DNA of 58,929 nucleotides from Vicinamibacteria bacterium. GTDB lineage: Bacteria; Acidobacteriota; Vicinamibacteria; Marinacidobacterales; SMYC01. A program made the position numbers and the translations under genes. Below the pieces are notes generated by a model. That model was not told the DNA's origin and ran no database searches. It saw only the letters and a program-made list of their open reading frames with translations. Positions 1-58,929 of the stretch are shown in pieces (position 1 is the first letter of the stretch; every line of letters begins with the position of its first letter). Location of the stretch: contig DASPGQ010000218.1 in the NCBI GenBank assembly GCA_035620555.1, positions 1 through 58,929 of the forward strand, written 5' to 3'.

Positions 1-471
1 GTCCGCACTCGCAGAGCCCGCCTCGCCTTCCTGACACTCGCGGCGGCTGAGTGCTACGCCGGTCCTCTTCCCTGGACCCTGGAAGCCCCGACGCTGCCGT
101 CTATTTACCATCATGTATCGACCCTGGACGAAGCGGGGGCCCTCGTGGAGCTTCCGTTGCCGCCACCCGAACGGTTCCAGGACAATGCGCGTTACGTCTA
201 TCGGTCCATCTTTCACTTCCGCCCGCTGGTGAACGGTTACAGCGGGTTCGTACCGCGGAGCTACCGTGAGGCGTACCGATTGTTGATGTCGGAGCGATTC
301 GATGAGGGCCTCGAGCTCATGGCCCGTGCGGGTGTACGTTTCGTCGTCACCCACTCGGGCCGCCTCGGACCGAGAATGCGCCGTCGAATCGAGCAGGCGG
401 AAGGTCGCGGGAAGCTCGTTCTTCATCGGGTTTCCGGCTCCGATCGGCTGTACCGGCTGGAACGAGATTGA
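1..471 (+). CDS. 3' end of a gene entering from upstream; C-terminal domain of a large, probably membrane-bound glycosyltransferase-like protein (function uncertain)
   Basis: Frame 1 is open from nt 1 to TGA 469-471 (VRTRRARLAF...RLYRLERD); the listed ORF 145-471 is only its tail. The motif FHFRPLVNGYSGFVP recalls C-termini of ArnT/PMT-like membrane proteins. This is a weak assignment from memory. Confidence 0.5.
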   Translation, partial: VRTRRARLAFLTLAAAECYAGPLPWTLEAPTLPSIYHHVSTLDEAGALVELPLPPPERFQDNARYVYRSIFHFRPLVNGYSGFVPRSYREAYRLLMSERFDEGLELMARAGVRFVVTHSGRLGPRMRRRIEQAEGRGKLVLHRVSGSDRLYRLERD

Positions 472-499
472 TGGTATGCTACCTGGCCCCACCAACAAT

Positions 500-2017
500 A
501 TGCGTGTCCAAAGCTTGTTTTGGTTGCTGATATTTTCGGTCGACCCGTCTTTTCCCAGGCTCTCTGTGGCGCAGACGAACGGCGGCGGTTGCAGCGGTCT
601 CTGCTTCACGAATGTGAGCTCGAGCGCAGGCTTTCCGAGTCCTCAGAACTTCGGGGGACATGGAATCCAGGTCGTCGACGTGAACGGAGACGGCTGGCTC
701 GACGTCTATGTCACCCACATCGCGGATCCCGCGGAAAACCGGCCCGATCTCCTCTTCATGAACGAGGGGCGGAATCCTCTGACCTTTTCGGAGGCTGGAG
801 CCGCCAACGGCGTCGCCGACGATGGTTTTCTCGAAGACGTTTCGGCGGAATCCCACGCAGCCGTCTTCGCCGACCTCGACAACGACGGCGACTACGATCT
901 CTTCAACGTCCACACCTGGAACGGCAATAATCGGTTGTACCGAAACGAGGGAACGGGGCGCTTCGTCGATTTGACCGAGAGCGCCGGAATCGAGATCACC
1001 GACCTCGGCTCCCGAGGAGTATCCGCCGCGGATCTGAACGCCGATGGGTTGCTCGACCTCGTGGTCTCCGCCTGGGAAGGTGCACAGCCAATCGTCTACT
1101 GGAACCTGGGTGGTCTACGTTTCGAAAGGCTTCGCCTGAAGGGCGTCGACAACCGCCCCTTTGCCAATCAAGGCATTTCCACTTCCGACTACGATGGCGA
1201 CGGCAGACCCGACCTTGCCCTCACCGCTTTCGAATATCTCGAAAACGAGGGGCGGGGCCCGATTGCGCTCCTCAGGAACGAGGGCGACCGGTTCGCCGAT
1301 TCGACGGATTTTGCGAGCCTCGTATACGAAAGGCGCAGCCGGGAGAGAGTGGGAACCAACGGCGTTGCCTTCGCCGATTTCGACAACGATGGCGTCATCG
1401 ACGTCCTCATTACCGGCGGTCATGGATCCAAACTTTACCGAAACAACGGAGAGGGTCGGTTCCATCTGGTGCAGGTCTTCGACGGGATCCACTACACCGG
1501 GGCGTTCGGAGACCTCGACAACGACGGAGATCTCGACCTGTATTTCGCCGGGGAAACGGGAGTGTACCTCAACGACGGGAGCGGCGCCTTCGGACGCGTC
1601 GACGACGTGGGGCTTCAGGGTATCGGAGACGATGCCCGCGCCGCGGTCCTCGCTGACTTGGACAACGACGGCGCCCTCGATATCCTGATCGCCAGCAAGC
1701 AAGGGCCTAACAGTCTTTTTCTGAATCGGTCCCCGGTGGGCTCTTGGATCAAGGTTTCCCTCATCGGCCCCCAGGGCAACGCGGGAGCCTTCGGCGCGAG
1801 AGTGAAGCTTCATCCGGCAGGCTCCGCGGAGCTTCTGGGAATGCGAGAGGCTCGGTCGGGAACAGGCTACTGCGCTCAGGACGCTCCCGTCCTTCACTTT
1901 GGCACGGGTGCGGAAGCGCTGGTCGATGTCGCGGTCACCTTCCCCGACGGCTCGTCCGTTACCCGATCGGGCGTTCCCGCGGGACAGACACTCGTCGTGG
2001 ATGGCCGGACGCCCTGA
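500..2017 (+). CDS. secreted FG-GAP/VCBS-repeat protein with C-terminal ASPIC/UnbV domain (CRTAC1-like)
   Basis: Part of ORF 302-2017. ATG at 500 gives a signal-peptide-like start, MRVQSLFWLLIF...SVAQ. Repeated DxDxDGxxD motifs are present (VDVNGDGWLD, ADLDNDGDYD, DYDGDGRPD, ADFDNDGVID, GDLDNDGDLD, ADLDNDGALD). The C-terminal segment GARVKL...REARSGTGYCAQDAPVLHFG is typical of UnbV_ASPIC. Confidence 0.8.
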   Translation: MRVQSLFWLLIFSVDPSFPRLSVAQTNGGGCSGLCFTNVSSSAGFPSPQNFGGHGIQVVDVNGDGWLDVYVTHIADPAENRPDLLFMNEGRNPLTFSEAGAANGVADDGFLEDVSAESHAAVFADLDNDGDYDLFNVHTWNGNNRLYRNEGTGRFVDLTESAGIEITDLGSRGVSAADLNADGLLDLVVSAWEGAQPIVYWNLGGLRFERLRLKGVDNRPFANQGISTSDYDGDGRPDLALTAFEYLENEGRGPIALLRNEGDRFADSTDFASLVYERRSRERVGTNGVAFADFDNDGVIDVLITGGHGSKLYRNNGEGRFHLVQVFDGIHYTGAFGDLDNDGDLDLYFAGETGVYLNDGSGAFGRVDDVGLQGIGDDARAAVLADLDNDGALDILIASKQGPNSLFLNRSPVGSWIKVSLIGPQGNAGAFGARVKLHPAGSAELLGMREARSGTGYCAQDAPVLHFGTGAEALVDVAVTFPDGSSVTRSGVPAGQTLVVDGRTP

Positions 2018-2041
2018 TCCATCCGGGGTTGCTGGCCGGCT

Positions 2042-4024
2042 TTATTCCGTGGGAAGCCGATTTCCCGCCGCGAGAGCGACGAAGAATCCCGTGGTCAGAC
2101 GGATCTCTCGAAGAACGTTCAGTCCGATGCGGTCGATTCGAAGCAGCGCGTCGACCCGACCCTGGCGAAGCCGAAGACTCAGCCGCTCCCAGAAGCGTGT
2201 GAGGTCGCTGCGGGTCTCCCGAAGACGCCCCACCTGTAATACGGAAACCTTGGCTTTCGCCAAACGAAGCCGGGACGGGACCTCCACACCGGGAACGGCG
2301 GCCCGAGCCCGAAGATAGGCCGTTCGCAGCTCGGAGATCCGGAGACTTCTCGACAAGCCTTTTCTCATTCGCGAGAGCTCCTCGACCACCCTTCTCTCGG
2401 TCTCGCTTCGTTTCCGCGTCTGGAGCCACAGCTCCTCGAACTCCAGGGTCAGGCGAACCGCACCCCGAACGTAACGATAGATCTCGGGGATCCGTCGTCG
2501 GGCGTGGGCGATCCTTCCCTCTCGAGGAAATCCCGGCCTGCGGCTCTTCCGGTCCTTGAACGGGAAGAACCCGGTGATCATGGGATGAGCTCCCTCGTTC
2601 AACGCGGAATTCTTGTACCAGTAGAAGTTACGGAGGACGTCCCAGTATCGATCGGGATGGACGCGCTCGAGGACGGACTTCATGTTGTCGAAGCTGTAGA
2701 AAGTCCGCCAGGCACGAATGTATGTGTCCGTCCAGGCCCCATTCTTGAGCAACGGGTGAGGCATGCTCTCGTGGAAGGAGTCGAAGGTGTTGTAGTCCGA
2801 ATCCATCGGCTCGCCCGCCTCGACCATCCTCTTGTGATCTCGCGAGCCGGGAAGAGGGGTCAACATGAAGAAAGATGCCCGATGGGGTCTTACTTCGGCC
2901 ATGAGCTTCCCAATGTCTCGGTCGACGCTCTCCTCGCAGTCGTGAGGAAAGCCGATGATGTATCCCACGTGGGTGCTGACCCGAACGCGGTGCCAGGCGT
3001 CGATCAGGTTTCGATAGTCCTCCACCTTGTTCTGGGCTTTCCCGGCATCCTTGATGCTTTCGGGGTTGATGCTTTCCATGCCAATGAAGACGTTGCTGCA
3101 ACCCGCCCGAGCGGCTTTCTCGACGAAGCCGGGAATCTTGTAGGAGGCGACGTCGACCTGGATCATGAACTCGACGGGTATACCTTCCTTCTCCCTGAGG
3201 TCGATGAGGGCGTCGAGGATTGCCTCCCAGGCCGGGTTCCTCGCGAAGTCGTCGTCGGTGAAGAAATAGAAATCCACTCCTCGTTTCTGGTAGTTCACGC
3301 GCAATGTCTGGACGATGCAGTCCGGGGACCGGTGTCGGCTCTTTCGCCCCTGAACGTTGATGATGGTGCAAAAAGAGCAGTTGAACGGGCAGCCCCGACT
3401 CGTATCCACGGTGCCGAAGTTGCTGGATACGAACCGTCGAAGATAGTGGCGGTCGATGATGGGCAGCGGAGCACTGGACAAGTCGGGAAGCTGGTCCAAG
3501 AACCGGTAGATGGGTTGGAGCGTCCCCTGATGGGCCGCGCGAAGAATCTCCGTCCAATGCTCCTCGACCTCTCCGGCGACGACCGTCACCCCCACGTCCA
3601 GCAGCTCCTGGATCTCGGGTGTCGTTTCCTGAAACAGGGAGAGCATTCCGCTCACGTGAAAGCCGCCGATGAGCACGGTGACGCCTTGGCGACGAAACAT
3701 CCGGGCGATATCCGCCGCGCGGCAATATTGGTTCGTCTGGACACCCACCAGGGCGACCACGACCCGGGTATCCGGACGCTTTTGGGCACGAATCACCCGC
3801 CGAACCGGGAGTCTGGCCACGGCCTCATCGACGAGCTCGACCTCGATCGTGACATCACCGAGGACCCGGCGACGATTCAGATCGTCGGTCAGACCGTGAA
3901 GGCACGCGAGCGTGTTACTCGGCAGAACGCCTCGCCAATGCCGGACGACATAGCCGGCATCGTCGTACTTCGACGGTTTCACCAGGAACAGGTGAAGCCT
4001 CTCGGGTAAGCTGTCACGTCTCAT
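2042..4024 (-). CDS. B12-binding-domain radical SAM protein with a long helical C-terminal extension
   Basis: ORF 2042-4084. The likely start is ATG 4024 (MRRDSLPERLHLFLV), with AGGAGG 7 nt upstream. The N-terminal Rossmann segment VVVALVGVQTNQY...VLIGGFHVSG fits a cobalamin-binding domain. The radical SAM motif is GCPFNCSFCTI (CxxxCxxC). About 200 Arg-rich helical residues at the C-terminus are unassigned. Confidence 0.8.
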   Translation of the reverse strand: MRRDSLPERLHLFLVKPSKYDDAGYVVRHWRGVLPSNTLACLHGLTDDLNRRRVLGDVTIEVELVDEAVARLPVRRVIRAQKRPDTRVVVALVGVQTNQYCRAADIARMFRRQGVTVLIGGFHVSGMLSLFQETTPEIQELLDVGVTVVAGEVEEHWTEILRAAHQGTLQPIYRFLDQLPDLSSAPLPIIDRHYLRRFVSSNFGTVDTSRGCPFNCSFCTIINVQGRKSRHRSPDCIVQTLRVNYQKRGVDFYFFTDDDFARNPAWEAILDALIDLREKEGIPVEFMIQVDVASYKIPGFVEKAARAGCSNVFIGMESINPESIKDAGKAQNKVEDYRNLIDAWHRVRVSTHVGYIIGFPHDCEESVDRDIGKLMAEVRPHRASFFMLTPLPGSRDHKRMVEAGEPMDSDYNTFDSFHESMPHPLLKNGAWTDTYIRAWRTFYSFDNMKSVLERVHPDRYWDVLRNFYWYKNSALNEGAHPMITGFFPFKDRKSRRPGFPREGRIAHARRRIPEIYRYVRGAVRLTLEFEELWLQTRKRSETERRVVEELSRMRKGLSRSLRISELRTAYLRARAAVPGVEVPSRLRLAKAKVSVLQVGRLRETRSDLTRFWERLSLRLRQGRVDALLRIDRIGLNVLREIRLTTGFFVALAAGNRLPTE

Positions 4025-4138
4025 CGTCCGCCTCCTGCCCGCGATCTCCAGGGGTTGTGACGGCCCTGGCAACCGGCCAATCATATAGACCTTTGGCTTT
4101 CGGGAAAACCTTCCGGTCTTTGGACGGCGTTAGCGCAG

Positions 4139-5065
4139 CTAGGGCCGCTTCCGGCGGGGCGCCCGCCGGGCGTAGTAGCCGCTTCGCATGCGAACTTCGG
4201 TGCCGGACTCCGACGACAGCACTTGCAAACGCCGCCACTTGCCGTCATGGGTGTCGTTGGTCGAAACGTAGCCAATGGCGTACTGGCTTGCGAGCTCGGT
4301 CGCGATCTCCTCGTATACACCGGAAAGATCGTCCAACTTGTCGGGCGCGTAGGACATCCCCCCGCTTTCACGTGCCAGCATGTCCAGCTCGTATTTGGCG
4401 TTCCGGTATTTGTCCTTCTCCAGATCGCTCTCGGTGGCGCGAAGCGAGATCGCGTAGATGATGACGTTGCTCCGGCGAGCCTGCTGCTTGACGTCCTCGA
4501 AGCCGAGAAGAGATTTCGTATCGTTTCCGTCCGAGAGTACCACGATCGATCTCCGGTCGAGCTCGTCCTTCGTCTGGCGCTCGAGGTCTTTCAGGGAGAT
4601 GTAGATCGCGTTGTAGAGCGAGGTTGCCCCGCCGACATCGGTGGCTTCGATCGCTTGCTGGACCTGGTCGAAATCCGAAGTGAACTCGGCCAGCGTCAGG
4701 ACCCGGTCGTTGAACTCCACGACTTGGACCTCGTCTTCGGGCTTCAGTGAGTGGACGAAACGAATCGCGGCCTGCCGCGCCATGTCGATCTTCTGACGCA
4801 TGCTGCTCGACGTATCGAGAAGGATGACCATCTTCAAGGGAAGCTCGGCCTGAGAAAAATACCGAATCGTCTGCTCGACGCCATCCTCGTACACCTTGAA
4901 GTTGTCCGCTGGCAGCCCGTTCACCAGTCCCCCTTTTTCGTCGAGGAGGGTTACCGAGAGACTCACGGTATCGACGTCCACGCGGAATTTCGGTCGGGGG
5001 TCTGGTGGCTGAGCGAACAGGCTGCTGGCGCCGAGGAAGCTGGCCGCCACCAGGCTCGGTCTCAT
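4139..5065 (-). CDS. secreted von Willebrand factor A (VWA) domain protein, Acidobacteria-type VWFA family
   Basis: Signal peptide MRPSLVAASFLGASSLFAQ. The N-terminal segment FRVDVDTVSLSVTLLDEKGGLV...FKVYEDGVEQ is typical of the VWFA-related acidobacterial domain (TIGR03436, from memory). MIDAS motif LLDTSSSM. The start overlaps the upstream FHA gene's stop by 4 nt. Confidence 0.8.
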   Translation of the reverse strand: MRPSLVAASFLGASSLFAQPPDPRPKFRVDVDTVSLSVTLLDEKGGLVNGLPADNFKVYEDGVEQTIRYFSQAELPLKMVILLDTSSSMRQKIDMARQAAIRFVHSLKPEDEVQVVEFNDRVLTLAEFTSDFDQVQQAIEATDVGGATSLYNAIYISLKDLERQTKDELDRRSIVVLSDGNDTKSLLGFEDVKQQARRSNVIIYAISLRATESDLEKDKYRNAKYELDMLARESGGMSYAPDKLDDLSGVYEEIATELASQYAIGYVSTNDTHDGKWRRLQVLSSESGTEVRMRSGYYARRAPRRKRP

Positions 5066-6219
5066 CGATCTCGGATCCTCGCCAAGCGTTCTTCGGCGCG
5101 GGCCATGGCGGCAGCCGCTCCTTCGGCGGAATCGTCTTCGGCGCCAAGTTCTCGAGCACGGTCGAGCCAGCGGCGGCTTTCCTCCACTGCTTTTTCCAGT
5201 TTGTTCTTCTCGACGTCGGTGAGAAGGGCGCTCCGCTCGGCGACCTCGCGTTCGACGAAAGATGCTTTCGCCTCGGCGGCGAGGAGCAAGAGGTTCCAGT
5301 CACCCGGATCGATCCGGTGGCGGAAGGCCAGGGTGGCTGCCGCGTCACGGAGGGCGACCGGCCGCTCCTGGCTCGCGAGGCTGCTGGCGAACCGAAGGCT
5401 GTATTCGGGATCGTCAGGAAACACGTCGAAAAGCGTACCGATGATCTCGTAGGGAAACCAGGGTCCCTTCCGTCCGCCGTCCTCGGTGCCATCCGACACC
5501 CCGCCTTCGACCGAGATCCGCAGGGTCGTATGTTTGAGGTTGCTGATGGACGAGCGTCTCGATGTCATCGCGCTCCCGCTGGCGATGGTCCACAGGCTCA
5601 GCTCGAGCACGCCCCGTTCTACCGCAACGCTGCCGATGAAAGCGGCGCTGTCTTGGGGAAAGCCGGTCGTTTCGTCCAGCGCGATGGAGTGGGTGAGCTC
5701 GGCCTTCCCGTTCGCCGAGTCGATACGCACTTCGGAGACCGAGGGGACGATCTCCTCGCGGCCAAAGGATCTCCTCGTCGTGTCCTCGGGCAGGTGAATA
5801 TTAAGCTTCGCGAAGCTCGAGAGAAGTCTATGCTCGAGCTCGTCCCCCCAGAGCTCGGGGAGCGATTCGTGATAAAGAAGCAGCTCGTCGGCAAGTTGGA
5901 TTCTCGCCCCGGGGGCGAGGGACAGAGGAAAACGAGGACGCAGCTCTCTGCCGTTGAGGCGGCTGCCGTTGGAGCTGCCGATGTCAATGAGCTCGGATCC
6001 GCCATCTTTGTGCCGGATTGCCGCGTGACGCCGTGAGACCATGGGAGAGGTCAAGACGACATCGTTCTCCGTCAGCCTTCCGATACGGATCTCGTCGGCG
6101 CCGAGGGAGTAGAGCTTCGCCGTGCGAAAAACCCACACATAGCCCCAAGGCTCCTGGGCGATCGCGAAGACGGCGGCCAGGAGACCCGCGGCGAGGGTTC
6201 CCATGCGGTAGCGAGCCAT
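5062..6219 (-). CDS. membrane-anchored FHA domain protein
   Basis: ORF 5062-6273 (TTG). I prefer ATG 6219 (MARYRMGTLAAGLLAAVFAIA), which begins with a TM helix. FHA core: IRIGRLTENDVVLTSPMVSRRHAAIRHKDGGSELIDIGSSNGSRLNG. The roughly 250-aa remainder has no motif I recognise. The stop overlaps the VWA gene's start (ATGA). Confidence 0.75.
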   Translation of the reverse strand: MARYRMGTLAAGLLAAVFAIAQEPWGYVWVFRTAKLYSLGADEIRIGRLTENDVVLTSPMVSRRHAAIRHKDGGSELIDIGSSNGSRLNGRELRPRFPLSLAPGARIQLADELLLYHESLPELWGDELEHRLLSSFAKLNIHLPEDTTRRSFGREEIVPSVSEVRIDSANGKAELTHSIALDETTGFPQDSAAFIGSVAVERGVLELSLWTIASGSAMTSRRSSISNLKHTTLRISVEGGVSDGTEDGGRKGPWFPYEIIGTLFDVFPDDPEYSLRFASSLASQERPVALRDAAATLAFRHRIDPGDWNLLLLAAEAKASFVEREVAERSALLTDVEKNKLEKAVEESRRWLDRARELGAEDDSAEGAAAAMARAEERLARIRDR

Positions 6220-6303
6220 ACCCCTTCTGGAGTTTACCAAACTAGGATCCCCTGTAACCGGGGGATCAAGCAAGTCTGTGAGGAGGCTAACAAGATTTCG
6301 TTG

Positions 6304-7173
6304 CTATTGGCTGGCCCAACCTCGGTCGCGGACGAATTCCTCGACGACCTCGGGCGCGCGGCGTCGGTCGTCGTCCACCAGACGGTTGAGCCGCCTCATC
6401 GCCTGCTCGTCAATGGAGCCTTCGAGTAACGCCAGGACCTCTCCGAGGGCCCCATGAGCCGCGACCGCCTCCGGCCGATAGACGGCCGCCGCGTCGTAAG
6501 GGGGGAAGTATCGAAGGTCGTCTTCCAGAACGACCAGATCGTACTTCTCGATCAGTCCGTCAGTCGAGTTGCCGGAGACGATGTCCACTTCTCCTTCCAC
6601 GAGAGCCTGGTAGACGAGACCGAGCTCGATCCCCCGAGGCGGAGCGCCAAACTCGAGATCGTAGGCTTCCACCAGACCCCGAAAGCCATCGGTGCGCTCG
6701 AGAAACTCGTGGCCCGCGCCGGGGCGAAGCGAACCGGCGTGCTCCCCGAGATGGGAGAGAGCTCGGACGCCGAGGGCCCTCGCTTGCTCTTTGCGCATGG
6801 ACATCGCGAAAGTATTGGCGAAGCCCAACGGCTTGCTCCATTCCAGACCGAACCGCTCTCGATAGGCGTCGCGAACCATTTGATAGACGACGTCGGCATC
6901 ATGGAGCACCGGCTCCTTCAGAATCGCGTTCAATGCCGTACCGGTATATTCGACGTAGACGTCGAGGTCTCCCGACACCAGCGCCCGATGGCAAATGAAA
7001 GTCCCGCCGAGGTTGAGGCGACGATCCACGAGAACGCCGCGCTGTTCCAGGAGCTGCGCGATGAGCTCCCCGAGGAGGATCTGCTCGGTAAAGTTCTTGG
7101 AGCCAACGACCACGCGGCTCCCGGGCGCGCAGCCCCAGAGAGCGACCGCTGCCAGGAGCACCACCCGCTTCAC
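6304..7173 (-). CDS. glycine betaine/osmoprotectant ABC transporter substrate-binding lipoprotein (OpuC/OsmF-like)
   Basis: Lipobox-like MKRVVLLAAVALWGC. The body (VVGSKNFTEQILLGELIAQLLE...DVYVEYTGTAL...SGNSTDG) matches the OpuAC/ProX-type SBP family. It overlaps the permease gene by 4 nt. Confidence 0.75.
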   Translation of the reverse strand: MKRVVLLAAVALWGCAPGSRVVVGSKNFTEQILLGELIAQLLEQRGVLVDRRLNLGGTFICHRALVSGDLDVYVEYTGTALNAILKEPVLHDADVVYQMVRDAYRERFGLEWSKPLGFANTFAMSMRKEQARALGVRALSHLGEHAGSLRPGAGHEFLERTDGFRGLVEAYDLEFGAPPRGIELGLVYQALVEGEVDIVSGNSTDGLIEKYDLVVLEDDLRYFPPYDAAAVYRPEAVAAHGALGEVLALLEGSIDEQAMRRLNRLVDDDRRRAPEVVEEFVRDRGWASQ

Positions 7174-7805
7174 AGGCGCGCCGCCATGCGTCGCTGAAGC
7201 CTTCCCAGCAGGGCGTCGGCGACGAGTGCGAGCGCCGCCGCGGGAATGGCTCCGGCAAGAATGAGACGGTTGTCCACCATGGCGAGTCCCCGAAAGATGA
7301 TGTTCCCGAGCCCTCCCGCTCCGATCGCCGCGGCGATGGTGGCGAGGCCCACCGAGATGACGGTAGCGATTCGTATCCCGGCGACGATCGTGGGAAAAGC
7401 GAGAGGGATCTCGATGAGTCGAAGCCTCTGCAGATCGGTCATGCCCATTCCGCGGCCCGCCTCCCGCACCGCGGGGTCCACGCCCTGGATGCCGGTATAT
7501 GTGTTCCGCAAAATAGGAAGCAGGGCGTACAGCACGAGGGCGATGACGGCCGTCTTGCTTCCGATACCGCCCACGAACGGGATGGGAATAAGGAAGCCGA
7601 ACAGGGCGAGGCTCGGAACGGTCTGCATGACGTTCGCGAAACCGAGAATCGGCGAAGCCAGGTCCTCGCGTCGAGTCAGCACGACACCGAGGGGGAACCC
7701 GATGGCGACCGCGATCAAAGTCGAGGTCAGCACCAGTCCAAGATGCTCGAACGTCATGAACGCGATATCGGTCCGCCGCTCGACGAAGAAACGAAATAGC
7801 TCCAC
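7170..7805 (-). CDS. osmoprotectant ABC transporter permease (single permease gene)
   Basis: 211 aa and multi-TM. It carries a BPD-type EAA-like loop, AVREAGRGMGMTDLQRLRLIEIPLA, typical of OpuCB/YehY permeases. Confidence 0.8.
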   Translation of the reverse strand: MELFRFFVERRTDIAFMTFEHLGLVLTSTLIAVAIGFPLGVVLTRREDLASPILGFANVMQTVPSLALFGFLIPIPFVGGIGSKTAVIALVLYALLPILRNTYTGIQGVDPAVREAGRGMGMTDLQRLRLIEIPLAFPTIVAGIRIATVISVGLATIAAAIGAGGLGNIIFRGLAMVDNRLILAGAIPAAALALVADALLGRLQRRMAARL

Positions 7806-7806
7806 G

Positions 7807-8571
7807 TCAGGTCCTCCGATAACCGTCGGTCCGCACCAGCTCGCGAACGAGGTCGCTAGCCGGCTCGCTTCGGATCCGTTCCGGAGGCGCGAGCTGTATC
7901 AATCTTCCCTCGTCCATGATACCGATACGGTCGCCGAGCTTGAAGGCTTCAGGAACATCGTGGGTCACGAAAACGATGGTCTTGTGCAACGACTGCGTCA
8001 TTTCCAGGAATTCGTCCTGGAGCTTTCTCCTGGTGATCGGATCCAGAGCTCCGAAGGGCTCGTCCATCAGCAGGAGCGGCGGGTCCAAAGCCAGAGCCCG
8101 CGCTACCCCGACCCGCTGCCGCTGACCTCCCGAGAGCTCCGAGGGCTTCTTCATCGAGAACTCGTCCGGGTCGAGGCTCACCAGCCCGAGGAGGTAGCGG
8201 GCCCGTTCGCTTCTTCGTTCTCGGTTCCAGCCCTCGAGGCGAGGCACGAGCTCGACGTTTTCTCGAACGGTGAAGTGAGGAATCAGTCCCACTTCCTGGA
8301 TGACGTAGCCGGCGCGGCGGCGCAAAACGATGGGATCCCAGCTGCGGACCTCGCGCCCCTCGACGAAGACCTGGCCCTCGTCGGGCTCGACCAAGCGATT
8401 GACCATCTTCAGCGAAGTGGTCTTTCCCGAGCCGCTCGACCCCAGCAGCACGAGGGTCTCGCCTTCGGCGACGGCGAAGGAGACTCCGTCGAGCGCGGGG
8501 CGCGTGCTTCCGGCGAAGCGCTTCGTCACGCCGCGAAGCTCGACCGTGGGTGCTCCGCTGTTTTTCATCAC
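7807..8571 (-). CDS. osmoprotectant ABC transporter ATP-binding protein (no CBS domains)
   Basis: Walker A GSSGSGKTT, signature LSGGQRQR, Walker B LLLMDEP. At 254 aa it ends soon after the ABC domain, so the tandem CBS module of OpuCA/ProV is absent. Confidence 0.85.
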   Translation of the reverse strand: MMKNSGAPTVELRGVTKRFAGSTRPALDGVSFAVAEGETLVLLGSSGSGKTTSLKMVNRLVEPDEGQVFVEGREVRSWDPIVLRRRAGYVIQEVGLIPHFTVRENVELVPRLEGWNRERRSERARYLLGLVSLDPDEFSMKKPSELSGGQRQRVGVARALALDPPLLLMDEPFGALDPITRRKLQDEFLEMTQSLHKTIVFVTHDVPEAFKLGDRIGIMDEGRLIQLAPPERIRSEPASDLVRELVRTDGYRRT

Positions 8572-8582
8572 CCTGCTCGTGC

Positions 8583-9323
8583 TCAGCGGCGCTCGAGCCG
8601 GCGATAACCATGCGCCGATTGAACCAGCACGAGGTCGGCCATCCCGAGGAACAATCCGTTGTCCACGACTCCGGCCAGAGAATCGATCTGGCTCGACAGC
8701 TCGCCCGGATCGTCTATTCCGTCGAAACTCGCGTCGAGTATGGCATTACCATTGTCGGACGCGAAAGGCGTGCCGTCGCCGTTCGAGCGAACGGATACCG
8801 AAGCGCCGAGTCTCGCGAGGCCTCGAGAGACCGTGGAAACGGCGAAAGGCACGACTTCGACCGGCACCGCGCCTCGCGCCCCGAGCCGAGGCACGAGTTT
8901 CTCCTCCCCGACGAGAATCACGAATCGCCGGGATATCGACGCGACCACGCGTTCTCGGACCAGAGCGCCGCCATGGCCCTTGATCAGATCGAGATCGGGG
9001 GCCACTTCGTCGGCACCGTCGACATCGATATCGATCGAATCGACCTGGTCGAGGGGGACCAAGGGAATCTCGAGCTCACGAGCCAGGGCTTCCGTCGCCC
9101 GGGAAGTCGCCACCGCGCGAACCGATAGCCCGCCCTGGACTCGACGGCCGAGTCCGCGAACGAACATCGACGCGGCCCGACCCGTTCCCAGCCCGACGAC
9201 CCAGCGGGACTCGACCATTTCGGCAGCCTCGACAGCGGCGGACCAGAGCGGAGATTTCTCGGTTTCCACGGGGAGGACGAGCATAGCGGACCATCGTGCA
9301 AACGAGCAACACGAAACGGTCAT
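8583..9323 (-). CDS. rpiA: ribose-5-phosphate isomerase A
   Basis: Motifs GLGTGRAA, DVDGADEV, LIKGHGGALVRERVVA, VPVEVVPFA and SDNGNAILD are colinear with RpiA. The start is ambiguous: ATG 9323 has GAGGGG upstream, and ATG 9284 gives a more canonical length. Confidence 0.85.
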   Translation of the reverse strand: MTVSCCSFARWSAMLVLPVETEKSPLWSAAVEAAEMVESRWVVGLGTGRAASMFVRGLGRRVQGGLSVRAVATSRATEALARELEIPLVPLDQVDSIDIDVDGADEVAPDLDLIKGHGGALVRERVVASISRRFVILVGEEKLVPRLGARGAVPVEVVPFAVSTVSRGLARLGASVSVRSNGDGTPFASDNGNAILDASFDGIDDPGELSSQIDSLAGVVDNGLFLGMADLVLVQSAHGYRRLERR

Positions 9324-9328
9324 AGAAT
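9323..9328 (+). promoter_or_regulatory. -10-like TAGAAT box 6 nt upstream of the GH20 ATG (possible leaderless transcript)
   Basis: The sequence TAGAATCCCCTCATG spans 9323-9337. The same TAGAATCCC-N3-ATG arrangement occurs at 43760-43774. No Shine-Dalgarno fits in the 6-nt gap. Confidence 0.3.
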
Positions 9329-9334
9329 CCCCTC

Positions 9335-11200
9335 ATGCAGAAGCTCCCGGCTTTGCTCCCGACGCCGCAGCGATTCCACGAGCGCGAAGGATCGTTTCGA
9401 CTTCGGCACGATCTCCCCATCGTCCTCGGTCCGTCCTCCACCACGGGCGATTTTCGATCCGCCTGGGCGCTGCGCCGTCGAATCGAAGCGCGTACCGGTC
9501 TTACGCTTCCGGTCGAGACTCACGCGCGGATCGGCGATCTCGGCCAGCGTATCGAGCTCGAAAGGACCGGGGAAGAAGGCGATGGATACCGACTCGACGT
9601 GTCACGAGACTCGATGCGCGTCTCGGGGGCGGGCGCGTCGGGTCTTCGCTACGGAATCGAGACCTTGAGCCAACTCCTCGGTCGCGGCCGCGAAGTTCCT
9701 TGTTGCACGATCGACGATGCCCCCGACCTCGACAAGCGCGGCCTGCTCATCGACATCTCGCGCGGCAAAGTGCCGACGCTCGGGACATTGAAGGGCATCG
9801 TCGAACAAATGGTCCGGCTGAAGCTCAACCTGCTGATGCTCTATACCGAGCACGTGTTCCGCTTTCGACGCCACCCGGAGATCGGACGGAACTCATCGCC
9901 CATGGAGGCCTGGGAGATCCGAGAGCTCGACGCCTACGCCGCCGAACGTCACGTGGAGCTGGTCCCAACGCTGCAATCGCTCGGTCACATGCACCAGATC
10001 TTGAATCTTCGCGGTTTTCGCCACCTCGCCGAAAGCGAGAAGCGTTGGTCTCTCTCGCCTGCTCGGGAGCAGAGCTACGAGCTGCTCTCGGATCTCTATG
10101 CCGAGTACCTTCCGAACTTCGGTTCGTCGTGGTTCAATGCGAACTGCGACGAGCCCGTCGACCTCGGAAGAGGGCTGTCCAAGGATTGGGCCGAACGAGA
10201 GGGTCGAGCCGCCGTATTTGCGTCCCACGTACGACGAGTGAAAGCTCTGGCGGAGGAGCACGGAAAGAGGACGCTGATTTGGGCCGACGTGGTCCACGAG
10301 CATCCCGACGTGCTCGAACAGCTTCCTGACGGTCTTCTTCTTCTGGACTGGTGGTACGAGGCCGACCATGACTTCGATCGGGTTCGAGTGTTCGCGGACA
10401 GGAAGATCCCTTTCCTCGTCGCCGCGGGAACGTCGAGCTGGAACACGTTGTTCCCCCGCCTCGAGAATGCCGTTTCGAACATCCGCGGCTATGCCGAGGC
10501 GGCAAAACGACACCGTGGAGTCGGGCTTCTGATAACGGATTGGGGAGATGGGGGCCACCCCAACCTCCTCGGAAACTCTGCCCACGGTTTCGCCTGGGGC
10601 GCTCAATGCGCCTGGGGCAGGAGTGACCTCGGAGACAGGGAGTTCGACCGAGCCTTTGCCTGGAGCGCGTTCTCCGATCGCTCGGGAGCGGCGGGTCGAC
10701 TCTACCGCCGGTTGGGTGCACTGCACCAGACCGGCTTCGACCACTTCAATCACTCGCCGCTCAAGAGCCTCTACTTCGACGACTGGACCGACGCGACCTA
10801 CACCCGCAAGTCCCGTCGGAGCATCCTCGTCGAGACCCTGAGGCGGCTAGAGAGCGTGGAACGGGCCCTCGTCCAGAGCGACGGAAAATTGAAGACACGA
10901 CCCTTGATTGCGGCGGAGCTTCGATTCGCCGTCGCGGTTTCGAGGTCGGCGGCGGAAAAAGGACTCCTCGGTCTCGAGTATCTGGATTTCGAGAACGAGG
11001 CTTCGTCCTGGACCCCGAGCCGCCGGAAGGGGCTCGCGCGGCGGGTGGAACGAGTCGCACGGGAGCAGGCGAAGGCGCGCGAAAGACATCGCGAGCTGTG
11101 GCTGGCGCGAAATCGTCCGTCGGGATTCGAGACCACCCGGGGCTATTACGAACGGTCGTTGCGAGGCATGCGACGGGCGGTCCGAAAGCTCGAGCGGTAG
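9335..11200 (+). CDS. glycoside hydrolase family 20-like protein (beta-N-acetylhexosaminidase family)
   Basis: The N-terminus LLPTPQRFHEREGSFRL is typical of GH20 domain 1. TIM-barrel segments are RGLLIDISRGKVP and LKLNLLMLYTEHVF. The putative catalytic pair lies in WFNANCDEP (D-E). The family call is moderate and substrate is unknown. Confidence 0.6.
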   Translation: MQKLPALLPTPQRFHEREGSFRLRHDLPIVLGPSSTTGDFRSAWALRRRIEARTGLTLPVETHARIGDLGQRIELERTGEEGDGYRLDVSRDSMRVSGAGASGLRYGIETLSQLLGRGREVPCCTIDDAPDLDKRGLLIDISRGKVPTLGTLKGIVEQMVRLKLNLLMLYTEHVFRFRRHPEIGRNSSPMEAWEIRELDAYAAERHVELVPTLQSLGHMHQILNLRGFRHLAESEKRWSLSPAREQSYELLSDLYAEYLPNFGSSWFNANCDEPVDLGRGLSKDWAEREGRAAVFASHVRRVKALAEEHGKRTLIWADVVHEHPDVLEQLPDGLLLLDWWYEADHDFDRVRVFADRKIPFLVAAGTSSWNTLFPRLENAVSNIRGYAEAAKRHRGVGLLITDWGDGGHPNLLGNSAHGFAWGAQCAWGRSDLGDREFDRAFAWSAFSDRSGAAGRLYRRLGALHQTGFDHFNHSPLKSLYFDDWTDATYTRKSRRSILVETLRRLESVERALVQSDGKLKTRPLIAAELRFAVAVSRSAAEKGLLGLEYLDFENEASSWTPSRRKGLARRVERVAREQAKARERHRELWLARNRPSGFETTRGYYERSLRGMRRAVRKLER

Positions 11201-11244
11201 TACTAACGAGGCTTCGCGCTCGATGCCCGCCCGACCAAGGAGCG

Positions 11245-11586
11245 CTAAGCCCCGAAAACGATCCGAACGACGAACACGCCCACGAAAGCCACCACGATCA
11301 TGCGTCCCGGCCAACGCCACGCACGGTAGAGAGCGACGTTGAACGCGCTGAAGCATCCAATTAAAACGAACAAAGCGATCGCGGCGAGGCGAAACGGAAG
11401 GCCGGCGTCGTAGGAGAGCATGTGGTAAGCGCCCGCCACCGCGAGAAACGTTCCCAGGGCGCCGAACAGAACCCGGAGAAAGGCCTGGAGCCTCGGCCCG
11501 CCTTTGGGACCGAGCTCGATACCGTCCAGTAAATCGTCCAGATCGAGCACTCCTTCGATTCTGAGAGACGAAAAGACGTCCGTCAA
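11245..11586 (-). CDS. small hypothetical membrane protein (3 predicted TM helices)
   Basis: 113-aa ORF with a TTG start and hydrophobic stretches LFGALGTFLAVAGAY, LAAIALFVLIGCF and MIVVAFVGVFVV. Codon third positions are GC-rich like neighbouring genes. No recognisable family. Confidence 0.45.
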   Translation of the reverse strand: MTDVFSSLRIEGVLDLDDLLDGIELGPKGGPRLQAFLRVLFGALGTFLAVAGAYHMLSYDAGLPFRLAAIALFVLIGCFSAFNVALYRAWRWPGRMIVVAFVGVFVVRIVFGA

Positions 11587-11672
11587 GAAACTGGCGGGTG
11601 GCGCTCAGCTTCGAGCTCGAGCGGGGAAGGCTTCGACGCGTCGAGCGGCGGACCCTGGTGAGCAACCAGCTC

Positions 11673-13457
11673 TCAACCGTTGGAGCCTTTTTCTTCCTCG
11701 GCCCCGCGCGGGGAGCGAGGTTTATAGAATTCTGGCAGCTCGCCTGGCTCCGTTTCTTCGGGGGGCTCTTTGGCCGCTCTCTCCGGGCGCTCCCCTCGGT
11801 CGGGCTCTTTCGGGTCGACGCGCGGATCCGGTGGTGAAGCGTCCGGGGGTACCGGTCGCGATTCCGGAGCGCGCGGCGGGATGGAAGCTCGGTAGAAGCT
11901 CGGAAGCGGGGACTCCTCTTCCTCCTCGGCAGGGTGAGGGACCTCTTCGTCCTCCTCGGCAGAGTCCTGGACCTCCTCTTTCTCCTCGGCCGGGTCCCGG
12001 ACCTCCTCTTCCTCCTCCTCGGCAGAGTGATGGGACTCCCCTTCCTCCTCGAGAGAGTCCTGGATCTCCTCTTCCGTCACCTCGGCCGATTCTTGGATCT
12101 CCTGGGCCTCTTGGGCCCTATCCTGGACCTCGTCTTCCTTTTCGGCAGGCGGACCGCCGGTTGGCTCGAGAAGAGCCTCCTCATCGGGTACGACGGCTTC
12201 GGTCACTCGTCTCTCTGGGCGTTCGGCCGGCTCTCGCGAGGGTTGGGGCGCCTCTCGGCGCGCCGTTCGAGGCTCCTTGGCCGGCCTCGCCGAGGCGCGC
12301 AAGGCGAGCTCATATCTCGGCAGCAACTTGTGCCAGCCGTAGTTTTCCTTCACGTAACGCTGGCCGTTTCGGCCCATGGCTCTCGCGAGCGCCCGATCGC
12401 TCGCGAGCAGGTTGAGAATCGCCTCGAACTCCTCGAAGTCGTTGTAGTAGAAGCCAGCGTTCGCTTTGCGGCAATGATCCAGGAGAACGCGGGAGGCACC
12501 GTTCACCACGACCGGCGTGCCGACCGAGAAGGCTTCGAGCGTTACGATGGAAAGGCTTTCCAACCGCGACGGCTGCACCACCGCTTCGGAGCCGGCCATC
12601 GCCGAGAGCTTGTCCCCCTCGTCGACGAAGCCGATGTAGCGAATCGCTGAATCGTCGGGGAGCTTCATCCCCAGTTTTCCGATGAGGATGAGCTGAAGGT
12701 TGCCCGACGCCGGGTTCTCTTCCTTGTAGAACGTAAAGTAGCGGAACAGCTCCTCGAGGCCTTTGCCGGGATCGATTCGCCCCGCGTAGAGCAGGTATCG
12801 TCCGGGAATGCCGTGCTTCTTACGAAATGCGGAGGTGTCCGGCTGATCGAGAAGCTCCATCCCCATTCCAATCGTTTCGCGCATCTTCTTGTGAATCGGG
12901 AAGCGTTCGAGCATCAGCACTTCTTCCGATTCGGTATTGAACAAGAACGAGCTGGGGAGCTGGAACATCTCGCGAAAGATCCCGAGCCGCAGAGGCGGCT
13001 CGTCATGTGCGGTCGGTACGAGGATGCTCTTTTCCGGTGCGACCTGGAGCCCGTAGTAGGTCGGGTAGTACAGATAAGTAAAGAAGACCAACAGGTCATA
13101 ACGGTTCTGCTCTTTCTTGAGGTGCTCGACGAGCTCGGGCACGACGGGTCCCTGTCGGTCGAGCCACTCGAGCTCCTGCTCCCGTGTGGGCTTCCCGTGG
13201 TAGATCTCCTCGGAATACTTGTTGAACTCTTCGAGGTTACGCTCGCTCGAGACCGGGAATCGCAGGATGCGCACGCCGCGGAGCTTCTGTTCACCGGGCT
13301 CGTACTCGTTCCTCCAGGTGATGTAGTCCCTGGCGGTGGTCGTCAAGACCGTGACCTCGTGACGGCGCGCGAGGCGCTCGGCAAGCTGGCGTGCGAGAGT
13401 CTCCGAGCCACCCAGAATCTCGCGACCGTACCGCTGAACGATGAAGGCCAGCTTCAC
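11673..13457 (-). CDS. GT4-family glycosyltransferase (type A paralog) with a ~190-aa poly-acidic repeat tail
   Basis: ORF 11673-13832. The real start is probably GTG 13457 (VKLAFIVQRYG...), overlapping the upstream stop as GTGA. It is colinear with the 15600-16868 product. GT4 C-terminal motif: PSRLESLSIVTLEAFSVGTPVV. The tail from about residue 405 is rich in E/D/P. Confidence 0.8.
   Translation of the reverse strand: MKLAFIVQRYGREILGGSETLARQLAERLARRHEVTVLTTTARDYITWRNEYEPGEQKLRGVRILRFPVSSERNLEEFNKYSEEIYHGKPTREQELEWLDRQGPVVPELVEHLKKEQNRYDLLVFFTYLYYPTYYGLQVAPEKSILVPTAHDEPPLRLGIFREMFQLPSSFLFNTESEEVLMLERFPIHKKMRETIGMGMELLDQPDTSAFRKKHGIPGRYLLYAGRIDPGKGLEELFRYFTFYKEENPASGNLQLILIGKLGMKLPDDSAIRYIGFVDEGDKLSAMAGSEAVVQPSRLESLSIVTLEAFSVGTPVVVNGASRVLLDHCRKANAGFYYNDFEEFEAILNLLASDRALARAMGRNGQRYVKENYGWHKLLPRYELALRASARPAKEPRTARREAPQPSREPAERPERRVTEAVVPDEEALLEPTGGPPAEKEDEVQDRAQEAQEIQESAEVTEEEIQDSLEEEGESHHSAEEEEEEVRDPAEEKEEVQDSAEEDEEVPHPAEEEEESPLPSFYRASIPPRAPESRPVPPDASPPDPRVDPKEPDRGERPERAAKEPPEETEPGELPEFYKPRSPRGAEEEKGSNG
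11911..12152. repeat. eight imperfect 30/33-nt tandem repeats (coding; acidic decapeptide repeat)
   Basis: Units begin at 11911, 11940, 11970, 12000, 12034, 12063, 12096 and 12126, with consensus about GACCTCCTCTTCCTCCTCGGCAGAGTCCTG. On the minus strand they encode roughly (S/P)AEE(E/K)EEV(Q/R)D, repeated 8 times. Confidence 0.85.
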
Positions 13458-14515
13458 CGGGACACCTCCTCGACATAATCGAGGAGCGCTTTCTCGACTC
13501 GATGGGGGTGAAAACTGGCGACCCGACGGGTCCCTCCCGCCGCCACCCGCCGGGACAAATCTTCGTCGCTGACCATCAGGTGAGCCATCTCCGCCAGCTC
13601 CTCGTAATTTTTCTCGTAAAACTCGATTCCCGCGCCGCCGAGCGTGTACGGGACCGCGCCCGCCGCGTAGGCCATCACCGGCAACTCCAACAACATCGAC
13701 TCGACGAGAGGCACGGCGAAGCCTTCGTGCTCGCTCATGGTGATGAACAGGTCCGAGAAACGGTAGCAGGCAACGAGCTCGTCGAACGACAGATGGCCGG
13801 CGAAAAGGAATTCGCTCGGCCGCAGGCCCCACTCGTCCGCGAGCGCCTGCACCGCCTGTTGATAGCGCTCCATCCTACCGGCCTTTCCCACGAGAAGGAA
13901 GCGGAAGTTTTCCGAGACGTACTTCTTGTAGAAGAACGCGAGCTTCGCCAGATCCTCGAACCGTTTGTTGGGGTAGATCCGGCCCACGAAGAGGAAGTTG
14001 GCCCTGCCGTCGTCGAGCATCTCGCCCAACACCGGATCGGGCTCGGTATCGAGGTAAGGGGTGAAGTCCAGCAGGATGGGGAGCACGGCCGTCCTCGGGA
14101 AGCCCATTTCCTCGAGCTCGAGGCGGTTGAACTCGGAATCTCCTAGAGCCAGATCGCAGGCTCCAGAAAGGCGGCGAAGCTCCTCCCGGCCTCGGTAGGC
14201 AATCCGGGCGAGCTCATCGTCGAGACCCCGGAAGAAGCTCGCCGGGGTGATGTTGTGGTAGATGAGTACACGCGCCGCGGACTCCCGCTCGAACGCGCTC
14301 GTGAGCGGCGAAGGCAAGGCGAAATGAAGTATCACGATGTCCGAGCGCCTTCGGTCGCGCCAAGCCATCACCTCGCCTTCCATGTCCTCGTCGATCTCGA
14401 GCGCGAATATCTCGGCATCCGAGCCCGACCGGACCAGCGCATCGCGGATGCGCAGGGCCTCGTCACCGATGGCGTCGCCACGGTGTGCCGCGGGAAGCCA
14501 TTGATCGACCTTCAT
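13454..14515 (-). CDS. GT4-family glycosyltransferase (type B paralog 1)
   Basis: MKVDQWLPAAHRGDAIGDEALRIRDAL... is colinear with the next gene's product. E-x7-E region: SEHEGFAVPLVESMLLELPVMA. It has 4-nt overlaps with both neighbours. Confidence 0.8.
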   Translation of the reverse strand: MKVDQWLPAAHRGDAIGDEALRIRDALVRSGSDAEIFALEIDEDMEGEVMAWRDRRRSDIVILHFALPSPLTSAFERESAARVLIYHNITPASFFRGLDDELARIAYRGREELRRLSGACDLALGDSEFNRLELEEMGFPRTAVLPILLDFTPYLDTEPDPVLGEMLDDGRANFLFVGRIYPNKRFEDLAKLAFFYKKYVSENFRFLLVGKAGRMERYQQAVQALADEWGLRPSEFLFAGHLSFDELVACYRFSDLFITMSEHEGFAVPLVESMLLELPVMAYAAGAVPYTLGGAGIEFYEKNYEELAEMAHLMVSDEDLSRRVAAGGTRRVASFHPHRVEKALLDYVEEVSR

Positions 14516-15603
14516 GACTCTTGACTCCCCACCACCTCCGAGGCGAGGGCTTTTTTGACGAGCTCACCGAGCAGGACGCGGTCGTCCCTCGCCTCGAGTC
14601 GGTCGAGAGCACGGTCCTGACCGGTGACGATTCTCGAGGAGAGCGAATCGTTGGTCACGATGGCATGTGCCATGAGAGCGATTTCGTCGATGCGTTTTTC
14701 GCGGATCAGAATCCCGGCGCCATCGAGGGTCTCGGGCACGGCGCCAGCGTCCATCGCCATCACCGGGACGCCGAAGCGGAAGGCCTCGATGAGGGGAACG
14801 CAATATCCTTCGTGCTCGCTCAGACAGAGGAACAGATCCGCGACCTCATAGTAGGCGACCAGGTCGTCGTCCTCGACGTGGCCGGTGAAGACGACGTCCT
14901 TCAGCTGAAAATCGTCTACCAGCCTCACCAGGGCCTCGTGATACTTCTCGAAACCCACCCATTCGCCCACGAGCAGCAATCGGCAGTTCCGCTCGATGAA
15001 CTTCTGGTAGAAGGCGAACACCTTGATGAGGTCGTGGAAGCATTTGTTGGGTATGACGCGACCCACGAAGAGAAAGTTCTTCTTGTCGTCGTCGAACATC
15101 CCCAGCACGGCCTCATTCGGGTCGATGTCGAGCCGCGAGTCGTCGAGCAGCAGGGGAAGGACCCCCGTCGGGTGGAAACCAACCGCGTCGAGCTCGGCAC
15201 GGTTGAACTCGGAATCGCCGACCGCAAGGCGGACTCGAGGCACGAACGCCTGGAGCTCGCGCCGACCGTGGTAGCACAGACCGGCCAGGTGCCGGTGGTA
15301 CGGTGCAAACCAACGGGCCGGCGTGATGTTGTGATAGACGAGGAGAATCGGGTTGGGGAGATGGTAAGCGAACGTGCTCACGCCCGCCCCTATGGAAAAA
15401 TGAAGTATGACCAGATCATCCGCCGACGAGACCTGCGAATAGTCCCAAAGCTTCCGCGCCCGGCCTGCCATGTCGGGATGAACGGACTCGGCGAAGATCT
15501 CGGACTCGTAGCCTTCTTCACGAAGGATGGCTTGGATGCGCAGGGCCTCGTTGCCGATGGCGTCGCCATAGGACAGCGCCGCGAGCATCTGATCGACCCT
15601 CAT
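14512..15603 (-). CDS. GT4-family glycosyltransferase (type B paralog 2)
   Basis: MRVDQMLAALSYGDAIGNEALRIQAIL... with SEHEGYCVPLIEAFRFGVPVMA. It is a clear paralog of 13454-14515 and has 4-nt overlaps on both sides. Confidence 0.8.
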   Translation of the reverse strand: MRVDQMLAALSYGDAIGNEALRIQAILREEGYESEIFAESVHPDMAGRARKLWDYSQVSSADDLVILHFSIGAGVSTFAYHLPNPILLVYHNITPARWFAPYHRHLAGLCYHGRRELQAFVPRVRLAVGDSEFNRAELDAVGFHPTGVLPLLLDDSRLDIDPNEAVLGMFDDDKKNFLFVGRVIPNKCFHDLIKVFAFYQKFIERNCRLLLVGEWVGFEKYHEALVRLVDDFQLKDVVFTGHVEDDDLVAYYEVADLFLCLSEHEGYCVPLIEAFRFGVPVMAMDAGAVPETLDGAGILIREKRIDEIALMAHAIVTNDSLSSRIVTGQDRALDRLEARDDRVLLGELVKKALASEVVGSQES

Positions 15604-16868
15604 ACGCTCGACCCGAACAACCGGTCCAGAAGGCCAGATGCCCGGGGAACGGGGCCGCGCTTCTCGTCGGTTTTCCGAAGGACGTCAAGGATTCGATTGT
15701 ATTTTCCCTCGATCACGTCCCAGCGATAGTGTTGCTGGTAGTAGCGCCGACCATTGTCGCCGAGCTGTGCCCGCAGATCCGCCCGTCGCTCCAAGAGCGA
15801 CAGTGCCTCGCGAAACTCGTAGTAGTCGCCGTAGTAGAGGCCCCCGTTGGCGCGTCGGCACTGTCCAACGAGCACGTCGCACTCCCCGTTGGCGAGAACG
15901 GGTTTACCCAGGGCCCATGCCTCCAGGGTAGCCATCGAAAGGCTCTCGAGAGCCGACGGCATGATGAGAAGGTCGGCACCCGAAAGCGCGCTCCATTTCT
16001 CGGGATCCGGCAGAAACCCGAGATAGCGTATTCCCGGAGCCTCGGGTATTTCCATTTGCCGACCGCCCACGAGAAGCAATATGAGGCTCGATCCGGTCTC
16101 CTCGCGGTAGCGGCGGAAGTAGTGGACGAGGGTGCGACACCCCTTGTTCGGGTCGACGCGGCCGACGTAAACGGCGTAGCGCCCGCCGATGTCGTGACGG
16201 CGCCGAAAGGCCTCCTCGTCGGTCCGCTCCGGGACCCTGGATCCGACGCCGACGACCTCGCCGAAAACCCGCTGGTTTCCGCTCGCCGACCAGATCATCT
16301 GCCGTTCCTCGATCGAGTTGTAGACGATCGCTCGAGGAAGGTGGAATAGCTTCTTGAAGATGGAGAGGCCTACCACATCGTCCTTCTCCGCTGTCGGCAC
16401 CAGAATCGCCTTGGGAGCTACCGCGTGAATACCGAAGTAGCTGTGATAGTAGCGATAGCTGAAGAAGACGAAATAGTCGTACCCCCCCATGTTCCGTCTC
16501 AAGTAACGCACCAGCGCCGGTGAAAGCGGCCCTTGCTCTTCGAGCCACGAGAGCTCGTCGGCTTCGCTGTGGCGCCCCAAGAAGACTTTCTGTGACAGGC
16601 GCCCGAACCGATCGGGGTCGCGCGGCCGCTTGACCTTGAACCGCCTCACCGGGACGCCGTGAACCGAATCGAGCCCCGACTTTCTTTCGTTCGCCCAGGT
16701 GATGTAGTCGCGAGCGCAGGTTGTCAATACTTCCACCCGATGCGTCGATGCGAGCCGCTCGGCGACCAGACGGCAATGGTACTCCGCACCCCCGTTGACG
16801 TCTTCGCCGTAGCGTTGCACGACGAAGGCGAGCTTGAGCCCGATTTCATTCGCGGGAGATGGGGTCAA
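15600..16868 (-). CDS. GT4-family glycosyltransferase (type A paralog, no tail)
   Basis: TTG start at 16868, overlapping the upstream stop as TTGA. The segment LKLAFVVQRYGEDVNGGAEYHCRLVAERL...TTCARDYITWANE is colinear with the 11673-13457 product. GT4 motif: PSALESLSMATLEAWALGKPVL. Confidence 0.8.
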   Translation of the reverse strand: MTPSPANEIGLKLAFVVQRYGEDVNGGAEYHCRLVAERLASTHRVEVLTTCARDYITWANERKSGLDSVHGVPVRRFKVKRPRDPDRFGRLSQKVFLGRHSEADELSWLEEQGPLSPALVRYLRRNMGGYDYFVFFSYRYYHSYFGIHAVAPKAILVPTAEKDDVVGLSIFKKLFHLPRAIVYNSIEERQMIWSASGNQRVFGEVVGVGSRVPERTDEEAFRRRHDIGGRYAVYVGRVDPNKGCRTLVHYFRRYREETGSSLILLLVGGRQMEIPEAPGIRYLGFLPDPEKWSALSGADLLIMPSALESLSMATLEAWALGKPVLANGECDVLVGQCRRANGGLYYGDYYEFREALSLLERRADLRAQLGDNGRRYYQQHYRWDVIEGKYNRILDVLRKTDEKRGPVPRASGLLDRLFGSSV

Positions 16869-17611
16869 CTCCCGCTTCCGTCTCGGGGACCCGAGGAACC
16901 ACTGCCGCTGCCGCCGCCTCGATTATCGTTCGGCCGGGCGCCGCCGCCACCCGCGCCGCGTCGCCGGCGAAAGGACCGGCGCCCCCCCCGACCCCGTCGT
17001 CTCTCTCGCGAATCGCGATCCTGACCGGGTTCTCGTCCGACGCGTGGCCGCGGAGGCTCCTCCTGCTCGCGCTCGGGGCGCGAGGGGCCGACGACTCTCT
17101 CGAAAGCCTTCTCGCGCTTGGTTTGGAAGTCGACACGAATGCCGAGGGTTCTGAGACGCGCCTTGATGTTGGAAAGCTCCAGATTCATCCGGGTCATTTC
17201 CTGAGCCATGTTGTGCAGAAGCAAAACATAGTAGCGGTTCAGGTCGGACTGCCGTGACAGCGCGGCAATCATGGGGTTGGGGTTGAAGAACAGCTTCAGA
17301 ACCGGGTTCAGGATCTTGCGGCAGAGCCTGATCAGGCCCCCGCCACCCCCGCGCGACGACGCGTAGATGGTCTCGGGGTCGAAGCTGTAGTTCCATCGCT
17401 CGTCTCTCGCCCGGAAAGCGGCGACGAAATCGCTGTTGAACTCTTGACTATCGAGAACGGCGTCGAGTTGCATTTCTGCGATCTCGCGCACTTCCTCTTC
17501 GGTGTACAAGCCCTTCCGCTTCTGTTCGATCTGCCGGCGGATGTTGGTCATGATGGCTTCGACATCGATGTCCGAGCCTTTGGAGCTGAAGGTAGACATG
17601 AACCTCCTCAT
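16865..17611 (-). CDS. conserved hypothetical protein, first gene of the GT operon; helical N-terminal domain plus Arg/Gly-rich basic tail
   Basis: ATG at 17611, or ATG at 17599 preceded by AGGAGG. The N-terminal part (DIDVEAIMTNIRRQIEQKRK...ILNPVLKLFFNPN...NRYYVLLLHNMAQEM) resembles coiled-coil modules seen in LPS/EPS gene clusters. The last ~70 aa read RERRRGRGGRRSFRRRRGAGGGGARPNDNRGGGSGSGSSG. Confidence 0.6.
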   Translation of the reverse strand: MRRFMSTFSSKGSDIDVEAIMTNIRRQIEQKRKGLYTEEEVREIAEMQLDAVLDSQEFNSDFVAAFRARDERWNYSFDPETIYASSRGGGGGLIRLCRKILNPVLKLFFNPNPMIAALSRQSDLNRYYVLLLHNMAQEMTRMNLELSNIKARLRTLGIRVDFQTKREKAFERVVGPSRPEREQEEPPRPRVGREPGQDRDSRERRRGRGGRRSFRRRRGAGGGGARPNDNRGGGSGSGSSGPRDGSGS

Positions 17612-17660
17612 CGCGTCTGCCGCTTCGCGGCACCGCGCGTCACAAACTGGGCAGTTGTCG

Positions 17661-18587
17661 TTAGGGGAGAGTCAAGCTCGAACGACTGCCGTGGTAGATC
17701 AGCGTGATCACTGTGGCGGCCCAGAGCGCTACTGTCACGAGTATCGGCCTGTCATCGAGGAGGACCCGCGTCGGGTTCCCCCCCTCTTCCTTCTGATGCA
17801 CGAGGTAGAGATAGCGAAAAATCCCATACAAAACAAAAGGAAGGGTCCAGATCATGCGGTCCGTACCGAACCGGTCCACGGTCTCCGGCGCCAGTGTGTA
17901 GAGCGCATAGGAGATGAGGGTCGAGGCCGTAACCACGGCTATCATTTGATCCAAAAGATTTGGGCTGTACTCTCCCAGGATCCTCCGATGCTCCGCCGCT
18001 TCTCTTGCCAGAAATGTGAGCTCTTGCCTCCTCTTGGCGAGCGCGAGAAACAGGGCGAGCAGTAGGGTACATATCAAGAGCCAATTGCTGAAGACGACGC
18101 CGATCGCTACCGCGCCGGCGATCGCCCTCAGCACGAATCCGAACGCCACGACGAGCACGTCGAGTATGACGACGTTCTTCAGGTGAAAGGAATAGGCGGT
18201 CATTGCCACGAGATAGGTGAGCGCGACGGCGGCGAATGGGGCCCCGATGGCGAGGCCGCCGACAAGACCCAGGGCCCCGAGCGCGACCGCTGCCGCAAGG
18301 GCGACCCGGGGCGACAACGCACCCGATGCGATGGGACGCATGCGCTTGACCGGGTGAAGCCGGTCCCCTTCGAGGTCCGCGAGATCGTTCAGGAGGTAGA
18401 TGGCACCGGCGAGGGCACAGAAGACGCCGAAGGCGGCCACCGCCTGAAGTAGCGAATGCGGATCGTACAAACGTTCCGCAAAAATCAGTGCTGCGAGAAC
18501 GACTAGATTCTTGGTCCACTGTTGCGGCCGTATGGCAACGACGAGACTTTGGAGCTGGCGAACGAACCACACCAGCGCGTCCGACAT
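17661..18587 (-). CDS. UbiA-family decaprenyl-phosphate phosphoribosyltransferase homolog (DPPR synthase-like)
   Basis: ORF 17661-18644 (TTG). I prefer ATG 18587 (MSDALVWF...), with GGGGAG 6 nt upstream. AIRPQQWTKNLVVLAA, YLLNDLADLEGDRLHPVKRMRPIASG and VLRAIAGAVA are colinear with mycobacterial Rv3806c as I recall it. About 8 TM helices. Confidence 0.75.
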   Translation of the reverse strand: MSDALVWFVRQLQSLVVAIRPQQWTKNLVVLAALIFAERLYDPHSLLQAVAAFGVFCALAGAIYLLNDLADLEGDRLHPVKRMRPIASGALSPRVALAAAVALGALGLVGGLAIGAPFAAVALTYLVAMTAYSFHLKNVVILDVLVVAFGFVLRAIAGAVAIGVVFSNWLLICTLLLALFLALAKRRQELTFLAREAAEHRRILGEYSPNLLDQMIAVVTASTLISYALYTLAPETVDRFGTDRMIWTLPFVLYGIFRYLYLVHQKEEGGNPTRVLLDDRPILVTVALWAATVITLIYHGSRSSLTLP

Positions 18588-18640
18588 CGGGAACTCCCCT
18601 GACTGGGGTTTCAAAACGCTCGTCTCGCGCGGCGATCGGA

Positions 18641-18979
18641 TCAACCGAAGCTCTTGACTACCTCTTCCTCGCTTTCGTAGGTCTCGAAGACCGTCAAGAG
18701 TTTGGTGATGGATAGCAGATCGTGAATACGCTTCGTCAGGTTCAGGAGCTTCAGCTTACCGTCTTTGCGGCTGACCGTCGTATAACAGCGGACGATTTCG
18801 CCGAGGCCAGCGCTATCAACGTAGGGTACTTCTCCCAGATTCAAAACGATCTTCGTGGTCCCGTTCTCCACCAACGTATTGATCTTCTCGCGAAGCAGTT
18901 CGTCACCCTCGCCGATGAGCATCTTCCCCTGGAGATCCAAGATGGTGACCCCTCCCACTGCTCTTTCCTCGATTTTCAT
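18641..18979 (-). CDS. STAS-domain anti-sigma-factor antagonist (SpoIIAA-like)
   Basis: The 112-aa sequence MKIEERAVGGVTILDLQGKM...LNLGEVPYVDSAGLGEIV...LKLLNLTKRIHDLLSITKL matches the STAS fold pattern, including the phosphorylatable DSAG serine. Confidence 0.8.
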   Translation of the reverse strand: MKIEERAVGGVTILDLQGKMLIGEGDELLREKINTLVENGTTKIVLNLGEVPYVDSAGLGEIVRCYTTVSRKDGKLKLLNLTKRIHDLLSITKLLTVFETYESEEEVVKSFG

Positions 18980-19126
18980 TGCTAAGAATTCCTCCTAGAC
19001 TTAGCGGGACTACTCTTGCAGTCCGACAGAACTACCACATCCGGCAAACCCTGTCAAACTATTTGAGTCGACGCCAGTTATCCGCATGACCCCTGGTGAG
19101 ATTATGTTACACTCGGGCGCGACCCA

Positions 19127-20128
19127 ATGGTTGACTCCTTCCTTCGGAGCCTGCAGGAGCGCGCCTCGAGCCGGCTCCGACGCATCGTCCTCCCCGAGGC
19201 TACCGAGTCGAGGACGCTTTCCGCGGCGGTCGAGATGAAAGCCCGCGGCGTCGCCGAGCCCGTTCTTCTGGGTGAGCCGGACGCGGTGCGAAGAGCGGCC
19301 TTGGACGCCGGGATTGCGGCCGCAAAGCTCGACGGCCTCGAGGTGATCCCGACGACAGGTCCCGTCGCCGATCGATACGGGGCCCGCCTGCATCAGATCG
19401 TTCGGCGAAGAGGCATCTCCGAAGACGAGGCCCGCCATCGAGCGCGCGATCCGCTGTATTTCGGTGCCCTGATGGTCGAGGCGGGTCAAGCAGCGGGCTA
19501 TGTCGCCGGCGCAAAGGCCAGCACGGCGGAAGTTCTGCGACCGGCCATCTGGGTGTTCGGCACGCAGGATGGGATCCGTAGAGTGTCCAGCTTCTTCCTG
19601 ATGAGCTTTCCCGACGAACGTGGCCAATTCGTTTTTGCGGACTGCGCCGTTTTGCCTGAGCCGAGCCCGAGCGAGCTCGCGGAGATTGCCATCCTCGCCG
19701 CGTCCAACACGAGGCTCTTTCTCGGCGTCGAGCCGAAGGTGGCCCTTCTGTCCTTCTCGACCAAGGGGAGCGCCGACCATCCTCGCACCCGCAGAATCAT
19801 CGAGGCGTTCGAAACGCTGAGATCGAGAGCGCCGAGCCTTCTGGCCGATGGCGAGCTTCAAGCCGACGCCGCGATCGTACCCTCCGTCGGTCAAAGAAAG
19901 GCGCCCGCCAGCTCCGTCGCCGGACATGCAAACACGCTCATCTTTCCCGACCTCGATTCCGGCAACATCGCCTGCAAGCTGGTCGAACGATTGGCCGGTG
20001 CCTCGGCCATCGGACCCATCCTCCAGGGACTGGCAGCCCCGGCGAACGATCTCTCCCGAGGTTGCAGCATCGAGGATATCGTAAACGTTGCGGCCATCAC
20101 GTCCCTCCAGGCGGGCGAGGCGCGATGA
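19127..20128 (+). CDS. pta: phosphate acetyltransferase (short form)
   Basis: 333 aa. RIVLPEATESRTL at the N-terminus, ANTLIFPDLDSGNIACKLVERL and GPILQGLAAPANDLSRGCS at the C-terminus are classical Pta motifs. Confidence 0.9.
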   Translation: MVDSFLRSLQERASSRLRRIVLPEATESRTLSAAVEMKARGVAEPVLLGEPDAVRRAALDAGIAAAKLDGLEVIPTTGPVADRYGARLHQIVRRRGISEDEARHRARDPLYFGALMVEAGQAAGYVAGAKASTAEVLRPAIWVFGTQDGIRRVSSFFLMSFPDERGQFVFADCAVLPEPSPSELAEIAILAASNTRLFLGVEPKVALLSFSTKGSADHPRTRRIIEAFETLRSRAPSLLADGELQADAAIVPSVGQRKAPASSVAGHANTLIFPDLDSGNIACKLVERLAGASAIGPILQGLAAPANDLSRGCSIEDIVNVAAITSLQAGEAR

Positions 20129-20159
20129 CCGCAGCGGGATTCGAAAATCAGTTCAAGCG

Positions 20160-20360
<201 letters not shown>

Positions 20361-20597
20361 ATCCGCTCAACCTCCCTTCGTCGCCGGGACCGCTCGTGCC
20401 CAAGGGGACACGAGCCGCCGGCACCTGGATTTCGAGTTGGATGCGAAAGCGTGGGTGCGGCCTCTCTTCGAGCTTCCGGCCCAAATACCCAGCATAAGAG
20501 ACACCTTTTCCTTCTGTCAAGTGTTCCGAACGGATCGCGCGGCTCGATCACGTTAATCTATTGATAGAATGACTTTTACATCGACAAGGATTGACCG

Positions 20598-21893
20598 TTG
20601 AGAGTGCTCGTAATCGGAGGCGGTGGGCGCGAGCACGCGCTCGTGTGGAAGATCCGACAGAGTTCCGAAGTCAAGGAGGTCTACTGCGCGCCGGGCAATG
20701 CGGGAATTGCCTCGCTCGCCGACTGCGTGAACATCGATCCGTCCGATATCGTCGAGCTCGCGGATTTCGCCGAGAAGCTCTCGATCGAGCTCACGGTCGT
20801 GGGGCCGGAGCTGCCGCTGATTCTCGGGGCGGTCGACGAGTTCGAGCGACGCGGCCTTCCCGTCTTCGGGCCCAACCGTGCCGCAGCTGAGCTCGAGGGG
20901 AGCAAGACTTTCGCTAAAGACTTTCTTCGTCGCCACGACATCCCCACGGCGCGCTACCGCTCGGTGAATAGCAGAGAGGAAGCGCAGTCGGTCATTGGCG
21001 ACGGCGAGTTTGGATTCCCCTTGGTCATCAAGGCGGACGGGCTCGCGGCGGGAAAGGGTGTCACCATCGTCGAGAGCCCCGAAGAGGCGCGCGCATTTCT
21101 CGACAAGCGAATCGGAGAGCGTCACCCGGGGAGCGCGGGCTCCAAGCTGGTCATCGAGGAGTTCCTCGAGGGAGACGAGGTCTCGTTCTTCGCACTCTCC
21201 GACGGACACAACGTCCTTCCCTTGGTGGCGGCGCAGGACTTCAAACGCGCTCGAGACGAGGACAAAGGACCGAATACGGGTGGGATGGGGGCAATCTGTC
21301 CGGCGACGATCTTTCACGCCGAGACCCTGAAGGGAATCGTTCGGGATATCGTCCACCCCACCATCTCCGGCTTGGCGGCCGACGGTCGGAAATACCAGGG
21401 CATCCTCTATTGTGGCCTCATGGTCACGGCCGATGGACCGAAGGTGCTCGAGTTCAACGTTCGGCTCGGCGATCCGGAAGCCCAGGCCATTCTCCCTCGG
21501 TTGAAATCCGACCTGGTTCCCTTGTTACAGGAGGTCGCGAACGGCAGGCTTGGCCAGCATCGTATCGAGTGGACCCGTGAGCCCGCCGTCACCGTCGTGC
21601 TCGCTTCCGGTGGCTACCCCGGAAGCTACCAAACCGGTTTTCCGATCGAGGGGCTCGAAAACGAGAACGTCGAGAACGGCAGGGATACCTACGTGTTCCA
21701 CGCCGGAACGAAAAAGGAGGGGGGGTCTCTCGTGACATCCGGCGGGAGAGTGCTCGCGGTCACCGCCCTCGGGGGAAACTTGAAAGCCGCTATCGAGCGC
21801 GCCTATGAGAGTGTCGACAAAATACGTTTCGAAGGACGTCATTTCCGCAGCGATATCGGACGACGTGCATTGGCTCGCTTATCGGGAGGTTGA
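20598..21893 (+). CDS. purD: phosphoribosylamine--glycine ligase
   Basis: TTG start, then [20 protein letters not shown]-grasp body and C-terminal [11 protein letters not shown]. An extended -10-like TGATAGAAT lies about 25 nt upstream. Confidence 0.95.
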
Positions 21894-22402
21894 AGCTCAT
21901 CGTGTCAGCGAAAGTAATCATCGTGATGGGAAGCGCGTCGGACGAGGAGGTCATGAAGGAAGCCTATGCCGTCCTGCGCGAGCTCGAGGTTCCCTGTGAA
22001 ATGGGCGTGTACTCGGCCCACCGCACACCCGACAGGGCTGCCCGACTGGCCCTCGAAGCTGCCTCTCGAGGCATCAAGGTGCTGATCGCGGGCGCCGGAG
22101 CGGCGGCTCATCTCGCGGGAGCGCTCGCAGCACGTACCAATCTTCCGGTGATCGGAGTGCCACTCGCGGCGACGCCTCTCGCGGGACTGGATGCGCTTTT
22201 GGCGACGGTTCAGATGCCAGCCGGCTTTCCCGTAGCCACGATGGCCATCGGCAAGCCGGGCGCACGTAACGCCGCGTTTCTCGCCGCCCAGATCCTCGCG
22301 ACCGAGGACGAAGCGCTCGCCGAGCGACTTCGGATGTGGCGCGAGGGGAAAGCTCGCGAGGTCGAGGAGGCGTCGCGGAAGATGGGCGGCTCGGAGGATT
22401 AG
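21890..22402 (+). CDS. purE: 5-(carboxyamino)imidazole ribonucleotide mutase
   Basis: [33 protein letters not shown] and PVIGVPL are PurE class I motifs. The start is ambiguous: TTG 21890 overlaps the purD stop, or GTG 21902. Confidence 0.9.
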
Positions 22403-22414
22403 TCTCGGGCCTAG

Positions 22415-22441
22415 CAGGGTGATGAAACTCAACCCACCCTG
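22415..22441 (+). terminator. stem-loop 13 nt after the purE stop (possible terminator, no U-tract)
   Basis: CAGGGTG (22415-22421) pairs with CACCCTG (22435-22441). 7-bp stem, 13-nt loop. Confidence 0.3.
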
Positions 22442-22545
22442 CGCGAGCGGAGCGAGCCCGGCGCAATCGTCCGCATGGGGCTCCTTCGAGGGTATGAGAT
22501 GTGAGCACGCAGTGCGAATAATGGCCGCGTCGTAAGCAGCCCGAG

Positions 22546-22581
22546 CCGTGGCGGCACGATCGATTGCGGGTCCCGCCACGG
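22546..22581 (-). terminator. stem-loop 12 nt downstream of the rlmN stop (possible terminator, no U-tract)
   Basis: CCGTGGCGG (22546-22554) pairs with CCGCCACGG (22573-22581). 9-bp GC-rich stem, 18-nt loop. Confidence 0.3.
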
Positions 22582-22592
22582 CATTGAGCACT

Positions 22593-23612
22593 CTACCGAT
22601 TCGCCAGCTGCCCGCACGCGGCAAGAACGTCATCCCCCCGGCTCCGCCTCAAGCTCACGGTAAGCCCGGACGTCGTCAAGAGATCGACGAACCGGTCGGT
22701 CTTCTCGTCGGTGGAGCGACGATGCGGCGAGCCGGGCCAGGGATTGTAGGTGATGAGGTTGACTTTCGCGCGAATGCCTTGAAGCAGTCCGGCGAGCCTC
22801 GAGGCGTCGGCTGCGGTGTCGTTCTCGCCTTCGAGGAGCACGTACTCGAACGTGATTCGGCGGCGGCGAGGAAGCGGGAGGTTCCGGGCCACCGCCAGCA
22901 ATTCTCCAAGCGGGTGCGCGCGGTTGATGGGCATGATGCGATCGCGTGAGGAATCCGTGGTCGCGTGCAGGCTGATCGCAAGGCCCACCGCGGGTGCATT
23001 CTTGGCGAAATCCTCGAGCTCGGCAGGCAGTCCTGCGGTCGAAACGGTAATTCGGCGAGGAGACACGCCGTAACCGTCCTCATCGGTAAGGATCCGAAGC
23101 GCCTCGATGACCGCCTCCTGATTCAGAAGCGGCTCGCCCATGCCCATGAAGACGATGTTCCTCCTCGCCGGAGCGATTTCTCGATCGCCGAGGGCGAGAC
23201 GGTACTGGCCCAAGATCTCGCCCACCGTCAGGTTGCGTTCGAGTCCGATGGTCCCGGTGAAGCAGAAACTGCATTTCAGAGGACAGCCGACCTGGGTGGA
23301 GAGGCAAAACGTGTGCCGCTTTCCATCGGGGATGTATACGGTTTCGACGTTCCGCCCATCCTGAAGCGAGAGCTGATATTTGATGGTTCCATCGATCGAA
23401 GCTCGTCGCGATCGAACGTTTGGGAGACGAATCACGTAGTCATGGGCCAGCTCGTCTCGGAGCTTTCGAGGCAAGTCGGTCATCGCTTCGAAGCTCGCCG
23501 CTCCCCGGGCGTACATCCATCGGAAAATCTGTCTTCCGCGGAAGGCGGGACGACCGCGCGCGAGCATCTCGCCCTCGAGCGACGTCCGCGAGAGCCCAAA
23601 GAGATTGATCAT
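22593..23612 (-). CDS. rlmN: 23S rRNA/tRNA (adenine-C2)-methyltransferase RlmN (radical SAM)
   Basis: ORF 22593-23912. The true start is ATG 23612 (MINLFGLSRTSLEGEM...FRGRQIFRWMY). Radical SAM motif GCPLKCSFCFTG. Also MGMGEPLLN and the C-terminal Cys in ACGQL. Confidence 0.9.
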   Translation of the reverse strand: MINLFGLSRTSLEGEMLARGRPAFRGRQIFRWMYARGAASFEAMTDLPRKLRDELAHDYVIRLPNVRSRRASIDGTIKYQLSLQDGRNVETVYIPDGKRHTFCLSTQVGCPLKCSFCFTGTIGLERNLTVGEILGQYRLALGDREIAPARRNIVFMGMGEPLLNQEAVIEALRILTDEDGYGVSPRRITVSTAGLPAELEDFAKNAPAVGLAISLHATTDSSRDRIMPINRAHPLGELLAVARNLPLPRRRRITFEYVLLEGENDTAADASRLAGLLQGIRAKVNLITYNPWPGSPHRRSTDEKTDRFVDLLTTSGLTVSLRRSRGDDVLAACGQLANR

Positions 23613-23751
23613 CGACCCATCGTAACGCAATTGGCACGCCTTCTCTCGAGCCGAGCTCCCAGAGAACCCCGAAGGAGATCCTTTTTGACCCGGCTCCACG
23701 GCGTATGCTAACCTCAAAAGTCCCACCAGCCAGAAGGTCGAGGCAAAGGAC

Positions 23752-25005
23752 GTGTTCCGCAAAAGTATTCTACCAAATGAACTTACAGTCCTCACTGAGA
23801 GGATGGACGGCGTACGGTCGGTCGCCATGGGCATCTGGCTCCGGCGCGGAAGTCGGGACGAAAACGACGGTGAGGGCGGGCTCGCCCACTTCATCGAGCA
23901 CATGGTTTTCAAGGGGACCGAGAAGCGCAGCCAAGCTCAGATCGCTCAGGAAATGGACGCGATCGGCGGCCAGACGGATGCCTTCACCACGCAGGAGTAC
24001 GCGGGCTTCCACGTCAAGGTTCTCGATCAGCACGTCCCTCGAGCGGTAGACCTGCTCTCGGACATCGTGCTATCGCCACGCTTCGATCGCGACGAGCTCG
24101 AACGCGAACGTCGGGTGATCTTCGAGGAGATCAAAACGGTCGAAGACAACCCCGAGGAGTTCGCCCACGAGCTCTTCGCCCAGGCTTTCTGGCCCGATCA
24201 CCCACTGGGTCGTCCGATCCTCGGCCAACCGGAAACCGTCGCGCGCTTCGATCGTGACGACCTGCTGCGCTTTTTCCGACGGACTTATGCCCCCAGCAAC
24301 ATGATCGTCGTCGCCGCCGGCAACGTGGAGCACGAACAGCTCTTGTCTCTGGTCGAGAGCCGATTCGCCAGGCTCGAGACGCCACCGGACGGGATCCTTG
24401 CCACTCCGCCTCAGCCATCGATGACCGTGAGGCTCGAGGACAAGGATCTGGAACAGGCTCACATCGTGCTCGGGACGGTGGCTCCTAGCCAAACGTCCTC
24501 CGACCGCTTCGTCTCTTACGTCCTGAATGCCATCCTCGGAGGAAGTCTGAGCTCACGTCTCTTTCAAGTCATTCGTGAGGAGCACGGGCTCGCCTACACG
24601 GTCTATTCGGCCCTATCGGCGTTCTCCGACGCCGGTCAACTCATGGTCTACGCTGGCTCGGACCCGAAGAAAGTGCCCGAAGTGGTCGATCTCGTTCTGC
24701 ACGAGCTTCGCCTCATCCGCGATATTCCCGTCCAGGTGGAGGAGCTCCGCCGTGCCAAAGACCACCTCTGTGGAAGTATACTAATGGGACTCGAATCGAC
24801 GGACGCGCGCATGTCACAGCTTGCCCGACAGGAGTTGTATTTCGGTCGACATATCGCGACCGAGGAAGCCATCCAGGGGATCGATTCCGTCACTGCCGAT
24901 GACTTGCTGCGTTTGGCGTCCTCGATTTTCCAGCGCCCCCTCGCCATGACGGTTGTGGGAAGGCTCGGGCGCCTCGAGTGGATCCCGGAGAGCCTGGTTG
25001 CCTGA
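23752..25005 (+). CDS. M16-family zinc peptidase (insulinase-like)
   Basis: GTG start. Inverted zinc motif HFIEHMVFKGT (HxxEH) and a downstream Glu in REVIFEEI-type context (RRVIFEEIK). 417 aa with the two-lobe M16 layout. Confidence 0.85.
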   Translation: MFRKSILPNELTVLTERMDGVRSVAMGIWLRRGSRDENDGEGGLAHFIEHMVFKGTEKRSQAQIAQEMDAIGGQTDAFTTQEYAGFHVKVLDQHVPRAVDLLSDIVLSPRFDRDELERERRVIFEEIKTVEDNPEEFAHELFAQAFWPDHPLGRPILGQPETVARFDRDDLLRFFRRTYAPSNMIVVAAGNVEHEQLLSLVESRFARLETPPDGILATPPQPSMTVRLEDKDLEQAHIVLGTVAPSQTSSDRFVSYVLNAILGGSLSSRLFQVIREEHGLAYTVYSALSAFSDAGQLMVYAGSDPKKVPEVVDLVLHELRLIRDIPVQVEELRRAKDHLCGSILMGLESTDARMSQLARQELYFGRHIATEEAIQGIDSVTADDLLRLASSIFQRPLAMTVVGRLGRLEWIPESLVA

Positions 25006-25840
25006 GCTCCACGTCTCGGTTCTGGGAAGTGGAAGTGCAGGCAACGTCACCTTCGCCTCGGATGGTTCGAGCAGGCTTCTTCTCGACGCCGGTCTGGCGT
25101 GCCGGGAGATCGAGCGCCGTCTCGGACTCCTGGGAGTCGCTCCAAGGGATCTCCACGGGGTTCTACTCTCGCACGAGCACGGCGACCACGCGAGAGGAGC
25201 CTGGCGGTTCTGCGGGAAACACAAGATCCCTCTCTACGCGACGGAAGGAACCTTCCGCCGGATGCCCCGAGCTTCGAGCAAGGAAATCGATTGGGTACGC
25301 GTCCGGTCGGGCTCGAGCGTCAAGCTGGGCAGGCTGACCGTCGATCTCTTCCCCACCCCACACGATGCCGCCGATCCGGTCGGCTTCCGTCTCCGTCGAG
25401 GCAAGCTAGCCTTCGGGCACGTGACCGATATCGGCCACGTGTCCGAGACCGTGGTGGACGGGCTCCGCGGCAGCACCGCCATCCTGATCGAGTCGAATCA
25501 CGACGTGGAGATGCTCCGGGAGAGCGACTATCCCGACTCGCTCAAGGATCGGGTCCGAAGCCAGCTTGGGCACCTATCCAACGAGGCGCTCGCGCTCTAT
25601 CTCGAGCATCGCCTCCCGGACTCGGTGCGACACCTCTTTCTCGCGCACCTCTCCCAGAACAACAACCACGAGCGGCTTGCGCTGGATAGTTGTTACGACG
25701 CGCTACGGCGGCGAGGAGGTTTCTTGCCCAAGGTGCATCTCACCTATCCCGATCGACCCACGCCCCTTTTGCGCCTCACCGAGCCCAAGGCAACCACCGA
25801 CAGCTTCGCCCAACGTGCATTGGTCTTCGAGACATGCTGA
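24998..25840 (+). CDS. MBL-fold metallo-hydrolase
   Basis: ORF 24953-25840. TTG 24998 gives LPELHVSVLGSGSAGN, and HEHGDHARG is the HxHxDH motif. Its stop overlaps the purB start (ATGCTGA). The start position is uncertain. Confidence 0.75.
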   Translation: MPELHVSVLGSGSAGNVTFASDGSSRLLLDAGLACREIERRLGLLGVAPRDLHGVLLSHEHGDHARGAWRFCGKHKIPLYATEGTFRRMPRASSKEIDWVRVRSGSSVKLGRLTVDLFPTPHDAADPVGFRLRRGKLAFGHVTDIGHVSETVVDGLRGSTAILIESNHDVEMLRESDYPDSLKDRVRSQLGHLSNEALALYLEHRLPDSVRHLFLAHLSQNNNHERLALDSCYDALRRRGGFLPKVHLTYPDRPTPLLRLTEPKATTDSFAQRALVFETC

Positions 25841-27132
25841 CCGATCGATACGTTCATCCCGAGATGGGCCGAATCTGGAGCGAGGAGGCCAAGTTCGACT
25901 CCTGGCTCCAAGTCGAGGTCGTCTCCGCCGAAGTCATGTCGGAGCAAGGGTTCATCCCCGTGGCTGCCGCACGAGAGATTCGGGAAAAGGCAGCCTACAC
26001 GGTCGAGCGCGTCGCCGCCATCGAGCGAGAGGTCAAACACGACGTCATCGCCTTCACCGAGGCGCTCGCCGAGAAGGTCGGCCCGGCGGGGCGTTTCATC
26101 CATTTTGGCCTGACGAGCTATGACGTCGTCGACACCGCTCTCGGAATGAGGCTGCGGGACGCCACGGATCTCGTGATCCGAAATCTCGACGCCCTGGCCG
26201 AGGTGTTGAAAGCGCGGGCACTCGATCACAAGAGAACGATCATGGTCGGGAGAACCCACGGCGTACATGCCGAGCCGATGACGTTCGGCATGAAGCTCGC
26301 GCTCTGGTACGCGGAGATGGCACGCAACCGCAAGCGGCTCGAGGCGGCTCGCGAATCCGTAGCCGTCGGCAAACTGTCGGGGGCGGTGGGGACGTTCGCG
26401 CATCTGCCGCCGATCGTCGAAGAAGAGGTCTGTCGAAGGTTGGGGCTCTCTCCCGCACCGATATCCACTCAAGTCCTCCAGCGCGACCGTCACGCCGAGG
26501 CGTTGTCGGCACTCGCGATCCTCTCGAGCAGCCTCGACAAGATCGCCGTCGAGATTCGAAGCCTTCAGAGAACCGAGATACGGGAAGTGGAAGAGTTCTT
26601 CTCGGAAAAGCAGAAAGGCTCGTCGGCGATGCCCCACAAGAGAAATCCGGTCACCTGCGAGCAGATTTCCGGGCTGGCGCGGGTTGTCCGGGGAAACCTT
26701 CAGGCGGCCCTCGAGAACATTCCTCTGTGGAACGAGCGCGACATCTCGCACTCCTCGGTGGAACGCATGATCCTTCCCTCGAGCTACATCCTGACCGATC
26801 ACATGCTGCGGAAGATGCGCTCGGTCGTCGATGAGCTCATCATCTATCCCGATCGGATGAGGGAGAATCTCGAGTCGATGAAAGGCCTCGTCTTCAGCGG
26901 CCAGGTGCTGCTCGAGCTGGCAAAGAAAGGCCTGTCGCGCGAGGAGGCTTACCGGATGGTGCAGCGCAACGCGATGGCGGTATGGCAGGGAAAAGGAGAG
27001 CTCCGGGAGCTCCTGAAAGTCGATGGCGAGGTCCGCGAGCGGCTCTCGGACGCGGAGCTGGAACGTGCCTTCGACCTCGAGCGGCAAATGGAGCGCCTCG
27101 ACGTGATTTACCAGCGGGTTTTCGGTCGATGA
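25834..27132 (+). CDS. purB: adenylosuccinate lyase
   Basis: ORF 25690-27132. The real start is ATG 25834 (MLTDRYVHPEMGRIWSEEAKF). Fumarate-lyase signature GSSAMPHKRNP. Confidence 0.95.
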   Translation: MLTDRYVHPEMGRIWSEEAKFDSWLQVEVVSAEVMSEQGFIPVAAAREIREKAAYTVERVAAIEREVKHDVIAFTEALAEKVGPAGRFIHFGLTSYDVVDTALGMRLRDATDLVIRNLDALAEVLKARALDHKRTIMVGRTHGVHAEPMTFGMKLALWYAEMARNRKRLEAARESVAVGKLSGAVGTFAHLPPIVEEEVCRRLGLSPAPISTQVLQRDRHAEALSALAILSSSLDKIAVEIRSLQRTEIREVEEFFSEKQKGSSAMPHKRNPVTCEQISGLARVVRGNLQAALENIPLWNERDISHSSVERMILPSSYILTDHMLRKMRSVVDELIIYPDRMRENLESMKGLVFSGQVLLELAKKGLSREEAYRMVQRNAMAVWQGKGELRELLKVDGEVRERLSDAELERAFDLERQMERLDVIYQRVFGR

Positions 27133-27371
27133 AGGCCAACATCATCGTGAGGCTCAAGCCGGCGGTGCACGACCCCCAGGGCGAGACGATCTCGAACGCC
27201 TTGAAGCAGCTGGGGTACGAGCAAGCCGTTTCCGTGCGGCAGGGCAAGTTCTTCGAGCTCAGCCTGGACACGGACTCGCGCGAAGAGGCGCAAAGGCTCG
27301 CCCAGGAGGTCGCCCGGCGGCTCCTCGCCAACCCCGTTCTCGAGGTGTTCGAGGTGGAGGTTCAAGGTTAG
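27129..27371 (+). CDS. purS: phosphoribosylformylglycinamidine synthase subunit PurS
   Basis: The ATG at 27129 overlaps the purB stop (ATGA). 80 aa: MKANIIVRLKPAVHDPQGETISNALKQLGY...FEVEV. Confidence 0.9.
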   Translation: MKANIIVRLKPAVHDPQGETISNALKQLGYEQAVSVRQGKFFELSLDTDSREEAQRLAQEVARRLLANPVLEVFEVEVQG

Positions 27372-28042
27372 TGCCGCGCTTCGCGGTGCTCGTCTTTCCC
27401 GGATCGAATTGCGAGGAGGACGTCCAGTACTGCCTCCAGGACGTGCTGGGACATCCAACCGATCTGGTTTGGCACAAACAGACCCGTCTCGACGGCTACG
27501 ACGCCGTCATCCTTCCTGGGGGTTTCGCTCACGGAGACTACCTGCGGCCAGGCGCCATCGCACGTTTCTCTCCGGTGATGCCCGCGGTTGCGAGCATGGC
27601 GGAGTCGGGAAGAGCCGTCGTCGGAATCTGCAACGGCTTTCAAATGCTCCAGGAGGCGGGGCTGTTGCCGGGAGCGATGCTGCGAAACCGGAGCTTGACC
27701 TACGTGTGCCGGTACGTCGGACTACGGGTCGAGAAGGCCGGCTCCCCGCTCACCGAGACTCTTCGTGAAGGAGACGAGCTGCGAATTCCCGTGGGTCATG
27801 CCGATGGCAACTTCTTCGCTGACGAAAGATCCCTCGAGGCCCTCGAGAAAAAGGACCTCGTCGTCTTCCGTTACCTGGACAACCCCAACGGGGCCGCCCA
27901 CGATATCGCGGGGATCCGGAACGAGCGGGGCAACGTCCTGGGGCTCATGCCCCATCCCGATCGCTGTTATGAGCCCGCGCTCGGTACGGCCGACGGGCGC
28001 AAGCTGTTCGAGAGTCTGGTCGCCTGGACGGAACAACGATGA
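27371..28042 (+). CDS. purQ: phosphoribosylformylglycinamidine synthase I (glutaminase subunit PurQ)
   Basis: GTG start overlapping the purS stop by 1 nt. [37 protein letters not shown] (catalytic Cys) and MPHPDR. Confidence 0.9.
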
Positions 28043-30234
28043 ACGACGAGCAGCTGAAAGCCCACGACCTGACGCGGTCGGAGTACGACGCCATCGTGCA
28101 AGGGCTCGGCCGCGAGCCGAACGCCATCGAGATCGGCCTTTTCTCCGTCATGTGGTCGGAGCACTGCAGCTACAAGAGCTCCCGCATTCATTTGAAGAAT
28201 TTGCCCACCGAAGGGCCTCGCGTCGTTCAGGGTCCGGGCGAGAACGCGGGCGTGGTCGATATCGGCGAAGGACTCGCATGTGTTTTCAAGATCGAATCGC
28301 ATAACCATCCCTCGTTCATCGAGCCCTTTCAGGGTGCCGCCACCGGAGTGGGCGGCATCATCCGTGACGTCTTCACCATGGGCGCTCGGCCAATCGCCTT
28401 GATGAACTCTCTCCGATTCGGTCCGCTGAGCGTTCGGAACAACCGGTCGTTGCTCTCGGGCGTCGTCGCCGGGATCGCGAGCTACGGAAACAGCATGGGC
28501 ATTCCCACGGTCGGGGGCGAAGTCGTGTTCGAGGACTGCTACAGCGCGAATCCGCTCGTGAACGCCTTCTGTCTCGGGATCGCCCCCAAGGAGCGGATCT
28601 TTCTCGCCCGGGCCTCCGGGGAGGGCAACCCCGTTTTCTACGTGGGAGCGAAGACGGGAAAAGACGGAATCCACGGCGCCACGATGGCGTCGGCGGAGTT
28701 CAGCGAAGGGTCGGAAGAGAAGCGGCCGACGGTTCAGGTGGGCGATCCGTTCCTGGAGAAACTCCTTCTCGAAGCCTGCCTCGAGCTGATGCAGACCGAC
28801 GCGCTCGTGGCTATCCAGGATATGGGGGCAGCGGGACTCACCTGCTCGAGCGCCGAGATGGGTGCGAGAGGGGGTACCGGGATCGAGATCGACCTCGACA
28901 AGGTGCCCCGGCGTGAGGCCGGCATGAGCGCCTACGAGACCCTGCTGTCGGAATCCCAAGAGAGGATGCTCCTCGTGGCCCGAGCCGGTCGCGAACCGGA
29001 CGTGAAGCGGATTTTCGACAAATGGGATCTCGATGCTTCCGCCATCGGTCGGGTGACCAGCGACGGACTGTTCCGCGTTTTCTCGGGAAAGCTCGAGGTC
29101 GCGAGCGTGCCATGCCGCCTGCTCGCCGAGGATGCACCCATGTACCGCCGGCCCGCAGTCGAGCCACCCCCTTCGCGCGAGATGGCCGACATCGACGAGC
29201 CCGGGAATCTCGAAGAGACGCTCTTACAGCTTCTCGGTAGCCATACGGTGGCGAGCAAGCATTGGATATTCGAGCAGTACGATCACATGGTGCGCAGCAA
29301 CACGATCGGACTTCCCGGGGGTGACGCGGGCGTCGTCCGAATCAAGGGCACCGAGCTTGCTCTGGCGGTATGTCTCGACGGCCATGGGCGCTACACCCAG
29401 CTCGACCCCTACCTCGGCGGGGCCATCTCGGTCGCCGAAGCCTGCCGAAATCTCGCGGCGGTGGGCGCCACGCCGATCGGAGCGACCAACTGCCTCAATT
29501 TCGGCAACCCCGAAAAGCCCGAGATCATGGGACAGTTCGTTCGGGCCATCGAGGGAATCGGCGAGGCCTGCAATCGGTTCGGCGTGCCCATCACCGGGGG
29601 AAACGTGAGTTTCTACAACGAGACCGAGGGCGCCGCCATCTACCCCACTCCGGTCATCGGGGTCGTGGGGCTCCTCGAGAATGCCTCGAAGCGAGTCAGC
29701 CACCACTTCAAACGGAAAGATGATCTCATCTTCCTCCTCGGTGATAGCCGTGAGGAGCTCGGGGGCTCGGAGTACCTGAAAGTCGTACATCGTCGCATCG
29801 AGGGAAAGCCTCCTCGACTCGACTGGGACGCCGAACGAGCGGTCCACGATCTCGCTCGAGAAGCCGCTCGGCAGGGGTTGGTGCAATCGGCTCACGACGT
29901 GAGCGACGGGGGGCTCTTGGTCGCCCTCGTGGAGTGTCTGTTCGGGCCACTCGGTGAGTCCGTGGGTGCCTCGGTCGCCCTCGAGACCCCGGGGCGGGCC
30001 GACACCGTCCTGTTCTCCGAGACTCAGGGACGGATTCTGGTCAGCGTCTCTCCCGGCGCCAGCTCGAAGCTCGAAACACTGGCGGAGACGCATGGCGTGC
30101 CGCTGTCGCGTCTGGGTGTCACCGGCGGCGATCAATTGGTGGTGCGGGTCAACGGTGACGAGGCGGTCTCTCTGGGCGTGGCGAGGCTCCGTGAGCTATG
30201 GTGGAACTCAATCGAAAAGGCATTGAGAGCATGA
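28039..30234 (+). CDS. purL: phosphoribosylformylglycinamidine synthase II (PurL)
   Basis: ATGA overlap with pur[29 protein letters not shown] and two AIR-synthase-like halves. 731 aa. Confidence 0.95.
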
Positions 30235-31634
30235 GCGGTTTTCGAGACGAGTGCGGCGTTTTCGGCATCTTCGGACATCCCGATGCCGCGCGCCTGACGT
30301 ACTTGGGGCTCTACGCCCTGCAGCACCGAGGTCAGGAGGCGGCCGGCATCGTCACCTCCGGAGAAAAGGGTTTCGCGAGCCGAAAGCGCCAGGGCTACGT
30401 CGCCGAGGTTTTCGATGCCGAAGCCCTCGAGAGCCTCGGGGGCACGAACGCCATCGGCCATACGCGTTACTCCACGTCGGGCGAGAGCAACAACGCCAAT
30501 ACACAACCCATCCATATCGAGTGCAAGTTCGGAGAGATTGCGGTCTGCCACAACGGCAATCTCGTCAACGCCCACGTCCTCCGTCACGGTCTGGTCGAGC
30601 GCGGATCGATTTTCCGGACGACGAGCGACACCGAGGTCATCCTTCACCTCTATGCCAAATCGCTCCAGCGCGAGCCCACCGACGCCATCGTCGACGCCCT
30701 CCGCGGCGTGGAAGGGGCCTTCTCGCTCTTGTTCCTGACCAACGATGCGATCTACGGAGCCCGGGATCCGAGGGGCTTCCGGCCCCTGGTTCTGGGGAAG
30801 CTCGACTCGAGCTACGTGCTCTGCTCGGAGACCTGTGCCCTGGATCTCATCGACGCGACGCTGGTCCGCGAGATCGAGCCGGGCGAGCTCGTGCGCATCT
30901 CGCCGGACGGAGTCCGGTCCTACCGTCCCTTCCCCCCGGCGCCGGCCTCCCAGTGCATCTTCGAGCACGTCTACTTCGCCCGTCCGGACAGCCACGTATT
31001 CGGCCGCGACGTTCATCGCACCCGCATCGCCATGGGTCGAACGCTGGCTCGGGAGGCGCCCGCAGACGCCGACGTCGTCGTTCCCGTTCCCGACTCGGGT
31101 GTCGTTGCCGCCATCGGCTACTCGCAGGAATCGGGTCTCCCCATGGAGCTCGGGCTCATCCGAAATCACTATGTCGGACGGACGTTCATCGAGCCCCGAC
31201 AATCGATACGAAATTTCGGCGTCAAGGTAAAGCTCAACCCCGTGCGCTCGGTCATCGAGAACCGCCGGATCGTGCTCATCGACGACTCGATCGTGCGTGG
31301 CACCACGAGCCGGAAGATCGTCGGTTTGGTACGGCAAGCCGGCGCGAAGGAAGTTCACTTCCGCGTCTCGTCACCGCCCACGACGGGCCCGTGCCACTAC
31401 GGCATCGACACCCCGAAGCACGATGAGTTGATCGCCTCGACGCACACGGTCGAGGAGATCGCTCACTTCATCGGTGCCGATTCGCTGGGCTATCTCTCGC
31501 ACGAGGGGCTTCTTTCCGCAGTCGAGACGGACCGCGATCGCTACTGCTCCGCCTGTTTCTCGGGAAATTACCCCCTCGCGCTGCCCGAGGAAGGAAAGGA
31601 CCAGCTCAAGCTCTTCGAGAAAGTGCGGGACTAG
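30231..31634 (+). CDS. purF: amidophosphoribosyltransferase
   Basis: ATG 30231 overlaps the purL stop (ATGA). Short propeptide, then the Ntn nucleophile in [13 protein letters not shown] loop [13 protein letters not shown]. Fe-S cysteines are present ([17 protein letters not shown]). Confidence 0.95.
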
Positions 31635-33236
31635 CTAAAAAGCCCAGTCGCCGCGGAGCTCGAATCCAGCCCAGTAGTAAGGTGAGCGGAATCGAGGCGT
31701 GCGCCTCAGCATCATTTGGGCTTCTCTCAGCGCGGTCGCGGGAGACGCTCCGGAGAACAGCTTTTCGTAGAAAACCTTCATGAGTGCGGCGGTCGCCTCG
31801 TCGTCGACGGCCCAATAGCTCGCGATCACCCGGCGAGCGCCAGCCTCGAGAAATCCGCGTGCGAGACCCGCATCGCAGCTGCTCAGAACGACGAGCTCCG
31901 CGGCGACGCGCCGCTCGAGGAGTTCGTCGAGTCGCAGGAATCCGTCTCGAAGAGCGATCCCCCGACCCAGGGCACCGTGAGTGGCGAAATGCAAGACCCG
32001 AAAGCTCCCGAGCTCCACCCTCGCGATCCAGTCCCGGCTGGCCTGTTTGCCGTAGACGACCTCGACCTGTCCCGACGGCGCGATCGCCTCGATGCTGGCG
32101 GCCTCGCGCCGCGCCGCCGGCAAGCCGTGGGACGGATCGGCCGCGACGGCAACCGTCCTCGAAAAGCGCGTTCTCTGGACCCGGGAACGAAGCTCGGGGA
32201 GAAGCGTCGCCGCGGGAAGGCGGACGATCTCCAGAACATTGACGAGTGGAATCCGGTCGGAGCCGAGGGGTAACGGGGCGAAGGGAAGCGCGCTCAACTC
32301 CCCGTCCGAGACGACCACGAGCCGCGGCTTCATCGTCAGCCCGGCCACGGGTCCGAGCAGGAGCCGGGACACCTTCTCGAGCGCGATCACTCGCCGGCTC
32401 AACGGGGTCGACAGGTCTCGTCGCGCTTCCCGCACCAGCCGTTCGATGCTTCGGCGCGCCGGAAGCTCGTGTGCCGATAGCGTGCCTCGGGTCACCGACC
32501 AGAGGAAGCTCCGCTCGTCTCCGAGAAAGTAGGACAACAGGCGCGTGTCGTCGTCGAGTAATTCTTCCTGGAAGGCGCGAAGCGACACGCTCCGACCCGT
32601 ACGGGCCTGTTCGCTCACCTCGAAGGCCTTCGCGATCTCACCCATGCGCATCAAGAGATCGGCGTAGAAGGCGAACCGCTCGTCGACGTCCTTCGAGGCT
32701 TGGAGCGAGAGCTCGATGGCTCTTCGAGCCTCGGAGAGACGCCCTAGCTCGTCGAGCGAGATAGCGGTTCCATAGAGGACAGCGGCACGTTCGCCCCCAG
32801 AGAGACCCGACCGGCTCGCCCGGTGGAAATCACTGAGAGCCCGCTCGTGCTCACCGAGCTCGGAAAGGGCTTTGCCCCGCTCGACGAGGGCGCGGGCGCC
32901 CGGCCGGACGTCGACCGAAACGGCGCGGTCGAAAAAGGAGAGCGCGAGTCCCGTCCGCCCCTCGACCCGGTGCAAGTGTCCGAGCTCGACGAGGACCCTC
33001 GCCTCGAGGTCTCGACGTCCGAGATCTCGATAGAGCGAGAGCGCACGGTGCAAATGGTGCGCCGCTCGACGACGATTATCGACCGAGAGATCCCGATCCG
33101 CGTGAGCCTGATGCGCGGCCGCGGCGTCGAGCAGCGCGCTCCGCGATCGAATCGGCTCGGAGTCGCCCGAGGTGGCAAGGATCGTGAGGACCAGGAACGC
33201 CACGGCGGCGCCCAGATGGTGCGTCCCGAGTCCCAT
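31635..33236 (-). CDS. secreted TPR-repeat / CHAT-domain (caspase-like) protein
   Basis: ORF 31635-33272. ATG 33236 gives signal-like MGLGTHHLGAAVAFLVLTILATS. The TPR-like helical N-terminal half includes ALSLYRDLGR...GRTGLALSFFDRAV. The CHAT half has a His in VLHFATHGA and a Cys in LVVLSSCDAG, then ASYWAVDDEAT. Confidence 0.8.
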   Translation of the reverse strand: MGLGTHHLGAAVAFLVLTILATSGDSEPIRSRSALLDAAAAHQAHADRDLSVDNRRRAAHHLHRALSLYRDLGRRDLEARVLVELGHLHRVEGRTGLALSFFDRAVSVDVRPGARALVERGKALSELGEHERALSDFHRASRSGLSGGERAAVLYGTAISLDELGRLSEARRAIELSLQASKDVDERFAFYADLLMRMGEIAKAFEVSEQARTGRSVSLRAFQEELLDDDTRLLSYFLGDERSFLWSVTRGTLSAHELPARRSIERLVREARRDLSTPLSRRVIALEKVSRLLLGPVAGLTMKPRLVVVSDGELSALPFAPLPLGSDRIPLVNVLEIVRLPAATLLPELRSRVQRTRFSRTVAVAADPSHGLPAARREAASIEAIAPSGQVEVVYGKQASRDWIARVELGSFRVLHFATHGALGRGIALRDGFLRLDELLERRVAAELVVLSSCDAGLARGFLEAGARRVIASYWAVDDEATAALMKVFYEKLFSGASPATALREAQMMLRRTPRFRSPYYWAGFELRGDWAF

Positions 33237-33402
33237 GGTCGTGGGGCGGCTGCAAGGTGCATGCCACGGCAAAGACTGTGGTCTACCGGCATTCCTTGAT
33301 GCGAAACGGTGAGGCCCCGGCTACACCCGACTCTATTCGGCGGGGCAGGTGTACGTTTTCTGAATACGCCAATCGAAACGCCGATCTTAGAGCAGCGCGT
33401 GA

Positions 33403-33417
33403 TTTACAAAACTTTAC
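33403..33417. promoter_or_regulatory. direct repeat TTTAC-N5-TTTAC (reverse complement of the CpxR box GTAAA-N5-GTAAA)
   Basis: tttacaaaactttac lies 87 nt upstream of the CpxP-like start codon, in the 230-nt intergenic region that precedes the CpxP/RR/HK genes. Confidence 0.5.
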
Positions 33418-33503
33418 GCCGCTGACAAACTTCCGAAAACGCCCGTGGCTAACCTCGGGATGAGGATCGCAATGGAGCGAGATCTCGAACAGGGAGCTAC
33501 ACG

Positions 33504-34040
33504 ATGAATCGCAATCCTGACGAAGAGGTTCGAAAGGACGACGGAAAGAACGGGTCGAGGAAATTCCGAGTCGGTGTCCTTCTGAGCGTGGCCCTCGGCG
33601 CGATCGTGGCCGGGACGGCCGTCATCTCGACCCACGCGGCGGGATGGTCGCACGTCGGACGGGGCCTTCGGGGGCACTTCGGCCACGATCCCGAGCTGGC
33701 ACGCGAGCGCGCGGAGTTTGCCGCTTCCTGGGTGCTCAGTCGGATCGACGCCAGCGATGAGCAACAGGAGCGAGTCAAGGCCATCATCGGACGCTCGGCC
33801 GACGATCTTGCGGCGCTCGTGGATCAGCACCGCCAGAGCCGAGAGGCATGGGTGAACGAGCTATCGAAGCCGACCATCGACCGGGCTGCGCTCGAACAGC
33901 TGCGGCGAGCGGAGATAGAGATGGCCGAAGCCGCGAGCACGCGGCTCGTGGAAGCGCTGGCGGATGCGGCCGAAGCGCTCACCCCCGAGCAGCGCGCCCA
34001 GCTCATCGAGATGGCGGAGCGCTTTCACCACCACCGGTAG
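33504..34040 (+). CDS. periplasmic Spy/CpxP-family (LTxxQ) protein
   Basis: Signal anchor FRVGVLLSVALGAIVAGTAVI. All-helical, with ASDEQQERVKAI and LTPEQRAQLIEMAERF (LTxxQ-type motifs). His-rich C-terminus. Confidence 0.7.
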   Translation: MNRNPDEEVRKDDGKNGSRKFRVGVLLSVALGAIVAGTAVISTHAAGWSHVGRGLRGHFGHDPELARERAEFAASWVLSRIDASDEQQERVKAIIGRSADDLAALVDQHRQSREAWVNELSKPTIDRAALEQLRRAEIEMAEAASTRLVEALADAAEALTPEQRAQLIEMAERFHHHR

Positions 34041-34076
34041 CAGGGGGAAGCGTCCTGTGAGGCGAGAGATCGAGAC

Positions 34077-34784
34077 GTGCCAGAACGCATCTTGATGATC
34101 GAGGATGATCGGAGCTTGTCCGAGATGGTCGCCGAGTATCTCGGCAAACGGGGCATCGAGGTCATCGCGAAGCCCGATGCGAAGACGGGGCTTCCGCTCG
34201 TGAAGAGTGGTGACTTCGATGCCCTGGTTCTCGACGTCATGCTCCCCGACCTCGACGGATTCGAAATCTGCCGCCGCGTGCGAGCGGGATCGGACATCCC
34301 CATCCTGATGCTCACCGCGAGGGGCGAAGATACGGATCGCATCGTCGGCCTCGAGCTCGGGGCCGACGATTACCTCCCCAAGCCCTTCAATCCCAGAGAG
34401 CTCCTCGCTCGCCTGCGCGCCATACTCCGCCGCAGCGGCGCGTCTCCCCGAAGGTCCGCTCGACCCCTTCGCTTCGGACGATTGGAGATCGATCGTGCAT
34501 CGCGCACCGTCCGCGTCGAAGGCGAGGAGAAGACCTTGACGAGTCACCAGTTCGATCTGCTATGCGCCCTCGCCGAGAATGCGGGGCGGGTGCTTTCGCG
34601 AGAATCCCTGATGCAGCACCTTCGCGGCCATGGCCATTCGGCCTTCGATCGAAGCATCGACGTTCACATCTCTCGTATCCGTGCAGCCATCGAAGAGGAT
34701 CCCAAACGGCCGAGGCGCGTGATCACCGTGCGCGGCGCCGGCTATGTCTTCGCCCAAAAGCAGGACGAGGGATCGGAAGCCTGA
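34077..34784 (+). CDS. OmpR/CpxR-family response regulator
   Basis: GTG start. Receiver ILMIEDD...LVLDVMLPDLDGFEI...TARG. Winged-helix LTSHQFDLLCALAENAGRVLSRESL...RVITVRGAGYVF. Confidence 0.9.
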   Translation: MPERILMIEDDRSLSEMVAEYLGKRGIEVIAKPDAKTGLPLVKSGDFDALVLDVMLPDLDGFEICRRVRAGSDIPILMLTARGEDTDRIVGLELGADDYLPKPFNPRELLARLRAILRRSGASPRRSARPLRFGRLEIDRASRTVRVEGEEKTLTSHQFDLLCALAENAGRVLSRESLMQHLRGHGHSAFDRSIDVHISRIRAAIEEDPKRPRRVITVRGAGYVFAQKQDEGSEA

Positions 34785-34790
34785 CGAGAC

Positions 34791-36047
34791 ATGAAGCGCC
34801 GGTTGTATCTGCAAGTCTATCTCGCGTTCCTGGGAATCCTGTTCCTGTTCGGAGCTCTCGTCACCATTGCCTGGTACTTCCAGGCTCCCGGCGGACGCGA
34901 GCTCCTGATGTTCGACAGCATCTCGGCAATGGCGGGAGAGGTGCTGCCGCGAGCCGACGAGCCCGTCACCGAGCTCCAGTCGACGCTCGAGCGGCTCAGC
35001 AAACGCTTCGACGCCGACCTCGCGGTCCACGACGCCGACGGGCGGCTTCTCGCATCCGTCGGGGAGGCTTTGCCGGCACCCTCGCCGCAACGGGAGCGCA
35101 GCGGTTGGATTCGTAGCCGTCGCTCGAGAGGCGCTGCCGCCTTCCGTCTTCCCGACGGACGCTGGCTGGTCGCCCGCCACGTTCATCCGCCGGCGGTGCA
35201 CGTACTCTGGCTGCTCGTACTGTTGGCGGGAGCGATTGCCCTGGGCTCCTACCCCCTGGCGCGTCGCATCACGCGCCGGCTGGAAAGACTTCAGAGCCGC
35301 GTGGACGAGCTCGGCGCCGGAGATCTCTCGGCCCGCGTGAAAATCGAAGGAAACGACGAGGTGGCCGCTCTCGCCCGCAGTTTCAACCAGGCGGCGAGTC
35401 AGATCGAGCGCCTGGTGAACGCCCAGCGGCACATGCTCGCGAGCGCATCTCATGAGCTTCGGTCCCCCCTCGCACGGATGCGGGTGGCCATCGAGCTTCT
35501 GGGTGGTGGTGAGGAGCGACCGGACGTCCGCGCCCGGATCTCCAAGGACATCCAAGAGCTGGACGACTTGATCGAAGAGCTCTTGCTCGCGAGCCGACTC
35601 GACGCGCTCGAAAAACTCGAGAGGAACGAGGACGTGGATCTCCTGGCGATTCTCGCGGAGGAGGGAGCTCGCAGCGCGGCCACGGTCACCGGAGAGCCAG
35701 TCTCGATCCAGGGAGATCCCCGGATGCTCAGGCGGCTCATTCGGAACCTCCTCGACAACGCGCGCCGCTACGCCGCCGGCTCACCCATCGAGGCATCCGT
35801 GGTTCCCCGCGGCTCGGGTGCGCTCCTGCTCATCGCCGATCGCGGCGACGGCGTACCGGCAGAGGAACGGGAGAATATATTCAAACCTTTCTATCGCCCT
35901 CAGGGAATGCGCGAAGGTGAGGATCGCGGAGTGGGACTCGGACTGGCTCTGGTCCGCCAGATCGCACGACGACACGAGGGGGATGCGCGCTGTCTTCCCC
36001 GAGGGGGAGGCGGTACCTGCTTCGAGGTGACTCTGCGAACCGTCTAA
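34791..36047 (+). CDS. sensor histidine kinase (2 TM, HAMP, HisKA, HATPase; CpxA-like)
   Basis: TM1 VYLAFLGILFLFGALV and TM2 LWLLVLLAGAIALGSY. HAMP, then H-box ASASHELRSPL. N-box LLDNARRY. G-boxes DRGDGV and GVGLGLALV. Confidence 0.9.
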   Translation: MKRRLYLQVYLAFLGILFLFGALVTIAWYFQAPGGRELLMFDSISAMAGEVLPRADEPVTELQSTLERLSKRFDADLAVHDADGRLLASVGEALPAPSPQRERSGWIRSRRSRGAAAFRLPDGRWLVARHVHPPAVHVLWLLVLLAGAIALGSYPLARRITRRLERLQSRVDELGAGDLSARVKIEGNDEVAALARSFNQAASQIERLVNAQRHMLASASHELRSPLARMRVAIELLGGGEERPDVRARISKDIQELDDLIEELLLASRLDALEKLERNEDVDLLAILAEEGARSAATVTGEPVSIQGDPRMLRRLIRNLLDNARRYAAGSPIEASVVPRGSGALLLIADRGDGVPAEERENIFKPFYRPQGMREGEDRGVGLGLALVRQIARRHEGDARCLPRGGGGTCFEVTLRTV

Positions 36048-36691
36048 AAAGGCGGCGCTTCGCTCTCGGGAAGCCGACCAACCTCCCGCAGGATCGTCTC
36101 GATTTGCTCCGGAGTCAACTCCCGGCTGTTGGCTCGTATCGCGGCCTCGAACCCGCCGGCCTCGGTATTGCAATCGTCCTTCTCGATCTCCGAGGACACA
36201 CAGCGCGCATGGACCTGGATCGGCATGGTTCGATACTGATTTCCGAACTCGATCTCGCGGCCGAGCACGACGCGGAGGCTTCCCTTGTCCATGAGCTCGC
36301 CGCAGTTCTTGCACTTCGCCCGACCCGAAGGATCGACCTCTCCGTAGGGAATTCGCTTTCTCGCCTGTCGCTGCTCCTCCGCCTCTTCGCTCAGTTTGCG
36401 CATCGCCTCGATGGGCGGAACCTCTCCCGGAGGTTCCTTGGCGTTGTTCCACGCTTCGATCTCATAGGCCTCTTCGACGTCGTCGAGACGCCGCTTGGCA
36501 GCGCAGGTCAAATGGTGCCAGAGGTAGCCGACGCCGTACGGCCCCTCGATGAGGATACCGATTCGAAGTACGTCCTTGTCGATCTTCTTGCGGCAGGTCT
36601 TGCACTTGGAACGGCTCGAACGCGCCCCCTCGATCACATAAGGGGGCATGTTTTGTTGGGCTTCCGCGGGGGAAGGGATTTCATCGGGCAT
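36044..36691 (-). CDS. protein with two tandem PARP-type zinc fingers (predicted DNA-break/structure binding)
   Basis: Finger 1 is CKTCRKKIDKDVLRIGILIEGPYGVGYLWHHLTC, fitting C-[KR]-x-C-x3-I-x-K-x3-R...W-H-H-x2-C. Finger 2 is CKNCGELMDKGSLRV...IQVHARC (C-x2-C-x30-H-x2-C). An acidic linker separates them, and no catalytic domain is present. Its stop overlaps the HK stop (CTAA). Confidence 0.7.
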   Translation of the reverse strand: MPDEIPSPAEAQQNMPPYVIEGARSSRSKCKTCRKKIDKDVLRIGILIEGPYGVGYLWHHLTCAAKRRLDDVEEAYEIEAWNNAKEPPGEVPPIEAMRKLSEEAEEQRQARKRIPYGEVDPSGRAKCKNCGELMDKGSLRVVLGREIEFGNQYRTMPIQVHARCVSSEIEKDDCNTEAGGFEAAIRANSRELTPEQIETILREVGRLPESEAPPF

Positions 36692-36828
36692 GGCACCATC
36701 ATCTTAACGTGGTGCGATGGGCTGACGCGACTCCCGGCTGCCAGTGACGAATCTCACAGGGGGTGTCAGGCGCCTAGGACGTCGGACTATAAACCGTTTG
36801 TTCAGAATCTTTACGGACGCCGCACGAC

Positions 36829-36857
36829 TTGTGTCGCCCGCTGGCTTTCGCTAAAAT
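36829..36857 (+). promoter_or_regulatory. sigma70-like promoter candidate for the gldA-like operon
   Basis: TTGTGT (36829-36834), a 17-nt spacer, then TAAAAT (36852-36857), 58 nt upstream of ATG 36915. GGGAGG lies near the start codon. Confidence 0.4.
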
Positions 36858-36914
36858 CCGGCTCTCCGCGGAGCGGAGGGCGAAACTTTCGACCAGGGAG
36901 GTGCTCGAGTTCCC

Positions 36915-37679
36915 ATGACCAACGCGTCCCCAAGCGAACCGAGAACGATGATCGAGGCGCAGGGTCTGACGAAGTACTATGGGCCGTTTGTCGCGACGGA
37001 GAACATCTCGTTCTCCATCCCCGAAGGACAAATCGTGGCGTTTCTTGGGGCGAATGGTGCCGGAAAGACCACGACGATGAAGATGCTCACCGGCTACCTC
37101 GCCCCGTCCAGCGGCTCGGCCAGAATCGCGGGCCTCGACATCCATCGAGAGAGAATCGCTGCATCGAAGAAGCTGGGCTATCTTCCCGAGAACGGGCCAC
37201 TGTATCCCGACATGACGCCGCTCGAGCTTCTGGAGTTCTTCGCCGAAGCTCGTGAGCTTCCCCCGAAGGAAGCGAAAGAGCGCATCTTCGCGGTTCGCGA
37301 GCTCTGCACTCTCGGTCAAGTCATGGAAAAACCGATCGGAAAGCTTTCCCGGGGTCTTCGGCAGCGAGTGGGGCTCGCCCAGGCGTTGCTCCACGATCCC
37401 GACGTCCTCATCATGGATGAGCCCACCGCGGGGCTCGACCCGAACCAGATCCGGCAATTCCGGGAGAACATCAAGAAGCTCGGCCGGAGCAAGACGATCC
37501 TCATCTCGACTCACATACTCCAGGAAGTCGACGCCGTCGCCGACTACGTTCTCTTCGTTCACAACGGTCGCCTCGTTTTCGAGGGCCCGCCGAGCGAGCT
37601 TCGTGAGGACGGCTCTCTCGAGTCGAATTTCTACCGCCTGACTCGAGACAGCCAGGAGCTCCAGGAGGAGGTGCACTGA
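36915..37679 (+). CDS. ABC transporter ATP-binding protein (GldA-like, ABC-2 subfamily)
   Basis: Walker A GANGAGKTT, signature LSRGLRQRVGLA, Walker B VLIMDEPTAGLD. 254 aa. The stop overlaps the next start (TGATG). Confidence 0.9.
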   Translation: MTNASPSEPRTMIEAQGLTKYYGPFVATENISFSIPEGQIVAFLGANGAGKTTTMKMLTGYLAPSSGSARIAGLDIHRERIAASKKLGYLPENGPLYPDMTPLELLEFFAEARELPPKEAKERIFAVRELCTLGQVMEKPIGKLSRGLRQRVGLAQALLHDPDVLIMDEPTAGLDPNQIRQFRENIKKLGRSKTILISTHILQEVDAVADYVLFVHNGRLVFEGPPSELREDGSLESNFYRLTRDSQELQEEVH

Positions 37680-40429
37680 TGCTGAAGGAGATCAACTTCA
37701 ACATCGTACGCGCCATCGTGAAGCGGGACCTGAAGATGTACTTCAGCAACCCGACGGGCTACGTGTTCATCACGCTCTTCATCTTTCTCAGCGCGGCGGC
37801 CGCGTTCTGGCAGGATCGGTTCTTCCTGAACAACCTGGCGAATCTCGACCAGTTGAACAATGTCTTCCCCTACTTGCTCGTATTCTTCGTCGCCGCCCTG
37901 ACGATGTCCGTCTGGGCGGAGGAGAAGAAGCTCGGAACCGACGAGCTTCTTCTTACTCTGCCGGCGACCGATCTCGAGATCGTTCTGGGAAAATACCTGG
38001 CGGTCCTCGCCGTCTATACCGTGGCCCTCGTCCTCTCGCTGAGCCACGTGGTGGTGCTTCTCTTTCTGGGAAGCCCCGACATGGGGCTGATGTTCGCCAA
38101 CTACCTGGGTTTCTGGCTGGCCGGAGCTGCGCTCATTGCCGTCGGGATGCTCGCTTCTCAGCTGACCGCGAACGTGACCATCGCGTTCGTTCTGGGAGCG
38201 GTTTTCTGCGCCATCGGGGTGTTCGTCCAACCGATGGCCCGAATCGTGGGCGAGGGCCTGGCTCGGCTCCTGTCACCGCTAGGGGTATTCCCCCATTTCG
38301 AGGAGTTCGGGCAAGGGGTCATGAGCACCACCGGGCTCCTGTACTTCCTCGCGATCGGCGGGTTCTTTCTCTACCTCAATGTCCTCCTCGTCAACCGGCG
38401 CCATTGGCCGCGCGAGGCCGAAGGTTTGAGGATGACGACGCATCACCTCATCCGCGCCGTCTCCATCGCCGTCATCCTCGTCGCCGGAATTGCCATGTTA
38501 GGCAGGTTGGGGTGGAGGGTCGATGCGACCGCCGAGCGGCTTCATTCGCTGAGCCGGGAAACGAGGCAACTTCTCCACGAGCTCTCCGACGACCGGCCGG
38601 TGTTCGTGCAGGCGTACATCAGCCCCACCGTCCCCGAACCCTACGTACAGACGAGGGCGAACGTCATCGGACTGCTCAAAGAGATGGGGTCCGCTTCCGG
38701 CGGACGCGTCCAGGTCGCCGTCTACGATACCGAGCCCTTCAGCGACGAGGCTCGCGAGGCCCGGGAGAAGTTTGGTATCCAAGCGCGGGAGATTCCGAAC
38801 CTCGAAGGAGCGCGCGCTGGCTTCAGCGAAGTATTCCTCGGACTCGCATTCACCTGCGGGGCCGAGGAGCAGGTAATCCAGTTTTTCGACCGAGGGCTTC
38901 CGGCGGAATACGAGATCGCCCGGAGCATCCGCGTCGTCGCGAACACGGAACGCAAGCGCGTCGGCGTCGTCAATACCCAGCTGAGGCTGTTCGGCGGGCT
39001 CGATTTCAACACCATGCAATCGACCCCCGCCTGGTCGGTCGTCGACGAGCTCAAGAAACAGTACGAGGTCGTCCAAATCACTCCGAACACCGCCATCACC
39101 GAAGAGATCGACGGACTCCTCGTAGTGCTCCCGTCTTCGCTCGCCCAGGACGAGATGGACAACGTTCTCGAACTCATCAAAGAAGGAACCCCGGCGCTTC
39201 TGCTCGACGATCCTCTCCCCGTCGTCAACCTGGGCCTCGCGCCCTCGGAGCAGGCCGGCGCCAACATGAATCCTTTCATGCGCCAGGGCCAACCGCCTCC
39301 CGAGCCAAAGGGCGACATTCGTGGTTTTCTCGCAGAGCTGGGTTTCCGGTGGGACCCTTCGATGATCATCTGGGACAGCTACAACCCTCATCCCGACCTA
39401 GCGCACCTTCCTCCCGAGGTCGTCTTCCTCGGCCGGGGCAATCAGAACGAGAACGTCTTCAGCAAGAACCACCTGGCGAGCGCCGAGCTCGAACAGCTCG
39501 TGCTCCTGTACCCCGGACACGTCGAGTCAGCTTCGGCAGAAGGCTTGGTCTACCAGCCTCTGCTCGAAAGCGGCGCATTTTCCGGCCGGTTCCCCTACTT
39601 CCAGATGGTCCAGCGGAACTTTCTTGGTGCCTCATTGAATCGCAACCTGCCGCACCGCCCCGACCCGATGGTGTATACGGTCGCCGCCGAGATCAAGGGC
39701 CGTCCCGCGCCCGAAGGCAAAGCCACGAGCTCTCCCGAGACCGGCAATGGAGACGAAGCCAGTGAGGAGGCCGGGACCGAGGAAGCCACCAATCCGGAGA
39801 ACGGCTCGCTCCCCATCCACGTCATCTTCGTCGCCGACATCGACTTCATCTCCGAGCAGTTCTTCGAGATCCGGCGAATCGGACCGGGCAACTTGAACTT
39901 CGACAACGTCTCGTTCTTCCTCAACGCCATGGACACGCTCGTCGGCGACGACTCTTTCGTAGCTTTGAGGAACCGCCGAGTGCGACACCGCACGCTCGCC
40001 CGCGTCGAAGAGCAAACCCGCGAGTTCATCGAGCGCCGTACTCAGGAGGAAGCCGAAGCCGAGCGGCAGGCGGAAACAGCCCTTGCGGAAGCGCAGCGGC
40101 ATCTCGACGAGCGAGTCGCCGAAGTCCGTAACCGCGACGACCTCGACGAGCAGACGAAGCAGATCATGGCGCGCAACCTTCAAGAGGTCGAGAACCGCAA
40201 GTTCGAAGTCCTCAAGACCAACATCGAATCCGAGAAGGAGGCCAAGGTCCGCGCGAGCGAAGAGAGGATGCAGACACAGATCCGCCGCATCCAGAGCGGA
40301 ATCAGAACGGCGGCGGTACTTCTACCGCCGATTCCCATCTTCGTGATCGGCGTCTATATCTTTATTCAAAGGCAGAAGCGAGAACGTGAGGGGGCAGCCG
40401 CCGCTCGCCGTTTGAGGGAGGGAGCGTGA
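37679..40429 (+). CDS. fusion of an ABC-2 permease (GldF-like) with a GldG-like auxiliary domain
   Basis: Residues 1-240 hold about 6 TM helices (FITLFIFLSAAAAFW...LYFLAIGGFFLY). A further TM follows, then a ~600-aa soluble region typical of GldG-like proteins (PVFVQAYIS...YDTEPFS...LLVVLPS). The C-terminus has a coiled coil and a final TM (AAVLLPPIPIFVIGVYIFI). Confidence 0.7.
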   Translation: MLKEINFNIVRAIVKRDLKMYFSNPTGYVFITLFIFLSAAAAFWQDRFFLNNLANLDQLNNVFPYLLVFFVAALTMSVWAEEKKLGTDELLLTLPATDLEIVLGKYLAVLAVYTVALVLSLSHVVVLLFLGSPDMGLMFANYLGFWLAGAALIAVGMLASQLTANVTIAFVLGAVFCAIGVFVQPMARIVGEGLARLLSPLGVFPHFEEFGQGVMSTTGLLYFLAIGGFFLYLNVLLVNRRHWPREAEGLRMTTHHLIRAVSIAVILVAGIAMLGRLGWRVDATAERLHSLSRETRQLLHELSDDRPVFVQAYISPTVPEPYVQTRANVIGLLKEMGSASGGRVQVAVYDTEPFSDEAREAREKFGIQAREIPNLEGARAGFSEVFLGLAFTCGAEEQVIQFFDRGLPAEYEIARSIRVVANTERKRVGVVNTQLRLFGGLDFNTMQSTPAWSVVDELKKQYEVVQITPNTAITEEIDGLLVVLPSSLAQDEMDNVLELIKEGTPALLLDDPLPVVNLGLAPSEQAGANMNPFMRQGQPPPEPKGDIRGFLAELGFRWDPSMIIWDSYNPHPDLAHLPPEVVFLGRGNQNENVFSKNHLASAELEQLVLLYPGHVESASAEGLVYQPLLESGAFSGRFPYFQMVQRNFLGASLNRNLPHRPDPMVYTVAAEIKGRPAPEGKATSSPETGNGDEASEEAGTEEATNPENGSLPIHVIFVADIDFISEQFFEIRRIGPGNLNFDNVSFFLNAMDTLVGDDSFVALRNRRVRHRTLARVEEQTREFIERRTQEEAEAERQAETALAEAQRHLDERVAEVRNRDDLDEQTKQIMARNLQEVENRKFEVLKTNIESEKEAKVRASEERMQTQIRRIQSGIRTAAVLLPPIPIFVIGVYIFIQRQKREREGAAAARRLREGA

Positions 40430-41790
40430 TGGAAACGCGAAGTGAGCTGAAGTTGACGAAGTCTCTGGCGGGGGCCGCTATCCTTCTCGCCATCGTCACC
40501 ATCGTCACTGCGCCCCGCAACGTGACGCCCAGTGCTTTCGTCGACATCGGTGAGCCGTTCTTTCCGGGTTTCAACGATCCCAACGTCGCCACGACGCTCG
40601 AGGTCATCGAGTTCGACGAGGACACCGCCGCCGCCAAGCCCTTCAAAGTGACCAACCAGGGCGGGGTTTGGACCATCCCATCGCATCACGGCTACCCGGC
40701 GGACGGAAAGGATCGACTCGCTCAAACGGCGGCGGGTGTCATAACGATCGTGAAGGACGACTTCCGCTCCGACAACGTCGCGGATCACGAGGCCCTCGGA
40801 GTCATCGACCCCCTCGACGAGACGGCGACGAGTCTGAGAGGCCGCGGCAAGCGAGTCACCATCAAAGGAGCGAACGACGTGGTGCTCGCCGATCTCATCA
40901 TCGGAAAACAAGTGGAGGAGCGCGAGAAGTTTCACTTCGTTCGCGTTCCGGGGCAGAAGCGGGTCTATGCCGCCAACATCGACGTCGACATCTCCACCAA
41001 GTTCGAGGATTGGATCGAGAAGGACCTTCTCCAGGTCGAAAGGAGCAACATCGATCGCGTCGTTCTCGAAGATTACTCGATCGACGAACGAACGCTGATG
41101 GTCGACGTGAGAGACACGGTCGAGCTCGACAAGAGCGACGGGAATTGGAGCGCAAACCGGATGCCTGCCGACCAAGAGGTCGACACGACGAAGATGAACG
41201 ACCTGCTGCGCGAGGTCGACGAGCTCAAGATCGTCGGGGTCCGGCCCAAACCCGAGGGTATCGGAGAGAGGCTTTCGGACTTGACCATTTCCCGCACCGA
41301 CGTACTTTCGCTCCAGAGCCGCGGATATTACTTGACCCGCGCCGGCGATCTCATGTCGAACGAGGGTGAGCTGCGGGTCCGCACCAACGAGGGAGTGCTC
41401 TATACGCTTCGCTTCGGCGAGATCCTGTACGGGAGTGGAGAGGCCATCAGCGCGGGTGCGGAGACCACGGCGGACGAGTCGGGTGGCCCAGGGGAGAATC
41501 GCTACCTGTTCATTTCCGCAGAGTTCGATTCCTCGGCTCTGCCCGAGCCCCAGCGGCCGGCCAACACCGCCTTCGAGGACAAGGAAGAGAGCGATTGGTC
41601 GGACGACGATAAGCGCAACAAAGAGCTCGCCGATGCCCACGAACAGTGGGAGGAGAAAACCAAGAACGGGCGAGAGAAGGCCGACACTCTGGCGAATCGG
41701 TTCGCCGATTGGTACTACGTCATCTCCTCGAGCAGCTTCGACAAGATTCACCTGAAGCGGAGCGATCTGCTCAAGAAGAAGGAGACCTGA
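40429..41790 (+). CDS. DUF4340-like protein (usual partner of GldG-like proteins)
   Basis: The start is ATG 40429 (TGATG overlap; GTG 40426 is also possible), with GGGAGGGAG upstream. It has an N-terminal TM (AAILLAIVTIVTA). The family call rests on position directly after a GldG-like gene and on size, from memory. Confidence 0.55.
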   Translation: METRSELKLTKSLAGAAILLAIVTIVTAPRNVTPSAFVDIGEPFFPGFNDPNVATTLEVIEFDEDTAAAKPFKVTNQGGVWTIPSHHGYPADGKDRLAQTAAGVITIVKDDFRSDNVADHEALGVIDPLDETATSLRGRGKRVTIKGANDVVLADLIIGKQVEEREKFHFVRVPGQKRVYAANIDVDISTKFEDWIEKDLLQVERSNIDRVVLEDYSIDERTLMVDVRDTVELDKSDGNWSANRMPADQEVDTTKMNDLLREVDELKIVGVRPKPEGIGERLSDLTISRTDVLSLQSRGYYLTRAGDLMSNEGELRVRTNEGVLYTLRFGEILYGSGEAISAGAETTADESGGPGENRYLFISAEFDSSALPEPQRPANTAFEDKEESDWSDDDKRNKELADAHEQWEEKTKNGREKADTLANRFADWYYVISSSSFDKIHLKRSDLLKKKET

Positions 41791-41858
41791 GCCTCGGGCC
41801 GAAGGCGGCTTGTCGTAGCGAATTTCGTCTTCACTCGCCATGGACGCCATGGCGGCAT

Positions 41859-42023
41859 CTTCTCCTCCTCTCCAACAAGGAGATCGCGAGCAAGCTGGCT
41901 ATCTCCGACAGGACGGTGAAGTTCCATGTGTCCAATCTTCTCACCAAGTTCGGTGTCGAGCGCCGTCAGCACTTGATCTCCCGATGCCTGCAGGTCCCGC
42001 CGGGAGGCCCGCCCACGTTTTGA
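41859..42023 (+). pseudogene. orphan LuxR/GerE-type HTH fragment (no receiver or ligand domain, no own start codon)
   Basis: The frame of ORF 41646-42023 reads ...LLLLSNKEIASKLAISDRTVKFHVSNLLTKFGVERRQHLI, the core of a GerE HTH. The first HTH helix and any N-terminal domain are missing. The only in-frame start lies inside the DUF4340 gene. Confidence 0.5.
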
Positions 42024-42077
42024 GCTTGGCGACCGCGGCCCCGCGGTCAGCTGGGTAACGACCCAGACGTTGAGTCG

Positions 42078-43442
42078 CTAGCGGCCAGGCACCTCGAAGG
42101 TCGCACGGAAGGACTCCTCGCGGCTCAGAATCCGGGGGGCTTGTTCAATGGCGCCGTCTCGCCAACTGTGAGCGCCGCGCCTCACGACGATCTCGACCCG
42201 ACCCATGAGCACGTGCGTTCCGGGCAGGAGGGAATCTTCCGTGCCAAGTTGTATTCTGCGGCCGGCGGCGGTCCCGGTTCCGTTGCCGTCATGAAAGAGA
42301 ACGATCTCGGCTTGTGGTCTGTCGGCCTCGAGCATCGCGACCGGTGAGCCGTCCAGAGACACGTCCCGAACGTACACCATGGCAAAGACCGGGATAGTGG
42401 GAATCCAGGTGCCGTCGAAGTCGCGAAGAGGACCACCCCGATGTTCTCCACGGAGCTCGAGGATCGCCGGGGGGTGGTACGCCGCGGCGAGCTCCAGGTG
42501 GAAGAACGCAGAGGCGTATTGCCGGAAGTCCGCCTCCGACAGCCGCCCTTGGTCATAGGCGACTTGAAGCAACCATCCATAGTGCCCACGCCAGTCGAGG
42601 GCGACGTCTGCCTGCCGCTCGAGGCCCCGTTCGATCAGAGACGCGAAGGCTGCGTCCGAGAGGCTCTCGGTCAGCGCGCGGCGCAAGAGCTCCTCCAATG
42701 CCGCATAGGAGGCGGCCGAATCGGCGCCGTCGGCGAGGCGGATGAGCTCATCCTCCGGCGTTCTCGCATCGTAGGTCGGTGCCGGCGGGGTCGCTTCCGC
42801 GTCGGCGGCCCGAGCTTCGGCGATGACTTCGGAGAGAGCACGGCGACCGGGAGGAGGTATGTCGCCGGCTGAGGCTACCTTGTCCGGGGACGCGGATTGC
42901 CAGATCCCAGTCCCGGCCGTCGCGGCTCGGCGTTCCGCTTGGGAGATGCGTGTCAAGAAAACATCCACCTGCTCTTCTCCCACCAGGCGATCTTCGGCTC
43001 GAAGAAGAGGCACCATGAGACTGGCCCGACAGTATCCTTTCTCGACGAGCTCGAGATTGAGGTGGGCCCGGTCGCCGATCACCCAGGCGTAGACGAAGGG
43101 GGCCGACTCGGACAACAAGGGGTAACTCTCGACGGGCACCACCACCGCGTGGGGATGTTCTTCGAGCCATGTGCGGATGAACTCCTCGATGCCGTCATCG
43201 AGCTCGGGCGAAGCGAGAAATGGAATGCCCAGGAAGCCCCTGCCCGCCAGCGAGTAAAGAGTGCCGTCTTCGCTCGTTCCCAACAGGCGCTGCCACTCGA
43301 TCTGTGAGGCCGGCACCTCGGCCGCCACTCGTTGGGAGCTCGTGCCTCCGGAGCCGCATCGGGAGACGAGACAGAACGCGAGTGCTACGAAGGTAGATCG
43401 ATTGCTGAGCCGTCTCGAAGGGCCGAGGAGTCTGGAAGGCAA
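42078..43442 (-). CDS. secreted/anchored hypothetical protein with an N-terminal SNase (thermonuclease)-like region
   Basis: N-terminal hydrophobic anchor STFVALAFCLVS. APFVYAWVIGDRAHLNLELVEKGYCRA and ISQAERRAATAGTGIWQS resemble the 'NxxLVxxGxA' and 'AExxAxxxxxGxW' ends of SNase domains. The ~270 C-terminal aa are unassigned. Confidence 0.4.
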   Translation of the reverse strand: MPSRLLGPSRRLSNRSTFVALAFCLVSRCGSGGTSSQRVAAEVPASQIEWQRLLGTSEDGTLYSLAGRGFLGIPFLASPELDDGIEEFIRTWLEEHPHAVVVPVESYPLLSESAPFVYAWVIGDRAHLNLELVEKGYCRASLMVPLLRAEDRLVGEEQVDVFLTRISQAERRAATAGTGIWQSASPDKVASAGDIPPPGRRALSEVIAEARAADAEATPPAPTYDARTPEDELIRLADGADSAASYAALEELLRRALTESLSDAAFASLIERGLERQADVALDWRGHYGWLLQVAYDQGRLSEADFRQYASAFFHLELAAAYHPPAILELRGEHRGGPLRDFDGTWIPTIPVFAMVYVRDVSLDGSPVAMLEADRPQAEIVLFHDGNGTGTAAGRRIQLGTEDSLLPGTHVLMGRVEIVVRRGAHSWRDGAIEQAPRILSREESFRATFEVPGR

Positions 43443-43759
43443 GTCCAGATCAATATATCAGGAGAGCACACCGCCGCGGGCAACCTCCTACCGTCCCGGG
43501 ACTCATGAGGTGTCCGGGGCTCGATGTCCCGGCGCCGTGTCCCGATCTATCGGAGCGAGAGGGAAGCTCTCGCCCTGAAGGAGCCGGGAAACGAGGGGGC
43601 TGCTCTCGATCTCGGAGACGGCTTCGCCTTCCTCCCGGCCATGAGCTCTATTCTTCCCCTCTACAAGTCCCGGCCGGCTCGCGGTCGTACAGGCGGTGGC
43701 CTCGCCCGATCCGACTCGGTCTCACTTCGACGCCCAGGACTACATGGAATCCGATGGCT

Positions 43760-43765
43760 TAGAAT
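43760..43765 (+). promoter_or_regulatory. -10-like TAGAAT box 6 nt upstream of ATG 43772 (possible leaderless transcript)
   Basis: TAGAATCCCGGGATG spans 43760-43774 and shares TAGAATCCC-N3-ATG with 9323-9337. Confidence 0.3.
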
Positions 43766-43771
43766 CCCGGG

Positions 43772-44383
43772 ATGGACGAGAAGACAAGCTCCAAGGAGCT
43801 GGTCTCTTATCTCACGCTGCGAAAGGTCGTGGGAGTCCTGGGAGTTCTGCTGCCGCTCCTCTGCCTCGGCTTCGGGCTGTACCACAGCCTCGAGGATTCG
43901 ATCAGCGACTACTACGGAACGAGCGTCCGGGACCTTTTCGTCGGCATCCTGTTCGCCATCGCTTGGTTCATGTTCACCTACAAAGGCTACGAGCGGAAGG
44001 ACGACCTCGCTGGAGATCTCGCCTGTTTCTTCGCTCTGGGGGTGGCGCTCTTTCCCACCACCAGCGCGAGGCTCTGGATTCGCACCGTTCACTTCGTCTG
44101 CGCCGCCGCCCTGCTGCTCGTCCTCTCGTACTTCTCGCTGAGGCTCTTCACCAAGACCGGAGGCTCGCCGACCCCCCAGAAGCTGCAGCGCAACAAGGTC
44201 TACCGTGTTTGCGGGTGGATCATGCTCGCCTGCATCGGGTCGATCCTATTTTACTACCTGTTTCTCGAGGAATCGGCCCTGGCCGCGCTCAAGCCGGTTT
44301 TCTGGCTGGAGTCGTTCGCCCTCTGGGCCTTCGGAGTCTCCTGGACCATCAAGGGAGAAATGCTGCTCCAGGACAAGCCGTGA
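43772..44383 (+). CDS. hypothetical integral membrane protein (5-6 TM)
   Basis: 203 aa with hydrophobic helices VVGVLGVLLPLLCLGFGL, LFVGILFAIAWFMF, LACFFALGVALF, VHFVCAAALLLVLSYF, VCGWIMLACIGSILFYYL and FWLESFALWAFGVSW. The motif SISDYYGT follows TM1. Confidence 0.6.
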   Translation: MDEKTSSKELVSYLTLRKVVGVLGVLLPLLCLGFGLYHSLEDSISDYYGTSVRDLFVGILFAIAWFMFTYKGYERKDDLAGDLACFFALGVALFPTTSARLWIRTVHFVCAAALLLVLSYFSLRLFTKTGGSPTPQKLQRNKVYRVCGWIMLACIGSILFYYLFLEESALAALKPVFWLESFALWAFGVSWTIKGEMLLQDKP

Positions 44384-44384
44384 C

Positions 44385-44612
44385 CGCTGGATTCGAAGAG
44401 GTGTATCGCGCCGCGATGGAAGGCGCCGACGATCAGATGGTAGTTGACGTCGATCATCCGGCCGATGAGCCGTTCCAGAAGCCTGTCGGCTGCGAGCTCG
44501 TCGTACGGCGAAGCCAGTGCTCCTCCCTCGGCTTCCGCGCCAGAGTCTCGAGAGACTTCAGATCTTCGAGAATCAGCGTGAGCTTGCGCGTCACCAGTTC
44601 CCGGTCGATCAC
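44385..44612 (-). pseudogene. frameshifted and 3'-truncated HepT/DUF86-type toxin remnant
   Basis: From GTG 44612 my translation reads VIDRELVTRKLTLILEDLKSLETLARKPREE. After a 1-nt frame change near 44520 it continues ALASPYDELAADRLLERLIGRMIDVNYHLI. Both halves match the DUF86 helical pattern. The RxxxxHxY region is absent because the reading frame runs into the convergent membrane-protein gene. Confidence 0.5.
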
Positions 44613-45015
44613 GACTGGCTTGGCCCTCTGAATCTCTCAACTCCTCTGGGGCAGCCAGAGGCCTATCCTCCCCTCTACCGACCCAGGAACCCGCGCGCGA
44701 CCCTTTTTCCACAGGCCTCTTACAGGTCGCTCGTTCAGAGTTCCTATTCCTCCTCAGGAGCCGCGAGACCATGATGCTCACTTGTGTGTCGGGCGGCACG
44801 CCCATGCGGCGGAAGGCATCCACCCGCTCGAGTTCGTCGCCTCGTCCGAGCTCTTCCGAACCATGACACGCTCGTCGTCAACCACAACCTGAGAAACGAC
44901 CCGGCCAATCATGAGGTCCGGCCGGTTCTCTAAGCGGCGATTGTTCAAGCCTGGGGTTCAAACAGCCAGCGACGAAACATTTTGGGTGCAGTCGCCATTA
45001 GAGGATGAAGGCGGT

Positions 45016-46470
45016 ATGACTCACAACGGCGGGGAGAACCAACCTCTGACGATTGCCGCGCTCCTGAGAATCCTTGGCGGCCGCAAGCATGATGCGACGA
45101 GCTGGGTCTGCGAGCGCTGCGGGAGGCGTCTCTCGCGGTCGATGCTTTCTTGCCGGTGCGGTGGGAGAAGGCCACGAGCGCCATCCATCGCGGCGATTGA
45201 TCTGTGGAAGGTCGCGACTCTGGTTCTGCTTGGGATCGTCTTTTGCGTGGTGGTGTGGACCCTTGTGCGGCCCGGTATACCGCGCGAGCCCCGATTCGAG
45301 ACCCCCACCGCATCCGCAATAGTTCCCCCTGCAAATCTTATCGGGAGCGAGGAGACTCCCGCCTCGGCGAACGATCCACCTTCCGGTTTGATGGAAGAAG
45401 CCGTGGAACAACGAGGCGATCGCTCCCTTGATGCCGCCGCAAATGACGTGGCCGGGAACGCCGAAAGGGCTGAGAAGCAATCACGCGAGGAGGTCCTGGC
45501 CGATGCCATGAAGGCGGTCGTCTCCGTCAGGGCCGGGCTGTTCACCGGAAGCGGTTTTTTCATCACGCCTTCGATCGTCGTGACGAATTACCACGTCACC
45601 GGAGGCACACGGCTCGTCGAAATCGGAGGCAGGAATGAGCCACGGTCGGCGCGTCTCCTCAAGTCCGCTCCGAATCATGACCTCGTTCTGCTCGAGCTCT
45701 ATGAACCCGACCCAGGTCAGTCCGTCCTCGAGCTTGGCTCCGTCGAAGATGTCGTCATCGGGCAGGAGGTCGTCACCATCGGCTCGGCCTTCGGCCTGCG
45801 AGAAACAGTGACGCGAGGTATCGTGAGCGCTATCCGCACCGCCAAGGGTGTCACCTTCTTGCAGACCGACGCCGCCATCAACCCCGGAAACAGTGGGGGA
45901 CCACTCTTGGGTCTGGACGGCAAGGTGGTTGGGATCAATACCGCAAAGCTCCAGGAGGCCGAGTCACTCGGACTGGCCATCGCCGCCGACCACGCTGCCG
46001 CGCTGTTCGAGGGGCGCTCGCTGGAACCGCTATCGGTCGCGGCCGCGACCGAGGATGAAACGCTCGCAATGTTCTTGGAGACGCCTCGACCCGAGCCTCA
46101 GATCCCAGCGGCCAGCGACGGGCGTGCCTCGGTGGCACGGTCGGCCGCTCGGAATCTGCAAGAAGCGCTGAAACCGCTTTCGGCGCAAGCGGACCAGATC
46201 GACCGCGAGTACGAAGCTATCAAATGGCAATGCCTGGTGAACATCGACGTCTATTACAAAGCGGCCCGGCCAACGGTCGCTCTCTTATTGTCGGACTTTG
46301 ACGCCAGTTCGACCCCTACGGCCGACTGTGCCCGTCGCGTCGGAGCTCTTCAGCAGCTCGCGTCTTACGTCGGTAATCAAGTCCTGACCCTGAGCGCCGT
46401 GGCGGAACGGCAAGGCGTGAGGCCGAACGCGATCCGCTCCATCCGCCGCATTTATCGGCTCGACTGGTAG
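45016..46470 (+). CDS. zinc-ribbon / TM / trypsin-like (S1C, HtrA-type, no PDZ) serine protease with an unassigned C-terminal domain
   Basis: ORF 44911-46470. The likely start is ATG 45016 (MTHNGGENQ). Cys cluster: WVCERCGRRLSRSMLSCRCGG. TM: VATLVLLGIVFCVVVW. Catalytic triad context: TNYHV, HDLVLLEL, GNSGGPLL. The last ~130 aa match no motif I know. Confidence 0.75.
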   Translation: MTHNGGENQPLTIAALLRILGGRKHDATSWVCERCGRRLSRSMLSCRCGGRRPRAPSIAAIDLWKVATLVLLGIVFCVVVWTLVRPGIPREPRFETPTASAIVPPANLIGSEETPASANDPPSGLMEEAVEQRGDRSLDAAANDVAGNAERAEKQSREEVLADAMKAVVSVRAGLFTGSGFFITPSIVVTNYHVTGGTRLVEIGGRNEPRSARLLKSAPNHDLVLLELYEPDPGQSVLELGSVEDVVIGQEVVTIGSAFGLRETVTRGIVSAIRTAKGVTFLQTDAAINPGNSGGPLLGLDGKVVGINTAKLQEAESLGLAIAADHAAALFEGRSLEPLSVAAATEDETLAMFLETPRPEPQIPAASDGRASVARSAARNLQEALKPLSAQADQIDREYEAIKWQCLVNIDVYYKAARPTVALLLSDFDASSTPTADCARRVGALQQLASYVGNQVLTLSAVAERQGVRPNAIRSIRRIYRLDW

Positions 46471-46596
46471 CCGAGTCTCGTCAAATCGTCGAGTGACGCT
46501 TGGAACCCTCGGCGATGTTCGTAGGCACCGAGATCATCGCTCGACGAAGCTGCGATAGTCGTCGGATACGTGCATCCCTCACGTTGATGCTCGTGA

Positions 46597-47679
46597 CTAA
46601 TAGTTGGGCTCGAAGAGACTCACGTTCTCGCGCGTTAGCAAGATGGAACCGGGGCCCTCGGTGACTCGGGGAAGCTCGGCTTCATTGACAAATCCATCGA
46701 GGGGCTCGCCTTCCAGCGCCGCAACGACAGCAACGGCGCTGTAGTAGCCTTCTTCCCAGGGCAACAGAACGGTGGTCTCGAAATAGATCCCCTGCGCTAC
46801 CTTTGCCACACCCTGTCTCGTCGCGCCCATGGAATAGATTCGAACGTCCCGGCCCGGTAGCTTGTGCGCCGATCGAATCGCCTGCTCCACGCCGCGGCTC
46901 ATCTCGTCCCAGGCCGAAAGCACCACGTTGATCTCGGGGTTGTTACGAAGCCCCTGTCTCACCTTTTCTCGAGCCACACGCCAGTCGAAGTTCCCGGGCT
47001 CGTCGACGAGGAGGTGCACGTCGGGGTACAGCGTCGAAGCGCGCTCGATCGCGTTCCGCCAGACCTGGAACAGACCCGAGCCGTCGAAGCCTCCGACGGC
47101 GGCAACGTAACAGGGCCTTTCACAGGTACGGAATGCGAACTCGACGTCGGCGTCGTAGTAAGCCTGGCTCTGCATGAGCACGGTCGCCGCCAGACCTGGT
47201 GTGTGGTCCGGATCGTTGCACATGGGCAGGTCCACGGAAACGACCGGCTTTCCGGTCGGGACCAGGTGGTCGGTCCACATCGCGCATCCGGGATCGGCGG
47301 CGGTAGGCGCGAACACATATCCATCGAACTCCTGTGCCACCGATTCCTCGACTTGGGGCCGTTGCGCTTCGGGATTGAAGTTCGCGAAGTAGATTTCGAA
47401 CTCGAACCCGTACTTCTTTGCGGCCGCCCTCAGACCCTCGAGCCTCGCCTGGCAGTACCGGTCGCGCAGACCGCCCGGAGGAGGGCATTCCGCGAGGACG
47501 GCGATGCGGTATTCCTTCTTCGTTGCGACGTTTCGAGCGTCGAAAGCAAGAATCTTGCGCACCGGCTCCGAGACCGTCTCCTCTGTCTGGGAACGGGCAA
47601 GAGGCGCGAATGCGAGGAGAGCAAAAAGCGCCGCGCACGCGTATCCTCCAGGACTCCCGTGCCCGATTCGGCTTGCCAT
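46597..47679 (-). CDS. periplasmic binding protein (PBP1, sugar-binding/LacI-like fold); orphan, with no adjacent permease or ATPase
   Basis: ORF 46597-47979. The real start is ATG 47679 (MASRIGHGSPGGYACAALFALLAFAPLARSQ, a signal peptide). RIAVLAE..., FEFEIYFANFNPEAQ and INVVLSAWDEMSRG fit the Peripla_BP fold pattern. Confidence 0.6.
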   Translation of the reverse strand: MASRIGHGSPGGYACAALFALLAFAPLARSQTEETVSEPVRKILAFDARNVATKKEYRIAVLAECPPPGGLRDRYCQARLEGLRAAAKKYGFEFEIYFANFNPEAQRPQVEESVAQEFDGYVFAPTAADPGCAMWTDHLVPTGKPVVSVDLPMCNDPDHTPGLAATVLMQSQAYYDADVEFAFRTCERPCYVAAVGGFDGSGLFQVWRNAIERASTLYPDVHLLVDEPGNFDWRVAREKVRQGLRNNPEINVVLSAWDEMSRGVEQAIRSAHKLPGRDVRIYSMGATRQGVAKVAQGIYFETTVLLPWEEGYYSAVAVVAALEGEPLDGFVNEAELPRVTEGPGSILLTRENVSLFEPNY

Positions 47680-47979
47680 CGATCGCTCTCGACTATAGCT
47701 CAAACGCTTCCGGTTGGGACCGAGGCAGATCGTAAAATCGAATGGTTTTCTCTCCCTCGCTTTCGTGATAGCGGCGTGCCGCACCGTTCGGCCGAGGCGT
47801 TTTGTCTCTGGGCCGCAAAAAGGAACTCGACGAGCGCGCTCGCACTCAACCGCGCGGCGGAAATCTTCGGGAACGAAGCCAGCGCACCTCGACGACATCG
47901 CGGTGACGGCCGAAGATGCTTCCCACCTCCGGCGGGCCGCCCAGCTCCGGCGTGACGCCATCGATGCGATCAAGCTCAT

Positions 47980-48150
47980 CTAGCGCGCTTGGCGATAATC
48001 CGCGATCTTCACTCCGGGAACGCGGCGGAAGTGACGGTGGTTGCGGGCAGCAAGCGCCATGTCGTGGGCGACCGTCGCCCCGATCCATAGGTTCGTTCCG
48101 ATGAGGAGCTTGCTCCTGCAGGTAGCGATCACTCTGGCCGTAACGCCCGA
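47980..48150 (-). pseudogene. C-terminal remnant of a VapC/PIN-domain toxin
   Basis: My minus-strand translation gives ...SGVTARVIATCRSKLLIGTNLWIGATVAHDMALAARNHRHFRRVPGVKIADYRQAR*. This matches the VapC C-terminal consensus (G.ND.WIAA.A....L.T.N.R.F.R.PG....D.), but the conserved Asp after N is lost. The N-terminal two thirds are missing because the hpaB-like stop sits at 48159. Confidence 0.5.
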
Positions 48151-48158
48151 CCTGAGCC

Positions 48159-49610
48159 TCAGTCGGACGGCTCGTCGGCCCAGCCGAGCAGCCGGCGCAC
48201 CATCTCGACCGCCGACGTCTTGTCGTAGAGCCGGTAGAGACCAGCGGTAATCGCCTTCGGGTCTCCCGCGTGGAGACGCTCATAGAGCTGCTGACGTCCG
48301 CCATAGGAATCGCCGGTCAGCTCCCAGGCGAGCTTTGAGAGCTGTACCCGTTTGTCGGCTGGAACGCCGCGGCCCCGGAAGTACCGATCGATGTAGCCCC
48401 GGATATCTGGCGTTTCGAGATCTTCCGCCGTGGGCAGGAAGACCAGGGAGCTCGTTCCGACGTGCTCCAGAATCGCGACCAGACGCTCGGAGATGATCGG
48501 CAGAAAGCAACGGACGTGCGCCAGAGGCGCCGGGCTCACGAGGCCGCCCGGAGTGGGCAGGCAGTCGACCTCCGCGGCCCGGAGCGCCGAGCGGACCATC
48601 TCGGTGTGAGCAATGAGCTCGCCGATCTCGATCTGGATGTCCTGCCGCTCGCTCATACCGCTCGTTTCCGCGAGCAGATGAACGGTGCCGATCATCAGGT
48701 CGAGTCGGCCGAGGAGCTGGGTGAGGCTCGTGTAAGACGCCCAGGCCATGACGCGACGGCGGAACAAGCGCTCCGCCGCCGCGGGCTCGCGGGCAAGAAA
48801 CACGCGCTCCCAGGGGACGAGAACGCCGTCGAAAACCACCAGCGCGTCTTGCTCGTCGAAACGCACCGAGACGGGGTGATCGAACCGGTTACGTCCCTCG
48901 GCAAAGGATTCCCGGCAGAGGACCTTGAGGCCCTCCCACGCAATCGGAATGGCGAACCAGATCGCATGATCCGCCTCACGCTCGTTCAGCGGATAGCTCG
49001 GGGCCACCAGGATCTCGTTGCTGAACGGGGCGAGCGTGGCAAAGCGGGCTCCCCGGACCACCAGCCCGCCGTCCCGCTCCTCGACGATCCGCAGACACCG
49101 ATCGGGATCCTGCTCGGGGCGGAGCGACTTGTCCATCGTCGGATCGTGAAGCCCGTGGGAAAGACAGAGATCCTGGTCCCGCGCGTACGAGTGGTAGCTC
49201 GTTACGTTCGCGGCGAGATCGGGGTTCAACGAAGCCAGCTCTTCGCGGACGTCGTAGAAGCCAACCAACATGCTGGCGCAGAAATCCGAGTATCGCCCCA
49301 TCATGCCGAAGCTCTCCCGAACCCAGATCTCTGAGTTACGCCGGCGCCGGAGCAGGTCGTCGCGCGTACGGGGCAGCAAGTAGGAACAGGAGAAACGCCG
49401 ACCTTCCGATTCGAAGGTCATGACGTCAGCGGTCTTCGGGGCCGATTGCAAATCGTAGATGCGGGCGATGGATCGGGCCATCTCGCCGAGAGCGGGATGT
49501 CGCGTCACGTCCCGGACGCGCTTGCCTCGATACCAGACCTCCCGTCCGTCCCGGAGGCTCTCCAGGTACCTCGTTCCGGTGACGGCACCCTCGGGCGCGA
49601 TGCTGCTCAC
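48159..49610 (-). CDS. HpaB-family flavin-dependent monooxygenase (4-hydroxyphenylacetate 3-hydroxylase-like oxygenase component)
   Basis: ORF 48159-49910. The likely start is GTG 49610, overlapping the upstream stop (GTGA). N-terminus: TGTRYLESLRDGREVWYRGKRVRDVTRHPAL...IARIYDLQ, typical of HpaB/4-HBD family proteins. 483 aa. Confidence 0.75.
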   Translation of the reverse strand: MSSIAPEGAVTGTRYLESLRDGREVWYRGKRVRDVTRHPALGEMARSIARIYDLQSAPKTADVMTFESEGRRFSCSYLLPRTRDDLLRRRRNSEIWVRESFGMMGRYSDFCASMLVGFYDVREELASLNPDLAANVTSYHSYARDQDLCLSHGLHDPTMDKSLRPEQDPDRCLRIVEERDGGLVVRGARFATLAPFSNEILVAPSYPLNEREADHAIWFAIPIAWEGLKVLCRESFAEGRNRFDHPVSVRFDEQDALVVFDGVLVPWERVFLAREPAAAERLFRRRVMAWASYTSLTQLLGRLDLMIGTVHLLAETSGMSERQDIQIEIGELIAHTEMVRSALRAAEVDCLPTPGGLVSPAPLAHVRCFLPIISERLVAILEHVGTSSLVFLPTAEDLETPDIRGYIDRYFRGRGVPADKRVQLSKLAWELTGDSYGGRQQLYERLHAGDPKAITAGLYRLYDKTSAVEMVRRLLGWADEPSD

Positions 49611-50626
49611 GCGGCTCGCCGCGAACGATCGAGCGGAAAGATCGCTCGCGCGTTTTCTTCGTAGATTCTTCGGCGGTCGCCGTCGCTCAAGAAGTCCATC
49701 GCATCGATGTGTGGCTTGATGTCGTCGAGCCAGCGTCCGGTCTCGGGATCTTTCGAGGTGCCGATTCCGGGCCGCTCGGTGCCAAAGAGGCAGCGCTCCG
49801 GCCCGACGGTCTTGACCAGGAGCTCGAGGGCCTCCTTCGAGTACAAACAGGTGTCGAAATAGAGCTTCCTCAACTGTTCGTCGAACGGGGGCAGCTTTCT
49901 CCGGATCCACATCGAGCGGTAACGTCCGATCTGGTAAGGGATGGCGCCACCGCCGTGGGCGATGACGAGCTTCAGCGCGGGAAAATCGTCGAACACCCTC
50001 GCGCTCAGGAGCGAGACGACGGCGATGTTCTCCTCGTTCAGGAAGTGAAGCGAGTAGGGCTCTCGCTCGGAGCGGCAGCCCGCGGAGTGAACCAGTGCAG
50101 GCACGTCGAGCTCGACCAGCTTCTCATACAAGGGATACCAATACTCTTCTCCGAGCCCCGGGGGCGCCGGCGCCAGTCCTTCGTTGGGGTCGGGATTGAT
50201 GAGACAGCCGACGAAGCCCATTTCGCCGACGCACCGCTCGAGCTCTTCGAGTGAGTTCTCCGGGCTGACCCCCATGTTCTGGGGAAGTCCGCACACGCCG
50301 CGAAAGGTCTCGGGAAACAGCTCGCATTGCCGGGCGATGACGTTGTTGGTCTCCTCGACGAACCATCGCACGAGCTTCTCGGGCTTCTCGCTGTGCATCA
50401 ACGTGTAAGGCCGGGGTGAAAGGAGCTGCATGTCGGTACCCACCTCCTCGAGCTGCCCGAGGTGGGATCGGCCACCGAACACAGGCGTTTCGACGGCTCG
50501 CCTCAGCTCTTCGTCGGAAGCACTGACCTTTCCCCGACCGTGAGCTCCGCGGTGGGCGAGAATCCCCGCCTTGTATGCGTAGAGCTCCTCGGGCGCGCTC
50601 ACGTGCGCGTGGACATCGATTACCAT
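49607..50626 (-). CDS. amidohydrolase-2 (ACMSD-type) family hydrolase/decarboxylase
   Basis: ORF 49607-50716. ATG 50626 has AGGAGG upstream (MVIDVHAHVSAPEE: the HxH metal motif). Later His/Asp ligands lie in ALVHSAG, VIAHGGG and FDTCLY. Confidence 0.75.
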   Translation of the reverse strand: MVIDVHAHVSAPEELYAYKAGILAHRGAHGRGKVSASDEELRRAVETPVFGGRSHLGQLEEVGTDMQLLSPRPYTLMHSEKPEKLVRWFVEETNNVIARQCELFPETFRGVCGLPQNMGVSPENSLEELERCVGEMGFVGCLINPDPNEGLAPAPPGLGEEYWYPLYEKLVELDVPALVHSAGCRSEREPYSLHFLNEENIAVVSLLSARVFDDFPALKLVIAHGGGAIPYQIGRYRSMWIRRKLPPFDEQLRKLYFDTCLYSKEALELLVKTVGPERCLFGTERPGIGTSKDPETGRWLDDIKPHIDAMDFLSDGDRRRIYEENARAIFPLDRSRRAA

Positions 50627-50676
50627 GGAGCCTCCTCTCGAGCGGCGGTTGCCTGCAATCGGGCGAGGAGCATACC

Positions 50677-51939
50677 GTGTCCATCGTGATTTCGCGAAAA
50701 GACGAAGGCCGGCCACCCGATTACGGTTGGTGGATCGTCGCGGTGGCGTTTCTCGCCATCGTGTTCGCCTTCGGTGTTCCGACCGTCATCCTTCCCGTTC
50801 TCTACTCCTCGATCATCGACGAGTTCGGTTGGACCCGCACGCAAGTCACGCTCGTGGCCACGATGAAAGTCGGCGCCGGCGCCGCCTGGGGCATCGTTCT
50901 GGGCTTCCTGATCGACCGGGTCAGCATCCGAACGATCGTGGTGTCGTCTTCGGTGATCACCGGCGGCGCGATGATCGCTTTTCTCGGCATACGCACTCTA
51001 TGGCTGTTCTATGCCATCGGCCTCGTTCTGGGTCTCGGATCGCTCGGCGTCATGATCTCGATGAAAGTGCTCGTCTCGCGCTGGTTCGAGAGGCGACAAG
51101 GGGTCGCGGTCGGCATCGCGCTACTCGGCACCAGCGTCGCCGGAAGCTTCGCGCCGGTGCTCGCCAGTCGGCTCATCGATCTCGCGGGGTGGAGATTTTC
51201 GATGGCGCTTCTCAGCCTCGGAATCTGGCTCGTCGCCCTGCCCGTCTTCGTCTGGAAGGCCAAGGACGCTCCCGTGAGCGCCGCAGCGACCGATACGACT
51301 CCATTTCGCCTGATTCTGCTGGGACCAACTTTCTGGTGGGTGGCGCTAGCCGTCGTGCTCATCGGTTTCGTGGATCAGGCGATGACCCAACACACGGTTC
51401 TCTATCTCGAACGTGACCTCGGATTGAGGCGTTCGGCCGCGTCGAGCGCGCTGAGCTTCGTGTTCTTCACCAGCATTGCCGGGAAGCTGGGCTTCGGATG
51501 GATCTACGACCGATGGTCCTTGAGAGGCGTTTCCGCGTGCTACTTCCTCATGGCGCTTTCCGTGGTGTTCATGTTCTCCATCCAGAGCGCCGTTTCGCTC
51601 CTCGTCTTCGCCGCGGTCCGCGGTCTCGCCCACGGCGGGGCGATCGTGGACATTCCGGTTCTGAGCAGGCATTGCTTCGGGCCAAGAGTTCTGGGGCGGA
51701 CCATCGGCATCTTGACGGCGTTCGTGACCATTGGTTTCGCTACCGGTCCTCCGATCATGGGATATCTCTACGATGTTCACGGTAGCTACCGGATCGCCTT
51801 CTTCGTTCTCGTAGCTGCATCGATTGCCGCCGGCCTGTCACTGTTCGCGGCCCGGGCGACGTACCGAGACGAGCGATTACGCCTTTCCGCCGACACCGTC
51901 GAAGGACGGCTCACGGAAGCCGCGAGCGAGAAGGCCTAG
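50677..51939 (+). CDS. MFS transporter
   Basis: ORF 50575-51939. GTG 50677 has GAGGAG upstream. About 12 hydrophobic helices. MFS loop-like motif GFLIDRVSIRT between TM2 and TM3. Confidence 0.8.
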   Translation: MSIVISRKDEGRPPDYGWWIVAVAFLAIVFAFGVPTVILPVLYSSIIDEFGWTRTQVTLVATMKVGAGAAWGIVLGFLIDRVSIRTIVVSSSVITGGAMIAFLGIRTLWLFYAIGLVLGLGSLGVMISMKVLVSRWFERRQGVAVGIALLGTSVAGSFAPVLASRLIDLAGWRFSMALLSLGIWLVALPVFVWKAKDAPVSAAATDTTPFRLILLGPTFWWVALAVVLIGFVDQAMTQHTVLYLERDLGLRRSAASSALSFVFFTSIAGKLGFGWIYDRWSLRGVSACYFLMALSVVFMFSIQSAVSLLVFAAVRGLAHGGAIVDIPVLSRHCFGPRVLGRTIGILTAFVTIGFATGPPIMGYLYDVHGSYRIAFFVLVAASIAAGLSLFAARATYRDERLRLSADTVEGRLTEAASEKA

Positions 51940-51968
51940 TCAGGCTGATGAAAACCTCTTGGAATCGT

Positions 51969-53030
51969 TCAGCGGGACCCGATGCGGACGTTCGAGAAGA
52001 TGGCCTGCTCGAGTGTCTCCTGACGCTCGCACTGACCGAGCTCGATCCAGTGCGTCTTCGGGTGATAGATGGGATCGTAATTTCGCGTCAGAATCTCGAA
52101 CCCGTCGAGAAATACCTTTACGTGCTGCGAGTTGATTCCGGGAAAGCTTCCCCATTCGATGCGCCATTCGTAGACGAGCTCGGGCTCGAAGTCGTAGAAG
52201 CTAATGCCGGTGTTGTGCTCCTGCCCCCGCGAAATCCACCGAAGGCGGACGTCGTCGAACTTGGCCGTGCTCTCGTCGAGCTTCTGCAGATGCATCCTGA
52301 AGGGGTTCGTCGTGTACTCACCTTTCGTCGGGTCCCACATGCTGATGAGCATTCGCTTTCCCGGGGCGGGGTTCGGCGTCGACAGGTTGGTGGACGTGAA
52401 CTCGATGCGACCCTCGCTCAGCGTTGGCACTTGGTAGCGAAGGCAGTCGGCGTGATGTTGCGGCTGCCAGCCGCCGCTTACGAACTGCCCCCCCATCACT
52501 TCGCCGACCGAGTAGCCGTTCGTCAGGGGATCGAACACGACGATATCGCCCGTCGGCCGGTCGGAGGAGAAAGCCTCGCGGATGCGGAACTCCCAGGTTT
52601 CCGAGGACGGACCCGCGCCACCGCCGGACACCGCCGTCGCGCGCCAGTAATACTTGGTTTCCGCCTCGAGCGGCTCGATGACCCGCCATTTGGTAATGCC
52701 ACCGAGCCCTTCGGTTACCCCCGATTCGGTCACCGCCATTTCCTGGAATGCGGAATCGAGTGCGAGCTCGAAAATGTAGGTTCTCGGCCCGGAGCCCCCC
52801 TGCGCGTTACCGATCTCGAGCTCGGGCTGGAGCTCTTTGACCGCCTCGCCCATGGCGGGGGCCCGAAGCGTCGGAGCGGTGAGTGTGAGATCCGTTTGCG
52901 CGTGCGGAGAGCTCGGGTTCGCGCTACGGGGTCCGCTGGGAGCGCTTGGCCCACTAGGGGAGTCATCGCCGCAACCTAGAGCGATTCCGAGAAAACCGAC
53001 ACCGAGAAAACCAAAAAGGACACGCGTCAT
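51969..53030 (-). CDS. hypothetical lipoprotein (beta-rich; Fn3-like plus lectin/LamG-like regions suspected)
   Basis: Lipobox in MTRVLFGFLGVGFLGIALGCGDD, followed by an S/P-rich linker. The segment TKYYWRATAV...WEFRI resembles an Fn3-type module. The rest is beta-strand-like and unassigned. Confidence 0.55.
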   Translation of the reverse strand: MTRVLFGFLGVGFLGIALGCGDDSPSGPSAPSGPRSANPSSPHAQTDLTLTAPTLRAPAMGEAVKELQPELEIGNAQGGSGPRTYIFELALDSAFQEMAVTESGVTEGLGGITKWRVIEPLEAETKYYWRATAVSGGGAGPSSETWEFRIREAFSSDRPTGDIVVFDPLTNGYSVGEVMGGQFVSGGWQPQHHADCLRYQVPTLSEGRIEFTSTNLSTPNPAPGKRMLISMWDPTKGEYTTNPFRMHLQKLDESTAKFDDVRLRWISRGQEHNTGISFYDFEPELVYEWRIEWGSFPGINSQHVKVFLDGFEILTRNYDPIYHPKTHWIELGQCERQETLEQAIFSNVRIGSR

Positions 53031-53162
53031 CAGAGGTGATTTCCTTTCCTGTCCATCGTTGTGCAGCCGCCCGCCCGGCCGGCGAAGACGGCATCAGTGG
53101 CGCGCAAAGGGGGCATATTAGCAACGGATGGAATCGATCACAAGTGAGGTAGGATTTCCCCC

Positions 53163-53975
53163 ATGGACAGCACCGTCCTCTATCATTCGCACTGTGCCGA
53201 CGGCTTCGGCGCGGCCTGGGCGGCATGGAAAAAGCTCGGCTCCTCGGCGGTCTATATCCCCGTCAAGCATGGAACCGACCCGCCCGAGATCCCCGACGAA
53301 CACACGGTCTACATCCTGGATTTCTCCTACCCCCGCGCGGTCACGACGGCGATGCACTCGCGTTTTCGCGAGCTGGTGGTGATCGACCATCATCGGACCG
53401 CGGAAGTGGAGCTCGCTGGCCTAGATTGTGCTCTCTTCGACAACGAGAAGAGCGCCGCCGTGCTCGCCTGGGAGTATTTTCACCCCCAAAAAACGGTTCC
53501 CGAACTGCTCCGCTACGTCATGGACCGCGACCTCTGGCGCTACGAGCTGCCGCGAAGCCGCGAAGTGTTCGCCGGGCTGAGCTCCTATCCCATGGATTTC
53601 GAGATCTGGAGCTCGCTCGACATCGAGACCCTCGCTCAGGACGGGGTCGCAATCCTGCGCTATCAGAAAGAGTTGGTGAAGCTCCTCTGCGACGAGTTTC
53701 GCTGGGAGGACCTCGCGGGAAATCGCGTTCCCGTGGTCAACGCCACGATCCTGGGCTCCGACGTCGGCGAGGAACTGCTCGCGCGCCACCGCGACGCGCC
53801 GTTCGTGGTCATCTATTTCGACCGTGGGGACGGCAAGCGGCAGTGGTCCCTCCGCTCGCGGAAGGACTTCGACGTGTCGGAGCTCGCCCGGCGATTTCGA
53901 AACGGTGGGCATCGACAGGCCGCGGGTTTCGAGTCGGAGCTTCCCGCCGACTTCATGCCTCGCCCCAAGCGCTGA
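53163..53975 (+). CDS. short DHH/DHHA1-family phosphoesterase
   Basis: LYHSHCADGFGAA (motif I-like), VYILDFS (motif II Asp), VVIDHH (DHH) and NGGHRQAAGF (DHHA1 GGGH-like). 270 aa. Confidence 0.65.
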   Translation: MDSTVLYHSHCADGFGAAWAAWKKLGSSAVYIPVKHGTDPPEIPDEHTVYILDFSYPRAVTTAMHSRFRELVVIDHHRTAEVELAGLDCALFDNEKSAAVLAWEYFHPQKTVPELLRYVMDRDLWRYELPRSREVFAGLSSYPMDFEIWSSLDIETLAQDGVAILRYQKELVKLLCDEFRWEDLAGNRVPVVNATILGSDVGEELLARHRDAPFVVIYFDRGDGKRQWSLRSRKDFDVSELARRFRNGGHRQAAGFESELPADFMPRPKR

Positions 53976-54030
53976 AGGCGCTCCGGGCCGCGGCGCGAGA
54001 ATGCGCTAGAATCGGCCACGGGGAGGAATC

Positions 54031-54744
54031 ATGCGAACGTTCGCCATCCTGGGAATCGTACTCGCTCTCAGTAGCGGCGCGACGGCGTCTCAAAGCGATG
54101 AGCAGGTTCGCGCGACGATCGAGAAGGCCCTCGAAGACGCGGAAATCAAGGGCCTCGCGGTCTCGGTCCAGGGCAAGACCGTGAGCCTGAAGGGCCGGGT
54201 GCGAAACGTATTCGACAAGGAACAGGCGCTCGAGCTGGCGCTTGCCGAGGCGTCGATTGAAGAAGTCGATGCCGATATCGAAGTTTCCCAAGCGGAGAGC
54301 GATCGCGAGCTCGGCGAGCAGGTCGTGAAGGAGCTTCGAAAGTACAGCCGTTTCACCGTTTTCGACGATGCCAGCGCATATGTCGAGGGCGGCAGAGTGG
54401 TGCTTTTCGGTTGGGTGACCGAGCCCTTCAAAAAGGAAGAGCTCCAGAAGAGGCTTCGTGACGTCATCGGCATCCAGGAGTTTTCCAACGACATCGAAGT
54501 GCTGCCCACGTCACAGTCGGACGAACGCTTGCGGCAAGCGCTCTGGAATCGGCTCTATCGGGATCCGACGTTCTCGGACTTCGCCTCCATGACCATCCCC
54601 CCCATTCACATCATCGTTTCGCGAAGCCGCGTCATCCTCACCGGGGTGGTCAACAACCAGCTCATGAAGCAAAAGGCCGAGTCGATCATCCGCCAGACAC
54701 CCGGAGTGCTCTCCGTCGAGAGCAGGCTACGGATTGGAAGCTGA
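54031..54744 (+). CDS. periplasmic BON-domain protein (three BON repeats, OsmY-like)
   Basis: Signal peptide MRTFAILGIVLALSSGATA. Three repeats end in (V/R)V(S/V/I)L(K/F/T)G(R/W/V)V (GKTVSLKGRV, GGRVVLFGWV, RSRVILTGVV). A TAGAAT and GGGAGG lie upstream. Confidence 0.8.
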   Translation: MRTFAILGIVLALSSGATASQSDEQVRATIEKALEDAEIKGLAVSVQGKTVSLKGRVRNVFDKEQALELALAEASIEEVDADIEVSQAESDRELGEQVVKELRKYSRFTVFDDASAYVEGGRVVLFGWVTEPFKKEELQKRLRDVIGIQEFSNDIEVLPTSQSDERLRQALWNRLYRDPTFSDFASMTIPPIHIIVSRSRVILTGVVNNQLMKQKAESIIRQTPGVLSVESRLRIGS

Positions 54745-54990
54745 CCGCTGCTGGCGGCGGCCGTAGGCGACGAGACGTAGACCACGACATTGACGACGAC
54801 GAGGAGGACGCCGAGAACGACCTGAACCGCACGATCGAGACCAGGATGTCGGAATCGCTTCGACGATGTCTGGACGAGATGATGATCGGCGGAACCGACT
54901 ACGTCCCGGTCGTCGCCAGCACCACCAACGACTGAGAGCGGAGGGACGGCTCTCGAATCGGAGCAACCGGCCTCGCGGAATTTTCCTTTG

Positions 54991-57492
54991 ATGTCCATCA
55001 ACGAGCGTGATAGTTTCCAATCCGAAAGCCCGGCGAGTGACCGAGGAGACGGTTCCGGAACGGTGAACGAAACTCAACGAGATCTCGCGCCCGGCACGAC
55101 CCTCGGCCACTTCGAGATTCTCGATCTCCTCGGCGCCGGGGGAATGGGCACGGTTTACAGAGCGAGAGATTCCGCTCTCCAGCGCGTCGTCGCCCTCAAG
55201 ATTCTTCCCGCCGAGCTCTTCGAAGACGAGGCTGCAAGGGCCCGCTTCCTCCGTGAAGCTCACCTCGCCTCGCAGCTGACGCATCCGAACATCGCCACCA
55301 TCCACGAGATGGCCGAGGAGGGCGGCGTTCTCTTCATCGCCATGGAGCTCGTTCCCGGTCGCAACCTGAAGCAGGCGCTGCGGGCGGGATCCTTGCCGAT
55401 GAGCACGGTGCTCTCGATCGGAGTGCAGGTCTGTGAGGCCCTGGGCGCCGCGCACAAACTCGGGATCGTCCATCGCGACATCAAGTCGTCCAACATCATG
55501 ATGACACCGGACGGACTCGTCAAAGTGCTGGACTTCGGGCTCGCCAAGGCCCTGTCCGAGCCAAACGCGCTCGCGGCGGAAGCAGACGCCACTCCGCTGC
55601 GAAGCCCCCGTCCGGCCCGGGTTCGCGACTCCGCCGACCCTTCGGGCATGACTCTCAAGGGCACGGCTCTCGGCACACCCCCCTACATGTCGCCCGAACA
55701 GGCTTCGGGTCACATGGTTGACGGGAGGTCCGACATCTTCTCCCTGGGAGTCGTGCTGTACGAAGCGGCGTCGGGGGAGCTTCCCTTCCGGGGAGGCAGC
55801 GACCCGGAAGTGCTCGAGGCGGTGAAGCACGCGACCCCTCCCGTGCCCCGCCGCGCGGACGGGCCGATCCTGGACGGATTCCTCCAGGTGCTGAACCGAT
55901 GTCTCGCGAAGAAACCCGAGGAGCGATACGCCTCGGCCGGCGAGGCGCGAGAGGCCCTCGAACGGGTGGTCTCGCGGTTCAGCCAAAAGGCCGGGCCTGG
56001 ATCCCGGACCCGGGTCTGGCTCGCCTCGGCGATCGCAGTCGTATTCGCTCTCTCCGCCGTCGGTTACCGTTTCTGGGGGCAGCCCGGGACCGTCGCCTAC
56101 CCGCACCTTCGAACGATCGGAGTGCTTCCCTTCGAGAACGTCTCAGGAAACGCGGAGGAGAACTACCTCGCGTCCGCGGTGCCGCTCGAGCTGACGTCCC
56201 GTCTGGGACAAGTTCCAACGCTGAAGGTCGTTCCCTGGACGTTCATGCGCCGCTACCGGGAGAAGTCGACGTCTCTCGGCCAGATCCGGCAGGAGAGCGG
56301 GGCGGACGCGGTCCTCGAGGGTGCGGTGGCCTTGGTTCCTTCGGAATCGGGTGGCCGAAGGAGCGTGGTGCGCATCCAGACGCAGCTCTTCGACACGGAG
56401 ACCGGCCTCCTCCTGTGGTCGGACTCGATCGAGAGGGAGCTCGGCGGCTTCCTGCGCGTGCGCGGAGAGATCGCGCAGCAGATCGCCGCCCTTCTTCGAG
56501 TGCAGCTCGCCCAGGGCGAGACGCTTCAGATCGCGAGCTCCCGAGTTGTGGAATCCGAAGCGATGGCCTCTTACCTCCGGGGCCGCCAAGAGCTTTCGGA
56601 TCGCACGGAGGCGAGCCTCAACCGAGCCGTAGAGCATTTTCAGGCCGCGGTCCAGAAGGACTCCGAGTTCGCCGAAGCCTACGTCGGGATGGCCGATGCG
56701 TACAGCCTGCTCAGCGCGTATTGGGGCGTGGTGAGCGCGGACCGCGCGTACGCGCTGGCAGTCGACGCGACCGGACGAGCGCTCGCTATCGACGCCACCT
56801 TGGGCGACGCCTGGGCCGCGCAGGCCTTCGCGCATTATGCGCTGGTTTGGGATTGGTCGAAGGCGCTCCAGGAATTCCAGCAGGCCCTTTCGCTCGCTCC
56901 GCACTCCGCGGATGTGCACCACTGGTACGCGGACTACCTGACGGCCATTGGGCACCATGAAGAAGCGCTCGTTCACAGCCGGCTCGCCGAGTCCCGCTCG
57001 CCGCTCTCACCTGTTTACGGCCGTCGAGTGGCGTGGACGCTGTATTCGGCTCGCCGCTTCGACGAGGCCGTCGACCAGCTGAAAAAGACTTTGCGCGCGG
57101 ACCCGGACTTCGTTCCGGCGAAGACCCTCCTCGCCCGGGCGCTCGTCCAGGTCGGCCGTTACGAGGAGGCTGTCGCCGAGCTCCGGGCGGTGGGGGACTC
57201 CTATTCGGCGATGCTGGCCCAGGTCCACGCGACCGCTGGCAAGAAAGAGGAAGCCAGAGCCGTGCTCGAGAAACTCCTGGCGGGAGAGACTTTGGACCCT
57301 CGTCTTCCCTTCGAGGTGGGGCTCGTCTACGCCGCGCTCGGGGAAATGGAACAGGCGATGGAGTGGCTCGAGAAAGGCTTCCAGGTCCACGACCCGAACA
57401 TGGTGAGCGTGAAGACGAATCCGCTTCTCGACCCCTTGAGGGGCGACGAAAGGTTCGAGGACCTCATGCGAAGACTGGACTTTCCCCCCTGA
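54991..57492 (+). CDS. Ser/Thr protein kinase with TM helix, periplasmic TolB-N-like module and TPR repeats
   Basis: G-loop GAGGMGTVYRA, VALK, HRDIKSSNIMM, DFGLAK and PPYMSPEQ. TM: VWLASAIAVVFALSAV. IGVLPFENVSGNAEENYLA is typical of the periplasmic module in kinase/cyclase-TPR proteins. C-terminal TPRs follow. ATG 54991 is preferred over TTG 54988. Confidence 0.9.
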   Translation: MSINERDSFQSESPASDRGDGSGTVNETQRDLAPGTTLGHFEILDLLGAGGMGTVYRARDSALQRVVALKILPAELFEDEAARARFLREAHLASQLTHPNIATIHEMAEEGGVLFIAMELVPGRNLKQALRAGSLPMSTVLSIGVQVCEALGAAHKLGIVHRDIKSSNIMMTPDGLVKVLDFGLAKALSEPNALAAEADATPLRSPRPARVRDSADPSGMTLKGTALGTPPYMSPEQASGHMVDGRSDIFSLGVVLYEAASGELPFRGGSDPEVLEAVKHATPPVPRRADGPILDGFLQVLNRCLAKKPEERYASAGEAREALERVVSRFSQKAGPGSRTRVWLASAIAVVFALSAVGYRFWGQPGTVAYPHLRTIGVLPFENVSGNAEENYLASAVPLELTSRLGQVPTLKVVPWTFMRRYREKSTSLGQIRQESGADAVLEGAVALVPSESGGRRSVVRIQTQLFDTETGLLLWSDSIERELGGFLRVRGEIAQQIAALLRVQLAQGETLQIASSRVVESEAMASYLRGRQELSDRTEASLNRAVEHFQAAVQKDSEFAEAYVGMADAYSLLSAYWGVVSADRAYALAVDATGRALAIDATLGDAWAAQAFAHYALVWDWSKALQEFQQALSLAPHSADVHHWYADYLTAIGHHEEALVHSRLAESRSPLSPVYGRRVAWTLYSARRFDEAVDQLKKTLRADPDFVPAKTLLARALVQVGRYEEAVAELRAVGDSYSAMLAQVHATAGKKEEARAVLEKLLAGETLDPRLPFEVGLVYAALGEMEQAMEWLEKGFQVHDPNMVSVKTNPLLDPLRGDERFEDLMRRLDFPP

Positions 57493-57528
57493 TTCCGTGA
57501 ACGTCCATGCCAGGCAAGGAGGAGGGAC

Positions 57529-57741
57529 ATGGCAAAGAAAAAGGCAAAGACGAGGGCCGCGAAGAAGAAGAGCAGTAAACCGGTAGAGACGACTCTCGAC
57601 ATCAAGGAGCTGCTGCAGGAGATTTCTGACGCCCAACGGGAGCTGAGTCGTATCCAGGAGAAAATGGCTGGGCTCCGTCCCCTCTGTCTGCGAGTGCGCG
57701 TGCTCAAACTCGAGGATGGAAAGAAGGGCAAGCACAAATAG
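57529..57741 (+). CDS. 70-aa lysine-rich small protein (possible precursor peptide or small nucleic-acid-binding protein)
   Basis: AGGAGG (57517-57522) sits 6 nt before the ATG. MAKKKAKTRAAKKKSSKP, then helical LDIKELLQEISDAQRELSRIQEKM, then GLRPLCLRVRVLKLEDGKKGKHK. The locus is locally A-rich. It ends 30 nt before the SagB-like gene. Confidence 0.55.
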   Translation: MAKKKAKTRAAKKKSSKPVETTLDIKELLQEISDAQRELSRIQEKMAGLRPLCLRVRVLKLEDGKKGKHK

Positions 57742-57770
57742 GAACTCCGACGCATCGCATCCGAGGACGA

Positions 57771-58910
57771 ATGGCCGGGGGAAGGGTACTCTACCGGCGG
57801 TCGCCGAACCTCGTCGGGCACTGGATCGCACGGCGGCTCGTCCTTCGAAACTACGCGACAGGGGTGGTCTCCGCCGCGTCGCCTTCCGTCATTCGGGTTC
57901 TCGACTTCTTCAGCGATTGGCGGACACCCGAGGCGCTGATCGAGGAGATGGGGGTCATCGATCGCGCCCCCGTGAAGCGCCTGCTGACGAGCCTTGTTCG
58001 AAAATCACTCCTGCTGCGGTCCGATCGGAAGCGGACTGCGGCTGAGGAAGGCATGGACGGATGGGCCGAGTGGAACCCGTCCGTCGGATTCCTGCATTCC
58101 GTGAGCCGAGACCTGGATTTCGAGTCGGGAGAGGCGAGCGCGGCTTCCTTCCTCCGGCAGCGCATCGACACGCGCGAGCTTCCCGACCCGGTGAAAGGCT
58201 TTGTCGGATCGGGACACGTCAAGCTCCCGTCTCCCCGCCGCAGCGGAGTCTTCCCCCGCGTCCTTCTCCACCGCCGGACGTGGAGGAAGTTTGGCGCGAC
58301 GTCCCTCGACGCATCCGCTCTCGGAACGCTTCTCGAGCTCACCTTCGGCGTCCAGGCGTGGATGGACCTGGGAGCGCTCGGCCGCGCTCCGTTGAAGACG
58401 TCGCCCTCGGGAGGAGCGCGCCACCCGATCGAGGCGTATGTGCTCGTTCGACGCGTATCGGGGGTGCCGCCCGGGCTCTATTACTACGATCCCCAGGGGC
58501 ACGGCCTCGAGAGGTTGATCCTCGGTGGCGCGTCTCGAATACGGCGCTACCTGCCGGGGCAGCCGTGGTACCGCGAGGCCTCCGCACTCGTCCTCATGAC
58601 CGCGGTGTTCGCTCGAACACAGTGGCTCTATCCGAACCCGCGATCGTATCGAGCCGTTCTGCTGGAGGCCGGACACCTTTGTCAGACGTTCTGCCTCGTC
58701 GCCACCTGGCTCGGGCTCGCTCCCTTCGAGACTTCCGCCCTCGCCGATTCGCTCATCGAGAAGGACCTCGGGATCGACGGAGTTCGCGAATCGGTGCTCT
58801 ACGCCGCCGGGGTCGGACCGAAGCCCGAAGGAATCTCCTGGGCACCGTCCATCGACGGAGAACCGCCCCCGCGATGGATACGCCACAGCCGTGGGCCGAG
58901 GAGCCTTTGA
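57771..58910 (+). CDS. SagB/ThcOx-family (nitroreductase-fold, FMN) dehydrogenase with an N-terminal winged-helix, RRE-like extension
   Basis: SagB-type motifs: LKTSPSGGARHPIEAYV, GLYYYDP and AVLLEAGHLCQTFCLVATWLGL. The first ~110 aa (VIRVLDFFSDWRTPEALIEEMGVIDRAPVKRLLTSLVRKSLLL) look PqqD-like. Confidence 0.75.
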   Translation: MAGGRVLYRRSPNLVGHWIARRLVLRNYATGVVSAASPSVIRVLDFFSDWRTPEALIEEMGVIDRAPVKRLLTSLVRKSLLLRSDRKRTAAEEGMDGWAEWNPSVGFLHSVSRDLDFESGEASAASFLRQRIDTRELPDPVKGFVGSGHVKLPSPRRSGVFPRVLLHRRTWRKFGATSLDASALGTLLELTFGVQAWMDLGALGRAPLKTSPSGGARHPIEAYVLVRRVSGVPPGLYYYDPQGHGLERLILGGASRIRRYLPGQPWYREASALVLMTAVFARTQWLYPNPRSYRAVLLEAGHLCQTFCLVATWLGLAPFETSALADSLIEKDLGIDGVRESVLYAAGVGPKPEGISWAPSIDGEPPPRWIRHSRGPRSL

Positions 58911-58911
58911 T

Positions 58912-58929
58912 ATGCCCGCGCGCTCCGAG
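58912..58929 (+). CDS. 5' end of the next gene (MPARSE...), cut by the window end
   Basis: The ATG at 58912 lies 1 nt after the SagB-like stop codon, which suggests the same operon. The identity cannot be determined from 6 codons. Confidence 0.3.

Follow-up and report, generated by a model that had tools for sequence, protein, structure and literature searches.

A receptor kinase, a small peptide and an RRE-bearing SagB-type flavoenzyme form a candidate peptide-modification cassette in soil Acidobacteriota

The window analysed here (a 58,929-nt stretch from a Vicinamibacteria bacterium) ends in three consecutive genes on the forward strand. These encode a receptor-type membrane Ser/Thr protein kinase of 834 aa (54988–57492), a small Lys-rich protein of 70 aa (57529–57741) and a flavoenzyme of 379 aa (57771–58910), whose start lies 29 nt past the small-ORF stop. 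Judging from comparison with relatives, the order receptor kinase, small peptide and RRE-SagB enzyme is a complete three-gene cassette of soil Acidobacteriota. It matched 404 stretches in a one-genome-per-species collection, and 161 related loci were compared, all the named ones being Acidobacteriota. The three genes are probably co-transcribed; a scan covering sigma-70-type sites only found no promoter-like or terminator-like sites between them.

The small ORF is preceded by the Shine–Dalgarno sequence AGGAGGAGGG (57517–57526, forward strand), which contains AGGAGG twice, 6 nt and 3 nt ahead of the ATG. Direct reading bore out both the coordinates and the textbook AGGAGG at 6 nt given in the original prediction. 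The A-rich patch that it described at this ORF is also real: the first 60 nt are 45% A, compared to 18.9% in the window (99.97th percentile of 60-nt windows). The product, a candidate precursor peptide with 15 Lys, was divided by reading the ORF and comparing relatives. It has a Lys-rich N-terminal extension (aa 1–18), a leader-like conserved segment (aa ~21–50, LDIKELLQEISDAQRELSRIQ...), a conserved Cys53 (nt 57685–57687) and a basic 17-aa tail, LRVRVLKLEDGKKGKHK. The tail has no Ser and no Thr and, besides one Cys, is otherwise made of Arg, Lys, Val and Leu. C53 is the single Cys of the peptide, in agreement with the earlier remark that it has one Cys and no Cys/Ser/Thr-rich core. Both a signal sequence and a GG-type cleavage motif are absent from the peptide. 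A sequence search against 5.8 billion proteins returned the peptide itself as the only match, and the exact 70-aa peptide is also encoded on two other short contigs, both ending within the enzyme gene. None of the small peptides, whether from the window or from related loci, belongs to a Pfam, NCBIfam or PADLOC family.

Relatives show how this ORF is maintained. In four related loci (L001, L002, L003 and L087, with enzymes 66–78% identical) it is kept in frame, with in-frame indels, a strong Shine–Dalgarno sequence and the shared motif R-x-L-C-x-R-x-R-V-x-K. Across the 161 loci, one small ORF (or two) immediately 5′ of the enzyme gene and on the same strand is conserved; analogous small ORFs hold this position in nearly all of them, behind comparable Shine–Dalgarno sequences. 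A profile of the window-clade peptides gave 36 weak matches in more distant loci, and 34 of these lie directly upstream of the enzyme, against a background of 6.1% for that position (p ~3e-39). Among 12,213 six-frame ORFs, the Terriglobia-type profile had 108 matches in 75 loci, all but one of them (107) directly upstream of the enzyme. The distant-type profile had 37 matches out of 37 there. Given the in-frame conservation in four loci and the position of the profile matches, sequence comparison shows the small ORF to be more than a chance reading frame. The check proposed earlier, that is, whether small-ORF homologues co-occur with SagB homologues, therefore returned a conserved adjacency. 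At E ≤ 1e-3, profile searches did not connect the peptide families of different clades.

The small proteins nevertheless share an anatomy, with a helical, conserved N-terminal part followed by variable tails. The tails are of two kinds: those of the window's type have a single conserved Cys, the others His/aromatic repeats. Some tails contain internal repeats (GHSF, GGKF or DIPY, in 2–5 copies). The Cys is conserved in 5/5 window-clade tails and 99/104 Terriglobia-type tails, and is found in 1/31 tails of more distant relatives. Since the window tail has one Cys and the distant tails are mostly without, no target residue is common to the whole family. Many Terriglobia-type loci carry two tandem paralogous copies of the peptide. 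Taken together, a conserved leader part, variable and partly repetitive tails and tandem copies give the predicted products an anatomy typical of precursors. Distant peptides with D-x-H-H tails were also considered as members of the NCBIfam ‘NH’ peptide family, a candidate rejected for want of any match.

The C-terminal domain of the enzyme (aa 167–349, 58269–58817, forward strand) is predicted, from sequence and structural models, to be a SagB/ThcOx-type flavoprotein with a nitroreductase fold that binds FMN. It matches Pfam Nitroreductase (PF00881) at residues 167–349 with 55 bits (cut-off 23.5), and the enzyme passes the NCBIfam cut-off for the SagB family peptide dehydrogenases (TIGR03605; 110.7 bits, cut-off 78.4). 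The best PDB sequence matches are 3EO7, ThcOx and McbC, and the best fold matches are ThcOx, BmdC and McbC, obtained with a full-length model of only moderate confidence (pLDDT 64.8). The SPSGGARHP, YYYDP and LLEAGHLCQ motifs on which the SagB-type assignment had originally been based are present, and the assignment holds. Among relatives, the enzyme is conserved over its full length, N-terminal domain included, and the RRTWRKF and TSPSGGA motifs are conserved as well. The exact 379-aa enzyme has no other occurrence in the look-up performed. McbC-type dehydrogenases use a catalytic Lys-Tyr pair (McbC K201/Y202) (PMC6395948). The window enzyme retains the Tyr (Tyr287) and has Leu286 in place of the Lys, reading W-L-Y. 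Of 271 family members, 199 have K at this position, 33 have R, 24 have Q and 7 have L.

The first ~110 residues had been read as a PqqD-like winged-helix RRE, and structure prediction supports that view. An AlphaFold2 model of the N-terminal domain (aa 1–95, 57771–58055, forward strand; model m22bc7336a645, pLDDT 90.3) folds as a beta-beta-beta/alpha-alpha-alpha winged helix, with strands at residues 8–10, 14–19, 22–27 and 33–35 and helices at 38–46, 53–60 and 65–77. The modelled domain thus has the three-stranded sheet and three-helix bundle that define the RRE fold. The top ~30 Foldseek matches in the PDB, at modest E-values (2e-3 to 0.5), are almost all RRE domains of RiPP enzymes and not transcription factors. 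They include TigE, TbiB1, PbtF, MadB, LynD/TruD, NisB, MibB, ThcOx and MccB, and the matched TbiB1 and PbtF structures are leader-peptide-bound. By sequence, the domain gives weak matches to winged-helix regulators (GntR, IclR, TrmB and LexA). The RRE assignment rests on the fold, since Pfam PqqD was undetected by sequence in ten N-terminal domains. This enzyme-specific region is found in 288 cluster representatives at E ≤ 1e-3, nearly all at the protein N-terminus.

The receptor kinase, missed in the earlier reading, is the conserved third component of the cassette. It matches Pfam Pkinase (157 bits), many TPR families and LpoB. Its kinase domain (aa 43–315, nt 55114–55932, forward strand) is followed by a single transmembrane helix (aa 341–361, nt 56008–56070), the sole hydrophobic segment, and by an extracytoplasmic LpoB/TolB_N/FlgO-like and TPR sensor (aa ~375–834, nt 56110–57489). 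With the motifs VALK68–71 (VAxK), HRD162, DFG182 and SPE235 (APE-like), it has the hallmarks of a Hanks-type Ser/Thr kinase and looks catalytically competent. PADLOC matches of the kinase to defence systems (PD-T4-6 and mad6) were rejected as generic kinase-domain matches. The receptor is adjacent to the enzyme and small ORF in 128/161 loci, upstream on the same strand in 90 and convergent downstream in 38. Where enough flanking sequence is available, the linkage is near universal: a receptor of the same family is found in at least 134 of 135 loci, one counted by Pfam (L117) and another by a kinase-domain match alone, ~3.1 kb downstream (L131). Where paralogous kinases stand in tandem, orthology is confined to the neighbour of the cassette (in L003, 85%/79% identity vs 44%/27%). 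The output domain is replaced by Guanylate_cyc in L141 and absent in L147, and both loci keep the sensor. Even where enzyme identity has fallen to 41%, and through changed gene orders (types A and B), small ORF, enzyme and receptor remain linked.

Apart from the small ORF(s) and the receptor, no neighbour family is conserved across the 161 loci, be it a protease, an exporter or a YcaO, and no second SagB-like ORF cluster was found in these neighbourhoods. In L001–L004, no YcaO or ThiF-like gene was called within 5–10 kb on each side. The earlier observation that no YcaO lies alongside therefore extends to the relatives. The module had been thought to be cut by the window edge, which lies 19 nt past the enzyme gene, and to continue in a coupled downstream gene. 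An ATG does follow at 58912, one nucleotide after the enzyme's TGA stop (58908–58910), and the first 6 codons of this fourth gene (MPARSE, 58912–58929, forward strand) align with an ORF of L003, the relative by way of which alone the sequence past 58929 is known. That counterpart is a 197-aa ORF with a GTG start and the same layout of stop, 1 nt and start. Neither Pfam nor the PDB offers a match for it, and the other loci contain no homologue. In L001 and L002 the enzyme gene is followed by one on the opposite strand, and downstream genes differ between close relatives. The fourth gene is thus limited to the closest lineage and stands outside the conserved unit, whose third partner lies upstream; the cassette is not cut.

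The reading we favour, with confidence a little above even, is that a flavoenzyme, guided by the leader, oxidises a small peptide in its tail without the help of YcaO, and that the co-inherited receptor kinase/cyclase is its signalling partner. The 70-aa product would be a substrate made of leader and core, its segment at aa ~21–50 docking on the RRE domain of the enzyme. The FMN nitroreductase-fold domain would then oxidise or dehydrogenate the C-terminal tail in a two-electron step, the likely site in the window's clade being at or beside the conserved Cys53. Because no YcaO cyclodehydratase lies alongside, the chemistry would have to be atypical, i.e. something other than azoline-to-azole oxidation. 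The membrane receptor would serve in signalling and not in the modification itself: its sensor (LpoB/TolB_N-like plus TPR) appears to be the conserved part, with an interchangeable cytoplasmic output (Ser/Thr kinase, adenylate/guanylate cyclase or none). It may either sense the mature peptide or couple an outside cue to the cassette. Without a conserved protease or exporter, a signal sequence or a GG-type motif, a secreted mature peptide is unsupported, and the product may stay in the cytoplasm as a modified small protein.

Distances between the parts are compatible with this picture. In partial Mantel tests, which cover leader distances (the core region was left out owing to gaps), the leader tracks the RRE beyond the catalytic domain (r 0.69). 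It also tracks the sensor beyond the kinase domain (r 0.41, p 0.001), and the kinase beyond the sensor gives r 0.08 (not significant). Shared ancestry and unequal rates inflate such correlations, so these values are only suggestive of co-evolution between leader, RRE and sensor.

The same genes can be read differently. The small protein may support the flavoenzyme or the kinase structurally, or regulate it, in which case the enzyme acts on something else. For example, the small protein could serve the enzyme as a subunit, in the way AlbB serves AlbA, a nitroreductase-fold cyclodipeptide oxidase, or it could be an adaptor of the kinase encoded next to it or a target of its phosphorylation. AlbA is indeed among the fold matches of the enzyme (8uc3 and 9exv, ranks 17 and 19), the kinase looks competent, and the loci share neither a protease nor an exporter. 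In the window's clade, the Lys-rich N-terminus suggests nucleic acid or membrane binding. Moreover, the Terriglobia-clade small protein is conserved throughout its length, tail motif C(R/P)P...(F/Y)GQ(T/W)F included, which is more protein-like than a hypervariable core. On the other hand, one domain of the enzyme has a fold like that of leader-binding RREs, and tails that vary strongly across clades, some with repeats, together with tandem paralogues, are the typical precursor pattern. As the receptor output can be a cyclase or absent, phosphorylation of the peptide is not the general role. We regard a partner role as unlikely.

Two further readings carry less weight. The enzyme may be a nitroreductase-family oxidoreductase of small molecules, with the winged helix serving DNA binding or dimerisation and the small ORF and kinase merely syntenic. 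The regulator-like sequence matches of the N-terminal domain, its lack of a PqqD match and the modest Foldseek E-values would fit. This seems improbable to us, as the best fold matches are RRE domains instead of transcription factors, and mere synteny is no explanation for a three-way linkage that survives altered gene orders and enzyme identities as low as 41%. Less credible still is a canonical thiazole/oxazole (TOMM/LAP) module with its YcaO and other genes past the window edge or elsewhere in the genome. Relatives with 5–10 kb on both sides have no YcaO or ThiF-like gene called, downstream genes vary between close relatives, and the receptor is the sole conserved neighbour family, small ORFs aside. 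A core that is not Cys/Ser/Thr-rich and a Leu for the Lys of the Lys-Tyr pair point the same way, against an enzyme above the TIGR03605 cut-off, a conserved Cys in the peptide and a window that stops just beyond the enzyme gene.

Comparison with known systems places the cassette near several of them. NCBIfam holds a ‘putative peptide modification system’ (TIGR04509/04510/04511) that is context-defined and uncharacterised, consisting of TIGR04509, which we take to be the precursor peptide, a cyclase (TIGR04510) and a putative peptide maturation dehydrogenase (TIGR04511, SagB_rel_DH_2). Its logic is that of our cassette: a SagB-related dehydrogenase acts without YcaO and is accompanied by a small peptide and by a large protein that joins a signalling domain to a TPR region. 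Some relatives of our cassette also have a cyclase in place of the kinase. TIGR04511 is the best family match of the enzyme (E 8e-53, residues 71–353), at 179.8 bits against a cut-off of 240 (distant relatives reach 181–186 bits). TIGR04510 (mod_pep_cyc) weakly matches receptor residues 438–757 (E 9e-7), at 27.8 bits against a cut-off of 400. Thus all cut-offs are missed: the window peptide matches neither TIGR04509 nor any other NCBIfam family at E ≤ 0.1, and 16 related-locus peptides have no match at E ≤ 1. The output here, moreover, is a Hanks-type kinase, the TIGR04510 match covering the sensor region only. The peptides are of another family (Lys-rich, helical, of Cys type or His/aromatic type), and all named cassette genomes are Acidobacteriota.

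ThcOx is the best structural match (E 6e-16, 374–384 aligned columns including the N-terminal region), and ThcOx, SagB and McbC resemble the window enzyme in their FMN nitroreductase fold and in the conserved catalytic-pair Tyr. They oxidise azolines made by a YcaO cyclodehydratase, whereas the window cassette has no linked YcaO, a Leu for the catalytic Lys and a core that is not Cys/Ser/Thr-rich. The TOMM kinase/cyclase fusion protein (TIGR03903) is a precedent for large kinase/cyclase proteins beside SagB-type genes. The window receptor matches it through a generic kinase domain only (E 7e-35, 120 bits vs a cut-off of 706) and differs in having one transmembrane helix and an extracytoplasmic TPR sensor.

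In trifolitoxin and the tiarins, RRE-bearing SagB-type FMN dehydrogenases (TfxB/TfxC) are proposed to install a non-azole modification on a precursor encoded directly upstream behind a strong Shine–Dalgarno sequence (preprint 10.64898/2025.12.02.691738). What defines tiarin clusters is a TfxB–TfxC pair plus a conserved Gln motif, and exporters and immunity aaRS genes are frequent in them (preprint 10.64898/2025.12.02.691738). By description, the likeness lies in an RRE-SagB enzyme with proposed non-azoline chemistry and a candidate precursor upstream behind a strong Shine–Dalgarno sequence. Our cassette differs in having one enzyme gene, no exporter and a receptor kinase as partner. The window peptide tail has no Gln motif, and the (F/Y)GQ(T/W)F motif of the Terriglobia-type peptides, the only ones to have it, may or may not be equivalent to that of the tiarins. 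We found no paper describing a receptor kinase/peptide/RRE-SagB cassette.

A bolder extension of our favoured reading would be a self-contained peptide-signal system of Acidobacteriota. Here, a novel modification on Cys-type or His/aromatic-type cores (a new RiPP class) would yield a mature peptide recognised by its cognate TPR sensor, with leader, core and receptor diversifying together as in pherotypes. We offer this as speculation, and think it unlikely in full.

Acidobacteriota are among the most abundant soil bacteria, and to our knowledge their peptide natural products and cell–cell signals are almost unknown. Here, a SagB-type flavoenzyme predicted to recognise a leader occurs with no cyclodehydratase, alongside a new small-peptide family and its own receptor. 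Should the peptide prove to be modified by the enzyme, SagB-type chemistry reaches beyond azoline oxidation and a new RiPP class is defined. The cassette would also give a function to the long-standing NCBIfam ‘putative peptide modification system’ families, and its fixed link to a sensor kinase/cyclase provides a testable route to the role of these peptides.

Full-length homologues of the window's 379-aa enzyme are plentiful. A one-genome-per-species scan returned 404 matching stretches, the best 80 of which are Acidobacteriota throughout (Vicinamibacteria, Terriglobia, Acidiferrales), and a metagenome scan added 80 more loci with enzyme identity down to 41%. A search with the enzyme-specific N-terminal 165 residues returned 288 cluster representatives out of 1.84 billion (E<=1e-3), and in nearly all of them the match is at the protein's N-terminus. 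When every ORF of at least 120 aa was clustered across 161 non-redundant loci, a kinase/TPR receptor family (146 loci) was the only conserved family besides the enzyme; the remaining clusters are antisense artefacts or clade-specific synteny. The original prediction had remarked on the absence of a YcaO, and this holds in the flanks too: around the enzyme, the 161 loci have no conserved gene for a YcaO, a ThiF-like protein, a protease or an exporter, and the Pfam lists of related loci L001-L004 contain none.

The receptor of the window (834 aa, 54988-57492) consists of a Hanks-type kinase domain, in which the VAxK, HRD, DFG and SPE motifs are present, a single transmembrane helix (aa 341-361) and a predicted extracytoplasmic region made up of LpoB/TolB_N/FlgO-like and TPR parts. 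Its gene is directly upstream on the same strand, as in the window, in 90 of 161 loci, directly downstream and convergent in 38, and elsewhere in the flank in 5, while 26 flanks are too short to place it. Searching by tblastn with the window sensor region missed it in two loci: L117, which has a kinase-TPR protein by Pfam, and L131, with a kinase-domain match only, about 3.1 kb downstream. In loci with tandem paralogous kinases, orthology is confined to the adjacent copy. Such a second kinase-TPR paralogue precedes the locus's own receptor in L001 (682-2793), L003 (1213-3489), L012 and L074; it is about 44% identical to the window receptor in the kinase domain and 27% in the sensor. In some distant loci the sensor is kept and the kinase output is not: there is an adenylate/guanylate cyclase domain in place of the kinase (as in L141; PF00211, 31 bits), or no output domain is left (as in L147). 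With its sensor constant and its output interchangeable, the receptor is in our reading a transducer of signals and not an enzyme that modifies peptides. Just upstream of its gene, the window also encodes a protein of 237 aa that carries two BON domains (95.8 bits; 54031-54744, forward strand) and is not conserved in related loci.

Between receptor and enzyme lies the small ORF (70 aa, 57529-57741, forward strand), preceded by the Shine-Dalgarno sequence AGGAGGAGGG (57517-57526). It was described as Lys-rich, placed behind a textbook AGGAGG and set in an A-rich patch, as indeed it is: it has 15 Lys, and A makes up 45% of its first 60 nt (99.97th percentile) in a window of 62.6% G+C. It also keeps its place beside SagB homologues. 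The ORF is in frame at four related loci (L001, L002, L003 and L087; enzymes 66-78% identical), and nearly all other loci have a 45-100-aa ORF with a strong Shine-Dalgarno sequence at the equivalent position. Peptides of the window clade are about 50% identical, differ in length by in-frame indels, and have in common a start rich in Lys, L(D/N)L..LL..(I/L)..AQ(K/R)EL.RI and a tail R-x-L-C-x-R-x-R-V-x-K. A Terriglobia-type profile (MAKI.F(T/S)L...AEKKLR...DQKKIDLNLR...C(R/P)P..(F/Y)GQ(T/W)F.TK.K), scanned against 12,213 six-frame ORFs, matched 108 ORFs in 75 loci, 107 of them directly upstream of the enzyme gene. The sole exception, in L084, sits just downstream of that gene on the opposite strand (1149-1472 nt past the enzyme start, minus strand). 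A distant-group profile matched 37 ORFs, all upstream, and the window-clade profile gave 36 weak matches beyond its own clade, 34 at the upstream position (background 6.1%). By eye, the window's LDIKELLQEISDAQRELSRIQ aligns with the Terriglobia-type FTLKNVTKEIEKTEKKLKALR.

In many Terriglobia-type loci (e.g. L007, L009, L012-L014, L018, L020-L025, L027-L034) the small ORF is doubled, with two paralogous copies in tandem between receptor and enzyme genes, at about -600 to -350 from the enzyme start: a distal 'K-type' copy (FTLK...CRPP..FGQTFTTK) and a proximal 'H-type' copy (FSLHP...CP...FGQWFTT). Tails contain Cys in 5/5 unique window-clade sequences (8-17 residues past Cys) and 99/104 Terriglobia-type ones (median 16 residues past Cys). 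Only 1/31 distant-type tails does so; these always have His or aromatic residues, often as D-x-H-H, two to five GHxF or GGKF repeats, DIPY repeats or F/W clusters. Two to five tandem GHSF/GHTF, GGKF(T/S)E(R/K) or DIPY motifs occur in distant loci L117, L124, L125, L144, L156, L157 and L162, a layout reminiscent of multi-core precursors. Judged by sequence, the small ORFs have the anatomy of a putative precursor family, with a conserved leader-like segment and a variable core, and with repeats and paralogous copies. They show no cleavage motif.

The enzyme ORF (57771-58910, forward strand) starts 29 nt past the small-ORF stop. Its predicted SagB-type dehydrogenase domain is confirmed by a Pfam Nitroreductase match (residues 167-349) and by TIGR03605, SagB family peptide dehydrogenase (110.7 bits, cut-off 78.4). 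The best family match is TIGR04511, 'putative peptide maturation dehydrogenase', at 179.8 bits and under the 240-bit cut-off. The closest solved structures by sequence are the Anabaena tandem nitroreductase 3EO7, the cyanobactin oxidase ThcOx and McbC. By fold, ThcOx is the top match (E 6e-16, 374-384 columns) of an AlphaFold2 model of the whole protein (pLDDT 64.8, the N-terminal part being good); BmdC and McbC come next and, lower down, the cyclodipeptide oxidase AlbA. Residues 1-100, modelled with 60 homologues (pLDDT 90.3), form a beta sheet and three helices whose best PDB matches are almost exclusively RiPP recognition elements (RREs), including TigE, TbiB1 and PbtF (the last two bound to leader peptides), MadB, TruD/LynD, MibB, NisB, TbtB, ThcOx, MccB and CteB. 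The model thus supports the PqqD-like RRE proposed for this end; sequence profiles do not detect PqqD in the domain, so the assignment rests on fold. Family members conserve RRTWRKF, the FMN-phosphate motif, and TSPSGGA. Of the catalytic Lys-Tyr pair known from McbC (PMC6395948), they keep the Tyr without exception; at the Lys position, 199 of 271 members have K, 33 have R, 24 have Q and 7 have L, and the window enzyme has Leu.

The best-supported reading, which we consider somewhat probable, is that the peptide's conserved segment would dock on the enzyme's RRE, that the flavoprotein domain would oxidise the tail without a cyclodehydratase, and that the receptor would act as signalling partner. 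AlbA, a nitroreductase-fold enzyme, performs C-alpha/C-beta dehydrogenation. TfxB/TfxC of trifolitoxin are a further precedent for other dehydrogenations by this fold (preprint 10.64898/2025.12.02.691738). For the window clade, the sequences single out the conserved Cys as the candidate site of modification. The distant clade lacks this Cys, and in the window enzyme the catalytic Lys is replaced. Partial Mantel tests suggest, not decisively, that leader divergence tracks the RRE and sensor more than the catalytic and kinase domains. Across 54 Terriglobia-type loci, RRE, leader and sensor distances are strongly correlated with each other (0.7-0.9); catalytic-domain and kinase distances correlate poorly (r 0.28), and possible causes are an effect of rate or saturation and exchange at the level of domains.

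Three other explanations were weighed against RRE docking and tail oxidation. The small protein may instead be a subunit or a kinase target, which is unlikely; the catalytically competent look of the adjacent kinase speaks for this, and the tails, variable across clades and in some cases repeat-bearing, speak against it. An enzyme acting on small molecules, its wing binding DNA, is more doubtful still; that PqqD profiles miss the wing speaks for it, and the wing's fold matches, leader-bound RREs included, speak against it. A hidden canonical TOMM system is very improbable; the SagB-type domain speaks for it, and the TOMM assignment was rejected on the lack of a conserved YcaO in the 161 neighbourhoods, the Leu in place of the catalytic Lys and a core that is not Cys/Ser/Thr-rich.

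The original prediction had also coupled a further gene to the enzyme. An ATG does follow one base past its stop, opening six codons (58912-58929, forward strand). These align to a 197-aa ORF of L003, the nearest lineage (7393-7986), at its GTG start, and the layout there (enzyme stop, one base, start) is the same. Neither Pfam nor the PDB gives a match for this ORF, and the other loci lack a homologue; in L001 and L002 the enzyme is followed by a gene on the opposite strand. The fourth gene is translationally coupled, Ala/Arg-rich in L003 and confined to the window and L003 lineage; it is a lineage-specific addition rather than a general part of the cassette.

Among known systems, a tiarin cluster was rejected, since the cassette has a single enzyme gene where tiarin clusters have an adjacent TfxB-TfxC pair. 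The cassette works like the NCBIfam 'putative peptide modification system' (TIGR04509-04511), which is defined by context and uncharacterised, and the enzyme has its nearest relative there. It differs in that none of enzyme, partner and peptide reaches the cut-off of its family, and in having a kinase as the partner; full-text literature searches found no paper on the cassette. For these reasons we class the cassette as a new form within an already recognised, itself uncharacterised type of system.
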